From NCBI GenBank assembly GCA_010015585.1, contig ML975163.1: a DNA stretch of 64,000 nucleotides; one strand, written 5' to 3'. This stretch comes from Eremomyces bilateralis CBS 781.70 (Eukaryota). Under the pieces are notes generated by a model, which saw only the letters and a list, made by a program, of their open reading frames with translations, was not told the origin of the DNA and ran no database searches. The position numbers and the translations under genes were made by a program. The number at the start of each line of letters is the position of its first letter. The stretch's first letter is position 1. Below are positions 1-64,000 of this stretch, in pieces.

Positions 1-862
1 ACGACGTGTGCCACCTTCTATCCCTCAATTTCAGCCTCCTCCTCAACCCCAGGGTCAAACACTTGCTGAGGTCTTGCGACACACAAACACAGCTGGTACC
101 GTACCAGTTCCTACGTCTGCACCAGCTACGAATTCTATAACTACTTCTCCATCTATATCGATCCCTTCACCTACTCCTATATCTTCCCCTACTCCATCTC
201 ATTTGTCTTCACCTGTCTCTGTTACTGTGTCTGTTACTACGGCTTAATCCCCTCTATAGCCTGCTTGGCAACCTCCGTCGTTAGAAGAGTTCTTTGCTGA
301 CATCGAGCGTCGACGACTTCAGCCTGTTCTATATAACTGCAGTGACTTTGGCACAGTGATGGATTTTTTGGCAGAGACAGGGCAGGAAAACGACCCTACA
401 GAACTAGTTGAAGCACGGGATATGGCTCTCGCGACAAGAGGGGTGTTTGCTTCCTGCACTCCAACAATGGCGTGGAATTATCACTTTGGAGATATAGAAG
501 CTTTCTACGATGAAAGATTTGCACAAGTCAATGCTCAAAATGCTCTGCTTCAGTCTCAAGATGTACGTCGAGAGCGTCCTAAGCGTGCTGCTGCAGAGAC
601 GGCTTCAAATGCTTGGAAAGGACTCAGCCCGCGCAAGAGACAGCGACGTTAGTAGAATCTAAGTACTTTAATGCATGAATACGACGAGACATCGAAATAC
701 GCTTTAGATTCTTCTTAGTCAAGGCCTCAGAGCCCTCAAAAGCGCTTATAAAGATAACACGTAAAATATTTCCACGCTAGTAATAATATGACTAGCGTGG
801 TGGACAAATCTCAAATGGTGGACAAATCTCAAAAAGTGGTGGACAAATCTCACCAGCCTCTA
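1..862. mobile_element. Possible right end of a DNA transposon or other repeat (ORF remnants plus subterminal repeats)
   Basis: Short ORF remnants (8-247, 356-652) are followed by three 16-nt direct repeats ending in CACCAGCCTCTA. No transposase motif was recognised and the other end is outside the window. Confidence 0.3.
798..852 (+). repeat. Three direct copies of TGGTGGACAAATCTCA
   Basis: Identical 16-mers at 798-813, 816-831 and 837-852. Confidence 0.95.
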
Positions 863-1563
863 TCTTTCATACATCTTACATTACACACCCCTAGTGGTTA
901 CAGGTCACCTGCGTTGCGCAAAAACCGAGGATCTGCCGGTCGACCAGCCGTCGTAACTGGCGGTAGATCTGCCATCTCCAACGCCAATCAGAAACTCCCC
1001 TTACTCACTTGACATGGATCTGAGCCATGATGCCTCACTAACCTTGGTCAATGCCATTGTCTAGTTTTCGCTTCGACTTTGGAGCATGCCTATCCAGTTT
1101 TCAGTATTTCGTTTCTACCATAGAATGTAAGAAAAGATTGTGTAGTCCTAATAAGGCTTAGTCTGGGAGTAATGGGCAGCGATAGGATTGTTCATTGGCG
1201 TTGAAATCAACAGGGGCATCTTGGGACAAGTTGCCTGGGCCTCTTTCGTGAGGCTAGTATTCCGTACGCTCTACGATATTGGAACGCGATAAATGGCTAT
1301 TTGGGTTAAGGAGCCTGATTGGGCTCGGTCAGCATGGGGAGCGGAGCCCATTTAGACCAGAGGCCTGTTTGGGACGACGGCCAGATTGACCCGACCACAA
1401 GTTATAACTAGCCTTATATATACGGAATGCCCCGAGAAATGGCTATGCTTTTATTATTCTTCTACTCTTGTCTGGTGGCAAATCATAGTATTGCGCAAAG
1501 GGAATGGAGCTCGGTTGGTAAGAGGGTTTAACCCATCAGGTGAACTTGCTGGGTATGTTCACC

Positions 1564-4060
1564 TAGGTTGATCCCTCCTGCATCGACAAGTCCAGTAGCG
1601 CCGAGCTCACGGAGACTATCAACTCCATGTTTCGCTGGTACTGGGATGCAGCAAAATGCTACGTGTATCTCTCAGACGTTTCAACAGGAGAGCACACCCC
1701 GTCTCCTGAGCTCCTATGGGAACCAATGTTTAGGCAGAGTCGACGGTTCACCAGAGGCTGGACACTACAGGAGCTTCTTGCTCCGCGACAGTAGAGTTTT
1801 TCTCCCGAGACGGCAAGCGACTTGGTGACAAAGACTCGTTAGAACAGCAAATTCATACGATCACTGGGATTGCAATTGACGCACTTCGAGGGCATCTGTC
1901 TCAATTCAGCGACAATGAGCCAATGTCATGGGCAGAAAAGCGAGAGACCACGAGGGAAGAGGATCAAGCATATTGCCTTATGGGAAACTTTGACGTTTCC
2001 CTACCAGTCATCTATGGCGAGAGGAAAAGAAAAGCATTCGAGTGGCTTCGAGAAGCGATCGATAAGCGTTCAGGCGATACACGAGGTAGTCCAACCGCCA
2101 AATTTTTAGTTAGCCGGCTAATCTGCGAAGTGGAATGGTACGACCAGGAACGGGACTGTATGCAAGCCCTGCGTACTTTGACTTCCGACTACGAGCAGTT
2201 CAAAGATAGGAACTCTAGCCGACTTAGAGATACCTGCCAGTGGGTTCTCCATCATGACAATTTCCGACACTGAAAGGACAGCAGCTCCTCGGGTCTTCTT
2301 TGGATATCTGCGGATCCTGGATGCGGAAAATCCGTTCTCTCTAAATCTCTTGTCGACGAAGACTTGAAAAACACGGACGCTCGCACAACTTGCTACTTCT
2401 TCTTCAAAGATGACGATGACGTACAGAAAAGTGCAGTTACAGCGCTTGCGGCACTACTTTACCAGCTCTTTCGGCGGAAACCAACGCTTATCAAACACGC
2501 TATGTCGGATTTCGCTGCTAACGGACATCAACTTTCTCAATCATTTCCTACACTCTGGAGTATTCTAATAAAGACGGTGGCTGATCGGAATGCCGGTGAA
2601 GTCTTTTGCGTCTTAGATGCCCTCGATGAATGCGCAAAAGCAGGGCAGCATCAGATTATTAATGCTCTCAGTTCATTCTACCAGCAAGCAAGCTCCGGAA
2701 ATAATACATCTCGACTCAAAATATGTATCACTAGTCGTCCTTACTTAGACATCGAACGGCGCTTCACCGATCTTATTTCTAACTTTCCCACGATTCGGCT
2801 ACACGGCGAGCAAGAATCAGATGAAATCAGTCGTGAGATCGACCGAGTTATCAAATGGAGAGTATCTCAACTCGGATCTGAGCTCAAACTCAATAATTCA
2901 GAACAGTCAAATCTCGAAACAGGACTGTCAAAGATAAGCCACCGAACATACCTCTGGTTGACACTTATTTTCGATATCATTCGCAAAATGATTCCACCGA
3001 CAAGTCGGAAACTGAAGGTAGCCATAAGTGACCTTCCGTCTACAGTTGATGAAGCATACGAAGCGACTCTTACAAAAATCGAGGAGGAGGATCGACCACA
3101 AGCACGGAAATTACTCTCTATCGTTGTTAGAGCAACGAGGCCTCCCACACTGAGGGAAATAAACATCGCTCTAGCTATAGAAGACCATCATCGCTCCTAC
3201 GACGACCTTAAACCGGACCTTGACGATGAATCGAGATTTGAAGCGTCGGTAAGACACCTCTGCGGGTTCTCTGTGACTGTAGTGGATCGAAAGGTCTCTC
3301 TGATCCACCAGACCGCAAAGAATTCCTTCTCGCGAAGAGTGAGGGAACTGGATGGAAACATTCTCTTGTTCTAACGGATTCTGATACCCTTATGGCCAGA
3401 GTATGCCTTACATATCTTTCATTCACTGAATTTGATAGAGAGGCAGATCAGATCCCTGCAGCAGTCAAAGACGGCTACTTAGATTATGCTGCAGGTTCTT
3501 GGGCTGCTCACTACCGAAAAGCACAGCATAGTGCAACCGAGCAAATGTTACACTTTGTTTTCAGAGTCTGCGATAACCGATCCCAGAGGTTCAAGACATG
3601 GTTCGATGTGTACTGGCAAATGGCTTACCAGTGGCACTCCAATCCACAGTTCACTAGAATTCTGATGGTAGAGTCATATTTTGGGCACGAGGGTATCGTC
3701 AAGCTGCTGTTCGAGGCTAAGGCCGACGCCGACTCGAAGGACGACGACGGTCGGACACCGCTACCGTGGGCGGCCGAGAATGGGCGATACGAGGGTGTCG
3801 TCAAGCTGCTGCTCGAGGCCAAGGCCGACGCCGAGTCGAAGGATAACGACAGTCGGACGCCGCTGTCGTGGGCGGCCGCGAACGGGCACAAGGGTGTCGT
3901 CAAGCTACTGCTCGAGGCTAAGGCCGACGTCGACTCGAAAGATAACTACAGCGGGACGCCGCTACCATGGGCGGCCGCGAATTGGTACGAGGGTGTTGTC
4001 AAGCTGCTAGAGTCCTTCAGCGCTATATCATTTTCAGCCTCCTCCCCACTCACTACCTAA
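1564..4060 (+). pseudogene. Fungal NLR pseudogene, HET-NACHT-ankyrin architecture
   Basis: HET motifs (*VDPSCIDKSSSAELTETINSMFRWY, FTRGWTLQELLAP, REEDQAYCLMG), P-loop LLWISADPGCGKS, Walker B CVLDALDEC, ITSRP, LIHQTAK and TPLSWAA ankyrin repeats. Lesions: HET N-terminus missing, TAG at 1564, frameshift near 1785, TGA at 2271-2273, frameshift near 3319. Confidence 0.9.
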
Positions 4061-5032
4061 AGTCATCCACGCTCTTATATATTCTGTATAATTTTGACAA
4101 GAACTTCTATTGCTTTGAAGTCAACCTGCTGTAAATTCCATGCGGTTCTCAGGTTAGTAATAATCGTCGGTTTGATGTGCTATGTGATATACTCACTTGA
4201 CAGTCAAATGCCTTCTGTTGCTACCATACTCTCCGCATTTAATAGCGTTCTTTTGATGTTAGCTTTAGCTCAATCCCTGTTTATCTGTATGATCATTTAG
4301 GTAAGGCGTATGGAAGGCATCTGTTCGCTGAGAAGAATCCAAATGCAAAACCGGAAACCGAATCTCCTCGCGACTGCAAGAGCAGTTCTGTTGTCACACA
4401 AGAGGTTCTTTCTTCTTGTCAACAAACCATCATGGGTTCCCTCTGTCCTAGTCCAATATCAATACCTTCTAGACCTTCAATCACATCTAGTCATCCACAA
4501 TCTTGGGAATTGAATGTTCCTCTCATCCTTGTCATTGGATACCATGATGTCCGAGGGATACTACGCAGCAAGTAGCTCGACGTGATGTCGAATGCATACC
4601 TTTAGGTGCTGTCGAAGCACGAAACTTGAGTCGAGACGAGAGCCATTCCGGGCCATTCCCGACCATGGCACGTGATATATGCTGTTGGATGACAGTCATG
4701 TGATTCCATCCAGCTTTATCAATTCCCATAGCTTGGCAGCGGCTTTCACCAAATTTTCGGCCAATCCCGGCCAGTGCCCGCCACATTTGTCAGACACCAA
4801 GAGGAGACATGGATATCATCAGACTTCGAATTTCCGCGGGACCGAGAATGACACCACTTCCACCATCCTACAAGAAAACCCCTTCCGACTCCGTCTCAAC
4901 ATCTCCTGTTCACATTGGTGTCCTGTGGTACCTCCATTCTCTCTCTATCCGACTTTCCCTTTGACATCCCCTCCTGAATAAGATACTAGAACTACTCGAA
5001 CTACTAGAAGTCACGATCCTCCCTCCGCCACT

Positions 5033-6088
5033 ATGGCCCCCCACTTCGTCCTCGAGGACTCCTCCATCGACTTCTCCACCCCCTCCCACCCCCATACCAC
5101 ATCCCGCACCCTCCTCCTCGCTCCCCCTTCCCTCTCCTCCCACCCCGATGCCCTCGCCCACCTCTTCGCCCAACACCCCCGCTCCACCTCCGACCTCCAG
5201 ATGCTCGACCGCCTCGTCGCCGGCCTCGTCGCCCTCCCCACCGAAACCTACGACCTCGTCCTTCTCGTCGCTAGCCCCGAGTCGTCTGTTCCTGATACGC
5301 CGCTCACACGCGACGTCATGGCGCGGGTGCTTGCGGCGTTGAAGCCGGGGGGACGGTTTAAGTCGCAGAGCGGGCGGCTGGGGGAGGTAGAGAGGCGAGA
5401 GGGGATCTTGGGGGGGTTGGCGGTGGAGGGGGAGGAGCTGGTGAAGCCGACGGCGGTGGATAGTGGTGCGGTGCCGTTGCGGTTCGGGAGGCGGAAGCCG
5501 GTCGAGACGGTTGCGATTAATGGAAAGCGGAAGACGGAGGACGCGGGACCTGTGCAGACTACGGCCAATGGCGTTGGTTTCGTGGATTTTGATAACAACG
5601 ACGAGTTGATTATTACTGGGGAGGATGATGATATTATCGACGAGGATGAGTTCATTACGGAGGAAGATATGACGCGGCCCGTGATCGAACGTAAGTTTGC
5701 CTGACACTCCTCCCCTCCCGTCCCGTCCCTCCCTACTCCAAACAAACCCCACTCCCATCCCCCGCTAACCCCCCTTCCAGCCCCCGAATGCCGCCCCAAG
5801 CCCGGCAAGAAGCGCCGCGCCTGCAAAGACTGCAGCTGCGGCCTCGCACAGCAGATCGCCGCCGAAGACGCAGCGACGCGTAGCGAGGCGGACGCGAAGC
5901 TACAGACGTTCCAGCTAGGAGCGGACGACCTCGCGGAGGTGGACTTCACGGTGCAGGGGAAGGTGGGGAGCTGCGGTAACTGCGCGCTGGGGGACGCGTT
6001 TCGGTGCGATGGGTGTCCGTATGTGGGGTTGCCGCCGTTTAAGCCGGGAGAGGAGGTGCGGTTGGTGAATGATGAGGTGCAATTGTAG
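5033..6088 (+). CDS. DRE2: Fe-S cluster assembly protein Dre2 (anamorsin)
   Basis: Exons 5033-5690 and 5781-6088 (GTAAGT..CTAAC..CAG intron). C-terminal motifs [23 protein letters not shown] and [29 protein letters not shown]. Confidence 0.95.
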
Positions 6089-6305
6089 GGGGGTGGGTTG
6101 GATGGGGGGCGTTTTGGGGGTGGGTTATGATGGATGAGGGAACTGGGGGGAATAGAAATGCATACATCGCATGCCCAAGCGGAGCGTAGATAGCGACGAT
6201 GCTGTTGTTCTAGCGGATAAGTACTCCCTCCCATAGCCAATGATGACTTATAGTATATAATTTCCGCTTGACCGTTCTCTCCTGTCCTCATTTCCTTCGC
6301 TACTC

Positions 6306-6941
6306 TCATCCCTCCATATCCAGCAACCGCACATCCATCCCCGCCTCCCCCACCACCTCCCTCACCCGTCCCCTCCACCGCTCCAACACTGGATGCCCTT
6401 TCACCAACCTTCCCCCGTACACCTCCACACTCAGCCCCCTTACCTCCACCTCCCTTCGAAACTCCCCCATTACCTCCTCCCGAAATAACTCCTCCACTGT
6501 CAACTCCCCCCTCGCCTCCTCCAACAACCTCGCCACCTTCCCCGACAACCCTCCACGAACACCACCCTGACCTTCCCCCTCAGCTCTCCCCACCGCCACT
6601 AATATAGCCCCTAACGCCCCTACCACCCATCCCGCTTCTCGTCCTACCGCACCGCCCACTTCATACCCCCGGTCAAACCCCATCTGCATGCTCCCCTCCT
6701 TCGCGGTGCTGATCCCCTCGCGGTAGCCGGCGGCGACGTGCGTTTGGCGGAGGCGGGGCTGGTCGTCTGGTTCATGGCGGGGTGGGGGGATGGCAGGGTC
6801 ATGTGCGGCGTGGGGGTCGTGGGAGGTGGGGTGAGAGGATTCGAAGACGTCGTCGAGGAGGTTTTCGGGGGGGGAGGTGAAGGGAGGGGGAACGGGGAGG
6901 GAGAGGGGGGATGCCGGGGGGGATGGGTGGTTGGCGCACAT
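6306..6941 (-). CDS. YAE1: Yae1 family GX3-repeat protein
   Basis: Motif RLRQTHVAAGYREGISTAKEGSMQMGFDRGYEVGGAVG, with periodic glycines. Confidence 0.85.
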   Translation of the reverse strand: MCANHPSPPASPLSLPVPPPFTSPPENLLDDVFESSHPTSHDPHAAHDPAIPPPRHEPDDQPRLRQTHVAAGYREGISTAKEGSMQMGFDRGYEVGGAVGREAGWVVGALGAILVAVGRAEGEGQGGVRGGLSGKVARLLEEARGELTVEELFREEVMGEFRREVEVRGLSVEVYGGRLVKGHPVLERWRGRVREVVGEAGMDVRLLDMEG

Positions 6942-7550
6942 TGTTGGATCGTCGCGGTGATGGTGGTGGTGGTGGTGGTGAGAGATTTTGGGGATCGGGT
7001 GGACGATGGGGATGGGGATGGGGAGTTAAGAGGGAACGCCAGTAAGTTTTGGTATTATTAGAGAATTTAAGTAGGGTATGGATTTATTGAAATGGTTTCT
7101 GGATTTGTGGTTGGGGGTATAGATGGCAATAAATTTTTATTACGGTTCGCTCCGGCAGCTGAATTTACAGGAAATATTTACGGGACATCACAACGACTCG
7201 CGAACATTCATCATGAGGATTTGAAGTCTACAGAACGGAAATTGGTATCTCAGATGAGCATATTGGATTTTTTTGGCTATTCAGCATTGGCTACCCATAA
7301 CGTCCTGAAGCACTCATGAGAAGGTCATAACCACGCTTTCTCGCAGAAATCTCCGTCGAGGATGCATGAGTGAGATAATTTCTGTCCGACCCGGTTATCT
7401 AATGGACATTTCCCTTTTTTGACCCCCCGCTTCTCTCCATTCCATTCCACTGCCCTAAAGCTCCACCTCGTCCACGCAACGATGAACGTCGGCAGAAGAT
7501 CCGGCGATGCTGATCCAGGGCGTGTCGTAAACGCTGGGATGGCGAGTCGC

Positions 7551-8406
7551 TTACTCCTCCTCATCCTCGTCCTCGCCCTCATCACCCTTCGCGGCGGCGG
7601 CCTTGGCCTTCTTCCTTCGGACGCGGCCGGGACGACCGGCGCCGAACGGCGAGGTGAGGGCGAAGTCGATGTGTTTCTGGGAGTCGAGACGGACGATGAA
7701 AGAGGGGACGTTGACGATCTGCTTGCCGACACTGTGGGATCTGTTAGCATCTGCTTGCGCTTCCTGCGAGGAGGCAGGGATATTGAGGGGTGGAGGGGAG
7801 GCCATACCGGATGTGTCGCTGCTTGATCAACACACGAGCGTGGTGGATCGACTTGGCGAGACCGAGCTTGTAGACGCAGGTCTGGAGACGACGCTCCAGG
7901 AAGTCCTCGACCTTGAGGGCGAGCACGTAATCGAGCTTCATGCGGGACTCGTCGAGGACACCGACACGCACGAGACGGCGAATGAGGGCGTTACCTTCGA
8001 AGAGGCGCTTGGGGTCTTTGTCGTCGAGGGTGAGAAGCTCACTGCAGGGCGACGAGTTAGCGAAACGCCATCACCAAGAATCGCAACCTGGAATTACGGT
8101 GCGATATCAAGCAACCAGTGATAGATGGACCACGACTTACCGAGCAGCACGTCGAATCTTCGACAGCGTCAATTGCACGCGCCACACCTCACGCTTGTTG
8201 CGCAGGCCATATTCGCCGACGATCTTCAACTCGGCATCCCTAAAAGTAAGACCCAAATGTCAATCCAACAAATTCATCAACGACATGACGGGAGACCAGC
8301 TCCGCGCTCAGTGGCCGCAGTGACGCTCCGGGAGAACGTACAGTCGTGCCGACTCGAACGGTCGTCGAGGGACCTTATAGGTCTTGGAGTAGCTCCTGGT
8401 AACCAT
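7551..8406 (-). CDS. RPS9: 40S ribosomal protein S9 (uS4)
   Basis: Exons 8406-8342, 8239-8141, 8041-7809 and 7731-7551. Spliced protein [27 protein letters not shown]...LERRLQT...[11 protein letters not shown]. Confidence 0.97.
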
Positions 8407-8804
8407 GGTGGAAGTGTGTGCGGGTTGGGATGGGCTACACGGAAGGTGATGGGGAGGAAGGAGTGAGAAGGAGAGGGAGAGAGAGAGTCCGAAGGAGGAG
8501 AGAAGAAAGTGGGTGTGAGGCTTTTGGGATGATTGTGTGGTGTGGTGTGTGTGGTGTGTGCGTTAAGGTACCTGGTTTGTGTGGATGGTGCAGCTTTGGT
8601 GTGCGAGGCGCTCGCTTCTCGGCAAAAGAGATTTTCCGGGTTGACACACAGCGTTCCTTCCGTCTCCTCCACACAATTCGCTGCGACCTCACCATTTCGA
8701 CTCTCTCCGTTGTTTGACCCTCCACACATCTTCAATTTGTACGTGACCCAACCGAATCGATTTCACTCCATCACTAATATTCCAGCCAGCTTTCCACCGT
8801 CAAA

Positions 8805-9396
8805 ATGGGTCACTCACACGGTCTGCGATCGGGTACCCGATATGCCTTCGCCAAAGGGTTCAAGAAGAACGGCACCATCCCGCTGAACACCTACCTCCGA
8901 ACCTACAGGTACGATGGACCCGTCAACGAGCGACCGATCGCACAACTAACACCATCACAGGGTCGGTGATATCGTCGATGTTGTCGTCAACGGTGCAGTC
9001 CAGAAGGGGTAGGCCACTCACGAACGCTCCGTCGCGAGACCCCCAATTTTTCTAACCGTCCACAGCATGCCCTTCAAGGTCTACCACGGAAAGACCGGCG
9101 TCGTCTACAACGTCACCAAGTCCGCCGTGGGCGTCATCCTCTACAAGCAGGTCGGCAACCGCTACATGGAGAAGCGCATCAACGTCCGCATCGAGCACGT
9201 CAAGCACTCCCGCTCGCGCGACGAGTTCCTCAACCGCGTCAAGTCCAACGCCGAGGCCAAGCGCCAGGCCAAGGCCGAGGGGAAGTCCATCCTGCTGAAG
9301 AGGCAGCCGGCCATGCCGCGGGACGCCCGGAAGGTCAGCACCGAGAACAACCGGCCCGAGACGATCACGCCGGTCGCGTACGAGACGACGATTTAA
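8805..9396 (+). CDS. RPL21: 60S ribosomal protein L21 (eL21)
   Basis: Exons 8805-8908, 8961-9008 and 9066-9396. [15 protein letters not shown]...[15 protein letters not shown]...PVAYETTI. Confidence 0.97.
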
Positions 9397-10028
9397 GGGG
9401 AAGGGCGGGGACCGGGGGGCGGTGGTAGGATGCGGATGCGGATGGATGGCGATGGTTAACCTCATCGGAAGATGGAGTTTTATATGCATTTGCAGCGGGT
9501 CTGGGTTCTCGATTCCAGATTTCAATCATGGGTACCTTAGGCTTTTCGGAACGAATAAAAGCACTTACGCCTACTTCTTGCTGCCAGCTTGTACTGTGAC
9601 GGTAACGTTGCAATCAGAGGGTGATTGTGGTCAAGCCTTTGCATTAGAGGTATCATCCCTTGAAACCATCTTCACATTGAAAATTATTACCATGATCTCT
9701 CGCCATGGGACTCCCATCAGTCAAGGCGGACAGTAGTGGTCAAGATTGAGAATTGGCGAATGAGGCGATAAATGAATGAGTATCAATGGAAGCGGGCCCA
9801 TATGCAGGGTGCGCGCCTTATCTCGGCGACAGTGTTGTCCCCTCCCCCATGAATGTAAATGAAAAAACATCAAGCAAATCCCACCACGCTCAAAGCCAAT
9901 CAGGTATCCAGGAGAACGAGAATCCTCCAATTTTAACCCTAAAAACTCCCAGCCGTGACCCGTCAAAGCATAAGATCGTTGCCACCAAGTACCGCGTGAT
10001 TTCAAAGAAGCGACCAGCGTTATCTAGC

Positions 10029-10705
10029 CTAGAGGAAGGTGCAACCCTTTCTCTTCGTTTTTGTCAGCTTGACGGACATGGCAACTCTCGCTGCCTCCGT
10101 GAAGGCTTCGTTCACACCACGGTTCTTCATGGCCGAGCATTCTACCGCAAAGTTAGCGAGATCCCTCATAGTACACCTGGCGACGAATCGAATGGACGAT
10201 GCCACTTACCAAGATACCGCAGCGCACGAATCCTCTCCGCAACCTCCAGACCCTGCTGGTACTCAATCAACGGTTTCTTCGGCTCATTCTCCTCTTCCTC
10301 CTCGCCCTCCCCCTCACGCAAGTCGCACTTCAGCGCGACCAACACCAACTTCACCCCCGGACAATTCTCCGCGATCTCCGCCACCCACTTCGATTCCACA
10401 TTCTCCAACGAATCCGGCGAATCCACCGAGAAGCACAGCATGATGCAGTGCGTGTCGTCGTAGCTCAGGCTACGCAGCCGGTCGAACTCCTCCTGGCCTG
10501 CCGTGTCCCACAGCGACAGTTCGACGTGCGTGTTGTCGATGAAGATGTCGTGCACGTAGTTCTCGAACACTGTCGGCTCATACACGGTTGGGAAGTAGCC
10601 GCGCGTAAAGACATTGAGGAGGGAGGTTTTGCCGCATGCGCCGTCGCCGAGGAGGACGAGCTTGCGTTGGACGGTCTTGGAGCCGCCGAGGCCGCAGAGC
10701 GCCAT
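10029..10705 (-). CDS. RHO3: Rho3-type small GTPase
   Basis: Exons 10705-10210 and 10141-10029. GDGACGKTS, YEPTVFENY, WDTAGQEEFDRLRSLSY, N-terminal MALCG and C-terminal CaaX CTFL*. Confidence 0.93.
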
Positions 10706-12675
10706 AGTGATGCGTGAGAATAGCTAGAATTGGGGGGGAAATATGGTCGGGGATGGATGATGCGATTATGGGTTGCCGGATAGCGATATGAAGATAGCGT
10801 TGAGTCGTAGAGCTGACAGCTGGTGTCGTTGGTCGTCGATTCGCAAAGGATGAGTCTAGCACAAGCGTTGCCCGTGAATGCGGGCCCCACGCAAACGCTA
10901 CAGAAGAACCCGTGGTTCTGCGAATCGCGATTCACCAACCGTATGCGCCGGTAAGATTATCGCGTCGAATTCAACCTCGTCAGATCTCGGGCGTCCGGGA
11001 TTCGGCCAACAGTCTTCGAAAGCCCGCGCAGGCGATAGTCAGGTCGCGATTTTCGGCGATGGAGGAAGGACTCCGGATTGATGAACAGGTGATTATCCAA
11101 GCACCACGAAGGGAATTCTTCGGAAGCGACAGAGGTAGAATTACGGTGGAAAGGATGTTCGCAGATGATGGATGGGTGGTTGCTATGGGAAAGTCGATGA
11201 TGTTGAGGTTCCTTCAGCCCCTTGGCGATGATGGGCCGGGGGGATATCGGTATTTGGTACTCTAGCGATTCACGTACCTTATCGGAACTGATTAGCTCAG
11301 CATTTGGCGGTTCAGGCGTTCAGCATCCTCGAGACCTCGACTGCTCCGTGTCTTCCGCTTCCTTTTCCATTCCAGTCACCAACGGATCTGAATCAATCAT
11401 TGTAGTGGTTCCGACAGAGCCACATATATCTAACTATGGGACATCTCAAGCTTTCCCTGCCAAGTCAGAGGGAGGTTCCGAGCCGCAGAGATCGCCCAAC
11501 CATGTGGTAGCTTGACGAGACAGAAGGATCATCCATAATGACGTCTCCATCGCGAACACTCCCATTCTCACCTAAGAGGGGTCAGAGATCCACTGCAATC
11601 CAGAACTCGTGGAGTTTATACATTAACTAGCGCAGATTTAATACGTTAAGCATTGCAGACCTTGTAGAAGACCAACCCCAGAAACACCTGCTTTCCTTCC
11701 TCCAACCGTCGCGGTCTCAAGTCAGCTCAAGCTCACTTCTGACTGCATATGCCATGTCGAGAAATCCCAACAAACCGGCAAGGGTCACTGCTGCTGCATG
11801 TTGGTCCGTCCATGACTGCGGGGACATTCTATATGGTGAGCCATCAGCATTCACACCTAATTACATGAACCAAATGTCACCCCGATTCCAACTTTATTTT
11901 CAGTAACCATTGCGTTGGCATGGACCTGTCCACAAACTCGCAACGGCATCCCGCCGTCAGATTTTTACCTTCCATCTCCTCACTCCTTCCAGGCACCGTC
12001 ACCCTTGTCTCTCGACGCTCATGGCAAGATGGGCAGCTACGCGATCAGGGCAAAGAGGAATGGCTTTCAGAAAGGCAAATATCATGAAGAAGACTCTGTT
12101 CGAGAGCCGAACAAATGGACCGAGTTATCAGTAAAGCTCATGACGCAATCATTTGACTGCTATCTGGTGTGAGTACACCCGACGCCATAACTGCATGGTT
12201 TCTAACACTGTAGTCAGCTAGCTTCACTACGATTGAGACGAGTCGTCTCATCCAGCTGATACACAGCCAAGTATTATCGAGGTTAAAGAGATAGTTCGAT
12301 ACTAAATATCTTCTGCGAAGGGATGATCACGAACAATGGGAGGCCGATAAAACAGTCGGTCGTAGACTGCCGGGGAAACTATTCAGTGGATTTATAGGAT
12401 TCATCCCTCGGTTCCCGAGTATACGATGATGTCATGAGAAGGTGGAATTGAATGCCCATTCTAAAGCCAGAAAGGCCTGTATGCTACTAGTACATGATGG
12501 ACCCTTGGGGCCGACGTGACAAGGCTCACCCTCTGTCAACGAGATTCTCCCCGATGTTATTCATTCACATGAACTGTGTGAAGATGAAGAAGATGGTCCT
12601 ATCTAGGTGTGGCAGGAAGCAATCAATCAATCATGGTAGGTGGGTGGAGACTTGCAAACATTACTTTATAGCAAA

Positions 12676-14630
12676 CTACGTAACTATAGAAGATTGCAGC
12701 AGCTTTACCACCGCCTTGTGCCCATTCCAGGTGACCCTTAACAGCGGCATCCAGCCGGAGCGGTCCTTCGAGTCGACGTTGACTTGGCCCGTCTCGAGTA
12801 GCAGCTTGACGACGGCCTCGTGCCCGCTCTCAGCGGCCGCCAACAGCGGCGTCCGACCGTAGCTGTCATTTGAGTTGACGTCGACTTGGCCCGTTTCGAG
12901 TAGCAGCTTGACGACGGCCTTGTGCCCTCTCTGAGCGGCCCACGATAGCGGCGTCTGGTCCTTCGGGTCGTAGGGGTTCTTCGAGTTGACGTCGATTCGG
13001 CCCGTCTCGAGCAGCAGCTTGACGATGGCCTCGTACCCGTTCTTAGTGGCCCACGACAGCGGCGTCCAACCGGAGCCGTCCCTCGAGTCGACGTCAACTT
13101 GGCCCGTCTCGAGTAGTAGCTTGATGATGCCCTCGTGCCCATTATTAGCGGCCCACGATAACGGTGTTCGGCTATAATTGCTATCCTTCGAGTTAACATT
13201 GACCTTGCCAGTATCGAGCAGCAGCTTGACGGTAGCCACATGCCCGTTTCCAGCGGCCCACGACAGCGGCGTTCGGTCGTCGTTACCCTTCGAGTTACTG
13301 CAAACACTTGTGGTTGAAAGCAAATGCCTAGTAATCACTACGTGTCCTTCTTTCGCTTCTTTTAACAGAATCTTAACTCCACCATCATTGCTCCAGCTCG
13401 GGTAATTTGATTCGAAGAGATGGCTGAAGATATCTTCATATACTGTCCTAGTGCATTTTTGGATACTGCGATTCTCCTTAGAGTTCTTCGAGAGCGTGTT
13501 GTACAGAGAAACTTTAAAGCTTTGGGCGAAAGGGTCGATCGATTGACTCCATCCGAAACAATGAATGGAAGGAAGGGTAAATTCTTGAAAAAATCGTCCA
13601 ATGTCCATCGCGGAGCACTGAACACAGGGCGATTGATCCTGACTCCAAAGGCAAGGAAAGATATAATATCTTGAACAAGATCCTGCTCACTAGTCTCGTA
13701 GCTCGCTTCAAGATTCCCATTGGTAATATCACTCGCAATACCAAGGAAAGCATAGATCTTGTCCCTCTGTTCGGTCGTTTTACTGTCGCGAAATTTAAGG
13801 AGAAGTGCAAAGAGATCCCGTTCTAACGTCCACCAGGAGTCTTTTCTCTCTCTTAAGAATCCGGACATAACATTTAGTAGAGGCTCGATTGGAGATATCT
13901 CAACGGATTTTTCAAGCATCCAGGAGAGACGAAAAAATCCCTGCTGAGACTGACTTCTTCCCACACATGATGGTAGCGCTGCGGGCAAGAGCAATTTCCT
14001 GGACGATCCAGGCTCTCTGGTACCATTGCCTTTGGAGAAGGTCTCGAAAGCCATCAACTACTTCTTGATGATGGACATTGATTCTTAAGAGAGATTTCAA
14101 TCTTAGATCCTCCTGCTGTCCTATACTAAATTTGTCAAGCACATCTACAAGACAATTTAGGGAGTCCATGGCAATATTGGTTTGCTCGGTGTCTTCTCCA
14201 AGCCAAACGACCACCCCTTTCGCTCCTTGAAAAATGCTCTTCATCAAATTCACTTGATGGCCTCTTTCTTTATTGTTATTCTGATTAATACAGATTGCAT
14301 CTACCCAGAACGTTCGGGTAGAATCCTGGTTTCGAAGGGATTGCAATGCAAGTGCAGATTCGGTCGAATCGTCATCCTCTCGTTGTTGATAGTGATTTCT
14401 GTCGAGCCTTCACCCCCCCCCCCCAAACGTACGAGAGTGCTTCATATGGCTTCTGATCAGTATCTTTAAGCTCAAAATCCATGAGCTCACATTGAATCTT
14501 GCCATTAGGGTGGCCTGGAAGAAGATCTAGAAGACGAATCACTGCCTTCTTCTCCGGCAGTACATAATGAGTACTGGAAACCAGAGCTGTGGACCAGTGG
14601 GCTAATATCAGGGGACATCTTCATGGACAT
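12676..14630 (-). pseudogene. HET-domain plus ankyrin-repeat pseudogene (no NBD seen)
   Basis: IRLLDLLPG, YEALSYVWG, FWVDAICINQ..ERGHQV, WYQRAWIVQEI, RDKIYAFLGI, then about 6 ankyrin repeats. Frameshifts near 14565, at a C12 run (14413-14424), near 14350, near 13920 and one more before the ANK region. Confidence 0.88.
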
Positions 14631-14901
14631 GATGTTTTACATGTTGCTTCAGGATTGTCCTAGGCAGCTCGGTCGTTCAAGAACACTAGATTTGGAGTAG
14701 CAGTTTCTATAAAAGATTGTCCTGGTGAAGATGTGAGATATCAAGTTAATCACTATGATTTTTTCAGATCCACTTTGCATTAGTTAGACCTCCTCTCTAC
14801 TTCGTTACATCTATCAACACATTACTACCTCCTAATAATCCTCTCGCCACACCTGGCTTCGGCTAGCCACACATACATTAGTCATAGGCCACAGGCCTGG
14901 G

Positions 14902-14976
14902 ACTAGTTAGTTAGTTATAAGTTAACTTAGTTAACTTAAGTTAAGTTAGTTAACAGTTAACTACTAACTAACTAGT
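14902..14976. repeat. AT-rich palindromic element with 14-bp perfect terminal inverted repeats
   Basis: ACTAGTTAGTTAGT (14902-14915) and ACTAACTAACTAGT (14963-14976) enclose GTTAAC/TTAAG units. Confidence 0.85.
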
Positions 14977-15337
14977 TATCGTTGACCTGGCTGCTTGGCG
15001 ACAATTGCTTTCGTTGTTCTGCTCGAATAAGAGCCAGTTCTTGTCTAGAAAAGGGCGCGTTCAGTAAAGGCCTTTTGAGCGGCACTAATGAGTTTTTGCA
15101 AGCGGTGTTTGCTCGGACCGTATAGGAATTGAATATTGTCGTCGATTTAGATTTGCAGCGACGTGAGAGCCTCCGATGTCACTGGCGTTTGCAGCACTAT
15201 TCCTTGTAGACAAGATTCCACCTTCACTTCATCATTCTTTGGAACGTACAATTCGGCTAGCGGCTTCTAGTTATCTGATTTCTTCGGAAAGCCATGTTCG
15301 GATGCATTTAAAAAAGCGTAAACTACAGTGTCAGAGA

Positions 15338-16357
15338 TTACATAGAAGAGTAACCATCCGAGTTGACCGAGTCACAATCCGATGATGATGCCCAGCAGTC
15401 GAACAGATCTAACCCGCGAGTCCGCTTTCCCACCCCCTCCTGGACGACTACATATTCGCAGCCGACGTCGTCGAGGATGTGCCCCTCAGCGGCTTTCTTG
15501 GACTCTTTGAGTTGCTTCTCCAACTCACGAATCTTCTTCCCGGCCTTCTCCTCTACCACTTCTTTTTCGTGGATGAAGTGGTCGAGCTGGTCGCCAATAT
15601 CCTTCATATCTTTCCTAGATTCCTTGATCTGCTTCTCCAACTCACGAATCTTCTTCCGGGCCTTATCCTCGACCACTTCTTTTTGGTAGACGAAGCGGTC
15701 GAGGTGGTCACCAATTTCCCCCGCGTCGGTTTGAAATCCGGGGTTGCGGACCTCCAGCGAATGGAGTCTCCCATTCAAGATCCTCATCTCATTATTCTTC
15801 TCATTCACCTCCTCTTCAATTTCCTCCACCCGGGACTCTCTCTCTGCGAGATGACGGTCGGTAGTCCCCAGCAGAGCTTTCCACTTTTGCTCCACACACG
15901 CCCCCTCCGAGTTCTTCACCTTCTTCTTTAGGTCGACGATGAGCTTGTCACGAATCCTAAGCTCGTGTTTGGCTTTTTGCTTGAATTCCGAGGTCGGACG
16001 CTGACCTTGTAAGTCTTTGATCTTCGCAAGCTCTTTTTGTGCGCGCTTCGTCTCTTCATTCACACGCTTGACCTCATCCTCAAGTCTAAGGCTTCTCTTG
16101 AGCGCGCTCGTCGTGTAGCTCACGTACCCTTCCATGAGGTCGTGGTATCGGACCTCTAAGCCTTGGTATTCGGCTTTAAGGTCATGGTACCTTTGCTTGT
16201 CTCGTTTCACCTCTGCGACTCTCTCGTTCGCTTCAAGAACCTCCCTCTGAAGCTTGCAATTCTTAAGCTCCAGTTCTGAGCACTCTTGCATAGTCCTTTC
16301 GATTTCTTTGGGAGTGGCAGTTTCCGCCCACTTAGCGCAAGGGTTGAAGGGAACCAT
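15338..16357 (-). CDS. Hypothetical coiled-coil protein with an internal ~39-aa tandem duplication
   Basis: Intact 339-aa E/K-rich ORF with the repeat pair IGDHLDRFVYQKEVVEDKARKKIRELEKQIKES / IGDQLDHFIHEKEVVEEKAGKKIRELEKQLKES. Confidence 0.7.
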   Translation of the reverse strand: MVPFNPCAKWAETATPKEIERTMQECSELELKNCKLQREVLEANERVAEVKRDKQRYHDLKAEYQGLEVRYHDLMEGYVSYTTSALKRSLRLEDEVKRVNEETKRAQKELAKIKDLQGQRPTSEFKQKAKHELRIRDKLIVDLKKKVKNSEGACVEQKWKALLGTTDRHLAERESRVEEIEEEVNEKNNEMRILNGRLHSLEVRNPGFQTDAGEIGDHLDRFVYQKEVVEDKARKKIRELEKQIKESRKDMKDIGDQLDHFIHEKEVVEEKAGKKIRELEKQLKESKKAAEGHILDDVGCEYVVVQEGVGKRTRGLDLFDCWASSSDCDSVNSDGYSSM

Positions 16358-17702
16358 CTTCGAGGGTGTTGAGATGATTTGAAGAGGGAGGAGAGTGTCT
16401 CCAAATAGGTGGAAACTGGTATGGTGAAGGTGTGGGTGTGGCTGCGGAGAGCTGGGTTGAGGAATAGAAATATTTTGTGTGAAGCAGGATGATGGTGATC
16501 AAGTTATCCTAATATTGTCTCAAGCAAGGGTGGTGAAGTAAGACAGTATCTCACAAGAAGCTGGAGAGAAAGAAAAGAACGTTTGGAAGGCGTAGCTCCT
16601 GCTTTTTATGTCCAGGAGCCACGTCGAGCTGAGGAGGGTCCAACTCATCTATCCGGTATAGATTACCCACCGGGATGGTGAATGCGAACCGTTGATGCTT
16701 CATACCCGTGCGAACAATTTACAGAATCAAAATCATCGATCTTATTGGAGAACTGAGAGCGGTCGTTAACGTTGGGATGCTGAACCATGGATGTTGACAA
16801 GGCATTACCAAATAACAATATGTCAATTTTCAGCCCTACAATACCCTGTTTCCACGTCGGACTCTATGCAGACAGATTTATAATGGATGATAGTTAGGCT
16901 CAGTAATGACTCACTCTGCTAAAGTGTTTAGACAATGTACCAGTTTCCTACTAAATGTTCAAATGATGGGACAGCTGGACCGTTGGGCGTTGGACCAAAT
17001 TATACAGTACTCGACTTGAGTGTGAACGTAAGAGAGCATCCTGGAGCGAAAGAGCGAAGTTTAACAGTTGCATATATACAGAAGAAAGTGGACAGTGAAG
17101 TCCCAATAGTTTAAAAGAAACGACAGGACTTGTTCTAGAAACCTCAGTGCCAGAAACCGGAATATACGGGTTTCATACCAGTACTGGGTAGGCATTGAAA
17201 CCAGCTCGTGGATGGATATTGACATGTAAAACGAAGTTCATTGATTCTTGTATGATGCTTTGCTCAGGAAGGACTTGGAAAATCTTGCAACGTAATAAGA
17301 TATAGAAACTCCGGTATGTAGTCTATCTGGATCATCTCCATTTGCTCCGTGTACTCTGATGGCATATGCTCAAGTAGGTCTATTAATGTATAACTGAATC
17401 GGATACGATTTTGGGAGACGGATCTAAATGAGTCGATTTATCTCATTTCCCTCTAAATTAAGGAGATGATATTTGCGGACATTATTGCCGTTGACTAGAA
17501 TTAGAGATGGAATTATGAATGTCGTCAAATGAAGCGGCGGATCGAAGTGGGAGGTATCGGCTGACAAAGCCATTTATCCACCTAAACTTCAATTAGATCT
17601 GATGCAAGATTTCGAAGGATTCGGACCATCATAACTTATCGCCCTTCCTAATCAACCTAAACATAAATTTTTACTCGGACTACTGCAGAGACGCAGGTCG
17701 CG

Positions 17703-18356
17703 ATGGAGGACGAAGATCCCTTTGACCATGTGCTTCAACTCGAGTCACACTATCAAGCCGAGGGCTACGCCTTAGGTGTCGCTGATGGCACCAAAGCCGG
17801 CCATGCTGAAGGGTACGCATTTGGGATCGAGAAAGGCTTCGAAAAATTCATGCAGATGGGTGTCGTGCAAGGCAGAGCAGCTGTATGGGAGGCAAGGGTG
17901 GCAATGAGCGATTACAACGGCGAGAATACGATCACCAACGAGGGGACATCATCTTCATTAGCGGATCCCTCGCAATCTGGAAATTCGAAAGCGAAGGAAG
18001 AGGGAGATGATGTGAAGTCGGTGGAAATCAGCCAGCGTGATCCAAAGTCCAGGATACCGGCTTTGCAACCAAATGAAAGGCTGCTTAAGCACCTTGGTAC
18101 TCTCCATTCTCACACCGACAACATGACGATGTCTCTCGAGAACACCGAAGAGGCGGTAGACGCGTTCGATGAACGGCTTCGAAAAGCGACCGCGAAAGTT
18201 AAGGTCATTGAGAAGACTATGGGAGAGAAAGGATTCGAAAAAGCAGTTTTCGGTACTTCCGATGCGGCGGCGGAGGAGGGAAGAAAACCGTCGACAACTG
18301 GACTCCGGATCAGACCTCCACCGGCAGAGAGGCAGATGGAGGACTTTGGAATATGA
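17703..18356 (+). CDS. LTO1: Lto1/ORAOV1-like GX3-repeat protein
   Basis: N-terminus MEDEDPFDHVLQLESHYQAEGYALGVADGTKAGHAEGYAFGIEKGFEKF (GX3 repeats after a DPFD..L.LE motif). Confidence 0.8.
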   Translation: MEDEDPFDHVLQLESHYQAEGYALGVADGTKAGHAEGYAFGIEKGFEKFMQMGVVQGRAAVWEARVAMSDYNGENTITNEGTSSSLADPSQSGNSKAKEEGDDVKSVEISQRDPKSRIPALQPNERLLKHLGTLHSHTDNMTMSLENTEEAVDAFDERLRKATAKVKVIEKTMGEKGFEKAVFGTSDAAAEEGRKPSTTGLRIRPPPAERQMEDFGI

Positions 18357-18699
18357 GGTCAACGAAAATAGACGGCCCTAGAGTTGGAAAGTGGTGAACA
18401 ATGACGAAGCTGCCGTCTCGACAGGTCTTTTAAGCCTATTCTATCGATCCATTCATCACGGAAGACGCCGCAATAATCATACAATCCTAATGCTCTAATA
18501 TCATCTCAATGTCCCTTCCCATATTTTGTTGCATCCATCAAACGAGACAAAACCAGAGACAGAATGTCTGGAGAATGACCAAGGAAAATATGCCGTTGGA
18601 GGCCAGCCGTGACACCCGTTCTTATTCTGATGCATCCGAAATGCACCGTCTGGAAGCCGCAGAAAGACATAGGAAATCATTGGCGTCAAGCGGGCACAT

Positions 18700-21600
18700 T
18701 CAATGCCAGGCTTCGGTTTGCCGCCTCGATAAGCGACTACTCGCCAGCGCTCTGCTTCGGAGGACTAATGGATTACTGTGCGTTGGTGTGGTGTTTTCAT
18801 CTTTTTCCCTTCGGACTCTCCCGGCCGAATCACTGTTGGGGGTGTTATTTCCGCCACTTGTTTTTGGGCCTGTTTTTGACCCTTTTTCTCTTGCCTCTCG
18901 AATCGCCGGTGTAGGGGCAAGGCTCAGCCGTCCTCGGCGACTGCTACCGCTTGTACCGCCCAAGCTTGTGCGAGGAAGCCTGCTCTTCGCGACTTGCAAT
19001 TGGAGAAGCCCCGAGCCGGATGTTGGGCCGTTGCCTGCGGCTCCCCCAGAACTAGTGTTGCTCTCACCAGAACCGGAGCGGGATTGGGTTCCGGGAAGGA
19101 TGCTCCCGTCTCGACTGGTTGGTCGGAACACTGCAGGCGAGCCATTGCTAAGACCAGCGCCATTGAGGGGTGTGTTGTTGTAAAGTGATGAGGACGTGGA
19201 GCTGCCACTGCCAGCATGTGCCCGCGGTCGAACGCCCAAAGAGTTACTGTCAAAGTAAGTCGAGGAGATTGCTCCAACAGGACTACGTAATGAGTGTGGA
19301 GTGACGGATTTCGATGTAGGTGGGGTCATGACGGTAGCACTTGCGCCTGAGCTAGAGCGTCTCATGCCTGCGGGTCGTATTAAACGGGCCCCAGCGACCG
19401 ATATGGACTCGGCGCGAGCCGCAGACAGGGGGACCTGCTCATCGCTTCGCTGGATGAGATCGCTCGCCATCTCTCGGACAAGCACAGCCGGGTCTGAATC
19501 AGCGAGCTGAGCAATCGCTTCGTATATCCCATACGCCCTAAGGAGGCTAATGCTCCTTGAAGTCGGCGACCCAGTACTGATGTCGCGGGAAGACGGAATT
19601 TCCTCATCAACATAGGGTACAGCATCGCAAATGCACCGAAGAATGCGGATGAGATTAAGCCGTACAACCGCTTTCTTGGTGTGGAGTTTCTGAGCGGTTC
19701 GGCCAAATATGTTGGGGTGTGCAAGGTGCGCTGCTATTGCTGGGGAAAGACGGAACAGCTTGAGGAGCGGTTCAAGTAACTGCTCAAATGCATCCGTGGA
19801 GACTTCCGGATTCGTAAAGCAGTCGATGATTGCCTGCCCGAAAGAACTCTCGAGGAGGTGCTGTTCAACACGTGCGGTCTCTTCTTGCAACCTATCAAGT
19901 TTGTGAGTCATGGTGTCACGACGGGGTTTGGGAGTTGGCTTACCAGACATGAATGGCCTCCAACGCAGTCACCTGCCAGTACTTATCTGCTAGCAGTGAA
20001 ATGTAGAATTGGAGACCTTTGTTCTGCCACAACAGCTTCCTTCCCACTTTCCCAGAATGAGCCATATCACATAGGATCGGGAGAGCGAACTCTTTGAGGG
20101 GACGCTCAGTCTGAACAATCTTCTGAAGGAGGGGTATGATCCCGCTGAGCGCCGCATCTTCCTGTCTCGTCTTGCTCAACCGACAAAGATTGTACATGAT
20201 GTTCAAGACCTGGTTCGAGACTTCCCTGGAATGAGGGAGTTTCATGCTAGCGCTAAGAAGATCAGTGAGAGCTTCTATAGCGTTTGAATTTTGCAAGGCG
20301 TCGTGAGTTGTCGCAAGCATGGACAGATTCTTGATAAATTTAAGCATGGTGATCTGATGCTGGGGAGACATTCGCCTCAGATCTTTGAGAATTCCTGTAC
20401 AGTATTAGCAAGAAAATGGATCAAGAATCGATTTCAATTTACGCTTCAAAACCATGCGGTCGGCAACCGTTTCCTTCACGTAGCTCTCAGCCTGAGAGAA
20501 CAGCAGAAAGATGTTGACGATGCGACCTTCGACAAGCTCTGCAACTTCGTCATCTTCGTCAAGGACTCGGTTGAGGACAAGGGAGAGTGGGTAAAGGATG
20601 GAACTTCTCGAGAATATCCGGCAGAAGTCATTCTTCGGGGTTGGACCCTGCGAACTGTTAGCATTTCAAAAATGACGGACGGAAAGTTCCAACCTGAAGC
20701 TCAAAGACGCTCCAGACGCCGTTGACGCCAATTAGCACAAGATCTCTTTCAGTGTCAAGGTCTTCTTCAAGAAACTCCACAAGGACGTTGAGACCGCCAC
20801 AGCTGATGAACATTTGTAGGGTAAGCGTCGACGTCTGATACATCTGGCGAACGAAAGCAGCTGCCTCAAGCCGGATCTCACTTGAATACTTCTTGTGGGC
20901 AAACTTTGTGATGATTGGTATGCCACCGACGAAGCACAGGTTCTCTTGCAACTCGGTATTCTCGTGAATGATCATGTTCACGATCTTGAGAAGGCGGACA
21001 ATGACATCCATCCGCTGGGAGTTTTCGAGGATCTCTAGTGTTGGCAACATCCCGTGAGAGCTTATGATCACATTTTTGAGATCAGGGGATTCGTATAGGA
21101 GCTGCATCAATTGCTCAGAAATATCGGCGAGAACATCGTCTGGCTGCGAAGTCTTCAGGGAGCTGACAAGGCTCTCCACGGAGGTACAAAGGCGAGCATG
21201 CCGATCCCGAGCAACGTTGGTCTGAAGGTCCATTTCATCGAACCCTTCTTCTAGTTGGGCGAACGGATCATCCTCGTCTTCTTCATCAACAAGCCATGAG
21301 TTGGTGGAGAATTTGGAGTTGAGCATCATCAGCGTGCTCTGGTCCGAGCCGCTATCGGAATCCGGTACGGGTAGTACCGATCCCGTTTTCCCAAAGATAT
21401 CAGAGAAGTCCTCTTCGTCAGCTTCCGCATATTTTTGAATTTCCACGGAGGACCTAGACCGGAGGATCTGCGGGGAGAATTGCTCCTCGGGAGGAATTGG
21501 GTTCCGTCTTAAGCTACCCACACGTCTGCCGACATGTTGCGTGGATCGAGGCATGTTCTTGAGATCAGAAGGATGGAAAAGCTTTGGCGAGAACGAGTCC

Positions 21601-23502
21601 CCTTCTTGGTTCCTCATGCTCTGAATCCTTCTCTCGAATGCGGCATCGTCATTGGCGATCAAGTCGGAATAATCTTCCACCGAGTCCTCCCTGAACGTGG
21701 CAGCAGGTCGGGCGGAAGAGCCATTCGTTTCCCTTTTTGGGGCATGTCCAGCAGCCGGTGGTGGTGGCTTAGAAGAGTTCACGCGGATTCGAGGTTTGGG
21801 ATGCGAAGGACGCCGTGGAGACTTCGCCTGTGTCGGCCGTCCTGTGGATTTGTCTGAATGCTTTCGCCCAGGAGTAGCCGGCTTGACAGTTTCAAGTGGA
21901 TCAGTACTTGTGAGATTGTACGAACTTCGATCGTTGAGATCTGCTTGTGAGTAGTTCGACTGTTCCGAACCTCTCGGATCTGTGCGAGCGTATGATTTCA
22001 GCCTTTCTGAACTTAGTAAGCCAGCGAAATTATCATGTGGTCGCAAGTGTGGCAATTGAAGCGCATTAGGGTTGATTGAGGAGGCAAAGTCCGCATCCCA
22101 GTTATCGTCAGCCTCATGGTCAGGGGATCTAAATTGATCAGGATTAGGTCTCATCTTCGTAACCTTTAACGCTTCCTTCGAAGATGTATGGCTCATCATC
22201 TGAGAGGACCTCCCATTGGCAGCTGGTCCCGGACTAGTTGCTACAGGTCGTGATGTTCGTTTGAAGGTACCATTGGGTGACTTCAGAGCTTCATTCCATT
22301 CCTGAACGGTTTTGACCACCTGGTCGTATTTGGTGGGCATTGGTGTGACGATGGAGTCTGCCCTCTTGGCGCTCACAATCCATGGATGCTTCAAAAGCTT
22401 CTTGGCAGACACTCGTAGGTTAGGGTCTTTCTGGAAGCATTGCATAAGGAAATCGCGGACACCCTAGATGTTATTAGCTGCGTTACAAGTGACAAAGGGC
22501 ATGGATAGCAGTACCGGAGACGCTCCTTCGGGAAGAGGAGGGTGGTCATCGTTCACGATACGGAATAGAGCAGGCATTGGCTGTAGTTGGTAGTATGGAG
22601 GCCTTCCGTCGAGGAGTTCAATGACAGTACAGCCGAGACTCCAGATATCAGAGGCAGTGGTAGCCCCAGAAAGCTCAATGACTTCTGGGGCCATCCAATA
22701 CGGGGTTCCGACAACGCTGGATTCACTCAGACCGGACGCTTTCGTTGCGACGCCGAAGTCTGCCAATTTGGCCAGCCCCTCTTTTGTTGTGAGAATGTTG
22801 GCGCCCTTGATGTCCCTATGAATGACACCTTGGTCGTGAAGATAGATCATGCCATAAAGGACCTGTGACATGTAGAGTGCGACGAGATTCTCCGGGAACT
22901 TGCCGAAGTTCTTGCAAATCGAATGCAGCGATCCATTCTCACAGTACCTATTCCGCGTCAATATCCAGTGTGCAACACCCATGTTCTTTGGACCTACTCT
23001 AGGATGATATATAGTGATTCGGCAGACTTGACGAAGCCGTGGTACTTGACAATGTTTGGGTGGTGTAGGTTCTTCAAGAGGTCGATTTCGAGCTATACGA
23101 TCCACCGTCAGATGTGTATGAGGATCGCGGAACGGGAGATGTACCATGATTGTGCCGATCTCATTTCTCGGTAGATCGGTGAGCTTGATCTGCTTGATAG
23201 CAACCGTTTCACCGGACCCCCAGTGCAGTGCTCGGTATACCGACCCGAAGGCCCCCTTCCCGAGGCAGTCTCCCAGTTGCTGTGGTCTCATGTCAGCGCC
23301 TCCATAAGCTCACTTCAAACTCTATGCCACGTACGTATCCTTTCAAACCTTCTACATCCTGTGCCGCTCTCTGAGCTAACCCATCGCGACTTGGCTTGGG
23401 GAGCAGTGGTGCCTTCGGTTGTTTCGCTTGCCCTTGAGGTGTATCAACCTGCTTCCGAGCTCCCGAGCTCTTCTCCGCTTTATGTCTCCCACTCGAACCC
23501 AT
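18700..23502 (-). CDS. sepH: Septation initiation network kinase SepH / Cdc15 / Cdc7 (multi-exon)
   Basis: [49 protein letters not shown] and a long ARM-like C-terminal region ([16 protein letters not shown]). Several introns. Confidence 0.93.
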
Positions 23503-25034
23503 TATGAATATTGACGTGGTTGAGGAGCTGTGAAGCTCCTCAACTAGTCTCGATGCGCAGTGGAGGCAGGGTGGATGGTGCTCGCCTGGAAGGTAAGACG
23601 GATTCGCGTGATGGTCGGGGCGTAGGAGTAGGAGGTGACAACCGTAGAGTCCTGCCCTTCATAGCAGTGCAGCCCCTCTTCCGGTGCAGATGGAGAAAGT
23701 CGACGGTTGGAGCAGGCTACAAGGTCCCGATATGGAAACCCGGTACCAAGCCCTAGAAGAGTCGAAGTCCTGGAAGGGTCGAGCTGGAGTCGTGGTGCTC
23801 AATTACGACACTGAGGGCCAGGTCGGTCAAGAGACTCTTCACGGGCAGTCAAAAATCGCAGACGCACCCTTGGTCTACCCTCGATTCGTCTATTCAGGTG
23901 CTCCACTTGGGTGAACAACCGCAGGCACTTCCTTACGGGAGTTGATGATATATCAAGGCTCACAAGGGTTAGGGGCCAATGCGAAGACCACGTCGCCCGG
24001 CTTATAGGTGTGTTATAGGGCTGTTATGTGGTGACGAGTCAAGGATATGGGGAAGTTGTTCGTTTGGAATTGAGTGTACGTGACTTCCAGTCTTTCACGT
24101 TTCCATGAAGCGTGGTCGGTCGTTTCCGCAAGAGTCCGCAAGTCAACGATTGTATAACACGCAAAAGCAGGAGTATGAGCTTTTGTGAACATTCAAATTG
24201 GTCCACACTGTGTTTCCTGCATGGATGGGCAGGAGGCTGTCATCGTTTACACCCTCCTGCGCTTGATTTGCCGAGTTTATGCCGGTGGTGATAATTGGAC
24301 CCTTCCTGGTCTCTAGGGATATCGATATCTGCCCTCTCCTCGTCCCCCGCAATTTCCTACGTCGAGACGAGGTGAGATGTAGAAAATAATGTCCGGTTAC
24401 GGAGAGCATTATGACACTTGATAACAATCAGAAGTAGAATCACAATATTTCACAAACTGTTCCCAAGTATTGTACTCCCAGCTCTCCACATACAGACCCT
24501 TCAACTCCGCGCATCATCATCCAATAAGATCAACCGGAGTAGCTTCCTACTCATGTCACGAAATATCTACCTATATCTATAGATCCCTTCTCTTCAACAA
24601 CAAGATACAAATATCCGTGCGCGTTGGTATCCCAGGGTGCTTATCCATTATACTCCCGTGTCTACCACTGCAGATGCTGCGGGAAACGGACTCATTGTAG
24701 TTTCGGCCTCTATCTGCTACCTCCAGCTGGTTCTTTGTCTGTGATCCAACCGAAAGAGTATTTCTCCATCTTAACATTCCCCTTTGCCGCTCTTCCCATA
24801 TTTGGTACATGGGTTTCGATGGTAACTCGTCTAATGGGGTGGGCACTTGAACGCCTCACGAATGCATCAACGGTCTTCGCTGCCATTGCGAAGACTAATT
24901 CCCAATAAAATGATGTTTTCAAGTCCTCGATTTGGTTCGCAGGATACCTTCGCGGATTGAGGGAGTCGAGCTTAGGATGAGGAATCTCGGCGGTGTTGAG
25001 CAGCCTTTCGCCTAAACGGAGCGCGCTGTCTTCG

Positions 25035-25295
25035 CAGATGTTGATGTATTCCGAGCAGAGGTTCACGCAATCGGTTCCGACCTGCATATTCCAGGAGAAG
25101 AGATCATCAAGCGATATGCCGTACTTCGCTGCAATGTCTTAGCAACCTTCGCCTGTTGAGACCAGGTGGAAGTTTGTGCAGGAGCAACCATTCTGGGTTG
25201 AGCTGGTGAAGGAGTGTTGACCCCATTGCTGAGAGTGGTGGGTGTCTCTGGGTCAGTTGAGTCCCCTCCAACGACTCCGATACAAACATTCACAT
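25035..25295 (-). pseudogene. Fungal LysM-domain (effector-like) pseudogene fragment
   Basis: Joined frames read CIGVVGG..NGVNTPSPAQPRMVA/CTNFHLVSTGEGC*DIAAKYGISLDDLFSWNMQVGTDCVNL..C. Frameshift near 25182 and TAA at 25139-25141. Confidence 0.8.
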
Positions 25296-27864
25296 TGAGC
25301 CAGGAGGATTGTCATGCTTGGAAGCGCAATATCAAGACCCGGATGTGCACAAGACCCCTCGTGTTCAGACAAGGATTCATCGTGAACATCTTAAATTACA
25401 CCGCCAACTTGGAACCCAACTCTTGACCCCACAACCGTGGGTGTGTGCACTTGGCTGGTGCGAAGATTGATTCGATGCCAAATGTAGGAAGTGGAGGAAT
25501 CCCTCCAAAATATTCTGTCGAGGTTAACATCGGAAGAGTCGTATGAAGGACATCGCATGTTGTTAGCGGTATTGGCGTTTCCCATCCTCCCACCCAACCG
25601 CCAGCGGCCCTGCTGATAGAAAATTTATGGATTTGAGCTCAATATCGGTTGAGAATCCTTCGGGAGGATTCAAAGATCTGTCCCTTCCACGGCCTGAACA
25701 TCCTCGAAGCATAGGGTAGGCTCGCCGATGTCCACATCGCGGCGCCAGCCAAGTGTGATAGCTCGAAATGTACGGAAATAGGACGCATTTACCTCCCTGA
25801 TATGTGACTTTGAAGAGAGCTGAAACAGCGACGGAATTTTCAACGCAGTGCTTTGCAGTAAAACGAGAATCGACCCAGGCAATCAGCCTTCAACCAAGTC
25901 CATGTGATAGCGTGGTTAGTCAATACGAACGAGCAGGTTTCCAAAACACAAGCTCGTGCTAAACATTGATCTCCCGAAGTACCATGGGACTGCAAAGAAA
26001 TCGTCGGGTACGGGGCCATCGGAGAGGAACAAGTCGCATACTTAAATTCTTCGATAGGAACAAACATTTGAGAATTAAAAGGGGGTATGTATGGCTGAGC
26101 ATCCCACCCTCCTTCATGATAGCAATTCATCGCCTGCCTAGACCACTAAGGAATTGGATATGATGTCCTAGCGAACCGTTTCTGAGAGGTAGGGACTGTG
26201 TCTAGTTCCAACAGGTTCATTCAGAGAGATCGGTCGACCCCGATGTCCGATAGTATGCAGCTATCCATTACTGAGGTGTCAATAACAACTTCAGTGTTCG
26301 GATAGACGTCGCGGATCCCCCTGGATCATTGAGCGAGGATATGTCGCAAGATGCCCCTGTTAGTTTCTACTGCCACTTAACATTCCTTTCACTGCCCTCT
26401 ACCCCTGGGCTAGGACTAATCAGGACTCTTCAGTCTTCTACTATGTATTTAAGTAATCTTCATCTAGCTTACTAGCTAGATCTCCTTTCCTAGACAATGG
26501 GAATCGTTAATACCAATTTGCATTAAGTTATGGCTCTACAGTAACTGAGCTTAAGCAGCGATCGTGCTTAATCATCCTCCCCGCGAAATGCGACAGGATA
26601 TGGCCCATAGGCAGGGGTTATACGGCGTCTAATACACAGACGATGTGACATGCTCTTCTCTCCAAGTCTTCGTCAGTGAAAGGTGTTGTTGCGAAAGGGA
26701 AGACCTCAGTGCCCTCTCTGAAAATTGCAATGGTTGAGAGAATCACAGGTTTATGCTGTTATGAAGTTCAAGATCGATCTGATCTAGCATGGACGAATGA
26801 AATATTTTCCGCCTGACGTAGTTTGTCTTGTGTTAACGCCTGAGGCAACAGCTTTGGATATCAAGCAGAGTATCCGTAGAGATGATCTTGATTTCCACGT
26901 TGACCTTCATACCCCAATCTACCAGACTTGACTGCCTGTAAATCTGGAAATGTCGAACCAATTCCTTTCCCGGCTCCAATTCCTACATACCAACACCGCT
27001 TTGCATCGAATAGGTTGGCAGCTTGAGTTTCTTGACGTATGGCAGCGGCGTCGCTCTAGGGGGTCGGTTCACAAGACGTGCAGAATGTCCCGATCTCCGT
27101 CTTTCCTCCGATTTCGTTATGAGATTATAGAGTACAGGTGGAGATACCGGTTTGGTATTGCAGGTAGCATACGGGTCACATTAATAGGGGAAGCACAAGC
27201 GCGACATTCTCCCGAGCCCTTTTTCCACCTGGTCCACATCAATCAATCCCACACCCTCAATCGATATGACGTAACTTGGAAATAAGGATCAGTCCAAACA
27301 ACACTGCTCATTCCAACAATGATAAAATAAAACTGTTTCTTGAATGGCCGGGTAAAAGATCAGCCAGTACGGAGACATCTCCTTGAATTCTTGAATTTGT
27401 GTCCTGTTACTGTAGTGAGCATGTTGCGTGGAGACCAGATGGGATGAGATCAGTAAACAATGACATCATCCGATCGTGAGACTCACTAAAATCGCCATGA
27501 TGAGGCCATGTAATCCACCACACAAACCACCGAAACCAAGTCACCAGTTGATTTTCGCTACGTACGATCCTAGCCGTAATGTAATTGCCGATCTCGTCTC
27601 GTCCGGCCCAATGAAGTCCGGGATTTTCTGGTGGAGCGGTGGAGGAAGGTGTCAAACGGAAAGATCACTAGAATTCTTAGCATCTAATACGTCACTGGCG
27701 AGCTTGGCCGGTTTCGTGTGACCGAAATCATTCATAACCGCGACATTCCTCGTCTGCTCCTTCTAATTCTTCACCGCACATCCAAAGGAATTCCATCCAT
27801 CTACTACCGTTTCCATCTCAATCGACCTCTTTACCACATCCCAAACACCATCCAAGCAACCACA

Positions 27865-28437
27865 ATGGCCACTCTTCACTGTACGTCCACCCCTCCCGAT
27901 GAAGTCAACCCCACCCCACACCTCCATCGTATACTAACTCCCCAGACCTCCCCCCCGTCAAGCCCTCCGCCATCGCCATTGGCACCCTCTTCAACCACGC
28001 CACCTCCCTCGCCGTTCTCACCCCCCTCTTCGGCGACACCTACCGCCGCGCCGAGGCCGCCAACTCCAAGGAAGACTTCTTCAAATCAAAGGAGGCCGCG
28101 TCCGCCGCCTCCGCCTGGGGCACCTCGCTTGCCGGCTCCGCCCTCCAGTCGTATGGCGTGGGCGCGCTCATCAACGCGACCGGCACGCTGACGTATAAGG
28201 GCGCGGCGTATCTTGGGGGGTTGATTTTCTGCGCGAGCACGGCGCCGGGAGTAAGTTGTGGAATGTGGAGTTTGTGGAGTGGTGGCTAACTTGTGGATGT
28301 AGCTCATCTCGCAATTCTTCCTGGAGAAGCGCCCCGTCGACACGCTTGCTGTCGGTGCGCTGGCTCGCGTGTTCGAGACCGTCGGACTCAGCTTGGTTAT
28401 GACCTACTGGGGCACCCGGACCAACCCTTTTGACTAA
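27865..28437 (+). CDS. Small membrane protein, DUF1761-like (absent from the ORF track)
   Basis: Exons 27865-27880, 27946-28250 and 28303-28437 with canonical splice sites. Protein MATLHYLPPVKPSAIAIGTLFNH...GSALQSYGVGALINATGTLTYKGAAYLGGLIF...WGTRTNPFD*. Confidence 0.85.
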
Positions 28438-28771
28438 ATGTCTGATCTTGGCTGAGAGTCAGAAGGGCGGGACGGTGTGATGAACGAGACGTGGATTGGC
28501 GACAGGGAAGGCGCTATGTATTATAGTAATCTTCATGGACCCTGAAACAGCGATCAAATTTGACCAATCTATGGTTCATGACAACGTTTAAGCGTGATAT
28601 CGTTGATTATCGAACTTTGGATCATCCGTGCCGATGTATTCATGACTCTAGCTCTCCCCATTTTTAAGCTCTTGCTGTCATACTCTCCTATCAAAGTGTC
28701 CCCACGCAAACCCAAACCGACCCACTCCATCGCAGATGCTCGCAGGAACGACCAGGCCTTCCATCTCGCGG

Positions 28772-29884
28772 CTATCGGACTATCAGCATCGCGCTCGGCA
28801 CAAACCCCGCCTCCTTCACCGTCAACCCAAAATCCACATCCGAAAACACCTTCTTCGGATAATTCTGCACAAACTCGCTCACCTCCCCCATCCCCTCCTC
28901 GGCCACCGCCGCCGCCACCTCCGCCAACGTCGTCTCCGCCGCAAACGTCTTCACCACGCTCCCATTTGTTGTCTGCAGCTTCAGTCGCGCCTCCGTGTAC
29001 ACCCGCTTGACGCCCGGCACCGACGCCGGCGCCGCTTCCGGTTGCGAGGCGGACGCGGCCTCGGTGCCGCCGCCGGGCAGCCGGGCGATGCGTTCCTGCT
29101 CGGCCTTTCGCTTCCGCGCCTCCTTGTCCGCTTCGATCATCGCCAGGGCGCGTTTCTTGGCTTCGACGTCCTCGAGCTTCTCGCGGCGGCGAGCGGCGGC
29201 TTGCTTGAGTTGTTCTTTGCGTTGGAGGTCTTCTTTAATGTCGTGGGATTCTTTGGTGGCTTTGCGGCGGATTTCCTGGGGATGGGGTTAGAGGGGGGTT
29301 GGGAGGGTGGGGGGAGAAGGTACCTCGTTCTTCTTCCGCGCGAGCTTGTCTTCGTCTACTTGGATGGCGCGTTTGGCGGCGAGCTTTTGGCGGAGGGCTT
29401 CGAGTTTGGCGGCTTTCTCTTCTGCGGTCAAGGGGGCGATTTCGTCCACGGATTCGGAGAAGTTGGTGTGTTCGCTGCGGGAGATCCAAGGTTAGCATCA
29501 CCATTTAAGGATAGAGCATTTTCAAAAGGCACAGTACCTCTTCTGTGCGTGGAACTCCGCCTCCCCCGCATTCCGGAACTTCTTCCCACAGTCGTTGCAC
29601 ACGAGGCTCTTTGCTTGTGCCTCACCAGCCTTCACTTCGATTGATGGCCCCGCTTCTTCCTCGTCTCTCCCTGTGTCGACTTTGATTTCGTCGAGGGACT
29701 TCTCCTGGTTCTTCTCCAGCCAATCGATCGCATCCTGCACTGTAACATCACTAGTCAGCGCTGACCTCACTCAGTAAAGCGAGGCTCGGTTGGACTCACA
29801 GCTTCTGGTTTCCTTGACTGCGATCTCGACTCGGTCCTTGTCGAAGCCCATCTCGAGCAGCATATTTAAATCGGAGGGAGCCAT
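28772..29884 (-). CDS. UBA-C2H2-UBX domain protein (UBXN1-like Cdc48 adaptor)
   Basis: MAPSDLNMLLEMGFDKDRVEIAV (UBA), CNDCGKKFRNAGEAEFHA (zinc finger) and FVQNYPKKVF..LTVKEAGFVPSAMLIV (UBX). Multi-exon. Confidence 0.9.
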
Positions 29885-30515
29885 GATTGCAACGTCTTAT
29901 AATCCTAGGTTTCTGTAGAAGGTGTATTCCTCGTTCAAGGGAGTTCGTGGGGTGATGGTTTTGATGTTGAGGGATATCATGCGTCTGTATTGTAGGCGCC
30001 AGGCAGATAATGACCAAGTTTCCCCAGCGATGATAAAAGCCTCTAGCAGCCTAATGGATTATTCGCTGATATTTGCCTTCACATGCAGCTAATAGCTAAT
30101 AATCTCACGTGCGGATAAAGGTATCAAATGGTTCCGGTCGGGGAAAGGGAAAGACGTCAGAAGCGGCGGGCGGCGAATGATCCCACAAATCCCTGTTCGC
30201 TCTCCGTGTGCCGTTCCAGACATCCAACACCTAAGAGTCTAAGACAACCGTCACTCTCTCCGAGCCTGCTGCTTTGGATTCCTAAGCACAATCACCATCA
30301 CGTCTGTCACTCCTTCCTGCTGCGCCCTTGATCTGACTGTTCGATTCCTTGATCGTTCGCACCTTGTCGATATCTGTACTGCTCAAGTCGTTCCGTCGCC
30401 TGCATTGATCCCTTCTCCTGCGCAACCGGAATACCTCTTTGCGGTCCATTATCTCCCGTGAACGGCCATCGTCCCCCAATACAAACATTCACAGCGTTTC
30501 GGACTTTCGGTTATC

Positions 30516-31663
30516 ATGTCTGTTGAGCTGGATCCAAGCGAGTTGAGCTTCAAGAGTATGTAATCGATCTCGGCGCGGTAGTGGCGCGAACCCGGCGCAC
30601 CGATGAGATGAGATCGCTATGCAACCTGCTTGAGAACACGCCTATTGACTATCATGTAGGGCCCTTCGACCATGAAGTCTCACAAATCCTCAGCTTGCGG
30701 AATCCGCATGATGATCCCGTTGCCTTCAAGGTTCGTTGTCGATATCACCTTTGGTGTCTAACCCCTTGCTTATGCAATCCATCATCTAGGTGAAAACAAC
30801 CGCGCCCAAGCAGTATGACGACTTCCTTTGGCCAGTATATTTTGTCCATCAACCCTGACCGTATCCCAGATACTGCGTTCGACCAAATTCTGGACGCATC
30901 GATCCCGGCGGCACCGTTGAAGTGCAAGGTTCGTTTTCTGCCTGCGTCTCCAGAAGTGCTCCTAACGTCATCATCAGTTCTCCTTCAATCGATGCAGAAA
31001 GACCCGCCTGCAGACTTCAAGTGTCGCGACAAGTTCCTTGTCCAATCCGTCGGCATCGCCAAGGATACCGATGTGTCCAACGTCGCATCGATCGCAAGTA
31101 CTTCCACCGTTTCTGTCTGACAACGCTGACTCTTCCAGTGGTCTCAAATCGAACAAACCGCCAAAAGCACCATCCAAGAACGCAAGATCCGCGTCGTCTT
31201 CCTTCCCGCCGATGGCGACGCTCCCACCTCGACCCCCGCCAAAGCCCCCAACGGTATCAAAGATGAACTCTCCTCCTCCCAATCCATCCTCCCCATCACT
31301 CCAGGCACCTCCCGCGCGAACTCCACCGCCCGCTCCGAACCCTTGAGCACCCCGACCACCTCCGACAAATCCAAGGAATCCAAGCCCATCCCGACCGCCA
31401 TCTCCGAGAAAGCCAACGCCACATACGCCGAGCTGAAGCAGCAGCTCGCGGCCGCGAACGAGCAGATCCTCAAGTTGAAAGAACAGGCGCAGGAAGGGTT
31501 GCGCCAGCGGAAGCCGACCAGCCAGGAGACGAAGTCGACCGGCGCGGGCGGCGCGGGGAACTTGGCGACGGCGAACCGCAATCCCCCGCAGAACGGCGTG
31601 CCGCTGCAGATCACGGCGCTGCTGTGCTTGTTGAGCTTCTTGCTCGGGTGGTGGTTGTTTTGA
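30516..31663 (+). CDS. SCS2: VAP/Scs2 ER membrane protein (MSP domain)
   Basis: Spliced MSVELDPSELSFKRPF...VAFKVKTTAPKQYCVRPNSG...CRDKFLVQSV and C-terminal TM helix GVPLQITALLCLLSFLLGWWLF. Five introns, one GC-AG. Confidence 0.93.
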
Positions 31664-32848
31664 GCGGTCGAGTCACGGCCTCCGCGTGGGGGTTGGGATG
31701 TGGGGAGATTCCAGATATATGGTAACTCGGTTGGCATCCCCATCGTTGCAACCTGAGGCGAAATCAAGAGGATGGATAACGGAATGGTCTACGGTGTTGA
31801 GCTTCTGTGAGGTAGAGACGGAGCTCTAGAAGGCATTGCTTTTCACACGACCCATGGCGATGCTAGGATGGTTGGCTTGCTGCACTGGTTTCGTGCATCA
31901 CAGAGGACAAGGGTCTTTTCTTTCCGTGTGGGGTTGGGTTCCTCGGGGGATCTTCAAAACGTATCCGATGAGTTTGCCTCCGATTCGAAATGTGGCCTCG
32001 GAAACCGACTGCGTGGGACGGGATATTGGCAACGACCTTGACCGATGTACGTCAATCGAGGATGGTCACCCGTGGCCGCGCAACTGATAACGGATCGTGG
32101 ATTTACGGAACGGAGCGTCGGACTGGGTACATTGTGTGTGCGCGTGTTTGGGCGAATGTCTCGTGCAGTAACGGTGGATATTCTGTTTGATGCACCGTCT
32201 TGCCTTTTATGAGTTTTACCTGTGTCTTTTGTAGCCTTTGAGATAGCGTGGATATGCGCAAAGTACACTTTAGTTCTACATGCAGCCCCGAAGTCCTATG
32301 GGGGACTTCGTAATCTGTTGAACGGATGACTATAGGACTATACCTTATATCCCTCGGGGTTGCCCATCTTGGCCACCAATGTGGTCCATCAGGACATTTG
32401 GGGCCGCGGATAGAAACTACTCCGATCTGGATCCGATCTCCAAACATCCAATCGATCTCGTTCACCTATATTCGTTTATCGATGATATGACAACGCTTTT
32501 CATCCCTCCACCCCGCGTGCACCAAAATACGAAAACGCTCGCGTGAGCCCTCAGTCCTGGCACCGGCATCCCCCACTTCCGCTTTCGTCCAGGGTATGTG
32601 CGCGTTGCAATATGCGGCACCGTATTGGTTGGCTCGTTTGCATGCCCCATTGTCGCGGTGCAGGACGGCGGCGTGCACCACGGGGGAATCTGACTATATT
32701 TCCTCCACATACTCTCAACTCGGATGGGGCAATCGTATACGGTCATTTAAAAAGCAACGGAGCCGAGATAATAAACATGTACTGTGGAGTGCGACGGGGG
32801 GACGGGGGGCGGGTTTATTATGGAGGGGCATTGGAACCGATAGCGGGT

Positions 32849-32855
32849 TGACTCA
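32849..32855 (+). promoter_or_regulatory. Gcn4/CpcA-type element TGACTCA upstream of asparagine synthetase
   Basis: Perfect consensus about 150 nt before the ATG at 33005. ASN genes are classical general amino acid control targets. Confidence 0.65.
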
Positions 32856-33004
32856 TGAGTGGATGAGTGGATGTGTGGTTCGCCGCAGTCACATAAAATC
32901 TTCAGCCGTTCCCCTCCAGTGATTCAACACTTCAATTCCACTCCATCCGTCTCGATCGTTGGACAATTTTTCGACAGGACGGTTCATAGACCACATAGAT
33001 CATC

Positions 33005-35216
33005 ATGTGTGGCATTTTTGCGTGCTATCGGTATGTCGTCTGGTCCCGCTGCCCGGCCGCAATGGTCGCTGCGATCGCGGTGGAAATTGTTCGAGGATAT
33101 GGAGACTGATTCGTGTGGCCAGGCATCCCGATGTCCAGAAGTTCAAGCCCACGGCGCTGAAGATGGGGAAGGCGTAAGAATAACCGGCGGTTCGATGCTG
33201 TAGGGGCCATCTGCTAATGTGTTCCACATAGTGTGCGGCACCGTGGACCGGATTGGAGTAAGCGATCTCGGCGGACGATTTGATGGGCGAAAGCTGAACA
33301 GTGAATAGGCGGAAACTGGATTGCCAACGATACGAGTGAGCATCTCGGTGTTTCTAGAAATGATCCGGGCTAATTGAGGTGTCTAGTTCTTGTTCACGAG
33401 CGACTGAGCATCGTCGGTGTTGGTATGACTCAACAACCATATCGCATCCCGAGTCACCGGCTAACACACCTCCTCCCCTTCAGACAGCGGCGCACAACCT
33501 CTCGTTAGCAAAGATGAGACCATCTCGCTCGCGGTCAATGGCGAGATCTACAACCACCGAGTCCTCCGGAAACAACTGGCCAAGCCATACGAATTCAAGA
33601 CCCACTCGGATTGCGAGGTCATAATCCCACTGGTGGGTATACTGAATCCCGAGGACTAAGCGGGCATGGTTGACACGACATAGTACCTCGAGCACGGCAT
33701 CGACGCCCCCAAGTTCCTCGACGGCATGTTCTCCTGGGTCCTCCACGACAAGACCGCCAACCGCGTCATCGCCGCCCGCGACCCCATCGGCATCACCACA
33801 TTCTACATGGGCCGCTCAAGTACGACCCCGGGCGCCGTCTACTTCGCCTCGGAGCTGAAATGCCTGCACCCCGTCTGCGACCACATCGTCGCCTTCCCGC
33901 CGGGCCATGTCTATGACTCCAACACCGACGAGCTGACGCGCTACTTCACGCCCAAGTGGCTGATGGAGCCGACGAGCACGCCTACGACGCCGCTGGACTA
34001 CGATCTGCTGCGGACGACGTTTGAGAGGTCTGTGCGAAAGCGGTTGATGGCGGAGGTGCCGTTTGGCGTGCTCTTGTCCGGTGGGCTGGACTCGAGCCTG
34101 GTGGCGTCGATTGCGCAGCGCGAGGTGAAGCGACTCAACGCGGAGGCGAAGTCACGGACCAACGGCGCCGCCAACGGCGTGGGCGGCGACCATCTAGTCG
34201 GGATCGACGACGGCGACCACCTGTCCACCGTCCAAGTGCTCCCGGAGCTGAACTCCTTCTCCATCGGGCTGCCGGACGCGCCCGACAGCAAGGCCGCGCA
34301 GGAAGTGGCGGATTTCCTCGGCACGAAACACCATAACCTCACCTTCACGATCGAGGATGGGCTCAACGCGCTGTCTGACGTGATCTACCATCTGGAGACG
34401 TACGACGTGACGACCATCCGCGCGTCGACGCCGATGTTCTTGCTCAGCCGCAAGATCAAGGCGCTGGGGGTCAAGATGGTGTTGTCTGGAGAGGGCTCGG
34501 ATGAGATTTTTGGGGGGTACCTTTATTTCCATGCCGCGCCGGACAAGAAGGCATTCCATGAGGAGTGTGTTCGACGGGTCAAGAACCTACATCTTGCCGA
34601 TTGCTTAAGAGCGAACAAGAGCACGAGCGCATGGGGAGTCGAAGCGCGCGTTCCCTTCTTAGACAAGCAGGTACGCATTACATTTCTCGCCGCGATCATC
34701 TAACAATGAGAACCATGACTAACCCCTCCGCAGTTCCTCGAAGTCGCCATGAACGTCGACCCCGCCGAAAAGATGATCACCAAAGACCGCATCGAGAAAT
34801 ACATCATCCGCAAAGCCTTCGACACGTCCGACAAGCCCGACGCCGAGCCCTACCTCCCAGACAAGATCCTCTGGCGGCAGAAGGAGCAGTTCAGCGACGG
34901 GGTCGGATACGGATGGATCGATGCACTCAAAGACACGGCGGAGAAGATGGTGAGCGACGAGGAGCTGGCGAACCCGAAGAAGGAGTGGGGCGACGACGTG
35001 CCAGATACGAAGGAGGCGTATTGGTATCGGTGTATGTTCGATGAGCATTTCCCGCCGTATTGCGCGGAGACGGTGATGCGGTGGACGCCGACGTGGAGTA
35101 AGCAGTCAGATCCGAGTGGACGGTGAGTGAATATCAAGCGATTAGATGTTTCGGAGGGGTTGCTAACGTGTTCCAGGGCGATTGAAATCCATCAAGACAA
35201 GTACGAGGATGCATAA
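33005..35216 (+). CDS. ASN1: Glutamine-hydrolysing asparagine synthetase
   Basis: [43 protein letters not shown] and [12 protein letters not shown]. Many introns and 5' micro-exons. Confidence 0.96.
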
Positions 35217-35993
35217 GGAGGGGAGATAAATGGTTGTCGACATCTGGTCTCGATCAATCTCAAGCTGGATCTTGTATTTTCAGTATCTTTTGCGCTCTGG
35301 CTTCAATGACGGATTTGAGGCTTTTGGGTTCAGTTGTTTGCGCGGTTGGGTATCGGCATCGTTTTAGGGTTGTCTTCCCATGGATGCCTTCAATGGTATA
35401 TTTACATGTAGGGGGAACCAGCATCTATCATGTACGAGGAACTGCGGCAGAGTGCAATGCTACTATGAATCTGAAGGGTCTCGCTTTTGTGAATGAATGC
35501 CAATGGTACCTAGAGCTCCGTGGAAGTATATGGAATACAACGTATGTGGTCAATGTGATGGATGACAATAGTACTGAGTACATTAAGAGGATGCCAAACC
35601 AGCATCGTTGTGGTTCTCTACCCTACTCAATGCGTTGAATCGTAGTACTCCTGACTCGACCATTAGCATACATGGCTGAATGACCTCCTATAATTGATGA
35701 TGATCTTCAAGCGCATAAGGAGGGTAAATTGGATGCATTGGCGCAGCAAATCAGCAGGCCAAGTGACGCCATGGGGACGAAGTCACTACGAAGCATCGGA
35801 GGTTTCCGGCCGACGCATCACACACAAAACGTCAGATGCTTCTCTCTACCAATAAACTCTACCAATAACACCACTCCTCATTTGTTTTCTCTCCTATCAT
35901 TCCTAAAGTCTCTTCCACCACTATCCAAGTCGCCAGATCATTCCATCACCGTCCAAATTCTTTCTCCCATATTTCTCCCTCTAACCTTCCAAC

Positions 35994-37432
35994 ATGTCTC
36001 TCCAATCCCACTTCCCTGGCGTCAAGGCCGAGGTCACTGAAGCTGGCAGCACCCGTCGGACCAACGCCTCAGCCAACGGCTTCAAGGCTGCCTCCGCGCA
36101 GGCTCCTCCGCCAGCATTCGCCGATATTGCGAAGCCTGCCAATGATGTGAGATCCAGGATCGAGGGGAATCGTCGAGTTTGAGAGCTAATTGATGGCGTG
36201 CAGTTGATCAACAAGGACTTCTACCATGCCGTTGCCGGTGAGCTCGTCATCATGCCATAGCTCGGGGAGCTTCGATCGCTAACCAGTTGTTTCGCAGCGC
36301 TCTTCGAGGTCAAGCTGAAGACTCCGAGCGGTGTCGCGGTCACGACGAAGGGAACTTCGCCTCACGATGGAACTACCAGCGGTTCCGTAAGTGGTCGCTC
36401 CCTGCCAGCATGGCGGCTTTGGAGGGCGTCGAGTACTGACGAGAGATGTTGCGCGAATACAGGTCGAGGCCAAGCAAACTGTCACAAAAGGTTCGATTTG
36501 CCTTCACTCTTTTTATTGCGAATCACATCTCCGCTACCCTAGTCAACGACGTTCTAGGGATCGACCAACAGGTCCATCCCAATCAGGAGTGCTCCTTGAA
36601 CAACAACCACAACAGCAACCACAACAACAACAACCCTCTCCTTCTCACGCTCCTTATCGTTCCATTCACACCTTCACGGACGTCGCACTAACTCGAACTT
36701 TCTCCCTCCTAGGCGTCACGACCACCATCACGTCCAACACCGCCAAGCTCCTCTCCGCTAAGGCCGAACTGGACAACCAGCTCGCCCAGGGCCTCAAGGC
36801 CGAGCTGGTCGCCAACTACAAGCTCGACAAGGGCCCCACCGGCGGCAAGCTCTCCCTGTACTTCAAGCAGCCCATGTTCCACACCCGCGCATTCGTCGAC
36901 TACTCGCACAACAGCGGCGCGGTCCAGGCCGTCGTCGACGGGGTCGTCGGCCACGAGGGCTTCCTCGTCGGTGGTGAGGCCGGGTACGATGTGCAGAAGG
37001 CCACCATCACGCGCTACTCGGCCGCGTTGGGCTACCAGGCGCCGCTGTTCAGCGCCGCGTTGACCGCCCTGAACAACATGAGCGTCGTGCAGGCGTCGTA
37101 CTACCAGAAGGTCAACTCGGCCGTCGAGGTCGGTATCAAGGCTTCGTACGACCTCAAGACTGCCGGCAACGTGGGTCTGGAGATTGCTAGCAAGTACAAG
37201 ATCGACCCGCTGAGCTTCGCCAAGGTGCGTATTCCACTATGATTGTAACCGTGAAGCATATCTAATCCATATTTCTCAACAGGCCAAGATCAACGACCGC
37301 GGCATCGCCTCCATCGCCTACAACACCAAGGTCCACCAAGGCTTCACGTTCGGCATCGGTGCCTCGCTCGATACCCAGAAGCTCAACGAGGCGGGCCACA
37401 AGATCGGCACTAGCTTCACCTTCGAGGGCTAA
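35994..37432 (+). CDS. POR1: Mitochondrial outer membrane porin (VDAC)
   Basis: PPAFADIAKPAND|LINKDFYH, GFLVGGEAGYDVQKA, ASYYQKVNS, AKINDRG and HKIGTSFTFEG*. Multi-exon. Confidence 0.93.
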
Positions 37433-38029
37433 GTGCGGACCTCGTCAGAGATTCGAGGACCTGCTATCAACATGTATCATACTTGCAGCTAGAGAGTCGG
37501 CAGAGGATATCGGGATGCGTTGATTGAATAGAGCTACCTTTTAGCGGGCGACATTCACAATATCAAAAGGTCAATCGGGCGTGGTAGCGTGGGTGGAGCA
37601 AGTGAACGACAAGTTTCCTTTGGCATTACCCTTCAATTCGGAATTCTTGACCGCGTATGGTTGTCTTTATCGATTTCCAACCAATCCATTGTAATCCCAT
37701 TCATGATATCTCAATGCGCAGTAGGGGGAGGGGGGTCGAACTCAATTCGCTGCAGCCGTCTACAACATCCTAACTGCCAAGACCCACCCCGGATCGGGAC
37801 TCCAATAAAGTGCTGAACAAGCCACATTTCGATGCTTCAACTATCCAGCGCCGATACATGAGACCCAACCTCCAGGCACATCAAATCCCACCATCCACCA
37901 CCGTGTACCTAAATACCGGTGATTCTACCATGATCTACCCATCTTAATCATTCTAAACGTTCAACCTCAAAGGGTTGGAGGAACCTTATTCACCGATCCC
38001 TTGTCCGCGTCATCATATCCTCCGACACC

Positions 38030-40093
38030 ATGGGGATCTTTCACGCCCGCCCGCCCCAGCGGGATCCGTTTCGAAGATGGGGCATCTGGAACCTCATCAG
38101 CATCGCCCTGATCGGTCTGTCGTTCTCCTCCACGGCCGATGCCGCCGAGATGAGCGCGGCGGATTACTTCGTGCGGTCGCTCCCCGGCGCCCCCGAAGGC
38201 GTGCCGCTGCTGAAGATGCACGCTGGGTAAGTCGTACAGTCCGCCATCCACTCTCTCCTGCACGCGAATCAATCTCAATCCGTCCGATGCTAATGCGGCA
38301 CAGCCATATCCCCGTCGACCCGGCCAATAACGGCCACCTCTTCTTCTGGCACTTCGCTAACCGCCACCTCGCCGACAAGCCGCGCACCGTCCTCTGGCTG
38401 AACGGCGGGCCGGGCTGCAGCTCGGAAGACGGAGCGCTGATGGAGATCGGGCCGTATCGGGTACGCGAAGGGGGCCAGCTGGAGCTCAACCCGGGGTCGT
38501 GGGACGAGTTCGCGAACGTGCTGTTCGTGGATCAGCCGGTGGGGACGGGGTTTAGCTACGTGGATACAAATAGCTACGTGCATGAATTGGGGGAGATGGC
38601 GGGACAGTTTGTGGTGTTTTTGGAGAATTACTATAAGTTGTTTCCGGAGGCGATGGGGGACGAGGTGGGTTTTCTTCCTATTGTTGATGCATCTTGTCGT
38701 GACGTCGTGGCTAATTCGATTACAGCTCTACATCGCAGGCGAATCGTACGCCGGCCAATATATCCCGTACATCGCGAAAGCCATTCTGGAACGCAACAAG
38801 AAGAACCTGGCTCACCCCATCAACCTCGAAGGCCTGATCATCGGCAACGGCTGGATCTCCCCGGCCGCCCAATACCCCTCGTACCTCCAATACGCCTACA
38901 AAGCCGGATTGATCGAAAGCGGATCGGCCCAAGACACCCAAGTGCAAGCCCAGCAATCTATCTGCATGAAGGCGCTCAAGGCCGGTGCGTCTAACCAGGT
39001 CGACACCAGCTCCTGCGAGCTGATCCTCCAGGAGATCCTCCGCGCCACCCAGGACCACACCGACACGCCCTGCGTCAACATGTACGACGTGCGCCTCCGC
39101 GACACCTACCCCTCCTGCGGCATGAACTGGCCCCCGGACCTCGATCACGTCACCCCGTACCTCCGCCGCGACGACGTCAAGCAAGCCCTCCACGTCGACG
39201 GCGCCAAGCGCACCGGCTGGACCGAATGCAACGGCGCGGTCGGCGGCGCCTTCACCGCGCGCAACTCCGTGCCGTCCGTCCACCTCCTCCCCGACCTCCT
39301 TGAGGAAGTCCCCATCGTGCTGTTCTCCGGCGACAAGGATCTCATCTGCAACCACATCGGCACCGAGGACCTCATCCACAGCCTGTCCTTCAACGGCGGC
39401 ACCGGATTCGAGATCTCCCCCGGCGTCTGGGCGCCGCGCCGCCAATGGACCTTCGAAGGCGAGCCCGCCGGCCTCTACCAGGAAGCCCGCAACCTCACCT
39501 ACGTCCTCTTCTACAACTCCAGCCACATGGTCCCCTTCGACTACCCGCGCCGCACGCGCGACATGCTCGACCGGTTCATAGGCGTCGACATCGCCAGCAT
39601 CGGCGGGCAGCCGGCGAAGAGCGTGCTAGACGGCGAGGACGCCGGACCGCAGACCAGCGTCGGCGGGCATCCGAACTCGACGACCGCGCAGCAGGAGCAG
39701 GTGCAGAAGCTGAAGGACGCGGAGTGGAAGGCGTATTATCGCAGCGGAGAGATCGCGTTGGTAGTGGTGGCGTTGGCGGCGGGTGGGTGGGGGTTTTTCG
39801 TGTGGCGGGCGCGACGGCGGGGAGAGCGGGGAGGAGAGGGGCAGCGGTATATGCCGGTATCAGGGACGGAGGGGAATGGGAATGTGGGGCGGGGGTTAGG
39901 AGGGTTGGAGGGGTTTAGGGCGAAGCGGGGGGAGAGGGATGTGGAGGCGGGGGATTTTGATGAGAATGAGTTGGAGGATTTGGGGAGTCGGAGTAGTGGG
40001 GAGAAGAGGAGTGGGGAGGGAACGAGGGAGGGGAGGTATAGTGAGGGTGGAGAGAGTGAGAGTGGGAGTGGTGGGAAACGGGAAGTTAGATAA
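38030..40093 (+). CDS. KEX1: Kex1 pheromone-processing serine carboxypeptidase
   Basis: Signal peptide, [25 protein letters not shown], and YYRSGE followed by a TM helix and a DFDENEL tail. Introns 38227-38303 and 38665-38725. Confidence 0.95.
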
Positions 40094-40423
40094 GGGAATT
40101 CGTTGCATGGGCCGGCGTTGGGGATATTGTTTTGATGCTCTTGTATGATATTGTTGCTTTTGGGACGTCCAAAACAATATCATTCATTTACTTGGACTTT
40201 TGAATCCATTGCCCGCCACCATTGGAACATTTGTCGATTTTGACCTTCATGTTAAAGCCATCTGGTCTATCCGATGGCGTTGAAGGTCTCTAGTATAATA
40301 CGTTCAGGGTTGCGCTTTTACGAAATGCTCGTCCTACAGGTCTCAACTCCGAATCCCCGTGCCGAAAGAGATGCCAATCCATCCGAGCCGAAGAAAATCC
40401 ATAACCACATCCTAACCCTCCAT

Positions 40424-42435
40424 CTAACTCGTCTGCAATGTCACCTGCCCCACTCCCTCCCTCACCTCCTCCACCGCATCCGTCGCATGCTCATGCCCTC
40501 CCTTCTCCGCCGCCTCCACCGACTCCCCCTTCCCATCCCCCTTCCCCACTGACTTCCCCTTCTTCTGCGCCTTCTTCCGCTCCTTCTCCGCCTTCTTCAC
40601 CCGCTTCTTCGCCTCCGCCTCCTCCCTTGCCTTCTTCTGCTCGTCTCCGCCGTACTGCTCCCGCCACTCCTTCGCCTTCTCCGTCTTAATCTGGGTGAAC
40701 AGGTATCCTGGGCTGCCGAGCTTGTGGCCCGCTTTGATCTGGAAGATGGCGGGGGACCAGTGGGTCGGGATGCCAAGGGGGGGGAGGTTGAGTTGCGTGT
40801 TGATGGACGCGGCGGTGCCAGGCATGTAGGGCTCGATGAGTGCGGCGAGGAGGTGCACGTGGTTGAGGGCGACGTTGACGACGGCGGCGCAGAGGGCGGG
40901 TTGGGACTCGGCGAGGGCGTTATTGAGGAGGTGGTCTTGCAGAAGTTTGTTCCCGAGCGCGGAGACGTGCATGGCGGTGGTCAAACCAGCTTTGAGCTTC
41001 ACCGCCTCCAGCTGGGCGACGTATTCTTGCAGCAATGCGTTGGTGGCGTCGATGTGCGGCTGGATGAGGCTGAAGGACGGGTCGAGCTCCCACGCGGGCA
41101 CGACGGAGTCGTAGACCTTGGAGGCGACGAATTTGATGATGCGGTTGACGAGGTTGCCGAGGTTCTTGAGCAGGTCGTTGTTGTTGCTATCGATGAAGGC
41201 CTCCCATTCGAACTCGCTGTCGCCGGACTCCGGGCGGTGGGAGAGGAGGTAGTAGCGCCAAACATCGGGCGGGATGCCGGTGTCCTTGGCGTTGTTGCCG
41301 AAGACGCCGATGTTGCGGGACTTGGAGAACTTGCCCTTCTCGTACTGCAGATATTCGGTCGTGGAGATGTGGTGTGGCATGGTCCAGACGTCGCCGGTGC
41401 CCAGTTGGGAGCCGGGGAAGATGACGGAGTGGAAGGGGACGTTGTCCTTGCCCATGAATTGGTAGAGCTGGACGCTCGGGTCGTGCCACCATTTCTTCCA
41501 CTGGGAGGTGTAGTTGGCGGTTATCGAGACGTAGCCGATGGTCGCATCGAACCAGACGTACAGCACCTTCTTGCCATATCCGTCGAGTGGTACTGGAGTT
41601 CCCCATCGCAGATCTCGAGTAATTCCTCGCGGTCTCAGTCCTTCCTTGAACCATGTTTCGGTAATGTTGATCCCGTTTGTCGACCACCCGCCGTCTTTGA
41701 ACGTTTTCCTTGCCCACTCTTCGATCTGCGGTTGCAGCTTGTCCAGCAAGATATATACATGCTTCGTGTCTTTCTTAATGGGAGACGCACCATCCAGTTT
41801 ACACCTCGGATTCTTCAGGTCAAATGGGTCGAGTAACCGCCCACATTTATCACACTGATCCCCCCTTGCGTCCGGATACGCGCAATTCGGACACTCCCCC
41901 TCGACATACCTATCCGCCAGGAAGGCATCGTGCTTCTCACAGTACGGCTGCGTCGTTGTCCGCTCTTCGAGGTACTCGTTCTTGAGCAGTTTCAGGAACA
42001 TTTCCTGCGCGATCTCTGTCTGCTGCGTGGTCGGAGTCCGTCCGAACTTGTCGAACCCGATCTGAAACCACTGATAGACATCGGCGTGGATCTTGTGATA
42101 TTTGTCGCAGAGCTCCTGCGGCGTCACGCCGTCTTCGATGGCTTTGGTTTCGGTGGCCGTCCCGTACTCGTCGGTGCCGCAGATGAAGAGCGTGGGGTAA
42201 CCCCGCGATTTGCAGTATCTAGAATTTGGTCAGTGGGACGTTCTGCAATGAGGTATGTAAATATCATGAGGGTGTATAATATATCATAGACCGACCTTGA
42301 GAACACATCTGCTGAGAGCACACTGCCAATGATATTCCCCAGATGCGGCACATTGTTCACGTATGGGAGGGCACTGGTGATGAGGATATTGCGCTTCCCC
42401 TCCTCGGGGAGGATCTCTTTGCCTGTAGTCGCCAT
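40424..42435 (-). CDS. MES1: Cytoplasmic methionyl-tRNA synthetase
   Basis: [19 protein letters not shown] (HIGH-like), zinc knuckle CPNC..CDKC, YVWFDA and KFSKS. Intron 42295-42219. Confidence 0.96.
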
Positions 42436-42545
42436 TTATATGGCAGTGACAGGAAAGGAAATGATTCAAGAGGAAACCAGAAAGCTGAAAGGGAATAGAA
42501 GGTGTTGTGTATTGGTTCGGGAGTTCTATATCTGATAGACTTAAC

Positions 42546-42552
42546 TGAGTCA
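42546..42552 (-). promoter_or_regulatory. Gcn4/CpcA-type element upstream of MES1
   Basis: TGAGTCA on the plus strand, about 110 nt upstream of the MES1 ATG. Confidence 0.6.
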
Positions 42553-42792
42553 AGTGCCCGCACTGCAAATTGATGGCATGGCTGACGATCCATGTTATTG
42601 CCTGAGGCATAAACAAGCATTCCAGGCATCCATATAGTTTGCACCGCCACATTTCTGGTCCAATCCGACAGGAACCATATGACGTCCATTCAAGTCCAGC
42701 ATTCGCGATTTCATTCGGTTATGTTTATCGCGACCGAACTACTCCTTACTCTCGCCCTAGTGAATCACATCCTCCATTCTCCGCAATGAGGC

Positions 42793-43629
42793 ATGCCGAC
42801 ACTCCAGGCCTGCCACCGGCCTCATCACGGCATCTCTCGCAGCCTCCGACTCTCCTCAATTGCTCGCACACGACCATTTCACACCACCACCCACTACTGC
42901 AATCATGACCTCCCCAACCACTACGCCGCGCTCGATCTCCCCCCCAATGCCACCACCAAAGATGTAAAGCGACAATTCTACGCCTTATCCAAACGATGCC
43001 ACCCCGACACCCATGCCTCCCGACCCGACGCCTCCAAAAAAGACGCCGAATCCCGCTTCCACCGCATCTCCGAAGCCTACCACATCCTCGCCCACGACTC
43101 CCGCCGCGCCAAATACGACCGCGACTACCACCGCATCCACGGCAATGGCGCGCCTCCCACCACTCCCCACGGCACCCATTCCTCACACCAGTCCCGCTCC
43201 CGCGGCCCCGCCGGCAGCCGCCCCGCCTCCGGCCTCAGCCCGCGACGCGGGGTATTCAAAGGCCCGCCGCCCAGCTTCTACCGGCAATACGGGCAAGAGC
43301 CGCCGCGGGAGGGTGACCCGGCAGCGGATGCGGACGCGCGGGGCACGACGGGGCGGTGGGGAGGGTTTTCGCCGGGGCAGGCGGATCCGGATTGGCGGCC
43401 GGATCCGTATATCCCGCATTGGGATCGGACGCGGCATTTGAGGACGCAGGAGAGGATTTTGGAGCGTGGGAGGGAGAGGAGGGCGGAGGAGCGGATGGAG
43501 TGGTTGGAGAGGTTGAAGCGGGAGAGGGGGGCGCCGGAGCCGCAGGGAGGGGCGGTGGCGCGGTTTGTCATCACGTCGGCGGTGATAGGGGTGTGTGTTT
43601 CTGGGACGGTGTTCTTTGCATCAAGATGA
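42793..43629 (+). CDS. J-domain (DnaJ) protein, probably mitochondrial, with a C-terminal TM segment
   Basis: NHYAALDL..DVKRQFYALSKRCHPD..FHRISEAYHIL, an Arg-rich presequence-like N-terminus and a hydrophobic C-terminus. Confidence 0.88.
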   Translation: MPTLQACHRPHHGISRSLRLSSIARTRPFHTTTHYCNHDLPNHYAALDLPPNATTKDVKRQFYALSKRCHPDTHASRPDASKKDAESRFHRISEAYHILAHDSRRAKYDRDYHRIHGNGAPPTTPHGTHSSHQSRSRGPAGSRPASGLSPRRGVFKGPPPSFYRQYGQEPPREGDPAADADARGTTGRWGGFSPGQADPDWRPDPYIPHWDRTRHLRTQERILERGRERRAEERMEWLERLKRERGAPEPQGGAVARFVITSAVIGVCVSGTVFFASR

Positions 43630-44990
43630 TGTGCTGAGAGGACAGGTCGACGAAGAGGGGCTAGGAAATGTTGGGATGGCTTGGCTCGGAAGATGAGGTG
43701 GCTATTCAAAGACAGTGTACGATATACGCGTACTAGGTGAAGCCTCCATGGACACCTATAGTTCCTTCAGCCTAGATCGATCCCTAGATAGATATTTCTA
43801 CATATAGTCCGCGTTCGGTCGTGAATTTTAGTTGGATCCTACTTTCCCAATTGCGTGCGAGCTCCTTAATGGACAGGCTATCTTAGGTTTGGGATCATGT
43901 AGTGTTGCTGTGGGCTCAGCCTCCTGAATGCACGCCCATCAATCGCCAATGGAAGTTCAAAATATCCAACCAACTTCAAAGGCATCAGATGAATGTTGAT
44001 GCTCTCGGGTGATTTTTATATCGGACCATCCATTAATTACTGTCTTGCATGTGATTGAGATTCCTCGAGCTCAGTCGCAACTTCCTCCACCAGTCCAGGT
44101 TTGGTGGACGGACCTCTTCCCCAACACCTGGCGCCTGCCAGTTCCGGCAGCACGACATAGAACATTACAACCACGCGTTTTGACTTCACTTCATCCAAAT
44201 CATCTTCGCGATGTATAAACCAATTCAACCCATTCCCATCAACTCTTCTCTTGTTCGATGACCCATCACCACAAGCTACCCAACAACCAGCTTAGCATGG
44301 CTTAAATCTAGCCCCCTCAACATCCCCTCAACACCCCTCCACGTTCTCAATCTATTGGTCCCTGTAACATCGACCTCCATCGCCAATCCACGAGTCTCCA
44401 CCTATCCTCCGATATTTCCCAATCCATCCTCAGGTATTCCGTGTTCCGTCCAGCAGATCCCAAACCCGGCTGTCTGATCTATGGGATGGATTGTTATATT
44501 AGGTAAAACACTAGGATTCTGCCGTGCAACGGGCCAACACTTGTACTGACCATCCGCTCCGTGGCTCTGGTGCTGGCAACTGTTCACACGTCCTCTCTAA
44601 AATTCTCCTGCGCCAGCCAGTCCATCGGCCAAGCCACCTTTCACTTACACAAAGTCTCTTCCCATTCGTCTTGAGCATACCGGTCAGGATTCTGATATCA
44701 AGCTGTTGCGTTGTTTGGCCTCTCTTTTCCCGCATCGTCGGTGTTACGCCTAAGACTTCCTCAACCAGGTCATTAGAACCTTCCAGCACGCCTTTGGGTC
44801 TCTTCCACCAATCTTCTTGGCTGTAACGAGCTGATGAACATTCACTATTCCTCCATCGCTCCGTGCACCCTATTACCTGCAGAAGGTCTCACATAGTTGG
44901 CTACGAAGAGTCTCGCCCACTTCACCCTGCGGGAGGTTTCACACATATGGTGGGATTGGCGCAGGCGTCTTAGAGTGCCAAGTTACCATC

Positions 44991-47900
44991 ATGTAAGTTC
45001 TCGATTTCTCGTTTCCAGCACTGTAGCATTTCGATGTGGTTGGCCCGGTTTCCGAACTGGGCTATATGCACGCTCCCGGAACATGGATTTCAATGTCAGC
45101 ACTCAGTGTAGCCCGACCCGATGATATTGACCGCAGTTCTCTGGCAGGAAGTTCGGCAAGCAAATACAGAGGCGACAGCTTGACATCCCGGAATATGCTG
45201 CAAGTTTTGTTGACTACAAAGCCCTCAAGAAGGTACCACAGTGCTTTTACTATTCAAATGTCTGATCCACTGCTGACGTTCCCAAGCTCATCAAGAAGTT
45301 AAGCTCGACCCCGGTGATTAGCGCTCGGGATGAAGGGATTCCTAGCCTAGATGGGTTTGATCCACCGGCCACCCTCCAAGCAAATAAAGACAAATTCTTC
45401 TTTCGGCTGGTACCGTATGCCCATCACTTTTTTGCTCTCCTATCTAACTGCTACTACAGGAGCGTGAGTTGGAGAAGGTCAATATCTTCTATCTCCAAAA
45501 GGAGGCTGAGGTCGGATATAGCACCTGCTACTAACAAAACCATGACTGACAACCGTGCAGCTGAAGATTCGTTTGACTTCCTTACTTGACCAGAAGCGTT
45601 CCCTGCAAGCACAAACTGCGCCGGTGTCAAGACTATCGTCAAGATACATTGCACTCGAGGAAGGATTCAAACAATACGTGAATGATCTGAATAAGTTGCA
45701 GGTCCGTACTGTCGTCTTTTGCTCTGGCCTGGACTGACTAGCGTAGCAATTTGTCGAGGTCAACCAAACCGCGTTTACAAAAATCCTCAAAAAGGTTGGT
45801 CACATCATCAAACATCGAGTTACTTATCTAACATTCAATTAGTGGGATAAGACCTCGAAGGTCAGGCTGCCATTGTCCAGTTCCCTTTTCGTCCATTGAC
45901 TTGAAACAGTCCCAACAAAAGGAGGTCTTCCTTGCACGCGCCGTGGAAGTTCAACCGTGCTTCAATCAAGATGTCATTGGTGATCTCTCGGACCAGGCGA
46001 CGACAAATCTGCAGGATTTCGCAGACTGGGCCGAAGGTGGCGAGATCCGACAGACGCCCAATGAAAGGCCCATCGAAATCGGCAAGCCCCTTGCAGAGGA
46101 CTTGGAAATCGAATCTCAGCTCCTTCAAGCCGCCATAGTCGGCGATACCACTGCACTCCGAGAATGGATCAATCGACTAGCGTCATCCCCTGACGCAAAT
46201 GAACGATTCACCAAGGCCTTCCTGAGCACATCGGAGGAGGCTCCCGAACAGTCGTTGCATATCCTCCTCGAGTCACAACTGGTTGACCTAACTCGCACTG
46301 ATGAGATAAATCAACGCAACATCCTCCATAAAGCAACCATCTCCGGTCGACGGCTGCTTCTTGACGTTGGCGTGGCTGGAAATGTCGACGCCAGAGCAGT
46401 GGACGTCTATGGGCGACTGCCCATTCACTATGCCTGCATTCACGGTTTCGTTGAGATGATTCCACTCCTAGTCGAACAAAGTCCCGAGACGATCAATGCG
46501 AAAGACCACGACAACTTCACACCGCTCATTCGCTCGATCGTCAGCAATAAGCTCGACTGTGTTCGGGTGCTTCTCGAGGTAGGAGCAAGCATTGACCCCT
46601 CTAGCGAGAAGGATCATGTGCCCCTCAATCTGGCTTGTCAACACGGCTCCGCCCCGATTGTTGCGTTGCTCCTAGAACGGAAACCAAAGATACTTCCTGA
46701 TGCGGAAGGCTTATACCCTCAGCATCTAGCCGCCCGATCCACAAAGACGCTGGACATTCTTCAGATGCTGAAAACCTACGGCGCCGATTTGGACCAACCC
46801 GATCACTTGTATCAGTGGACCCCGTTATTCCACGCGGCTAGCGAGGGGAATGTACAGTGCCTGAGGCTGCTCATCGAAGAGTGCAAAGTCAACTGCGATG
46901 CTAAAGATGAGAAAGGCTTGTCGGCTTTGTACTATGCCACGTGGGAAGGGCACATCGAATGCATCCGCCTTCTATCATGCCATATGCGACGAGCTTCAGC
47001 TTCGCATAGGACACATGGCTTGAAACCAAGAACACCCCTAGCTGTCCCCGTGGTGTCCTCGTCTCCTTTCCCATCGAGTCTCGATGCCGAATCCATACCT
47101 CCGATCACACTTCCTCCACCCATCATGCCGCTCCGACGCTACGGGCACAACTTCCTCGATTCCAAGACGTTTGTGGTTCTCAACTTCGGGGATCTCGGTT
47201 ACGAACCCATCCAGTTCTACGACGATAATAAGTACCCTGCAGCTCGGCTGACGATTTCTTCCAAATCCTCCGATCTGATTCCCCGAAACCTTTTGCTTCC
47301 GATTCAAGATGAATTCAAAACCATATCCTTCCAGATCGACAACGTCGATACTTTTTCGCTGGATTTCGACATCTACCCCACCTTCGGCGCTCGAGTCATT
47401 GCCCGTGCCGTCGCCTCTTCCCGAATCTTCACGAGTAAAACCTCATCCTCCGGCCGCTGGCATCTTGAGCTGCTCGATCTCCGCCTCCGCACCATCGGCC
47501 GCATCAGCTTCAACTTCCAAGTCGTTCGCCCATTCCCCGGCGTCCCTCTTGAGATCACGAATTTCGCAACGTACTGGAAAGCTACGACGAACGAACGAAA
47601 CCCCTCCGATGAAATCATTCCGCAGTCCTTCAGCCCATCGTCGGCCATGCAATCCCTTTCCTCCAACCTTTCCCTCGGTAGCCATCATCACACGCCTTCT
47701 ACACTCAAGATTACCGGGTCAAGCTTATCCGGCTCCTATGTCCGTCTTTTCGTCCAACTGACGGCCGACAATGTCCCCGTCCTGTATCCGCATTGGCGCG
47801 TCTCCCACTACGGCCTCGACGTCCCCATATCCAACCTCACCGCATCGCAATTCTCCGATATCGGCGCTTCCCAGCAGAACCGTGTTCCCTTTAGCCTAGA

Positions 47901-48875
47901 TTCTTTAAAACACGCAACCATCTCAGACACCCCCGCGCTCAGCTCTCAACTCGCGAAATCGTTTGCGACGCTCTCCGACGTGCTATCCGCAGTCCCGCTG
48001 GATATTAACGTGGAGCTTCACTGTGTTTTCCCGAGACGTGCGCAGGCGGAGCAACTCCGTCTTACTCCCAATAGGAATATCAATGAAGTGGCGGACGCGG
48101 TGTTACGAGCGTTGTTTGAGCATGCACGACGGAGCAGAGAGGGAGAGCATGATGGGACCGAGCACTCGGGACGGGGTGTGGTGTTCAGTAGTTCGAGTCC
48201 GGAGCTGTGCATCGCGTTGAATTGGAAGCAACCGAATTGTGAGTTGCTCCCACTATTACTAGCAGAATAACCTTGGACGGTTGATGTTCTAGATATTTGG
48301 CTAACATGGCGCTCAGATCCGGTCCTTCTATGCAGCGAACTCGATCCATCCGACACCATGCCACCCCCTCCGCTTCCACGATGGGTTTCATCCACTACCG
48401 AAACTGCGACTTCGCATGTGACGCTCAGTGTCAAGGAAGCGGTACAAGTGGCGCAGAGCAACAACTTCATGGGCCTGATATGCTCCTCCAGATTACTGGT
48501 ACGTATCCCTTTCTTCCCTCCTTCTCACCCCATAATTCTTCACCCGCACAATATCCAGGTCCGGTTGCATTTGTCTTCAGGACCAATCATTCCATCTCAC
48601 ATTGACCATAATACTAACGCATCAACTCACAGGCCCTCGCTCCAGCCCTCATCACCACCATCAAAAACGCTGGCCTCGTGCTCGTCGAGGATATCCCTTC
48701 GGAACCCTCTCCGCGCACCTCTCTGCATGGTGCTGAGAGCATGGACGTGGATTCCGATCGGACGAATAAGGTGTGGGAAAGGGGTTCGTGGGGACGAGGC
48801 TCGGGCAGTGCGGATATTGATGGCACGTTGACGGGGAATGCAGTGCTGAGGTTTGTGGAGGGTGTGGGGATGTGA
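44991..48875 (+). CDS. PHO81: SPX-ankyrin-GDPD-like phosphate regulator NUC-2/Pho81
   Basis: SPX start M|KFGKQIQRRQLDIPEYAASFVDYKALKK, ankyrin repeats, PPPIMPLRRYGHNFLD and LNWKQPN. Multiple introns; the start codon is split by intron 44993-45147. Confidence 0.93.
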
Positions 48876-49172
48876 AACCAAAAGGACGAATGAACCAGAC
48901 GAACCGCTGGTGGCAGGGGAAACTATGTCACGATCGCGCCGCTGTACATTTCACAAGAGGATCCCTAATGTGGATGTGATACTCACGCAGACATTTTAGT
49001 AGCATAGCGAATAGAATAGCATCACTTTAATATCCTTTATGGTATCGAGGTTTCTAGTGTGCGCTGAGAAAGACCCCAACAGTTCACCACCTCCAGCGCT
49101 TCCTCGAGTACAATCGACGTATAAAATAATTCATTTCCACATTCACCCACGCCCTCCCACTCCAGCACCCAA

Positions 49173-50153
49173 TCAAGCCCCCTTATACGGATACCTCAAC
49201 CGCCTCAAACCCTCCACATCCACCGGCCTCAACTGCCCCCTCACAAACAACGCCAAACAAAACACCACCGCCGGCAACCCCGCGCTCCAGAACTCCTCCG
49301 TCATGCTCCCCCCATCCGTCCCCCCTGTCGCCACCCATGTCACGTACAGCATCACCGCCGCGATCCCGCCCACGAACGGGACGATGCGCGCTAGCGAGTT
49401 TCGAGAGGCGGAGGTAGAGGTGGAGATGGGCGCTGTCTCGAAGAAAATGTCGAACCCGCTCGCCCGCAGCAGGGAGACCAGCCACGCGGGCAGATCGAGG
49501 TCATCCAGCGCGTTCCCCAATGCAGTGCTCGGGTGGAGGGGGCCGGAGGAGTGGGGGCCGGTCGCGAAGGCGTGGACCGCGGCGGCGCGGGCGGGGTGTT
49601 TGGGGGGGGTGGGGGAGGTGGCGGGAAGGAAGTAGAGGATGTAAGCGGAGGAGAGGAGGGAGAGGGTGGCGAGGAGGAGTTGGAGGTAGGGGAGGAGGGA
49701 GGTGCGGGGGTGGTGGTGGAGGGGGGTGAAGGGGGTGGGGAGGTAGTAGAGGGGGAGAGGGAGGAGAGGGAGGATGAGGAAGAGACGCTAGTTAGGGTTA
49801 GTTGGTTAGGGGGAGGGGAGGTGAGGGCGTACTGTGTAGAGGATCGAGCGGGCTGTGTCTTCGGCTGCGAGTTTATCGATGAGGGTTTCTTGCTCTAGAG
49901 AGGATTAGCACGGTTCAATCGCAATGTACACAATGCATCTTCTTATCCTTTGAAAGAGCGCCAAGGATGGTGACACCCCATACTGAGATACAGGGACAGA
50001 GCGTCGGCAAGCACCACTCCCAATGAATCTTCAGAAGAGGGAAATCCAGTGCCAAACAAGAACATACTTACCAACTTCATCCATCCCCTCCGGCGGATCC
50101 GTATCGTCCCCTTCCGGATAACGGAACGCCTTCCTTAACCGCGTCGTCGCCAT
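49173..50153 (-). CDS. Fungal hypothetical membrane protein (3 exons)
   Basis: MATTRLRKAFRYPEGDDTDPPEGMDEV|EQETLIDKL..., hydrophobic segments, ending LRRLRYPYKGA*. Canonical splice sites. Confidence 0.75.
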
Positions 50154-52031
50154 CACCACCTATCGATTCCGCGTCGCCCACTCGTACGAGAATAGCCTCG
50201 TCCCCTGGCCTTTTCCCAAAGCCGGATTTGATTCCGCGTCACCAACGACTATGGAATTTCGCACCGCCCCAATACGTAATCCCCAAGCTCTTTCTAATCC
50301 CAACCACTCCTCGATGATCGATCAGGCTCCCGATCCAGTATTGATTACTGAATCCAAGACACCGCGTGTAGGGTGCGACGTTGCAAATTTAGAAACAACC
50401 CAGAGCGTTCCTCTGAGTCACTGTGTGAATCCTCTGCGAATCTCACGCTCGGCTGCCTATCGCGCGGATATCCGCGTCACCGGAGGGCGGAGATGCGTCC
50501 GGTCGAATGCATCCGGTCGAGACGGGGTATATTGGATATTAGCTAAGTAAGTATCTTGGCGGTTGGGGTTGGCATTAGGTTTGGTGTTGCTTTGATCGAG
50601 ATGCGTAAGAATGTTGATTACGATGCCTGGACGTACGTGTATCTGATCGGGATGTGTGATGTACCATATGGGGATTGGCGGTGTGGCTGTGCAGTTTAAT
50701 ACCAGACTCCAGTCCACACACAGCAGTACAATGAATGGAAGCTGCACAACGTGAAGGCACCACTATTCCGACAACTTCTCCTTCACCTCATTCTTTCGTC
50801 CAATCTTCTTATTGCCTATACCGACAGCGGAATCAACTCCAAGTCTGCTGACCTCTCCCTTTGTTCCCCCTCTCCGACATAATATTACCCAGCGTATTGG
50901 CGGTCCTATTGACGCCAGCCGTCTGTCGCCAGATCACCCGATCTCAACTCTGTGATACTTCCCTCCATTCGCGCCTCGGACTCCCACCCCGTGCCAAATC
51001 ACGTTCCGGTGACTTGCAACGTCCTCCAGTCTCCCCCGTGACCCTCTCCCCCGATATTCGTACTCCATCGTTGTATTGTACCGCTTCCCTCCCCTCCGTC
51101 CCTATACCGCGCTTCAACGGACTGCACTACGCGCCTGTCATCCAGACGTTCCAGACCCTCTCCACTCCCCATCTCTCGAACAAGGTTCTCGGAGCGTCGG
51201 AGATCGTCAATTCTCCGGCCCACCTGACCGATCCACGAAGTCTCATATGATTCGAATTCGAGACACGGAGGAGTAGGACGGAGGTGATCCCGTTGAGACA
51301 CGCGTCTTGATAAATTACCGCGCTATGGATCTGGATTACAGGGCGTAGGGATGGGGTTATATTTGGTAATACGGTAAGCCATCCACGCCATGGAATGTGA
51401 AGCGCTGGGTAAGCGAGAGCCGAGCGGAGATGCCGGCAGGGGTACTGCCCACCGTGATTGGCCCGATGACGTAGGAGTTATGACCGATTCCTTGCTCAAT
51501 TTTCTGCGATCCATCGTAGATTCGTAGGGCGTCGAGGCGGATCTCATGGATGCATTGGAGGCGATGACGGCATGAGGGAGATGGAAGGGTTAGGGGATCG
51601 GTGGGATGGGGTTTTTGGGTTGGGGGATGAGTTTACGGTGGGAAGGGGATGGGATTTTGAGGGGGTGGGAATTTATGTACCTGGGTAATGCGAGAGGGGA
51701 TGACGGAATGTAATATGTATCCGAAGACTTCGAGCGATATGTTGAGATCGAGATAAACGTGCTCACGGAAGGCTTGAACTGCTGTGGAGTGCTTGCGTAG
51801 ATGGGCAAATGAAAGTCACGATTGCTAGGGGACGTTACCATTTGAGTATGGTACGGAGCTGTTGATATATTTCTCTACTACCGCCGTCGTCAGTAACAAA
51901 CGAGAAAGTTTTGCATATGCACGAGCGAATAAGAATTGAGAAAACGCGAGCCAAATCATAAATGCTCTGATATTTAATGCATCATAAATCATATCGCCAT
52001 GCGGCTATCTGTCTGTATCCTTAGTTCCCTA

Positions 52032-52048
52032 CATATATATATATATAT
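52032..52048. repeat. (AT)n microsatellite
   Basis: Run of about 8 AT units. Confidence 0.8.
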
Positions 52049-52991
52049 CGCACAAATGCAATCTTTGGCTCCCAACCAACCCAACAATTTTCAACGCAAC
52101 TCATCGCTCGTCTATTCCATCCATATTCGTACAAGATACATTGCAACCCGACAGTCGACGGACGATCGAGTCATCCCGTCCATTACACAGCCCGGCCCCG
52201 CCTAGCCAAGCCCAGGATCCTAAATGCTCGCGTCGCGGAAAAACGTGAATAGTCATCAGCGCCAAAATGCCCGTCATGAATGCCTGATCCCCCGGGCCCA
52301 GTCTTTTTCTTAGCAAAACGCAGCCTAAACCAAAGGAAAAAAAGGAAACGCAGTAGAAAATCTTCGTCATCCCAGTGAACCCAGTGCCCAACCGCGAGGC
52401 GGGGGGGTATGTAATCGCTCTGAATGCATGAATCCGAAACACAATAACAACCCAATGAGATGCAGGAGATTGGTACAGTACAGGTAGGTATAAGAAATAT
52501 TCGACATCGTAAACCCAAATAGAAAACGAGGCCGATCACCAGGTGGCGTGAGCAGGTCGGTCAGGTCACGGCCTTTCCCGCCACGAGTCATGTAGCCCTG
52601 CCGCCAGGTGTCACCCGATGAATAGGCTAATGAACTAGCAACATCGCATCGGGATTCCGACCGGATTGGGAAATCGATGATGAGTGGTTCGCGAGGTGAG
52701 GTGAGGCGAGGAGTGATTATTTCAGGGAATCTCGGGGTTAACGGCCAAGGCGACGCCGACGCCTATGACAAGGCGGGGCTGACACGAAGGCGGCGCAGAG
52801 GAGGATGCCAACCCATGTACACAACGTTCAGGGTGAGGATGCGGTGCCTGTATGTGATCACAAATTGAGGTGCGGAATAACGATAGGATTTCGGATGGTT
52901 CGTCAACGCGTCCAGGTAACGACCTGTTCGTGATGACTCATCCTCTACCCCTAAACGCGACACCGACCTCTGAGTTATCACCGATCACTAC

Positions 52992-55124
52992 TCAACCCCT
53001 CGACCCACCCCGTCGCCGATGCTTCCCCGGGAAGTCCACCTCAGGATGCACCACGCGCATATGTCTCGTCAACGCATCGCTGCGACTAAATGTCTTATCC
53101 TCGACGCAGAGCGCACACCGCACCTTTTGTTTCCGCACGTTGTGGATGGTGTCCTCGTGGCGGGTCAGATCGTACGGCCGGCTGAAGACGGCGTTGCACG
53201 GCTTCCCGGTGGTAGGGTTGGTGCGGCCGCAGCGGTGGGGCCCGGTCTGCGAGTTGCGGGCCATCAGCTCTGAGGGCGACATGCCAGAACCGACACCAGG
53301 GGTGACGCCGGTGGGGTTTTGGCGGTGAGCGTCGCGTTTGTGTTTTTGGAGCTTTTGAGGGGTGGAGAAGCGATGGGGGCAGCCGTGGTAGGTGCAAGAG
53401 TAGGTGCCGGCGTCCGGGAGGGTGGCGGTGGGGTGTTGGGTGGGAGGTGAGCGGTGAGCGGGGAGGGGTTGTTGTGGTGGTGGGCGTTGCATGAGTTGCG
53501 GTTGTGTGGTGGGTGGTTGGAAGGCGTTGTTGTTCTCGTCGGCGAGGTCGGAAATGGAGGTCTCCATTCTGGGAAGAGATGCCGGGAAGGTTGGCTCGTC
53601 GGCGGCCGATCGAGGGATGTAGCCGTTGTTCTGGGGGTATCCCATGTTCATGTTGGGTATGGCGGTCGGACCGAACCCAAACTCATTGGCGAACGGTGCA
53701 GACGTGGCGAACTGCGTGCTCGTGACATTGGGTTGACTCCAGGCTGCCGTCGATGAGGTGGCGAGATCGAAGTTCTGATCGGATGGCTGCGAACCGTTGC
53801 CACCCATAAATTGGAAGTCGTTGGTATCATCCGGGAAGAGCGGTGCTTTCGCGTCCTCCTCGGACTCGTGATAGTCCAAGACAGCATCCTTGGGGGAGAT
53901 GGTCTTCAGTTGCTCTCTCCCTTGAGGTTGTGGCTGTTGGTACGTCATGTCCGGCTTGGGTTCTTGTCGAAGCCACGGTGAGTTCTGTCGGAAAGGCGAG
54001 GCGCCTCGAGAGGAACTGATGGGTGACTTGACTCTAGCGTTCTGAGCCGCTTGAAGTCGCTCGTTGACGATGCGGTAGTTCGGCGACAGCAAGTTGCTGC
54101 CTGCATTGACTTTCGGCATATTCCTTACTGCACCGACGTTCTGCTGGGGATACATGGCTTCAGAGAAGTCCACTTTCCCGTACATGTTGGGATTCATGTT
54201 GTCTGCGTCGTCGTCCGACAGTAAGTAATCGTTCATCCAGTCGTCAATCTTCCAGGAGACAGTCTCACCGTTGGACGGAGCCTTTAAGCCGTCGTCGAAA
54301 TCATCTTCGTGAACCGTGTGGGGAGTGATGGGGGAGTTATGTCCGAGACTCGACACTGAATGTCGAGTCGAGTGTGAAAACGGTGGCAATTCGTTCTCAT
54401 CGCCCATTGATGACGTCTCCATCAGTGCCTGGCGCATCGCATTGGTTGCGTTCATGGCTGGCTCGAATCCGGAGGTCGAGTTATTAAACATGCTTGGGTG
54501 AGATGATGCCAAGAAGCCGTCTTGGGTTGGGGTTTGCGAAGGAGTAGGCAGATGGTTCGAGAAAGGTCGTCCGTCTTCCGCGTAATATGACTCAGTCTTG
54601 TTGATTGGTAAAGGATGGCTCGAGGCTTGGCCACTCGAGTACTGCGATGGAAAATGTCCTTCGGTCGCGTGACCTGCAGGATAGGATGCCAGTGAGGGAT
54701 TAGCGTTCTTTGGCGATGACTGGGCTTGTTGCTGAGGTCTTCTCATTATCGGCTGCTGTATTGATGTGGATTGCATGTTTCCGTTTCCGTTGCCGTTCAG
54801 AAACGAGTTCTGGCCCGCAACGTTCGACAACTGCGTCCAGACGTCCGGTGGAGGAGGATTCGGCGAGTATTGTTGCACCCGAATGGAAGGGTTCTGGTAA
54901 GTGTAGGCGTCCGTCATAGACTGGTCGTTATTTGACAGTGTGTTCTGTGGTTTTTGAATCGATGCCTTGCGATTGTTCTGAGGAATCGATGACGTCGGGT
55001 TGATATAGGAAGTGAGGTCGTACGGAAGCTGGTGCGATGGCGACGGTGATGCGAAGTCGATTGCAGAATAAGAGTCCTGTTGAAACGGCGAATGTTGAGA
55101 AGTAGGATATTGGGCGGCGAGCAT
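52992..55124 (-). CDS. RPN4: C2H2 transcription factor, Rpn4-like
   Basis: C-terminal fingers CGRTNPTTGKPCNAVFSRPYDLTRHEDTIH and CALCVEDKTFSRSDALTRHMRVVH match the Rpn4 pattern (FSRxYDLTRHxxTIH, TFSRxDALTRH). Confidence 0.85.
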   Translation of the reverse strand: MLAAQYPTSQHSPFQQDSYSAIDFASPSPSHQLPYDLTSYINPTSSIPQNNRKASIQKPQNTLSNNDQSMTDAYTYQNPSIRVQQYSPNPPPPDVWTQLSNVAGQNSFLNGNGNGNMQSTSIQQPIMRRPQQQAQSSPKNANPSLASYPAGHATEGHFPSQYSSGQASSHPLPINKTESYYAEDGRPFSNHLPTPSQTPTQDGFLASSHPSMFNNSTSGFEPAMNATNAMRQALMETSSMGDENELPPFSHSTRHSVSSLGHNSPITPHTVHEDDFDDGLKAPSNGETVSWKIDDWMNDYLLSDDDADNMNPNMYGKVDFSEAMYPQQNVGAVRNMPKVNAGSNLLSPNYRIVNERLQAAQNARVKSPISSSRGASPFRQNSPWLRQEPKPDMTYQQPQPQGREQLKTISPKDAVLDYHESEEDAKAPLFPDDTNDFQFMGGNGSQPSDQNFDLATSSTAAWSQPNVTSTQFATSAPFANEFGFGPTAIPNMNMGYPQNNGYIPRSAADEPTFPASLPRMETSISDLADENNNAFQPPTTQPQLMQRPPPQQPLPAHRSPPTQHPTATLPDAGTYSCTYHGCPHRFSTPQKLQKHKRDAHRQNPTGVTPGVGSGMSPSELMARNSQTGPHRCGRTNPTTGKPCNAVFSRPYDLTRHEDTIHNVRKQKVRCALCVEDKTFSRSDALTRHMRVVHPEVDFPGKHRRRGGSRG

Positions 55125-58100
55125 CGTCCGTATGGATGGTTAGGAGTGATATCGGAGTGATGGATGATGTATGAGGATCAGAAAGCGACCAGCAAGGGAA
55201 GGGTGGCAAGTCCAGTTTATATCGAGGGCACCAAAGGGACGTCAATTGGGGTGACGGGGTGATTGGACCCACTCGGCCCGAAAGGAAACCCAAAGACTTA
55301 AGATGCCAAAGATTGATGCCAAGGTGCCGCTGGGCCTCAACCCTTTTCCGGTTTCCAAATTCCGGTTTCCAAGGTGGATTGGTAATTGGGGAGATGTAAC
55401 TTGGTAAGAGTTGGTAAGAAATCTTGGGAATGGTCAGATACTCGGTAACTGGCGGAATCCGAAGGAAAGCCGCTTCGGACGTAGGACGGGATTCGATGAG
55501 TAATGTGCGACAGGCCAAGTCCAGATGATTCGGCCGAACGGAGATTGGGATTGACTTGGACGGGTTTAGAGCGGTGCAGATGTTAAGTAAATGGAGGATT
55601 GTTGGATTGCATTGATTATTTCCTTTGTCATGCAGTGGGAGCGGGATCAGTAGCGATTTATTGACGTATTTACAGGAACAATGAAGTAAATTCGGCCGCT
55701 TACATAGAAGAAATCATCTGGTGGGATGAACCACCACAAGTCATCACAGGAATGAGGAGGGTATCCCGCAAGGGTTTTTCGCGCCAAGGGTCAAGGGTCA
55801 GGGAGGGTTCTTTCCCTTTTCCTGAGCCATTGACTAATTAAGGGTCTCCACACGTCATAGCGACCGGGGTGGCTGTGCATTGCTCACCAATCACTTAACC
55901 CATTCCGTCCATCCTGCATTAATCCTGCACCAATCTGCATAGAAGTCGTCTAGAAGAACCTTTTTATTACCGTGCAGAAAATTTATACTAAACCGGTGTA
56001 CTATATGTCTCCCTGTCTAATCGGAGCCTACCGTTGTCTAGAACCTCCTCGTTCCCGCCAGTGCGCGTTCCCCTAAACTCTCCATCGGAACTGATCATCC
56101 GTCTGCGAAACACCACTTATGCACCATCGTGAATTCCGCGGCCGGCCTTCTTTCACTGCCGCCTGTCAATTCTGCAACACCATGTGCCGTGTGCATTTTT
56201 CAACGGGATGGACTGTCCGGTTTGAGACGCAACTGCGGAGATGCTTGCGAGGGGTGGGGTGTCTGTGCTGGAGATCGGACCTGTGGCTGAGATCGAGCCA
56301 CATCTCCACGCGGCTCCAAGGGCTGCAGGACGCCGGCAGCCGATACCTTTAGACTAAGATCTCATTCAACTTGGTGGTGGTCGCTACTAGGACTGGATCT
56401 GGTTGGATACTATTCCATCTATAGGTACATACTGCGGAACTCGTCACTCAGCTTCCATAGAGCCTGTCGCATGACCTCGAACTTCTCACCATTGTTCTCT
56501 TCTAATTTCCAGCACAAAAGGATGCGGCTCAAAGAATCCCAGCCTAGTCAGGACAAACAATGCACCTCATCCTGCAAGTCAGCTCCTTTCCCTCGTGGCC
56601 ATCAGCCTTCACTACCCAATCGCATGGACCGTGAATGGCCCCTCTCCACGTCCCTTCTCTCTCCTTTTCCGACCCAGCGGAAATAGGACACCAATTACAT
56701 AATCCGCGATGGATCCCATGCTGAGCATTGAGAATTCTGGAGCCTCCCAGCTGCCTTGTTTCTGTGCCGATCTTTCTATCATGTCGCTGGAGTCGTACTG
56801 GCTGGCGGAGTGCCCGTATGATCAAGTTATTTGCAGCGACTATTGAAGGGACAAGCCGACCTGGGCCATGATACCCCATCCTCCCGTTCCCATTGGCGCA
56901 TAACTTGGAATCCGCGGGAGACCTTGAACAGTTAAGCCACAATCGTCCATCACATGCTTCGAACCTCTCCATCCATTACGTATCATCCCCTTCGCAGAAA
57001 TTTCGTCCACCAACGAAAAGGAGAATCTGTAGCATCTCCGAGAAAATTCTCGCTCAAAAAATGCGAAATCCGACCGTCTGGACCCTGCATATGCAAGGAG
57101 AAATTGAGTTTGGGTGAGGCAGTGCTTCCTGTACAAGAAATATTCGATCGTCGGGCCAGCCCTACGAACCAATGGTTGAGACCGCGTTCTGAATCCATGA
57201 TTGGGTACACCCGTTATCGCTAACCATATTGGGATGCTGGCGCCGCCAAGGACGGTCGCTCCGATGAATCCAGATTGGCTCATCGACGCTTGTCGAATCA
57301 ACATCCCTGTCGCTGCATACAAGTTGAGGTTTTCAACATTTTTCTCCGCGCTGCAAGTACCGAAAGAACGAACCAGCAGGAACCAGAATCGAATTATTCA
57401 ACGGGATGAATAACCCCCTCGCACAGTCCGATACCTCGGCTCGGCACCGCAATACGGCACCCGACCGATCCAACTGCACCGCCTCAAGCCACCTCATCCA
57501 GCCACGCTCACCAACGGCTGAACACCGGGCCATCGGACTGCCGACTCGGACAGACCCTAGACCCTGGTCACCTCAGCGATCGTTACCGGTTCCATGGTGC
57601 CGATCCAGCGTCACTGCCGTCCACAATTCCGGGCGGGTGTAAATCACCGTACGTCAATTGTCGATTTCGTGAGATCTTGATTTTGGCGCATCGAAAGCGG
57701 CCGAACTGCGTAGAGAGATAGCGGTTGAGAGCACGTCATGTTTGTTTCGTGAGGTGACAGGACTCAGGATTTAGGAGTCTGGATTGTCGAGATGCTGTTG
57801 AGGATATCCTACTCAACCAAAGGTTGCCTTAGCACTCCGTAGTGCCCGTTCTATTTGATTGTTCCTATATTTAGATGTTATTGGTCACCTAACGTTATCC
57901 CTTTATCATGACTGTCGCAACTCGCAAGCGATGGCTCAACGGTTCGTATATCGAGAATTTACGATCATCGATGCAAGATTCAGGAGACCTTCCCGCTGTG
58001 GCTTGACCATGCACCTTCCTTCTACAACTGCAGCCGACATCTCTCAATATGATCGACCAATATACCCCAACTCTAATCTTAGAACCCGCAATTCCACTTC

Positions 58101-61100
58101 ATCTATGATCCGTACGAACAATATATTGACATCCTACATCAACCCCGATCCCGTTCCCCAATCTAGACAATCTACCCAGCAACCCCTTTTCCATCCAACA
58201 TCCACCCCACGTCGTTAAAATCACGTTGCATCGTCAGTTCGCGGCCCTCACCAATCGCCAGGGTCGCCGGGTTAAAATAGTCCGCTCCCTGAATCTGTCG
58301 CGCTCTAGACCACGGACCCTCAACGTTGAGCAACCGCACATGCAACACCACGGCACGTACGGCTTCTTGACACTGCGCAACGCCAAAAAGGCAAGTCGCA
58401 CGAAGACACAAAGTTTATTTGATTATTATTTTTCCCGAATCAGTTCCATCCTCCTTATTTCTCATTTCATGCAGCATCGGACCCCCGTGCGGATGTAGAG
58501 ACTGCGCTGTGCGGAATTTGCGACCCCATAGGAGTTGATGACGAGAGCAAGTCGCTCGCTGCGATTCGTTCTGTCCTGCCGCTTTTTCGCTCCCACCACG
58601 CGATTCCTGAGGGCCGAATGCCGATCAGTTCATCGTTATAGATCACCCAGACACGATACCAATGCCATGCGACAACGTACGACTTGGCATCCGATTCCTC
58701 CATTCGGCGAATGGGTACGGGAGTGTTTAGGTCCTGGATGAGGTGGGGACGATAGTAAGAATAAAGAAAGCGATTCCGGAAACGGATTACTATTCCGCGA
58801 TCGTGCGGTGGGTGTCAGAGCTGGAAATCTGACACGGATGAAGTGGACACGCTCAAGATTATTTGTGCGTTCACAAATTTCGAGGATTTTCAGTTGAGGG
58901 TGTGGGATTCATTACCTATACGGATTACGGAGGTAGGAGGTCGCGAGAAACCGTATTCGTTCTCTTCGAAAGGTAAACATCACCACCTCGTACCTCCAGG
59001 CTGTCTTGTTGGGTCCTCGGGGTTCGCTCGGGCACTAGGTATCTAGGCGGCGGGCGGCGTCTCCCTAAGTCCGCGCCCGACTTCAGCCCTATACGCCCGC
59101 CATCGGTGACACCATTCGTCCGACTCCATCGCACCCCGGATCTTCACGCAATCAACCAGCACGATGCGTCGTATCCACGGTACCTATGTTTCAACTTTCA
59201 ATCGCTGCCATCGTGGCAAAACGATCTTCACGAGCAACGGCATCACAGCACGTTTTTACTCCGTGTAACAAATCGGCGCAATAAGGTCGTCTTGGTTCGG
59301 AGTTCGGTAATTTACTTGGTGCCCGGAATTGCTACTGCTGATGTAGGAGCGCGTTGGACGGGATGATGCTGACTTGGACTCCGGAGCGGCGTATTTGACA
59401 AAGCATCTGACTTGGTAACTATGGGACATCGAGGTGTCGAGGCAGGTCTGGAGATAAGTATCTTTCGACACCCGTGATGAAGAGCCAGGACCGTAATAGG
59501 CGAGTGGTAGCACCTCGCAAGTCACATCAGTAATCGCGAACAGTAGGGGTTACGACATGCGGCTTACCTCTCCTCGATGCCGCAACCTCGCCGTGTCGCA
59601 AGATTCCAAATTCTAGTTGCGCAGAACCACTCGAGATGATGCCGCTGCGTGCGGCGGGAGCAGGTATCTGTTGTGAGCCTACCTACTTCCTTGGTAGCCG
59701 AACGAATCTCACCGTCAAAGCCTACCGAGACGCTGTCGAAATAGAAGCCATTTCCCGTTCATGTGGGGGGGCTGGCCTCGATGCTGCAGCGGTGCGCTTC
59801 ATGGCCACGCGGGTGTCTGTGAGAATGGCAACAACGCTGACGAAGTCGCACCGAGCCGCCCGGTATGCTCGGGTGTGGGCCATGAACGGACCACTCATGG
59901 GATGAGCTTAATATTTGTTATTACAAGGAGGAGATTATTCATCCGCGCCGGACCATGTGGACTTGTGGGATGACTGTTTCCCCTTCCCTTCCAGCTTAGG
60001 TCTCTCAGTGATTCTTCGTCCTGCAGTTTCGATATGACTAGGGCCGTTTGCTTTGTTCGGGTTATGTGTCTATCGCCTATGTATAGCAAGTCAGTCCCCA
60101 GTCCTCTAGTCTCAGGGGAACCAGTCCCCAACCTCTACGGCCTTTGCTCGGTTGGATGCGGGTTGAGCCTTCTCCTCGTTGTACTCTGATCTGACAATGT
60201 TGCCTACGACGCGATTCTGAGGTCTATGGAGTATAGTGAATAGGGGAACATGGCTTGAAATAGAAGAAGTAGGTGCCCGCTTAGCGCTGAATGATAGCAC
60301 AGGCTTCCTCGATGGTAACCCACATCAATGACTAGTAATAAGCCTGAAGTCACACCGAGTGATAATATTGCAATGGGATGTGACTGTTTGGGGACCTAGG
60401 CGTCGTCCTAGCTGTATTTTGGTGTCCCCAAATACTGCGAAGAAGCCGATAGACTCGAGCCATTGCGTATCTCATCGATCTGGATACTCTTCGAAGGGTA
60501 TAGAAAGCCAAGAGTGCACCAGCTGCTTATTAGACATCAATACAAGCATGTTGTCGAATCAAGGCGTGAGTACAACACACAGCTAAAGTATGGGTACTGA
60601 CGGATTCGTGCATGTTATGAGCCAGAGACATGGTCGGCAAAGTCTGAGGCCAAGATGTTAGCTGTGTAGAAATATACTCGCATTCGAACCGTCAAATGGA
60701 GTGCCAACCTCAAGTCCGATCTTGGGCAGCCTGTGGACACTGGCCTAACCTCTCTTTCTGACCATGATGCCGGAGTTGATTGTTCAGACTTTTCCCGTCT
60801 TCCATTCCCTTGGTCCCATTGGAAAATCCTAGCCTCAATCTGAATGGAACAACATTTATTTTGTAAGGACCCATCAAAAATGATATCCTGCCATGAGAGA
60901 CATCTCACCCCATCACCACAGATCTAAAAAGATCTGCCAACTTGAATCGTGAGAGAATAACATACTACCTAAGCCGGCTAGCGTGAGGCAACACCGACCT
61001 CCTTCTAGCCTTGCGGAGTTTTGTCGCCTCACTCCGACCGCTTTTATGAGTGACCCTCACTGCGGGGCACATCTTCAAAAACCTTCCCACTTTCCACACC

Positions 61101-61130
61101 CAGTCGTCCTTTCGCAATTGTGCTGTAGCC

Positions 61131-62712
<1,582 letters not shown>

Positions 62713-62981
62713 GCGTCTGGTCCCGTCGACTCGTATTTTTGGAGGGCAATTGTGAACCATTGCATGTGGCCACTCCCGTGAATTCAGTACTACCGGACAC
62801 CAGTATTCCCGTCGATCATAAACGAAGAAAAATGACAGTCCAATGATCCATCAATATTCATCTTTGCAGTGTCATGAACACCAGGCCTACGTGGACATAG
62901 TTGAGGTTTCTCTCCAGCAAGACGGTGACGCGATCATTTGCGCCACTGGCTTAAATAGGTACTACAGAGATTGTAGATAGA

Positions 62982-63089
62982 ATGTTTATCAGATACCGTC
63001 GTAGAAATTATCAGCATCAGACTCCAACACCACACAGGGTTTGTGGAGCCTCTCAGTGCTTGACTCAAAACGAATCATCATGTAAACAT
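62982..63089 (-). ncRNA. snR79: Box C/D snoRNA, snR79-like (18S Cm1007-equivalent guide)
   Basis: Minus strand: 7-bp terminal stem ATGTTTA/TAAACAT, box C ATGATGA (63081-63075), D' CTGA (63056-63053), C' ATGCTGA (63017-63011) and box D CTGA (62992-62989). Guide CTACGACGGTAT is complementary to conserved 18S AUACCGUCGUAG; the D+5 rule gives the second C (yeast C1007, numbering from memory). Confidence 0.88.
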
Positions 63090-63210
63090 CTATCCCAACC
63101 CTCCAATTGCCAACGGCAAATTTTTCTGATCCGTCTCCTTCGACAGAGCCAGGCGTGCGCACCAAAGAGTTTGCGGTGCACACCCATCCGGATCGGTCAA
63201 AAGATAGAGA

Positions 63211-63698
63211 TCCCACAAACTCCTCGCGTCAAGAATAAGCCCCATCGAGTATCCCCACCCGCTGGATCATCTCCCTCAGTGAAGAGAAAGGTAGACCCAG
63301 CAGGCGCAGGCAATCGCATAACTGTGTAACTCGACGAATAGTAGAGCCCCCACCCACCGTATTCCACCATCTCATCCACACAGCCACCATGTCCCTCCTC
63401 CCATACCCGACCTCCACCGCACTGCGAGACACCGCTCGGCCCCTGGCCGTAGCCAGGAAGCTTCGCGGGCTACAGTGCAAGCGAGCGGCAGGGAGTGCAG
63501 ACGGAACATGGCGCGGGAACAAAGACGACAGGATGAGCGGAGGCATTGAGGTAAGCCGTGAAGCATGCTTCTATGGCGGCGCGTTTCCGCAAATCCAGCA
63601 CACGAGGCGCTGGGACATCCGGGGACTTTCTCCCAAAGTGCAGTGCCAGGTAGACAACGCACTTCGACTGCGATTCTTCGAGCGAGGAGTTTGTGGAA
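63211..63698 (-). ncRNA. NME1: RNase MRP RNA
   Basis: Minus strand: 17-bp P1 terminal helix (63682-63698 with 63211-63227, one G-U), P2 AATCGCA/TGCGATT (63675-63669 with 63318-63312), CR-I GAAAGTCCCC (63630-63621), CR-V GGGGCTTATTCT (63243-63232) forming P4, and CR-IV-like ACAGTTA just before the 3' strand of P2. Confidence 0.9.
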
Positions 63699-64000
63699 TG
63701 AAGAAGAAGAGGAGGAAGAAAGTTTTTGGCGGCGCGGAAACTTTTTTTGAGTGCGAATTGTAGCACGTGATCGCACTAGTGTTGGCGGTGCGTTACGGCG
63801 GACGAAGTAGTCCGAACGTGTCACTCATGTCGCAGCCAAGACTTTGGTGACTCAGGCTGTGAGGCATCCACTTACTAGCCTTCGCATCGAAGCTTCAACT
63901 GTACTGGCAGCCTATATCCTTTGTGATAGCTGCACCCCACACTTAAATACAATAGTCTCTACGGTCGAAGTCTGCTAGATCAATCTTACCCATTACCATT

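Follow-up and report, generated by a model that had tools for sequence, protein, structure and literature searches.

A tandem of RNase MRP RNA and a two-guide box C/D snoRNA in a filamentous ascomycete, and its possible expression from a shared precursor

In Saccharomyces cerevisiae, the gene for the RNA of RNase MRP, NME1 (YNCN0013W), and the box C/D snoRNA gene SNR66 (YNCN0014W) are direct neighbours, both on the Watson strand of chromosome XIV, and are placed between YNL025C and YNL024C-A (PMC9731477, excerpt). The product of the latter, snR66, guides 25S Um2417, while 18S Cm1007 is assigned to a separate RNA, snR79 (PMC8307265, excerpt). NME1 is transcribed by RNA polymerase II (Pol II) and human RMRP is a Pol III gene (PMC7277114, excerpt). 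Past the 3' end of mature MRP RNA, yeast has a T tract that is viewed as a terminator, and loss of Rex3 lengthens the RNA by about 7 nt (PMC12129344, excerpt). In yeast work, NME1 and snR66 are treated as separate Pol II-occupied genes (preprint), and snR66 is given as a known Rnt1p substrate. The accessible portions of the literature hold no statement on a co-transcription of NME1 and snR66. In Neurospora, the homologue of snR66 of S. cerevisiae and S. pombe is Nc CD2, an RNA of 99 nt that is listed as intergenic and carries the D' guide UAGAGUCAAGCU followed by CUGA, and the snR79 homologue, Nc CD18, is intronic and separate from Nc CD2 (PMC2780460, excerpt). The guide of Nc CD2 is paired with 26S 5'-AGCUUGACUCUA-3' at Um2379 (PMC2780460, Additional file 4); Nc CD18 ends in ...GACUACAACGGUAUCUGA, and its segment 5'-ACGGUAUCUGA-3' is paired with 18S at Cm1004 (PMC2780460). 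The term MRP has no occurrence in that paper (PMC2780460). The Candida snR79 likewise sits in an intron, that of a 5'-UTR (PMC5033589, excerpt).

Fungi routinely make snoRNAs from polycistronic precursors (PMC5824354 and PMC5033589, excerpts), and one such cluster, snR77-snR73, is conserved in Ascomycota (PMC5824354, excerpt). As this literature describes them, these units combine same-strand small RNAs, short spacers, the absence of intervening promoters, release by endo- and exonucleases and an order conserved over long times. It is to them that we liken the pair of MRP RNA and snoRNA described here, with the difference that the first cistron in our case is the catalytic RNA of RNase MRP, 437-602 nt long, and no snoRNA guide. 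MRP, NME1, snR66 and snR79 have no occurrence in the main text of PMC5824354. A precursor that yields two classes of stable RNA has its precedent in the tRNA-5S rRNA dicistrons of Yarrowia (PMC2566860, excerpt). Mixed dicistrons with a tRNA are Pol III units which need a tRNA promoter and RNase P or RNase Z, whereas the locus analysed here has T runs incompatible with Pol III. In plants, such units occur as tRNA-snoRNA dicistrons.

How does the corresponding locus of the filamentous ascomycete Eremomyces bilateralis compare? The window, by which we mean the whole stretch of 64 kb that was analysed, contains a single Rfam match at gathering level, that of RNase MRP (RF00030), with 67.3 bits against a gathering score of 50, an E-value of 1.5e-16 and model positions 1-266 of 266 aligned. 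We assigned the MRP class by the curated gathering score being reached across the whole RF00030 model, as is the case here. In the cmscan alignment, both CR-I (GAAAGUCCCCGGA) and CR-V (AUGGGGCUUAUUCU) lie within the RNA, and the P1 helix closes its two ends by pairing of the 5' CCUCGCUCG with the 3' UGACGCGAGG. Downstream on the same minus strand, across a spacer of 133 nt (63089-63221), follows a box C/D snoRNA (Table 1). The sequence-only reading, which had been made without database searches, had proposed just this tandem, with MRP RNA upstream and the two structured RNAs about 120 nt apart. The order, the strand and the identity of the two RNA classes are upheld by the RF00030 score and by the C/D boxes; the spacer is as short as was claimed in kind, its measured length being the 133 nt given above. 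Like NME1 in yeast, the MRP RNA gene of the window is directly followed by a same-strand C/D snoRNA with a guide of the U2417 type; the spacing of the yeast pair we take to be roughly 160 nt. The argument for novelty that had been drawn from a contrast with budding yeast therefore falls, as there, too, the next gene after NME1 on its strand is a C/D snoRNA gene, SNR66 (PMC9731477, excerpt).

Table 1. Coordinates of the RNA genes, their parts and their surroundings in the window.
Feature	Position	Strand	Basis or remark
Candidate TATA-like element: A-rich boxes, about -60..-54 and -40..-34 from the MRP 5' end	63722..63748	-	
RNase MRP RNA gene, 467 nt	63222..63688	-	Rfam RF00030, whole model
T4 run, 19-22 nt past the Rfam 3' end of MRP	63199..63202	-	sequence reading
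Predicted outer helix, 5' strand CGAUCCGG	63188..63195	-	duplex search, RNAalifold
Predicted middle hairpin, 10-bp stem, variable	63155..63183	-	MFE fold of the window spacer
Predicted conserved hairpin, 6-bp stem, loop GUCGAA (63139-63144)	63133..63150	-	alignment A2, RNAalifold
Predicted outer helix, 3' strand CGGAUC	63128..63133	-	duplex search, RNAalifold
A-rich tract CAGAAAAAUUUG, about 35 nt upstream of the snoRNA	63117..63128	-	window only
Box C/D snoRNA, about 104 nt, two guides	62984..63088	-	boxes C, D', C', D and 5-bp terminal stem
snoRNA 5' stem GUUUA	63087-63083	-	sequence reading
snoRNA C box AUGAUGA	63081-63075	-	sequence reading
snoRNA D' guide UUCGUUUUGAGUCAAGCA, 18 nt, snR66 / Nc CD2 type (25S/26S U2417-equivalent)	63057..63074	-	
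snoRNA D' box CUGA	63056-63053	-	sequence reading
snoRNA C' box UGAUGC	63019-63014	-	sequence reading
snoRNA D guide CUACGACGGUAU, snR79 / Nc CD18 type (18S C1007-equivalent)	62993..63004	-	
snoRNA D box CUGA	62992-62989	-	sequence reading
snoRNA 3' stem UAAAC	62988-62984	-	sequence reading
Unbroken RNA-contig cover	62656..63590	strandless	one contig
Convergent neighbour, M24 methionine-aminopeptidase-type gene (stop codon 62710-62712)	61627..62712	+	Pfam Peptidase_M24, E 2e-28

Is the pairing of the two RNAs more than a coincidence of one genome? Metagenome contigs were scanned with a 14-base CR-V motif of MRP RNA, a query that carries no snoRNA information. The scan gave at least 119 loci, and among the matches listed three are MRP genes with CR-I upstream, all of them full RNase MRP matches in Rfam: L035 with 99.8 bits, L032 with 97.1 bits and L076 with 95.7 bits. 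No other MRP gene was found among the matches listed, judged by the context of the CR-I motif (the context of L081-L119 was checked, 10 of these by Rfam); L106 was dismissed as an MRP gene, its match amounting to 19.6 bits over 47 nt. Prokaryote genome contigs scanned with a 19-base MRP motif gave no match. All three MRP loci among the matches listed have a same-strand C/D snoRNA 86-161 nt 3' of the MRP end, and the adjacency first read from a single genome is thereby met with in other fungal DNA. As these three independent MRP loci share the snoRNA, its place and its orientation, the pairing exceeds chance. The four MRP RNAs, that of the window included, are 57-69% identical, so that the four loci are not close relatives. 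The protein gene downstream is of the M24 methionine-aminopeptidase type in the window, a guanylate kinase in L076 and a SET-domain protein in L032, and L035 has a WD40 protein gene upstream. Among the loci compared, the RNA pair alone is kept as a unit while its protein neighbours turn over.

The snoRNA displays the marks of the C/D class, namely a RUGAUGA-type C box near its 5' end, CUGA near its 3' end and a short terminal stem, and with its D' and C' boxes it is complete, as had been stated from sequence. The terminal stem covaries over the four loci (GUUUA/UAAAC, GUUCG/UGAAC, GUUCA/UGAAC and GGUCU/AGACC). Its identity is less simple than the earlier label, snR79-like, would have it. Under permissive settings, the Rfam model of snR79 (RF01184) aligns to 62987..63085 with 19.3 bits and an E-value of 1.4, short of its gathering score of 55, so that of the two Rfam families proposed for the locus RNase MRP is found above its gathering score and snR79 below. 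It is mainly the C box and the D guide that align to the snR79 model, and the snoRNA of L032 reaches 25.5 bits with the same model. A match of Rfam sn2417 at 63175-63225 (14.5 bits against 80, E 2.8) is due to chance, the aligned model consensus being without the guide found here.

What the label does capture is the D guide. A C/D guide is expected to offer about 10 or more nucleotides of complementarity to rRNA, with the target opposite the fifth base upstream of the D or D' box, and this is what the D guide offers: its ACGGUAU followed by CUGA is that of Nc CD18, and the fifth base, a G, faces a C when the target is taken from Neurospora 18S. The guide is complementary to the region of 18S C1007, and its core is common to the window, Nc CD18 and snR79; the Nc CD18 guide ACGGUAUCUGA is at the same time the D guide of the window and of L032. 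The snR79-type guide is intact in these two; of its 12 positions, 4 are changed in L076 and 6 in L035. The D' guide, by comparison, is held throughout. No variation is seen among the four loci in its core GAGUCAAGC with the CUGA that follows, nor among the four snoRNAs in the stretch (A)GAGUCAAGCA CUGA. The D' guides of L032, L035 and L076 are complementary to the Neurospora 26S target over 11 uninterrupted bases and are identical to that of Nc CD2, UAGAGUCAAGC followed by CUGA. The window agrees with Nc CD2 at 9 of these 11 positions, and its guide pairs with Neurospora 26S AGCUUGACUCUA over 9 contiguous pairs (GAGUCAAGC), a U:U mismatch and 2 further pairs. Nc CD2 also resembles the window snoRNA in length (99 nt) and in the layout of its boxes.

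Judged by its guides, the snoRNA is more than an snR79 homologue, and the D' guide, conserved in all four loci, marks the gene as one of the snR66 type. The description as snR79-like holds for the D guide and is untrue of the family model, the D' guide being of the snR66 / Nc CD2 type. This window D' guide is homologous to the guide of snR66 and Nc CD2; that it is active in this fungus is uncertain. Yeast snR66 has one assigned target, whereas the window snoRNA has two guides, and the two guides that Neurospora distributes over two snoRNAs are found here on one RNA. We therefore describe the locus as the conserved NME1-SNR66 tandem of yeast in its filamentous-ascomycete form, in which the snoRNA has a second, lineage-specific guide of the snR79 type.

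A view on transcription is provided by one contig from a sequencing run, 4551 nt long, which covers 60500-63590 with no mismatch and is unstranded. Because introns are spliced out of this contig, the run is RNA-derived: five are removed, four of them GT..AG on the plus strand and one CT..AC, and the introns of the M24 gene are confirmed by it. The protein-atlas placement of this convergent neighbour is that of a eukaryotic M24 peptidase. Without a break, the contig passes from the end of the M24 gene over the snoRNA and the entire spacer into the MRP RNA, of which it includes the 3' 369 nt; the spacer is represented in RNA. The first 98 nt of MRP RNA lie outside the contig, which joins genes from the two strands and part of which could stem from antisense transcription running on out of the convergent M24 gene. 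The contig does rule out an intronic snoRNA, since there is no splice joint between 62656 and 63590; the contig is continuous there while the five neighbouring introns are spliced, in agreement with the lack of an intron that had been read from the sequence. Open reading frames of 60-150 aa overlie the MRP-snoRNA region on both strands. They had been regarded as spurious, and a protein-coding reading of the region is indeed rejected, as the 5 overlapping frames scanned gave no Pfam match at E<=0.01.

The spacers of the four loci do not align over their whole length; they have three features in common. A run of T3-T5, at which the polymerase may pause or, weakly, terminate, lies 11-22 nt past the MRP 3' end in all four. 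Further down, a hairpin with a stem of 5-6 bp carries the loop GUCGAA, which in L032 reads GUCAUA. On alignment A2, 22 of 24 cells of this hairpin are paired, with compensatory change at 3 of its 6 pairs, a covariation score that only 2 of 500 shuffles matched; in versions of the hairpin moved out of register, 25-54% of cells pair. The block directly after the hairpin pairs best, in each of the four loci, with spacer positions 17-34, just past the T run, so that an outer helix is predicted, with a 5' strand that starts 17-26 nt beyond the 3' end of MRP. Its strands are CGAUCCGG and ACGGAUCA in the window, CGGAUCUGU and CCAGGUUCA in L032, UUUGGGUCCAU and CUGGACUACAAG in L035, and CGGAUCUGA and CCAGAUUCU in L076. 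The duplex energies of this helix are not individually significant in the four loci (fraction of shuffles as low, 0.06-0.40). On an independent alignment, RNAalifold returned the outer helix with 16 of 16 cells paired, together with a middle helix and the hairpin, in total 14 pairs of which 5 are compensatory. The window spacer folds with a minimum free energy of -49.4 kcal/mol (z -2.8), and the sequence of its middle hairpin is not conserved in L032, L035 and L076. From the end of the module to the snoRNA there are 21-53 nt in all four loci.

Based on four sequences, the reality of this spacer module is supported rather than established. As modelled, a structured spacer present in all four loci could serve as an endonuclease site. 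The signal of yeast Rnt1p is an AGNN tetraloop on a long stem. Such a yeast-type tetraloop is absent from the conserved hairpin of the four loci, the loop of which is a hexaloop, GUCGAA or GUCAUA, on its stem of 5-6 bp.

From which promoter, and by which polymerase, would the two RNAs be made? An A/T-rich box lies about 35-41 nt 5' of MRP in the three loci that have upstream sequence, i.e. the window, L035 (GAAAAAC) and L076 (TAAATAA), in the latter two at about -41..-35; a promoter role for the A-rich boxes upstream of MRP is something we only infer. The A-rich tract in the spacer of the window is as far from the snoRNA as the A-rich box is from MRP, and could be a promoter element of the snoRNA itself. 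An A/T-rich box is absent from the other three of the four spacers, those of L032, L035 and L076. Runs of T are found inside the MRP genes of L032 (T6), L035 (T5, T4, T6) and L076 (T4, T4), in the spacers (T4-T5) and inside the window snoRNA (T4). The internal T4-T6 runs in three MRP genes argue against Pol III, short T runs evidently being read through, and the pattern of T runs fits Pol II, as in yeast. A Pol III dicistron after the manner of the tRNA-snoRNA units of plants or the tRNA-5S units of Yarrowia could point to human RMRP as a Pol III gene (PMC7277114, excerpt) and to the MRP gene of the window, which over its whole length is without any run of four or more T; but given the T runs in the other three MRP genes, in the spacers and in the window snoRNA, and given that yeast NME1 is a Pol II gene (PMC7277114, excerpt), we consider it highly improbable.

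Do the two RNAs then come from one Pol II precursor or from two transcription units? That both may be cut from one precursor had been suggested by the sequence-only reading from the short spacer and the lack of an intron. A shared precursor is plausible because the linkage is conserved, the spacers are short and have a covarying structure, and the window spacer has RNA cover; as the contig is unstranded, it is unproven. It is further favoured because three of the four spacers are without an A/T-rich box and because yeast snR66 is an RNase III substrate. Pol II would initiate at the promoter of MRP and, in part or in every round, transcribe beyond the short T run after MRP. The spacer would fold into the outer helix, the variable hairpin and the hairpin with the loop GUCGAA, and an endonuclease, most likely an RNase III orthologue of Rnt1p, would cleave in this module, after which the MRP RNA would be finished by 3'-to-5' trimming and the snoRNA by 5'-to-3' trimming up to the snoRNP. 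The single precursor, the polymerase and the nuclease are the parts of this model that we infer. The T run after MRP in all four loci, the A-rich tract of the window and the view of the NME1 T tract as a terminator in yeast (PMC12129344, excerpt) speak against it, as do the unstranded and gene-merging nature of the contig, a hairpin loop that is not AGNN and the treatment of NME1 and snR66 as separate genes in yeast studies. The same T runs, the same terminator, the A-rich box about 35 nt upstream of the window snoRNA and the same separate-gene treatment would be natural in a locus of two separate, tightly linked Pol II units, in which MRP ends at the T run, the snoRNA starts just downstream and the folded spacer is a 5' leader cut by RNase III, as in monocistronic yeast pre-snoRNAs. 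However, since the 5' strand of the outer helix begins 17-26 nt past MRP, a transcript that contains the structure would have to start at or inside the MRP gene, and separate units would thus need a promoter inside the conserved MRP 3' domain. Moreover, three of the four spacers span just 86-161 nt and lack an A/T-rich box, and the internal T4-T6 runs of three MRP genes are evidently read through. Two units are a real possibility, if the less probable one. Yeast snRNA precursors carry 3' hairpins, and the folded spacer might likewise be a mere 3' trailer of the MRP precursor, with the snoRNA there for historical reasons and fed by unrelated transcription or by that of the antisense neighbour; the module does begin directly after MRP, and the contig is unstranded. 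This is improbable, seeing that the module stops 21-53 nt before the snoRNA in every locus, that the boxes of the snoRNA are intact, its terminal stems covary and its D' guide is invariant, and that the linkage has outlived changes of both flanking genes. Taken together, the readings other than a shared precursor or separate units have little probability. We judge it likely, though by no means assured, that MRP RNA and snoRNA derive from a shared Pol II precursor.

The arrangement of MRP RNA and snoRNA is old, already annotated in yeast and not unique to this genome. Full-text literature searches did not turn up a described MRP-snoRNA unit, and work on the snoRNA signals of Rnt1p and the supplements of fungal snoRNAomes may bear on novelty. 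As far as these searches reach, what is new is that filamentous ascomycetes conserve the pair of MRP RNA and snoRNA, that their spacers share a module and that the snoRNA takes a double-guide form. A scenario for the Ascomycota as a whole, the yeast NME1-SNR66 pair included, would have one Pol II precursor with the three-helix spacer module as its cleavage site, and an ancestral filamentous snoRNA with a double guide for 25S U2417 and 18S C1007, of which lineages are now losing one or the other; we put it forward tentatively, as somewhat less likely than not.

What does the locus mean for the annotation and biology of these RNAs? Current Rfam snoRNA models miss the window snoRNA, with 19 bits against a cut-off of 55, and guide content by itself would mislabel it as snR79; synteny with MRP RNA is a reliable annotation anchor for this snoRNA. 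The locus documents two guide functions of yeast that are merged on one snoRNA and then decay in different lineages. If the precursor is shared, the catalytic RNA that cleaves pre-rRNA and a methylation guide would have linked supplies in fungi hundreds of millions of years apart, and rRNA cleavage and methylation may in this way be coupled.

Each of the two guides in the window box C/D snoRNA has a Neurospora counterpart on chromosome V: Table 1 of PMC2780460 gives Nc CD2, of the snR66 type like the D' guide, as intergenic, and Nc CD18, of the snR79 type like the D guide, as intronic. In two metagenome loci with an RNase MRP RNA gene and a downstream snoRNA, the D guide differs from the snR79 type at 4 of 12 positions (L076; snoRNA at 1029-1138, +) and at 6 of 12 (L035; 326-428, -). 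Judged from sequence, these D guides look like decayed copies of an snR79-type guide, which suggests that the four loci, the window and L032 included, descend from a shared ancestor with a double guide.

A match to sn2417 across the MRP RNA 3' end (window 63175-63225, -) scored 14.5 bits against an Rfam gathering score of 80, and was judged to be chance because this stretch holds no usable C or D boxes. The MRP RNA gene measures 602 nt in L032 and 437-467 nt in the other loci, the expansion segments varying widely among these fungi; T5-T6 runs lie inside the genes of L032 (891-1492, -) and L035 (590-1054, -).

Similar A-rich boxes precede both RNAs, a pairing seen among the four loci in the window genome only, and could possibly represent a duplicated promoter element. 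An RNA-derived contig (window 60500-63590) defines five introns. The two in the convergent M24 peptidase gene are stop-free and divisible by 3 in length, so that its frame stays open through them.

Introns and A-rich boxes in and near the RNA pair
Feature	Window position	Strand	Basis or context
Intron, CT..AC	60643-60709	-	RNA contig; part of another gene
Intron, GT..AG	61170-61229	+	RNA contig
Intron, GT..AG	61355-61428	+	RNA contig
Intron, GT..AG	62295-62353	+	RNA contig; within M24 peptidase frame
Intron, GT..AG	62601-62656	+	RNA contig; within M24 peptidase frame
A-rich box GAAAAAU	63117-63128	-	~35-40 nt upstream of snoRNA 5' end
A-rich box CAAAAAC	63722-63728	-	~35-40 nt upstream of MRP RNA 5' end

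The D' guide of the window snoRNA (63057-63074, -) reads UUUGAGUCAAGCA, whereas L032, L035 and L076 have AUAGAGUCAAGCA; the change creates a T4 run within the snoRNA, and perfect pairing with the 26S target spans 9 bases rather than 11. In the window lineage, the U2417-type guide may be decaying while the 18S guide is retained.
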